This document shows positions 1 to 32,000 of a DNA stretch of 32,000 bases, piece by piece. Location of the stretch: NCBI GenBank assembly GCA_000170815.1, contig ABCO01000002.1:292810-324809 (forward strand), in the 5' to 3' direction. The DNA comes from an unidentified eubacterium SCB49. GTDB lineage: Bacteria; Bacteroidota; Bacteroidia; Flavobacteriales; Flavobacteriaceae. Each line of letters starts with the position of its first letter. Position 1 is the stretch's first letter. Under the pieces are notes generated by a model. That model ran no database searches and was not told the DNA's origin. It worked only from the letters and a program-made list of their open reading frames with translations. The position numbers and the translations under genes are program-made.

Positions 1-6703: not shown

Positions 6704-6897
6704 GCCAACAACGTATAAAAACAATAGGGCAATGAGTGTTTAACCCAATGGCAATGGTACATTTGCGAAGTCGCCAAATTTTTAAATTTGGCTTATTAAG
6801 AAAGAAGATAATAATAAAAAATAAAAATTAGGCTTGTGTTCAACCGAATAGTTTACGCTCTTTTTCAGCCCTACTATTCTTATACACAACCGTTAAC
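6704..6897 (+). repeat. T2-family attC-like repeat, copy D (long form)
   Basis: GCCAAC(6704-6709)..GTATAAA ... TACATTTG ... palindrome gccaaattt-tt-aaatttggc ... GGCTTGTGTTCAACC ... CTTATACA..GTTAAC(6892-6897). Confidence 0.7.
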
Positions 6898-6914
6898 CTT
6901 AATTAAACATTCTT

Positions 6915-7301
6915 ATGAATAAAATATTCACATTAGTATTTGCCTTTTTAGGTTTTACTTGTATTGCTCAAAATTGTAATAACGTAAAAACAGGAACATA
7001 TGTAATTAAAAATGAAGACTATGGTGGCTCACAGTTAATTCGTACAGAATCTTCCCAAGAAGAAATAGTTGAAAAACTAGGAATACATAGTAAATTTGAT
7101 TTAATATGGATAGATGAGTGCAACTATGTTCTTTTTAATAAAAGTGTCATAAAAAAAGGAAACTATGATTTTCCAGAATCTAAAAAGACTGACTCACTAT
7201 TTATTGAGATAACTGATATAATTTCAAATGGATATAAGTTTCGAGCTAGGTCTAATTTTTCGGATTTTGTAACCACCGGAATTGCCGAAAACAAAAGTTA
7301 G
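6915..7301 (+). CDS. Hypothetical secreted protein
   Basis: 128 aa with signal peptide MNKIFTLVFAFLGFTCIAQ. Confidence 0.7.
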   Translation: MNKIFTLVFAFLGFTCIAQNCNNVKTGTYVIKNEDYGGSQLIRTESSQEEIVEKLGIHSKFDLIWIDECNYVLFNKSVIKKGNYDFPESKKTDSLFIEITDIISNGYKFRARSNFSDFVTTGIAENKS

Positions 7302-7340
7302 TTGCTCGTTTGCAAGTTCGACAAGTTTATACATTTGGTT
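7298..7340 (+). repeat. Degenerate T2-like remnant (AGTTGCT ... TACATTTGG module only), overlapping the stop codon of the preceding ORF
   Basis: ttagttgct (7298-7306), a TTTG at 7309-7312, a 17-nt spacer, then TACATTTG at 7330-7337. This resembles the promoter-like 5' module of T2 copies. No clear R'/L' boxes follow. Confidence 0.35.
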
Positions 7341-7501
7341 TTTAGAACAAAAAAGATAAAGCATAATAAACGATTCGTCTAAGTATTAATCTAAATCTAA
7401 CTTCCGTACTAAACTAAGCCTTTACTTTGTATACATTTTTCCAAACCGCAAAATTGAAGTTACCTCAAAGACATATCAAGAAAATAAAATGGACGACTCG
7501 A

Positions 7502-7789
7502 ATGGCGGTTGCAAGTTTAACTATTTTAATTTTTACTCTTTTAGTAAATGAATTTAGAGAACCATTACTCGGAATAAAAAAAGGTTATGCACCACATAAT
7601 TTTAGTTTTAACATTATGTTTTTTCTTCCATCAATGTTAGCTGCTGTAGGCTTTGGATTTGCTGTAATTGGACGAACAATAAAGCACTGGAAAACTTGGA
7701 CTGATTTAAATAAAAAATGGACATTGATCATATTGTCAATCCCTGCAATCGGATATTGGACTTTTATTTTAATCAGAATATTTATATGA
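7502..7789 (+). CDS. Small hypothetical membrane protein (3 TM); an alternative TTG start at 7427 is possible
   Basis: The ORF is open from 7427 (TTG) and the first ATG is at 7502 (MAVASLTILIFTLL...). Three hydrophobic segments. Confidence 0.5.
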   Translation: MAVASLTILIFTLLVNEFREPLLGIKKGYAPHNFSFNIMFFLPSMLAAVGFGFAVIGRTIKHWKTWTDLNKKWTLIILSIPAIGYWTFILIRIFI

Positions 7790-7890
7790 ATCAAAAGTAA
7801 CCTATTGTTATGATGATATGGACATCAATTTAAGAATAGAAATATAGGCGCGATAGGGTTTGTGTTTTTAATGATATTCAGAATAAAACG

Positions 7891-8027
7891 TGTAACATCA
7901 CCTAATATAATTCATTGCTAGGTTCTCCACCACTCACAAATCCTGATAGCTATCGGGATTCTTAGATTTTCCATTCGGTTTTTATTTGCTAAATTAGTTG
8001 CTTAACCTTACAAAAACACCTTGTAAC
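7891..8027 (+). repeat. T1-family attC-like repeat, copy e (with palindrome insertion, diverged 3' boxes)
   Basis: TGTAAC(7891-7896)..ATATAAT ... atcctgatagctatcgggat (7940-7959) ... ctaaattagttgcttaacc ... the 3' end has diverged (ACAAAAACACCTTGTAAC). Confidence 0.6.
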
Positions 8028-8042
8028 ACATTAGTCAATACT

Positions 8043-8543
8043 ATGGGCATCTTCGATTTATTCAAGAAAAAAATAGAACCAAAGATTGCAGAAAAGCAAA
8101 TTGTGGAAAAAGAACCGTATGAGAAAATTATGGAAATTGATGAACGCCTTAACAAAATTTCAGATTACGGAAATAATTTATCTACATTGAATACCTCTCA
8201 ACAAGTCGTTTTAATTATTGAAAATCTTGAGCGCGAAATAAACAATGGAGGGTTTAATCTGTTTTATTCAAATTCAAGTGGTAATCACGCACACATAACT
8301 GTTGAGTATCTAAAAAAAATAGGAGCTGATAAAACAGCTGAATTAGTTGAAAAAGCAAATCTCGAATGGCCAAATAATAATGTGCCAAAAGATAGAACTG
8401 AAAGACAAGCGATACTTAAAAAAATAGAACATAAAGCTGATCAAGTTTGGGAAGACTGCGGCCAACTTTTTTATAAATATGAAGACGATATTCCATATTT
8501 ATTAATGAAGTTTGTAAACGCAAACCGAACAGACTTTGAGTAA
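8043..8543 (+). CDS. DMP19/DUF4375-like protein
   Basis: The ATG at 8043 gives MGIFDLFKKK.... The motif EINNGGFNLFYSNSSGNHA...YLKKIGADKTAELVEKA resembles the DMP19 C-terminal (DUF4375) family. The track start at 7998 lies in repeat T1-e. Confidence 0.55.
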   Translation: MGIFDLFKKKIEPKIAEKQIVEKEPYEKIMEIDERLNKISDYGNNLSTLNTSQQVVLIIENLEREINNGGFNLFYSNSSGNHAHITVEYLKKIGADKTAELVEKANLEWPNNNVPKDRTERQAILKKIEHKADQVWEDCGQLFYKYEDDIPYLLMKFVNANRTDFE

Positions 8544-8721
8544 ATAAACATTTTATAAAAACGCATTTAAGCAATGCAGGAGTTTGTACGTCATTAAAAG
8601 TTCGGCTATATTTGAAAGACCGCCTAATTTTCACAATTTCAAATTATTACCAAAAAATTAATCGGAATTTGTAAAAATCAGCTCGTGCTCAACCACACTA
8701 CTCATATACAAGATCGTTGTG
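8544..8721 (+). repeat. T2-family attC-like repeat, copy E (long form, degenerate 5' boxes)
   Basis: It has the same internal order as copies A, B and D: GAGTTTG..TATATTTGAAAGACCGCC..AATTT modules..AGCTCGTGCTCAACC..CATATACA..GTTGTG(8716-8721). Confidence 0.6.
8583..8614 (+). promoter_or_regulatory. Candidate Bacteroidetes sigma-A promoter embedded in repeat T2-E (-33 TTTG, 20-nt spacer, -7 TATATTTG)
   Basis: TTTG at 8583-8586 and TATATTTG at 8607-8614. Both consensus elements match perfectly and the spacing falls within the 19-21 nt reported for Bacteroidetes promoters. Confidence 0.45.
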
Positions 8722-8744
8722 TTTAATTTAACAATCAAGAAAAT

Positions 8745-10304
8745 TTGATTTTCATATTTATAATATTAGCCTTTATAATCGGATATTTCGTGATTAAATA
8801 TTGGGTTAAACTAATTAATTTCATTTTTAAGCCAATAGAAAAGGCTCTCTCAGAAAATCCAGAAAAAATTAAATCAAGACAAACAGAAATAGAAAAACAA
8901 GATTTTCATAACAATAATCCAAACAAATTTGATTTAATTGATTATCCAAAAGAAGACAGAAATAAATCTTTTTATTTTCACGAATACAATAAACCAAATG
9001 GTGAATGGATTGAAATTGATGAGCCAATTTGTAAAATCCGCATCGGAGAAATGAGTGGATTTATATTTAAATCAGCAAGTGTTATAGCTTCCAATTCTGG
9101 AATTTTAGAACACACTTTGACAAAAGGAGATTTGATTTCAAATGGTACTATTTTTTACAAACTTCATCAAAAAGGAGAATACAAGAATGAAAATTCAATA
9201 GAAAACTCTGAATTTAAAGTATATTTCAAAGGCCCAGATACTAAACACTCTTTTGAAAAATGGTTAATTGAAGATGGTTCCTTTGTAAAAGCTGGAGACC
9301 CAATCTTTCAATTCAAAGACTCTAAATATCGAAAACATATAAATCATTCAAAAAAGGCTGGCTTTATTCACCAAAACAATCCTAGAAAAGTTGGTCGTTT
9401 GAATGATAACGAATTAATGTACATTATTAGAGATAAAGATGAAGAAAGAATAAACGAACGCTTCATAAACAAACCTAACATTATTAAAGACGAGTTTAAT
9501 AATTCAACTATTATCAAATGGGAAAAAGTAAGTTCAAGATTTAAAATAAGTGAAGGAATTAAAACAAAATCCGACAATTTAATCACAGATTTTCTCTTCA
9601 GTTTTAACTTTATAAATAATAATGACCAAATTGTATTTCACTTTGATCCAAAACAAATAAAACCAAAACAATACGATAAAGTATTTTTCTTATTTGAAGA
9701 TGGTGAACAAATTCAGTTTGAACTAACTGAAAATCCAGTTTCATCAAAAAACCGTTTAAACGAAAAAATTTTAGAATATAAAGGTTTAATAACTAAAACG
9801 GAACTTGAATTATTTGCTAATTCTAACTTCAAAAAGTGGAAAATATCGTTGTTAAGTGATAAAAGAGAAATTTTAGGAGGAGATATTGGAGGAGATGACT
9901 TTTATCTAACACAAAACAATATTCAAATTGTAATCAAAAAATTTGTGTCAGAATATATTGATTTGGTTAATAATACAATCCCATACTATGAACCAACTGT
10001 ATTAAAACAAGTTAGACCCGAAAAAGAAACTACAACAGATTTTTGCTTTGTTTATCTAATGCACGATACGAGCAATGATTATTATAAAATTGGAATTTCA
10101 AATAGTCCAGAATACAGAGAAAGAACTTTACAAAGTGAAAAACCTACAATTGAAATGATTGCTTCAAAGAAATTCCCAATCAGAAAAATTGCTGAAAGTA
10201 TTGAAAAGACTTTGCACAGTGCTTATTCTGAGAAAAGACTAAGAGGAGAATGGTTTGAATTAAACGACAATGATATCGAACATATTAAAGAAACACTAAA
10301 ATAA
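8745..10304 (+). CDS. Large fusion protein: N-terminal TM helix, two lipoyl/biotinyl-like barrel-sandwich motifs, an unknown middle region and a C-terminal T5orf172/MUG113 (GIY-YIG superfamily) domain
   Basis: TTG start at 8745, with no in-frame ATG for ~100 codons. The C-terminus FVYLMHDTSNDYYKIGISNSPEYRERTLQSE...LRGEWFELNDNDIEHIKE matches the T5orf172 pattern (hYhh...hhKIG.s..P..R...L...GEWF.h). WLIEDGSFVKAGDPIFQFKD is lipoyl-domain-like. Confidence 0.65.
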   Translation: MIFIFIILAFIIGYFVIKYWVKLINFIFKPIEKALSENPEKIKSRQTEIEKQDFHNNNPNKFDLIDYPKEDRNKSFYFHEYNKPNGEWIEIDEPICKIRIGEMSGFIFKSASVIASNSGILEHTLTKGDLISNGTIFYKLHQKGEYKNENSIENSEFKVYFKGPDTKHSFEKWLIEDGSFVKAGDPIFQFKDSKYRKHINHSKKAGFIHQNNPRKVGRLNDNELMYIIRDKDEERINERFINKPNIIKDEFNNSTIIKWEKVSSRFKISEGIKTKSDNLITDFLFSFNFINNNDQIVFHFDPKQIKPKQYDKVFFLFEDGEQIQFELTENPVSSKNRLNEKILEYKGLITKTELELFANSNFKKWKISLLSDKREILGGDIGGDDFYLTQNNIQIVIKKFVSEYIDLVNNTIPYYEPTVLKQVRPEKETTTDFCFVYLMHDTSNDYYKIGISNSPEYRERTLQSEKPTIEMIASKKFPIRKIAESIEKTLHSAYSEKRLRGEWFELNDNDIEHIKETLK

Positions 10305-10312
10305 AAAATAAG

Positions 10313-10441
10313 CTCAACAATGATTATAAGTAATTGCTCGCTCTCGCCTACTTCTGTAAATCTGTTAGGATTTTTAGTTTGGCGTGTACTTACAAAGTTG
10401 ACCACTATCCTACGCAACTACTCATACACAAAATCTTTGGC
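10313..10441 (+). repeat. T1-family attC-like repeat, copy f (diverged)
   Basis: CTCAAC(10313-10318)..GATTATAAGTAATTGCTCGCTCTCGCCTAC ... central stem aaatc-N6-gattt (10358-10373) ... side stem gttg-N14-caac ... CATACAC..TTTGGC(10436-10441). Confidence 0.6.
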
Positions 10442-10465
10442 AGTAATTCGTAACACTAAAAAAGT

Positions 10466-10930
10466 ATGATCATTAAATCTGAAAGTAGAAAAAGTATTAA
10501 AATTGCTTTTGTTGTAATTTCAGCATTTATATTTTTTATTCTATGGCTAGTTAAGGATAATTCATTTTACATCTTTTTAACGGGCATTTTCGGATTTATA
10601 TCATTATTAGAATACGTTGCATACGGACAAACCATACTTGAACTGACAGCTACTGAGTTAAAAGTGCAACGGAAAGTAATGTTGAATATTATTAGTGAAG
10701 ATTTTACAATTGAATTAAAAAACATACAATCGTCTTTTTATGACAAAAAAACATACGATTCGTGGGAACTCTACCAAAGATTGGCTTGGGAGTTACTCTT
10801 CCCTGGTGGACAAAGTCATTTAGTGATACATAAACTTGATGGAAAAAAACACAAGATTATTTTTAATGGAAATGAAACTGAATTATTAAATTTACAGAAA
10901 GAGCTACCAAAAAGAATACCTAATTATTAA
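10466..10930 (+). CDS. Hypothetical membrane protein (2 TM plus a PH-like C-terminal domain), first gene of a two-gene cassette
   Basis: 154 aa with two adjacent TM helices followed by a soluble domain. It lies 8 nt upstream of the bPH-domain gene with no repeat between them. Confidence 0.6.
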   Translation: MIIKSESRKSIKIAFVVISAFIFFILWLVKDNSFYIFLTGIFGFISLLEYVAYGQTILELTATELKVQRKVMLNIISEDFTIELKNIQSSFYDKKTYDSWELYQRLAWELLFPGGQSHLVIHKLDGKKHKIIFNGNETELLNLQKELPKRIPNY

Positions 10931-10938
10931 AAAAACGA

Positions 10939-11487
10939 ATGAAGGGTAACATACAGTCAGATTTAAGACAACATTTAGGCAACAATGAAACTTTGCTTTG
11001 GACAGGGCAACCCAAAAAAGGAATCGTGTTTAGAACAGCCGATATATTTCTAATACCTTTCAGTATTCTTTGGTGTGGATTTGCCATTTTTTGGGTAATT
11101 GGAGCCTCTCAAGCTGGAGGAATATTTGGATTATTTGGTATTCCATTTGTAATTATCGGATTGATATTTGTATTTGGTAGGTTTATAATTGATTCAAAGC
11201 AACGTGAAAACACATTGTACGGATTAACTGAAGACAGAATAATTATAAAAAGCGGAATATTTTCTAAAAACGTAAAATCGTTAAACATTAGAACTTTATC
11301 TGATATTGAATTCAACGAAAAAAAAGACGGAATTGGAACTATTTCAATTGGACCAAAAAATCCAATGATGATTTGGGGAAATGGAATGAATTGGTGGCCA
11401 GGAATGAAGGCTAATCCGCAACTTGATTTAATACCAGACGCTAGAAAGGTTTATAATCAAATCATTGAAATTCAGAAAAAAAGTTAA
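10939..11487 (+). CDS. Bacterial PH-domain (bPH_2/YdbS-YdbT-like) membrane protein
   Basis: ETLLWTGQPKKG...two TM helices...YGLTEDRIIIKSGIFSKNVKSLNIRTLSDIE is the typical bPH_2 (DUF304) architecture. Confidence 0.7.
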   Translation: MKGNIQSDLRQHLGNNETLLWTGQPKKGIVFRTADIFLIPFSILWCGFAIFWVIGASQAGGIFGLFGIPFVIIGLIFVFGRFIIDSKQRENTLYGLTEDRIIIKSGIFSKNVKSLNIRTLSDIEFNEKKDGIGTISIGPKNPMMIWGNGMNWWPGMKANPQLDLIPDARKVYNQIIEIQKKS

Positions 11488-11492
11488 CAAGT

Positions 11493-11582
11493 AGTAACCA
11501 TATATATCATTAATAGCTAGCTTTAGTCGCTTATAGCAACACAACCTCATCACATTATAAATAGAAGCCTTACGAGCAAGCT
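11493..11582 (+). repeat. T1-like repeat, copy g (short and degenerate; central part missing)
   Basis: AGTAAC..ATATATATCATTAATAGCTAGC aligns with T1 5' ends. The 3' part TCATCACATTATAAA...CAAGCT resembles the L'/R'/CAAGCTT end. Confidence 0.4.
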
Positions 11583-11607
11583 AAACAAATGTCACGCTGA
11601 AAGATAA

Positions 11608-12132
11608 ATGGATAAAACATATTACGCTGAAAAAGCACTTTATATTGGAGCTACTGGGATTATATGTGCTTTTTGTTTTTTTGCACCAACCCTCTTCACA
11701 TTTAAAAGTTCATTAATTAAACAGAGCGGAACTGTTGAAAATTTAAAAACTGACTATATTCAAGTAGAGAGTTCAAGAGGTTCAAAAAGTATTAAATCTG
11801 AACTAAAATTTACTCTTAATTCAACTCAAAGTATTTATGTTCTAATGAAGAATATTGAACAAAGTAGGTTCAACGAAAGATTTGAAGATTTAGAGAAACA
11901 ATTAAGAAATTCTGAAAGAGCAACAGTCTGGATAAAGGAAAGCCAAAAAGAAGAATATAAACCAACTGTTTTTCAAATAGCTGACAGTAGCGGAAAGATC
12001 ATTTATGATTTTGAAGAAGCTAAAAATCATTCCAGATTCGGGTTTTTAGTTTCTTTTGCCTTAGGCATTTTTACAATCGGAATTTGGTTGAGACATAAAT
12101 ACTGGAAAAAGCCAGCTCACAACAATCCATAA
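11608..12132 (+). CDS. Hypothetical membrane protein (N- and C-terminal TM helices)
   Basis: 174-aa ORF with an ATG start and hydrophobic segments at both ends. Confidence 0.6.
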   Translation: MDKTYYAEKALYIGATGIICAFCFFAPTLFTFKSSLIKQSGTVENLKTDYIQVESSRGSKSIKSELKFTLNSTQSIYVLMKNIEQSRFNERFEDLEKQLRNSERATVWIKESQKEEYKPTVFQIADSSGKIIYDFEEAKNHSRFGFLVSFALGIFTIGIWLRHKYWKKPAHNNP

Positions 12133-12133
12133 A

Positions 12134-12298
12134 TTTAACAATTAGGCTGTTGTTTAACCTAAATATAATCTACACATTAAGAGCCATCTACATATTCATA
12201 AGTAGAAAAACAAATAACCAGGCAACCTTTTCATAAATATTCACGTCTATTAAGATAAGGGATAAATCATCATTTATTCTCAAACGCATACCATTGAT
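12134..12298 (+). repeat. Strongly degenerate T2-like intergenic element
   Basis: TTTAAC..AGGCTGTTGTTTAACC resembles the T2 5' part (GGGCAGTTGCTTAA / GAGTGTTTAACCC). The 3' CGCATACC-ATTGAT is a weak L'/R' analogue. Confidence 0.3.
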
Positions 12299-12321
12299 AA
12301 ATTCAAACAAAAAATGTGATT

Positions 12322-13527
12322 ATGAAATTAACCAAACTACTATGCTCTCTTATTGTACTTACTTTATTAAACAGTTGTGCATCTTCAAAAATAAATAAAA
12401 CCTTAAAGCAAGGAAGTATCGTTCAAGAAGACTTTAAAACGACTATCCCATTTGAATACCGTCATGGACTTATTATCCTTAAAGTAACTATTGAAAATGA
12501 AATATATGACTTTATTTTAGACACTGGAGCTTCTAATGCACTTTCAAAAGAATTAGCAGAGAAACTTAACGTTACGTCTTTAGGTAGCGAAAATATAACT
12601 GATGTTCACAAAACTAGTCAACAACTTAACTATACAAAAATAGACGATATTGAAATAGGAGGTATTCATTTTAAGAATACTATTGCAGCTATATCAGATT
12701 TTAATAGTGGAGAACTTGCCTGTTTAAATGTTGATGGTTTTATTGGTTCTAATTTAATGCGATTTGCGGTATGGGATTTCGATTTTAAAAATCAGATAAT
12801 TACCATAACAGATGATGAACAAAAATTAAATATTCCAACAGACGCTATAGAATCAAAAATGTTTATTGGTACAGCAGCTAGTCAACCATCTATTATTAGC
12901 TATATAAATGGTGATAAGGCATTAAATAATATGATTGATTTAGGAAACAATTCTACACCACATTTATCGTATTTAGATTTTGTAAAACAAAAAGAATCTA
13001 ATAAAATCACGAAGTATATATTAGGTTCTGGATATTCTACTATTGGTATGTATGGAAAGGGGAAAAAGAGAGACGAGATATCTGCTAAAGTAGACGAGAT
13101 AAAAATAGGTGATCATATTATAAAAAATAAAGTGATGAGGGTGAAAGATGGTAAAACAAACCTCGGAATTTCATTTTTTAAAAATTATAGATTAATTTTA
13201 AACTGGGAAGCACGAAAGGTGAAAATGATTCAAGAAGGTGATACTAATAATACAACATTAAATCATTTTGGGTTTATACCTAGTTTTAATGGAAATAAAG
13301 TAGTTGTAGATTTTATATATAATGATACTGCTGCATCAAAAGTGTTACAATTTGGAGATCAAGTATTACAGATTAATACTATTGATTTTACAAACATTAC
13401 TGATAACAATAAATGTGATTTTTTTGACAATGGTATTATACCAAAAGAAGTTGATGAAATAACCATTAAAATATTACGTAATGGTGAAACATTAGAATTT
13501 CAGCTAAAAAAAACGTTGTTACTTTAA
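12322..13527 (+). CDS. Lipoprotein with a retropepsin-like aspartyl protease domain and a C-terminal PDZ-like domain
   Basis: The ATG at 12322 gives MKLTKLLCSLIVLTLLNSCASS (lipobox). FILDTGASNALS is the D-T/S-G-A aspartic protease motif, and LQFGDQVLQINTIDF is PDZ-like. Confidence 0.7.
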   Translation: MKLTKLLCSLIVLTLLNSCASSKINKTLKQGSIVQEDFKTTIPFEYRHGLIILKVTIENEIYDFILDTGASNALSKELAEKLNVTSLGSENITDVHKTSQQLNYTKIDDIEIGGIHFKNTIAAISDFNSGELACLNVDGFIGSNLMRFAVWDFDFKNQIITITDDEQKLNIPTDAIESKMFIGTAASQPSIISYINGDKALNNMIDLGNNSTPHLSYLDFVKQKESNKITKYILGSGYSTIGMYGKGKKRDEISAKVDEIKIGDHIIKNKVMRVKDGKTNLGISFFKNYRLILNWEARKVKMIQEGDTNNTTLNHFGFIPSFNGNKVVVDFIYNDTAASKVLQFGDQVLQINTIDFTNITDNNKCDFFDNGIIPKEVDEITIKILRNGETLEFQLKKTLLL

Positions 13528-13570
13528 ACAAAACGAACTTAAGAAAAGAGTAGAAAACCAAAAGCTCGCA

Positions 13571-13737
13571 CACAACATTGTATATAAAAAAAATAGCGTT
13601 AGTCTTTGCTAATACCTTAATCTGGGAACATCTGGAGAGTTGCTAAATTTTAAAATTTGGCTCAGTGTTCCATCCCAAAAGAAACCGCTAATTTTTAGCG
13701 CTACTTTTTATATACAAATCCGTGATACATTTGAAAA
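13571..13737 (+). repeat. T2-family attC-like repeat, copy F (last element of the array)
   Basis: CACAAC(13571-13576)..GTATATA ... GAGTTGCTAAATTTTAAAATTTGGCTCAGTGTTCC ... hairpin cgctaa-ttt-ttagcg ... GCTACTTTTTATATACA..GTGATA(13732-13737). The 3' 50 nt are close to copy C. Confidence 0.65.
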
Positions 13738-13753
13738 AAATATGAGTTACTCT

Positions 13754-14902
13754 TTATTCAATTAAATGTCGAGGTAAATCTCTTACTCTTTCACAGCACA
13801 ATTGTTCCATTACTTGCTGAAATTCTCGTTTCATTAAAGAAATAGTATGATTACCCCCTTCTTTTCCTAAAGCACCAACACCATACATAAAACTACGGCC
13901 CATAAAAGTAAATTCGGCTCCATTTGCCATAGCTCTCGCGATATCTGGACCGCCACGTAAACCTGAGTCTACCATAATTTTAATTTGATCACCGTACTTC
14001 TTAGCGAGGTGAGTCATAGGCACAATAGAAGATTGACCAGCATCCAGCTGTCTTCCTCCATGATTAGATACAATTAATCCATCCACCCCTAAGTTGATTG
14101 CTTTTTGAGCATCCATTTCGTTTACAATACCTTTTATCACTAATTTCCCTTTCCATTGGTCTCTTATTGACGCGATCCTGTCTTCATTCAGTCGCCCAGA
14201 AAAAGTAGCGTCCATAAATTCGCCTAATTTTTTTAAATTTAAACCTTTAGGCATATATTTCTCCATTGTTTTAAAAGAAGGTTGTCCATGAATTAATGTT
14301 TGAATTGCCCAATCTGGTTTACTAAACACTTCAATAATATTTTTTAAACTCATAGAAGGCGGCATAGCTAAACCATTTCTAACATCTCTAGGTCTGTATC
14401 CAAAAGTTGGCACATCTGCTAAAATTACTAAAACATCTGTTCCTGCTTGTGCTGCTCTATCTAACAAATCTCTTTTTACTTTTTCTTCTGCCGGATGATA
14501 TAATTGAAACCAAGATTGTCCTTCTGTTATTTCTGCTACACGCTCGATACTAGAAGTAGTAACGGTACTTAAAATAAAAGGAACATTATGTTTAAAAGCT
14601 GCTTTTGCCAATATTTCTGGTGAGTTTGGCCACATTAAGCCCTGAAGTCCAACGGGAGCAATACCAAAAGGTGCCGCATAGGTATGACCAAACAATTCTG
14701 CTTCTAAATTAGAGGTGTCAAATTTTGATAAATATTGTGGCATTAATTCTATCTTCTGAAGATCAGTACGATTTTTATCTAAATTGATATCTTCATTACA
14801 ACCACCATCTAAATACTCAAAAGCGAACTTTGGCATTTTAACCATTGCTCTTTTTCTTAAATCAGTTACAGAAGGATATTTGGGGTTAATTTTTATTTCC
14901 AT
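13754..14902 (-). CDS. lldD: FMN-dependent alpha-hydroxy-acid dehydrogenase (L-lactate dehydrogenase-like)
   Basis: 382 aa with FEYLDGG..., WFQLY, VSNHGGRQLD and DSGLRGG motifs, typical of the LldD/glycolate oxidase family. Confidence 0.85.
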   Translation of the reverse strand: MEIKINPKYPSVTDLRKRAMVKMPKFAFEYLDGGCNEDINLDKNRTDLQKIELMPQYLSKFDTSNLEAELFGHTYAAPFGIAPVGLQGLMWPNSPEILAKAAFKHNVPFILSTVTTSSIERVAEITEGQSWFQLYHPAEEKVKRDLLDRAAQAGTDVLVILADVPTFGYRPRDVRNGLAMPPSMSLKNIIEVFSKPDWAIQTLIHGQPSFKTMEKYMPKGLNLKKLGEFMDATFSGRLNEDRIASIRDQWKGKLVIKGIVNEMDAQKAINLGVDGLIVSNHGGRQLDAGQSSIVPMTHLAKKYGDQIKIMVDSGLRGGPDIARAMANGAEFTFMGRSFMYGVGALGKEGGNHTISLMKREFQQVMEQLCCERVRDLPRHLIE

Positions 14903-14988
14903 AGTGCAAGTTCTCTACGTTTAATTGACATATTATTTGTAAACTTTTATTATTCTATAACTATAAAAGCGATTCTATTTGGTGCTAA

Positions 14989-15038
14989 AAAACACTTTTA
15001 ATAAAAAGACAAAACGTATCTAAAAATAAAAGTGTTTT
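14989..15038 (-). terminator. 12-bp perfect inverted repeat downstream of aldA (possible terminator, but the loop is large)
   Basis: aaaacactttta (14989-15000) is the reverse complement of taaaagtgtttt (15027-15038). On the minus strand the 3' arm runs into a T-rich stretch. The 26-nt loop makes this uncertain. Confidence 0.3.
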
Positions 15039-15061
15039 CTAACTGTTATCTTAGAGATGTT

Positions 15062-16501
15062 CTATCTATACTGAGCATAAACAACTTTAGTTTGTAGATA
15101 CTCTTCCATACCATGTTTACCATCTGCACCTCCTAAACCAGATTTTTTCCAACCTGCATGAAAACCTTGAATTGCTTCAAAATGCTCTCTATTGATATAA
15201 GTTTCTCCATACTGTAATTCTTCAGCAGCATGCATCACTTTATTAAAATTCTCAGAGAAAATAGATGATGTTAATCCATATTCAGAATCATTTGCTAATG
15301 CAATTGCTTCATCTAAAGTACTAAACTTCATTACAGGCAATACAGGACCAAATACTTCCTCTTGCATAATTTGCATATCTTGTTTTACATTGCTTACTAA
15401 AGTAGGTTGATAAAAATAACCTTTATCAAATTGACTTGATCTAGATCCGCCTAATACTATTTCTGCTCCTTCTTTCTTTGCAAATTCTACCATTTCAGAA
15501 ACCTTATCTAATTGTGCTTTCGAAACCAAAGCACTCATATCTGGGTTATTATCAGAAAATGCATCTTCTACTTTTATTGCTTTCATTTTAGCCGTAACCA
15601 TTTCTAAAAATTGGTCATGAATTGACTCTTCAACATACACACGTTCTGCACAGTTACATACTTGCCCGCTAAAAATAATTCTTGAATCAACTACTGCTTT
15701 AACAGCCAATTCTAAATTTGCATCTGCACAAACAATTGCAGGAGCCTTACCTCCTAGCTCTAAAGAAACTTTCGTAATATTTTGTGACGCAGCTTCCATA
15801 ACTTGTTGTCCTGCAAAAACACTACCTGTTAAACTTATGATACCTGTTGTAGGGCTTTTGCACAATGCATTTCCAACGATAGGTCCAGAACCACAAACCA
15901 CATTTAAAACCCCAGATGGCAATTCTATTTTCTGAATTAACTCTAACCACTCTAATATCGTATTTGGCGCAATACAGCTAGGCTTAATTACACATGTGTT
16001 CCCCGTAATTAAAGAGGCAGCAACTTTTCTTGCCATCACAAAAAATGGAAAGTTCCAAGGTAAAATACCAACTGCTACACCAATTGGAGATTTGTGTAAA
16101 AATATATGTTCTTTAGCCCGATCACTTTGTATAATTTCTCCTTCTATTCTGCGTGCAAATCCCGCATAATAGTCAAAATAATCTGCAGTAACATCTATTT
16201 CAACCTGTGCAAGCCCCATGACTTTTGCTTGTTCAGCAGCTAAGGTTTTGGCTAAAAAAACTCTGTTCTCACGAATAACGGTAGCCATTTTATTTAAATA
16301 TCCTGCTCTTTGTATTGCTGGAAGAGATTTCCAACTATGTTGAGCATTTTGAGCTGCTTCTAACGCATCATTGGCATCCTTTACAGAACCGTAAGGAATT
16401 GTAGAAAGTACTTCCTCTGTACATGGATTTAAAATTTCTGTAACTTCTGTAGAAGTAGATTTTACAAATTTTCCGTTAATGAATTGATCAAATTGCTTCA
16501 T
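15062..16501 (-). CDS. aldA: NAD-dependent lactaldehyde/aldehyde dehydrogenase
   Basis: 479 aa, the same length as my recalled E. coli AldA, with long collinear matches (GILPWNFPFF..ARK, LELGGKAPAIV, VCNCAERVYV, ETYINRE.FEA.QGFHAGWKKSG.GGADGKHG..EYLQT.VVY). Confidence 0.85.
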   Translation of the reverse strand: MKQFDQFINGKFVKSTSTEVTEILNPCTEEVLSTIPYGSVKDANDALEAAQNAQHSWKSLPAIQRAGYLNKMATVIRENRVFLAKTLAAEQAKVMGLAQVEIDVTADYFDYYAGFARRIEGEIIQSDRAKEHIFLHKSPIGVAVGILPWNFPFFVMARKVAASLITGNTCVIKPSCIAPNTILEWLELIQKIELPSGVLNVVCGSGPIVGNALCKSPTTGIISLTGSVFAGQQVMEAASQNITKVSLELGGKAPAIVCADANLELAVKAVVDSRIIFSGQVCNCAERVYVEESIHDQFLEMVTAKMKAIKVEDAFSDNNPDMSALVSKAQLDKVSEMVEFAKKEGAEIVLGGSRSSQFDKGYFYQPTLVSNVKQDMQIMQEEVFGPVLPVMKFSTLDEAIALANDSEYGLTSSIFSENFNKVMHAAEELQYGETYINREHFEAIQGFHAGWKKSGLGGADGKHGMEEYLQTKVVYAQYR

Positions 16502-16929
16502 AAGTATTGTTGTTTAGTTAATTCTAAGAATAGTTAGATGTAAAATTTAAAAAGGTTGTTGTTTGCAATCAACCGTTTACCCCTCAAATTTAAAATTTAA
16601 TTTTAGAGACATCAGGTTTTTAATGAAAATAATTGACAGAAATTCAAGTCTTTTTTTTGTATCTATGAATTATAATAAACATTAGTACGGAAATAAGGTG
16701 TCCATCAAATTATTGTGATCAATCGATACAGCTTATCTTTGTGAAGCTTTATAAAAGATGAGAGAAAAAAGCGCTGTTGTATGTAACTGAAAGTTTCAGC
16801 AAAAAAGAAAAAATTGTAAGTAATATCTTTTAAATACAACATAACTATTAATTGACATTTAAGATGAGTTGGATGTTTTCTAAGATGATCAATTTTACAA
16901 CTTCTATTCGTTAGAAAAAAAACAAATAA

Positions 16930-17580
16930 ATGGGAAAACTAAAAGTGCAAACAGACGCTAAAATTGCAATGGGTAGAAAAAACAACCCTGACTTTATGAA
17001 AGGTGTGGATGCTATAATTGAAAAAGCAAAAGCATTTCAACTGGGTAAAGACGCAATGAAAGTTGGTGAAAAAGCACCACATTTTGAGTTACCCAATCCA
17101 AAAGGAAAATTAATATCCCTCCCTAGCTTACTTGATAAAGGTCCAGTTGTCATTACATTTTATCGTGGTAGTTGGTGTCCATATTGTAACTTACAACTCA
17201 GAGCATTGCAAGACAAATTAAATGAGATTCATGCTTTAGGTGCTACATTAGTTGCTATTAGTCCCGAAGTTCCCGACGGTTCAATGACAGAAAACGAAAT
17301 GAGTACCATGGAGTTTACTGTATTGTCTGACCAAGATGCAAAAGTGGCTTCACAATATGGTGTATCTTGGGAAGTTCCAGAGTTTTTAATGGACCATATG
17401 CGTGTAGATCGAAATCTTGATTTAAAAAAGATTAATAATGGAAATGCTACTATACTACCTATTCCTGCTACCTTTATATTAGACAACGATGGTTTAATTA
17501 AATGGAGCTATGTTAACGTTGATTACAGAACACGCTCTGAGCCTGATGAGATTATTGAGGCATTAAAAAATTTATCATAA
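16930..17580 (+). CDS. Peroxiredoxin-like (AhpC/TSA family) thioredoxin-fold protein
   Basis: The FYRGSWCPYCNLQLRAL motif and overall length fit the peroxiredoxin-like family. Confidence 0.8.
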   Translation: MGKLKVQTDAKIAMGRKNNPDFMKGVDAIIEKAKAFQLGKDAMKVGEKAPHFELPNPKGKLISLPSLLDKGPVVITFYRGSWCPYCNLQLRALQDKLNEIHALGATLVAISPEVPDGSMTENEMSTMEFTVLSDQDAKVASQYGVSWEVPEFLMDHMRVDRNLDLKKINNGNATILPIPATFILDNDGLIKWSYVNVDYRTRSEPDEIIEALKNLS

Positions 17581-17650
17581 AGCGTATTAGCAACCCTTAA
17601 TACACATATCCCACTACATCAAATGCTAGTTTTAATTGATGATTTTAACT

Positions 17651-18307
17651 TTAAATTTCATCAACTAAAATGCGGTCACAAATCGCTTTTCCTAAAACTA
17701 CATCTTTTTTCTCACCGTAAGACACGGTAAAACTATGGTCAAAATTTTCAATATGGGTCACAGTAATTTCTGTATTGAGCTGGATATTTTTGTTATTCAG
17801 AAACAATAAAAAATCTGTAGCACTCTCTCGTAAAGCTTTAACAATAACCGTAGCTCCTACAGACATTTGCGAAAGACGTTTATAATTTGGTCTATTAAAA
17901 TTTCCATTTTTATCTGGAATAGGAGATCCATGTGGGTCCGTTTTTGGAAAGCCCATTAACTCATCCATTCGATCAAAAAATTGATCTGTTTTAATGTGCT
18001 CTAATTCTTCTGCTATTTCATGAACCTCTTCCCAACCAAATTTCATTATCTGCATTAAGAACATTTCAGACAAACGGTGTTTTCTTATAATTTCTGCAGC
18101 ACGCTGTTTCCCTTTTTCAGTAATTCTGATGGGCTTATATTTTTTTGAAATGACAATGCCTTCATGTTGCAGTTTTTTAATCATATCGTTTGCAGACGGC
18201 TTACTCACCTGCAATTCCGTTCCTAAATCAGACAAAGAAATATCCTCATTCTTTTGATGCAAATAGAATAATGCCTTGATGTAATTCTCTCTTATATCTG
18301 ATGCCAT
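17651..18307 (-). CDS. DtxR/MntR/SirR-family metal-dependent transcriptional regulator with a C-terminal FeoA/SH3-like domain
   Basis: 218 aa with an N-terminal wHTH (EDISLSDLGTELQVSKPSANDMIKKL), metal-site and dimerisation helices (RKHRLSEMFL...WEEVHEIAEELEH) and a C-terminal SH3-like part. Confidence 0.85.
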   Translation of the reverse strand: MASDIRENYIKALFYLHQKNEDISLSDLGTELQVSKPSANDMIKKLQHEGIVISKKYKPIRITEKGKQRAAEIIRKHRLSEMFLMQIMKFGWEEVHEIAEELEHIKTDQFFDRMDELMGFPKTDPHGSPIPDKNGNFNRPNYKRLSQMSVGATVIVKALRESATDFLLFLNNKNIQLNTEITVTHIENFDHSFTVSYGEKKDVVLGKAICDRILVDEI

Positions 18308-18350
18308 AAAATGATTTTTTAAACAAAAATATAAATAATTCCCAAATTAT

Positions 18351-18381
18351 TTTGTTAGGTAACCCTAACTTATTAGTTTTG
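18351..18381 (+). promoter_or_regulatory. Bacteroidetes-type promoter of the TonB-dependent receptor gene: -33 TTTG (18351-18354), 19-nt spacer, -7 TAGTTTTG (18374-18381)
   Basis: Both consensus elements match exactly with canonical 19-nt spacing, 25 nt upstream of the ATG at 18407. Confidence 0.6.
18355..18373. promoter_or_regulatory. DtxR/IdeR-type operator (TTAGGTAACCCTAACTTAT)
   Basis: 15 of 19 positions match my recalled DtxR box TTAGGTTAGCCTAACCTAA. It contains the inverted repeat GTTAGG-taac-CCTAAC (18354-18369). It fills the promoter spacer exactly and lies between the divergent regulator and receptor genes. Confidence 0.6.
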
Positions 18382-18406
18382 TAGTTCAATTAATACAATT
18401 CTACAT

Positions 18407-20761
18407 ATGAAACATATAATTACTTTACTATCTATTTTTGCTATATCAACTGTTATAGCCCAAAATAAACAAGCTACAATATCAGGTACTGTAACCACAA
18501 ATGGTATACCTGTTCCTTTTGCAAGTGTCTATGTAAAAGGAGGAACGCAAGGTGCCGATACAGATATAGACGGAAAATACACTTTGCATATTCCTTTTGG
18601 AGATCACACCATAGTTGCTCAACTACAAGGGTTTCGTTTATCTTCAAAAAAAATAACGATCGCAGAAACAGAGAACCAAGAACTTAATTTTGTTTTAACC
18701 GAAGACGGTCTTGGTCTTGAACAGGTAGTCGTAAGTGCCACTCGTAACCGAATTAGTAAGAAAGAAGCTCCCGTAATTGTAAACGTATTAAGTCCTAAAC
18801 TGTTTCAGGCTACTCAGTCAATTTCATTAGCAGATGGATTAAATTACCAACCAGGAGTACGCGTAGAAACAAATTGTCAAAACTGTGGTTTTACGCAAGT
18901 TCGGCTTAATGGACTAGAAGGGCAATACACTCAAGTATTAGTAAATAGTCGCCCTGTATTTAGTGCGCTTAATGGTGTTTATGGTTTAGAACAAATACCC
19001 GTGAGTATCATTGATCGCGTAGAAGTAGTTAGAAGCGGAGGTTCTGCGCTATTTGGATCTAATGCTATTGCAGGAACAGTAAATGTGATTACTAAAGAAC
19101 CTGTAAATAACAGCTGGGAAGTAAGCACAAATCTTGGAGTGATTGATGGGTCCGCATTAGATAGAAATGTAAACCTAAACGCTTCTATAGTGAGCGAAGA
19201 TTTAAATAGTGGTGTTACAATCTATGGTATATTTAGAGATCGTGACTCATACGATGCTAATGATGATGGTTTTAGTGAGATTACAAAACTCAACAACAAA
19301 TCATTGGGCGCTAAAGTCTTTTTACGTCCCAACGATAATAGTCGATTTGGCATCGATTTTACAGGAATAAACGAATACAGACGTGGTGGGGATCGTCTTG
19401 ACCTTGCTCCACAATTTACAGATGTTACAGAAGAACTAGAACACAACACCGTTTATTCTGGTATCGATTACGAATTGTTTGACGATGCTCAAAAAAACAC
19501 AGGTTCTGCTTATATTTCGGTCCAACATACAGATCGTGATAGTTATTACGGAGGTTTAGGTGGAGGGCGAACAGTTGCAGATTCTATTGCTGCAAACAAT
19601 GCCTTCGGAAAAACCACAGATCTAGCTTTGGTTGCCGGCACCAAATACACACATCGTTTTGATAAAGATGTAATCACAACAGGAGTAGAATATCAATTAA
19701 ATGATACCGATGATGCCATACAAGGGTACAATCGTCTAGTAGATCAAAAAGTAAACAGCATTGGTCTATATGCTCAATATGAATGGAAACCTTCTGAAAA
19801 ACTCACCACGTTAATAGGGGCCCGTTTAGACCACGTAAATGTTGATGGCTATTATACAATACAAGACATCGCACGAGCATCTGATGTGAGTGAAACGGTA
19901 CTAAACCCAAGAGTAACTATTTTATATAATATTAATGAAGCATTACAGTTTAGAGGTGGATATGCGCGCGGTTTTAGAGCACCACAAGCGTTTAATGAAG
20001 ATTTGCATATTTCATCTGTGGGTGGAGAACAACGCTTTGTAATCCTCTCTGATGAGCTTGAAAGTGAATTCTCTAATGCTTTTACCGCTTCATTAAATTA
20101 CACAAAAGACTTTAATAAAGTACAAACAAACTTTTTAGCCGAAGGTTTTTACACGACTCTAGAAAATCCCTTTACTATTGTTAGCACAGGAACCTCATTG
20201 CCTAATGGATCTATTTTAGAAGAAACAAGAAACGGGTCTGGCGCCTATGTAGCAGGTACAAATTTAGAAGTAAGCGTATCACCCAATGCTGCATTTTTAT
20301 TCCAAGCAGGACTTACATTACAACGATCTATGTATAAAGAAGATCAAGTACTTTTTGAAGCAGATGGTAGTGTACCTGGTGAGCAAGATGTTATTTTAAG
20401 TGATTTTACTCGTTCACCAAACGCATATGGTTTTATAAATGCAAACTGGACTGCAACAGAAGCTTTAAAATTTGATGTAACTGGAAGTTATACAGGTTCA
20501 ATGATTGCTCCACATGTTATTAGCGACTCTGGTTTTATCGATTTAGTCACGACCGAATCATTTTTAGATATGACTACAAAAGCAACCTATCATTTTGATC
20601 CAATTGAAGATTTTCACGTAGAACTAAGCGGTGGTGTTCAAAATATATTTGATAGCTATCAAGATAATTTTGATCGTGGTGCATCAAGAGATTCTGTCTT
20701 TATTTATGGGCCAAACCAACCAAGAACATTCTTTGTAGGTTTAAAATTTGGAGACTTTTAA
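18407..20761 (+). CDS. TonB-dependent outer-membrane receptor with an N-terminal carboxypeptidase-regulatory-like domain
   Basis: 784 aa with a signal peptide, a CarbopepD_reg-like segment (ISGTVTTNGIPVPFASVYVKG...DGKYTL), a plug (IDRVEVVRSGGSALFGSNAIAGTVNVITK) and a C-terminal beta-barrel ending ...FFVGLKFGDF. Confidence 0.9.
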   Translation: MKHIITLLSIFAISTVIAQNKQATISGTVTTNGIPVPFASVYVKGGTQGADTDIDGKYTLHIPFGDHTIVAQLQGFRLSSKKITIAETENQELNFVLTEDGLGLEQVVVSATRNRISKKEAPVIVNVLSPKLFQATQSISLADGLNYQPGVRVETNCQNCGFTQVRLNGLEGQYTQVLVNSRPVFSALNGVYGLEQIPVSIIDRVEVVRSGGSALFGSNAIAGTVNVITKEPVNNSWEVSTNLGVIDGSALDRNVNLNASIVSEDLNSGVTIYGIFRDRDSYDANDDGFSEITKLNNKSLGAKVFLRPNDNSRFGIDFTGINEYRRGGDRLDLAPQFTDVTEELEHNTVYSGIDYELFDDAQKNTGSAYISVQHTDRDSYYGGLGGGRTVADSIAANNAFGKTTDLALVAGTKYTHRFDKDVITTGVEYQLNDTDDAIQGYNRLVDQKVNSIGLYAQYEWKPSEKLTTLIGARLDHVNVDGYYTIQDIARASDVSETVLNPRVTILYNINEALQFRGGYARGFRAPQAFNEDLHISSVGGEQRFVILSDELESEFSNAFTASLNYTKDFNKVQTNFLAEGFYTTLENPFTIVSTGTSLPNGSILEETRNGSGAYVAGTNLEVSVSPNAAFLFQAGLTLQRSMYKEDQVLFEADGSVPGEQDVILSDFTRSPNAYGFINANWTATEALKFDVTGSYTGSMIAPHVISDSGFIDLVTTESFLDMTTKATYHFDPIEDFHVELSGGVQNIFDSYQDNFDRGASRDSVFIYGPNQPRTFFVGLKFGDF

Positions 20762-20770
20762 TTTTAACTT

Positions 20771-21241
20771 ATGAAGTATTTTTTTTGTTTATTTTTTGTT
20801 TTTTTAGTTGGGCTCTTCATCGGAAGGGCCCAAAATGTGTCTGATATTGAATGGAAAAGTTGGCCAGAATTAGAGCAAGCAATTAAAAAAGAACCCAAAC
20901 CCGTTTTTATATTCTTTCACGCAAAATGGTGTGCATATTGTAAAAAAATAGAGCGGGAAATCTTATCTAAGTCTGAGGTGATAGAAAAGATAAATGCAAA
21001 ATATTATGCTGTAGAAATGGATGTAGAGCGCACAGACACCATTACTTTTGAAGGAGTTCAGTTTACAAACAAGCAAGCCGAAATTATGCGAAATGGAGTC
21101 CACCAAATACCCTTATTACTCGCATCACGTAAAAACACACGGTTCTCACTTCCCGCTACAATTATCCTAAACAAAGATTTTACGCTGAAAGAACGCATAT
21201 TTGAATATTATACTTCTAAGACACTATTAAAACTACTTTAA
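20771..21241 (+). CDS. Exported thioredoxin-fold protein (CxxC)
   Basis: Signal peptide plus the FFHAKWCAYCKK motif. It starts 10 nt after the receptor gene stop, so the two are likely one operon. Confidence 0.75.
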   Translation: MKYFFCLFFVFLVGLFIGRAQNVSDIEWKSWPELEQAIKKEPKPVFIFFHAKWCAYCKKIEREILSKSEVIEKINAKYYAVEMDVERTDTITFEGVQFTNKQAEIMRNGVHQIPLLLASRKNTRFSLPATIILNKDFTLKERIFEYYTSKTLLKLL

Positions 21242-21396
21242 TAACAATGTTGCCAATAAAAAACATATACGAGCTCAAAATCAGCGTGTTAAAACAGTAA
21301 TACACAGAAATTTGACACTTTTTTTACATAAATTTTAAGCGGAGCACCTTTCAGCAAGCCTACATTTGAGGTCTATCCATATTTAAACAAAAAATC

Positions 21397-22197
21397 ATGA
21401 GAAAGATTCTAGTACAAACAAGTGTGTTAATAGGAGCTACATTATGTTTCGCATCTTGCGGAAACCCAAGTAAAGATGATCAACTCAAGCCTACTAGTAT
21501 TGACAAACAAATGGCAATGAATACAGAAATAGTAGACAGCCCAAAACCCAAAGTGTTTTCTGGTTTCATTTACGACATTGGCCCTAGGTTTGGAGCCATA
21601 AAAAAAGAAGCAATACAGAACGCTAAATCCATAAGTGATTTTATACACCAAGAAGAACTGGATAAAATTGCGAGCCTTAAATCTGTGACGGTTCAAGTTC
21701 TGGAGAGTGATATGATATATAAAAATATTGAAAAAGGGACGACGGCAACTTTTACAGAAGCACAATTAAAATTGTTGCGATCATTAGACTACTCAACGAA
21801 TCTAATGTTATTGGTAGAGTTTACAGAATTACATAAACACACAAATAGTATAGAAAACAACTACACTTCGCCCTACTTAACTATTGTACCAGAGAAACAA
21901 GCATCTTACATGTTTAGCGAAGACACCCTTAAAGACTATCTAAGTGTAAACACAGAAGAAGTAAGAAAAGACGTAGATCCAGAAAAACTTCAAGCTGCAA
22001 AATTATACTTTACCGTTACCAAAAATGGAACTGTAGAAAACCTAAGACTCGATAGATCTTCTAATTACCCAAAAGTAGATGATACCATGATACAATTAAT
22101 GAAAAACCTACCAGGCAAATGGACTCCAGCAGAGAATGCGAAAGGAGAAAAAGTAAATCAAGAATTAGTGGTTTCTTTTGGACTTTTAGACTGTTAA
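21397..22197 (+). CDS. Lipoprotein with a TonB-C-terminal-like domain
   Basis: Lipobox LCFASCGN. The C-terminal segment LYFTVTKNGTVENLRLDRSS...MKNLPGKWTPAENAKGEKVNQELVVSF resembles the TonB_C/energy-transducer fold pattern. Confidence 0.55.
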   Translation: MRKILVQTSVLIGATLCFASCGNPSKDDQLKPTSIDKQMAMNTEIVDSPKPKVFSGFIYDIGPRFGAIKKEAIQNAKSISDFIHQEELDKIASLKSVTVQVLESDMIYKNIEKGTTATFTEAQLKLLRSLDYSTNLMLLVEFTELHKHTNSIENNYTSPYLTIVPEKQASYMFSEDTLKDYLSVNTEEVRKDVDPEKLQAAKLYFTVTKNGTVENLRLDRSSNYPKVDDTMIQLMKNLPGKWTPAENAKGEKVNQELVVSFGLLDC

Positions 22198-22233
22198 TAA
22201 ATCAATGTTGTATAACGCTAATCTTAATAAAAA

Positions 22234-22261
22234 CCTCAACCTTTTGGATGGGGGTTTTTTG
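22234..22261 (+). terminator. Rho-independent terminator
   Basis: cctcaacc-tttt-ggatgggg stem-loop followed by tttttt, about 35 nt after the stop at 22197. Confidence 0.6.
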
Positions 22262-22359
22262 ATCGTATAGAATTAAGTAAATTTACAAGGTTAGCATCTT
22301 TAATAAAATAAAAACAAGGAAGGCTAAGCGTCGTATATCTAATCATTTAATTCTACTCA

Positions 22360-22986
22360 ATGAACATTAAACAAATTTTTAAAAACAACGAAAACTGGGT
22401 TCATTCTAAATTAAATCACGACGCAGATTATTTTAATAATCTGTCTAAGGGTCAAAACCCCGATATTTTATACATAGGTTGTTCTGATAGTCGTGTCTCT
22501 GCAGAAGAGTTAATGGGAGTTGCCCCTGGAGAAGTTTTTATTCATAGAAATATCGCTAACATGGTCCCAAACACAGATTTGAGTGCAATGTCTGTTATAG
22601 ATTATGCGGTCTTACATTTAAAAGTAAACCATGTAATTATCTGCGGACATTACTACTGCGGTGGTGTAAAAGCTGCAATGGAATCAAAAGATTTAGGAAT
22701 ACTAAACCCTTGGCTTAGAAATATAAGAGATGTATACCGCATGCACAGAGAAGAGCTAAATAGCATTCTTGATGAAGACTTACGTTACAATCGCCTCGTA
22801 GAACTTAATGTACAAGAACAATGTATCAACTTGATAAAAACAGCCGAAGTGCAAAGAGCATTTCGTGACAGAGGCTTAACCGTTCATGGCTGGGTTTTTG
22901 ACATCCATTCGGGAAAACTAATTGACTTAAAAATTAATTTTTCTGAAATTTTAGAAAATGTGATGGAGATCTATCATCTTGATTAG
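22360..22986 (+). CDS. can: Beta-class carbonic anhydrase
   Basis: CSDSRV ... HRN ... ICGHYYCGGV zinc-ligand motifs; 208 aa. Confidence 0.9.
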   Translation: MNIKQIFKNNENWVHSKLNHDADYFNNLSKGQNPDILYIGCSDSRVSAEELMGVAPGEVFIHRNIANMVPNTDLSAMSVIDYAVLHLKVNHVIICGHYYCGGVKAAMESKDLGILNPWLRNIRDVYRMHREELNSILDEDLRYNRLVELNVQEQCINLIKTAEVQRAFRDRGLTVHGWVFDIHSGKLIDLKINFSEILENVMEIYHLD

Positions 22987-23032
22987 CAATATAAAAAGTC
23001 ACTAATATAAAATCACACTGTTTTTCAGAAAC

Positions 23033-23938
23033 CTATACAACCCTACTTAGCACAAGATCAATATTTAATAGAACTATACTAAAAACACCTATAACGATAA
23101 TGAGTTTAAGTATGGTATGTAGAATAATATAATGTAACTTTTTTGAAGATTTCCAAAGCATAAAATTAAAGAGAACTAAGGCGAGTATACTCCCTATAAA
23201 GTAGAGATACATGTACCCTATCTCATATCTAGTTAACAATAAAGCAATAGGTACTAACGTGATTACACTCAACGCAGTTAGCATTTGCTTAGACGTTTTT
23301 TCTCCATACACTACAGGGATTGTTCTATAATTTTGAAGTAAATCACCCGTAATATTTTCAAGATCTTTAGTGAGTTCGCGCATGGAAATGAGCAGAAATA
23401 AAAACGTAGCGTGCACAAATATCACGTGGTTAAAATTTCGGTAATAAATAAAGACCGCAAAAAAAGGAATCACCGCTAAAATGGCCGCTACAAGGTTACC
23501 CACAAAAGGGTATTTCTTTAATTTATGAGAGTAAAACCAAATCATAAATATATAAACAGAAAAAAACGCTACAGCTCTAAAACTCACGTAGCTTGCAAAA
23601 AACACCGAAATTAAATTAAGAATAAAATACCCAGACAGTTTTGTTTGCTGGCTTACAATACGGTCTAATTTAGTCTTGTTGGGACGATTGATAATATCTT
23701 TTTCACTATCATAAAAACTATTAATAATATATCCCCCAGCAATGGCTGCAGCACTTGCAAAAACCAAACACAATAAATTAGGGTCAAATAGAACTTTGCG
23801 CAAAGGTAAATCTGGCGCAAGTATGTAGATAGAAGTTAGGTATTGTGCTAAGACAATAACAAGTATATTATAGCCTCGTACAATAGAAAACAAGCTGAAA
23901 AACTTTAACAAGATGTGCTTTTGTTTTCGGCTAAGCAT
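23033..23938 (-). CDS. UbiA-family prenyltransferase (polytopic membrane protein)
   Basis: 301 aa with ~8-9 TM helices and the NSFYDSEKDIINRPNK (NxxxDxxxD) motif. Adjacent to mevalonate kinase. Confidence 0.8.
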   Translation of the reverse strand: MLSRKQKHILLKFFSLFSIVRGYNILVIVLAQYLTSIYILAPDLPLRKVLFDPNLLCLVFASAAAIAGGYIINSFYDSEKDIINRPNKTKLDRIVSQQTKLSGYFILNLISVFFASYVSFRAVAFFSVYIFMIWFYSHKLKKYPFVGNLVAAILAVIPFFAVFIYYRNFNHVIFVHATFLFLLISMRELTKDLENITGDLLQNYRTIPVVYGEKTSKQMLTALSVITLVPIALLLTRYEIGYMYLYFIGSILALVLFNFMLWKSSKKLHYIILHTILKLIIVIGVFSIVLLNIDLVLSRVV

Positions 23939-23957
23939 AGTAAAAAATTGTGAAAAT

Positions 23958-32000: not shown

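Follow-up and report, generated by a model that had tools for sequence, protein, structure and literature searches.

A promoter-like box in the long attC-like sites of a Flavobacteriaceae cassette array: a family-wide near-miss with a possible exception in one subtype

Do the gene cassettes of this array bring their own promoters? The question arises from the first 13,740 nt (positions 1-13740) of the window, by which we mean the whole 32,000-nt stretch of DNA analyzed here. This region is a one-directional array of small ORFs with two repeat classes, T1 and T2, lying between them. One T2 copy (copy E) contains TTTG at 8583-8586 followed, after N20, by TATATTTG at 8607-8614, an arrangement on the plus strand that resembles the -33 and -7 boxes of a Bacteroidota promoter. 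A preliminary description of the locus took each T2 to be a T1-like site fused to a promoter and leader, so that cassettes behind T2 would be transcribed independently and those behind T1 would depend on read-through. The motifs and positions that it quoted for copies B, C, D and E and for a T2 remnant were all correct when the window was re-read; what they mean is the subject of the analysis below.

Both repeat classes share their ends: they start with xxCAACA-xxGTATATA and finish with CATATAC-N5-6-GTTGYY, which is the R''-L''...L'-R' grammar of integron attC sites. A search with nhmmer of the organism's own 3.2-Mb genome recovered about 30 T2 and about 40 T1 copies distributed over several arrays, and a model of the T2 right arm found matches in 118 of 150 foreign genera of the same family, Flavobacteriaceae. 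The T2 copies are predicted to serve as attC-like sites for recombination in a cassette system of integron-like type, one with a wide distribution among Flavobacteriaceae. Rfam gave zero matches in the window at gathering thresholds, and at E<=1 positions 1-14000 returned nothing but one spurious lncRNA match; T1 and T2 are therefore neither Flavo-1 nor another catalogued RNA.

The array that holds the window (on C24) is headed by an attI-like pad, which directly follows an acyl-CoA dehydrogenase gene and its terminator. No recombinase adjoins the pad and no platform promoter (Pc) is evident at this array head, so internal transcription starts are plausible a priori. An Xer-like recombinase of 284 aa is encoded at C23:376269-377123. 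Downstream of it on this strand come an attI-like pad and then T1 and T2 sites, which continue as far as the contig end; this unit of recombinase, pad and array spans C23:376269-380109. The best profile for the protein is the XerA-type NF040815, at 216 bits (cut-off 220). No match to the integron integrase profile TIGR02249 above its cut-off was found anywhere in the genome: the Xer-like recombinase reaches 183 bits (cut-off 265), its match being split into two stretches with the central part of the profile left uncovered, and it does not align to the IntI-specific additional segment. Its homologues are spread widely in Bacteroidota, frequently at contig ends, and the nearest ones (57-61% identity) are from Polaribacter, Hyunsoonleella, Aestuariivivens and Tenacibaculum.

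T1, the shorter attC-like class, is represented by copy a (436-600, plus strand), into which the end of an IS110-family element (1-453, minus strand) has come to lie between R'' and L'', and by further copies at 1217-1380, 4113-4305, 4772-4953, 7882-8034, 10302-10464 and 11487-11598. The T2 copies, all on the plus strand, are more varied. Copy A (1996-2213) is of the alpha subtype and has R'' GTCAAC, L'' GCATATA, L' CATATGC and R' GTTGCC. Copy B (2815-3011), of the beta subtype, is the attC-like site of cassette 2222-2797; copy C (5509-5612) is a short form that has neither the central palindrome nor the right-arm repeat; and copy D (6712-6897) is of the gamma subtype. A T2 remnant at 7301-7337 separates two ORFs of one cassette. 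Copy E (8553-8721) is a second beta copy but a decayed one, with degenerate R''/L'' boxes (ATAAAAACGCATTTA) and a deletion of about 25 nt in the right arm. Copy F (12107-12300) is strongly degenerate and has no promoter-like box. Copy G (13569-13727), the final site of the array, is again a short form, with R' GTGATA, and adjoins a convergent housekeeping gene (13754-14902, minus strand). An optional GC-rich hairpin followed by TTTTTTATT on the minus strand (2103-2121) occupies the T2 loop; it is inserted in 7 of 24 T2 copies of the genome and looks like a terminator for antisense transcription.

The architecture of T2 was worked out on 23 copies from the genome itself and on 69 foreign copies, which represent about 45 genomes elsewhere in the family and are the best-scoring matches to the right-arm model; structure was computed on 90 copies, and copies within one genome and among relatives are not independent. 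T2 is about 105-235 nt long and keeps the R''-L''...L'-R' layout. The L''/L' boxes pair in 507 of 538 cells. An extended stem, S3, covaries at 7 of its 8 pairs (e.g. A-T 45, T-A 30 and C-G 5 across the 90 copies) and contains an A.C mismatch that is kept in 84 of the 90, and a central stem of 17 bp, P4, is formed by GCCAAATTTTTAAATTT pairing with AAATTTAAAAATTYGGC. De novo helix detection also proposed many spurious A/T helices in this AT-rich repeat, and only L, S3 and P4 were kept; RNAalifold on a MAFFT alignment recovered almost nothing. A Mangrovibacterium homologue retains P4 with a wholly different sequence. Because it preserves the stem and not the sequence, conservation of the palindrome is structural, and its unrelated sequence also removes the palindrome GTCGCCAAATTTTTAAATTTGGCGAC as a candidate operator downstream of a promoter.

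Which strand folds can be read from the mismatches. Non-Watson-Crick cells on the top strand are A.C rather than G.T by 13 versus 3 in L, 15 versus 3 in S3 and 95 versus 6 in P4. Since top-strand A.C, equivalent to bottom-strand G.T, dominates, these counts indicate, as an indirect signature in the sequence, that the bottom strand, and not a plus-strand RNA leader, is the putative folded strand of T2. The bottom strand of copy B is predicted to fold at -38.1 kcal/mol (z -5.8), and that of copy D more weakly (z -1.9). The interior of T2 that had been interpreted as a promoter and leader added to a T1-like site thus consists of the covarying stems of a bottom-strand attC-like hairpin. The T1 motif AGTTGCTTAAC belongs to the right arm of the hairpin, where its T2 counterpart is GTGCTCAACC, and the left arm of T2 carries a second, direct copy of the GTGCTCAACC-type motif, which is the one that had been named a -33 box. 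It had also been proposed that T1 has its L' box at the place of the -7 box. T1 copies do carry CATATACAAA, the L' box, about 18 nt after AGTTGCTTAAC, but AGTTGCTTAAC matches the T2 right arm and not the supposed -33 element.

The TATTT core of the -7-like box carries 1.6-1.9 bits family-wide, and its conservation is unexplained by bottom-strand pairing, the candidate partner making a bottom-strand A.C. Pairing was considered as a sufficient explanation of the box and rejected, because the thermodynamic predictions of its partner differ between copies. The best candidate partner, the right-arm CCGAAAA, was also unconvincing: 5 of 7 positions pair, there is no covariation, and the result is a top-strand T.G (bottom-strand A.C), unfit for a bottom-strand hairpin.

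Ownership of T2 could be read from duplicated cassettes. In a self-comparison of the arrays, a cassette at C11:11270-12048 proved identical to C24:278007-278784. The first identical base lies at GTTGTGCAT of the preceding R' and the last at ...AAACGTT of the cassette's own R', and the left neighbor is a T2 in C11 and an attI-like pad in C24. A second cassette pair has the same left boundary. The crossover, which also marks the cassette boundary, is therefore at the integron-typical position, G|TT of R'. This makes each T2 the 3' end of the cassette on its left, and any rightward promoter within T2 would serve the neighboring downstream cassette. The idea that cassettes behind T2 carry their own promoter has the ownership reversed, as the boundary puts T2 with the upstream ORF.

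We then consider the promoter-like match itself, at the -7-like position (site 1). In copy B it reads GTTG at 2846-2849, N21 and TATATTTG at 2871-2878 (2846-2878, plus strand), 146 nt from the next start codon (3024); in copy E (8583-8614) the distance to the next ORF start (TTG, 8745) is 131 nt. TAnnTTTG is present at site 1 in copies B, D and E and the remnant, and absent from A, C, F and G. Copy A has CATATTTA at 2051-2058, with two mismatches to TAnnTTTG, copy C has CATATTTG at 5564-5571, with one mismatch, and copy G has AACATCTG. Copy D carries TACATTTG at 6758-6765 with no TTG 17-21 nt before it; its palindrome holds another box, TAAATTTG, at 6783-6790. The remnant has TTTG at 7309-7312, N17 and TACATTTG at 7330-7337, 90-153 nt ahead of the next ORF (7427/7490-7789). 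Such boxes arise easily in T2, whose sequence is T-rich: the second TAnnTTTG, TAAATTTG within the palindrome, occurs in 40 of 92 copies. Across the window, bare TAnnTTTG is found 59 times against 55.6 ± 7.3 in shuffled sequence, which is chance frequency.

Extending the count to the family gives a perfect TAnnTTTG at site 1 in 7 of the 22 T2 copies of the genome, six of these with TTG at N17-21, and in 3 of 67 foreign copies (about 45 genomes). The commonest forms at site 1 are CATATTTG (13), TATATTTA (12), TGTATTTG (8) and CGTATTTG (4), and the consensus of the family is GTTG-N17-CATATTTG; N17 is also the spacer in the alpha-type consensus. Information at T1, A2 and G8 of the box amounts to 0.85, 0.68 and 0.71 bits, with an element mean of 1.13 (90 copies); these are the least conserved positions of the box, in which only the TTT run is near-invariant. 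When about 198 windows are ordered by conservation, the 8-mer as a whole comes 63rd, and conservation of the TTG columns is no more than average. On these alignments, the promoter match is not a conserved part of the T2 family.

Bacteroidota sigma-A promoters consist of a -33 TTG and a -7 TAnnTTTG, as known from the transcription-start map of F. psychrophilum, in which the median 5' UTR is 24 nt (PMC9723704). A sigma-70-type promoter scan is inapplicable to Bacteroidota promoters and was set aside. The consensus was instead calibrated on the genome under study by comparing upstream regions with coding sequence, using a simple and crude ORF-based gene map. Upstream enrichment was 4.2x for TAnnTTTG, 2.45x for TAnnTTTA, 1.46x for CAnnTTTG and 0.49x for TGnnTTTG, and TTG was enriched 2.4-6.6x at spacers of N18-21 and 1.7x at N17. 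Because CAnnTTTG and N17 are both barely enriched, the T2 consensus lies near background as a promoter. The full motif, TTG-N17-21-TAnnTTTG, has modest specificity, with 302 of its 512 genomic matches in coding DNA. About half of the upstream full-motif matches end at most 40 nt from an ATG; T2 boxes lie 83-164 nt before the next start codon, unlike this usual distance. A context PWM trained on the genome's own upstream sites, which chiefly splits AT-rich intergenic from coding DNA, ranks B and E low among upstream sites (10th-13th percentile) and high among coding matches (about the 90th), an intermediate and indecisive position. The sequence flanking their boxes is richer in GC than is typical of promoters in this genome.

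Promoter-like sites with a normal geometry were found in cassettes behind T1. One, at 722-751 (plus strand), consists of TTTG, N18 and TAGATTTG, and lies 27 nt before ATG 778. At 1407-1422 (plus strand), two adjoining -7-like boxes, TAATTTTG and TATCTTTG, lie 18-26 nt before ATG 1440; TATCTTTG, at 1415-1422, is 18 nt from this start codon, which belongs to the antitoxin-like gene of a toxin-antitoxin-type cassette. The sites at 722-751 and 1415-1422 would fit the classical type of cassette-borne promoter, located in the cassette's own 5' UTR, and they contradict the proposal that T1-preceded cassettes depend on read-through.

The explanation that we consider best overall, and favor with moderate confidence, is that T2 is a recombination site containing a promoter near-miss, with the beta subtype as a possible exception. 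T2 would be a long attC-like class (about 105-235 nt) of a Flavobacteriaceae cassette system that uses an Xer-like tyrosine recombinase. Its bottom strand would fold as a single long, imperfect hairpin comprising R''/R', L''/L', S3 with its A.C, P4 (17 bp) and a variable loop, and recombination at G|TT of R' would leave T2 as the 3' end of the left-hand cassette. The "-33/-7" match would then sit in the left arm, in the interval between S3 and P4, as a near-miss found family-wide and presumably not kept up for sigma-A promoter function. Drift or selection in the beta subtype may have turned it into the full consensus TTG-N20/21-TATATTTG, and this may drive some rightward transcription into the next cassette by way of a structured leader of 130-150 nt. 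The anatomy of T2, the cassette boundary and the lack of family-wide conservation are direct observations. From them we infer that the majority of T2 copies lack promoter function, whereas B and E could have weak or moderate activity.

The beta subtype is defined by S3 = AGCAATGCGGG/CCCGCRCTGCT and the palindrome CCGCCGAATTTTTACAAATTCG. Its alignment comprises eight closely related copies (77-85% identity): the genome itself contributes four, two congeneric genomes contribute three, and a different genus contributes one. The BLAST sample behind this set was biased towards B-like copies and was excluded from the frequencies reported above. TATATTTG together with TTG at N20/21, the spacing preferred in this genome, is present in 8 of 8 beta copies, and B and E are full matches to the Bacteroidota sigma-A consensus, TTG-N20/21-TATATTTG. 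TATATTTG is one of only two invariant runs of at least 6 nt in the alignment, where 51% of columns are invariant and about 0.7 such runs are expected by chance. Copy E differs from its closest relative by 9 changes in 57 nt and by none in the 12 motif positions (p ~0.10). The invariance of the box and its retention in copy E are thus suggestive, not significant.

Because the box is invariant in all eight copies, a transcription start there is possible, and we give B and/or E a real, if somewhat less than even, chance of producing a detectable one. That selection has kept the beta box is a further step, and one we regard as doubtful. The strongest rival explanation depends on it: beta sites would be mobile promoter donors, attC-like sequences with a maintained outward sigma-A promoter for the downstream cassette, where transcription would be restarted to offset a distant or absent platform promoter. 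The complete box at the genome's preferred spacing in each beta copy argues for such a role, as do the survival of the motif in copy E despite its decayed recombination boxes and the head of the C24 array, where no Pc is evident and expression, if any, needs internal promoters. The same copies are few and close kin (three genomes of one genus and one other), the invariance of the box is within chance expectation, the flanks of B and E are GC-rich and atypical for promoters of the genome, and the box is 131-146 nt from the next start codon. We consider selected promoter donation by beta T2 copies an unlikely explanation, and the existence of beta sites as a class of mobile promoter donors improbable to the same degree. 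To our knowledge, promoter-donor recombination sites have not been described for integrons, in which the known internal promoters are located in the cassette's own 5' UTR.

A second rival explanation holds that TATTTG(G) and the GTGCTTAAYC direct repeats are elements recognized by the recombinase or an accessory protein, or unpaired bases that govern strand choice, so that the resemblance to a promoter would be coincidental, B and E included. It is consistent with the conserved TATTT core, for which no convincing bottom-strand partner was found, and with the GTGCTTAAYC(C)GAA direct repeat, whose presence in both T2 arms and in T1 would be more easily understood from protein binding than from pairing. 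Conservation is equally high, however, over much of the T2 interior, for which shared ancestry by horizontal spread may suffice, and RNA polymerase would bind a consensus sigma-A site whatever else binds there. We consider this explanation very improbable.

Least tenable is the promoter and leader module in every T2: a TTG motif and (T/C)ATATTTG do stand at a fixed distance in most copies, T1 does have its L' box in the corresponding place, and the full consensus does hold for the beta copies B and E, but perfect boxes are found in 10 of 89 copies, conservation within the box is lowest at the determining positions, and CAnnTTTG with N17 hardly exceeds background upstream of genes. Moreover, what was taken for a leader consists of paired sequence inside a DNA hairpin of the bottom strand, T2 is owned by the upstream cassette, the homologue of the T1 motif is found in the right and not the left arm of T2, and two T1-preceded cassettes have promoter-like boxes of their own.

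Comparison with classical integrons shows both common features and points where this system departs from them. Shared with integron attC sites are the inverted R''-L''...L'-R' layout, the imperfect hairpin with conserved mismatches and a bottom-strand signature, the crossover at G|TT of R' and the position of the site at the 3' end of the cassette. Shared with integron arrays are small co-oriented ORFs, most of which lack a promoter, toxin-antitoxin cassettes that do possess one, and an insertion sequence that targets the sites. The recombinase differs in being Xer-like, with 284 aa and a score below the integron-integrase cut-off, and in having the same orientation as the cassettes. R' is GTTGYY here versus GTTRRRY, and T2 is about 200 nt long with an interior whose sequence is conserved in more than 100 genera, whereas classical attC sites keep structure only. 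Another Bacteroidota system, rAID-1 of gut Bacteroidales, has a XerD-family recombinase and integron-like intergenic repeats (Ross et al., bioRxiv 10.1101/471110). In architecture, which alone was compared, the likeness extends to the recombinase being followed by co-oriented small accessory genes and repetitive intergenic sequences; the order (Bacteroidales, not Flavobacteriales) and the repeats are different. The word "promoter" occurs 0 times in the rAID-1 paper (bioRxiv 10.1101/471110).

Transcription that starts within an array was put forward as a departure from the single-Pc integron model, but it is not new, as internal promoters are well documented for the cmlA, qacE, qnrVC1 and toxin-antitoxin cassettes of integrons (PMC8876359). 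Gene-less cassettes of Vibrio superintegrons also show promoter activity (10.1101/2023.11.21.568050). These cassette-borne promoters resemble the situation here in providing Pc-independent starts inside an array, and the sites at 722-751 and 1415-1422 fit among them (PMC8876359; 10.1101/2023.11.21.568050). They differ in that each known internal promoter acts on the cassette that contains it, from the 5' UTR or from within a gene-less cassette; the T2 box, by its location within the 3'-terminal recombination site, would serve the neighbor. For an attC promoter directed into the following cassette, the nearest analogue is found in group IIC-attC introns, whose outward promoter is likewise within or at attC and reads into the downstream cassette (PMC3001079). 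There the inserted intron brings the promoter; the T2 box is part of the attC-like sequence itself, with no intron (PMC3001079). Set against known Bacteroidota sigma-A promoters (PMC9723704), B and E match both boxes and the preferred spacing, but their leaders of 131-146 nt contrast with the median of 24 nt in F. psychrophilum, their flanks are GC-rich, and most T2 copies miss T1, A2 or G8. A promoter built into an attC-like sequence would be new; here it is a possibility confined to a minor subtype.

How cassettes far from the platform promoter are expressed is a standing question for large chromosomal integrons, and it is weightier here because a 28-kb array has neither a recombinase nor a visible Pc at its head. 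Since T2 serves for recombination and is no promoter module, sequence gives no grounds for treating the array as a series of independent transcription units. The ownership of T2 has a consequence of its own: anything encoded in an attC-like site acts on the neighboring cassette and not on its carrier. If the beta box were active, it would give a captured cassette a simple means of waking older, silent cassettes behind it, and, if beta sites were indeed promoter donors, expression of the array would be set by the order of its site types and not by distance from the platform promoter.

The interiors of the T2 sites, the longer (~105-235 nt) of the two attC-like site types that separate the small-ORF cassettes, seem to be exchanged as one unit, from L box to L box, through gene conversion or modular insertion or deletion. 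Two pairs of loci on contigs of the SCB49 genome point this way: C23:378400-378860 against C4:1425-1885, and C11:9880-10130 against C11:4480-4790. In each, the upstream ORFs are near-identical up to and including the R'' and L'' boxes, the interiors differ, and sequence similarity returns at L'/R', which is why a unit exchange is apparent; the contrasts in these pairs are between the interior subtypes beta and alpha and between a short form and a long form.

Further elements are carried by the loop and arms. A GC-rich hairpin, GACCCGCCTGCCGGACGGGCAGG (window 2103-2121, minus strand), is optional in the T2 loop, being found in 7 of the 24 T2 copies in the SCB49 genome. On the minus strand TTTTTTATT comes next, and the element resembles a terminator acting on antisense transcripts. 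The T2 right arm holds a local hairpin, TTCGG-N11-CCGAA (e.g. window 2146-2170, 2946-2970 and 6831-6855), whose wobbles on the top strand (49 G.T vs 21 A.C) are biased in the reverse direction to those of the main T2 stems; this is consistent with a top-strand or RNA hairpin ~60 nt upstream of the next start codon. The motif GTGCTTAAYC(C)GAA / AGTTGCTTAAYC is directly repeated in T2, with one copy in each arm (left and right, e.g. window 2033-2042 and 2152-2162), and is single in T1, in the right arm (e.g. window 1316-1326). As direct repeats, the T2 copies are unable to form a stem with one another within the hairpin, and they may serve as protein-binding sites.

Both site types are targets of a site-targeting insertion sequence of the IS110 family, analogous to the IS1111-attC group, with at least six copies in the SCB49 genome (among them window 1-453, C11:6022-7262, C21:89235-90485, C24:285114-286354 and C17:120380-121660). 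Its insertion point is identical in T1 and T2, between the R'' and L'' boxes, with the element end ...AAAATGCTAACTTAAG lying directly against (C/A)CGTATATA. A second element of ~1.37 kb (C24:279556-280928 and others) is likewise located at T1 sites. Among the cassettes, one of toxin-antitoxin type (window 1440-1990) retains an intact antitoxin-like ORF (77 aa, window 1440-1673), followed by a ParE/RelE-like frame (window ~1680-1990) that looks like a decayed toxin gene because it is broken by stops.

The 28-kb array containing the window begins at an attI-like pad (...ACGCGTATATAAACAA|GTTG, C24:277800-278010), ~14.8 kb to the left of where the window starts. The pad directly follows an acyl-CoA dehydrogenase gene with its terminator and has no recombinase beside it; the sole array-linked recombinase found is on a different contig (C23:376269-377123). 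A homologue of this Xer-like recombinase in a Mangrovibacterium sp. MAG is followed by T1- and T2-type sites (10667-10809 and 12136-12342). The host belongs to the Prolixibacteraceae, in an order other than that of SCB49, and this arrangement points to horizontal spread of cassettes with T1/T2 sites outside the Flavobacteriaceae.
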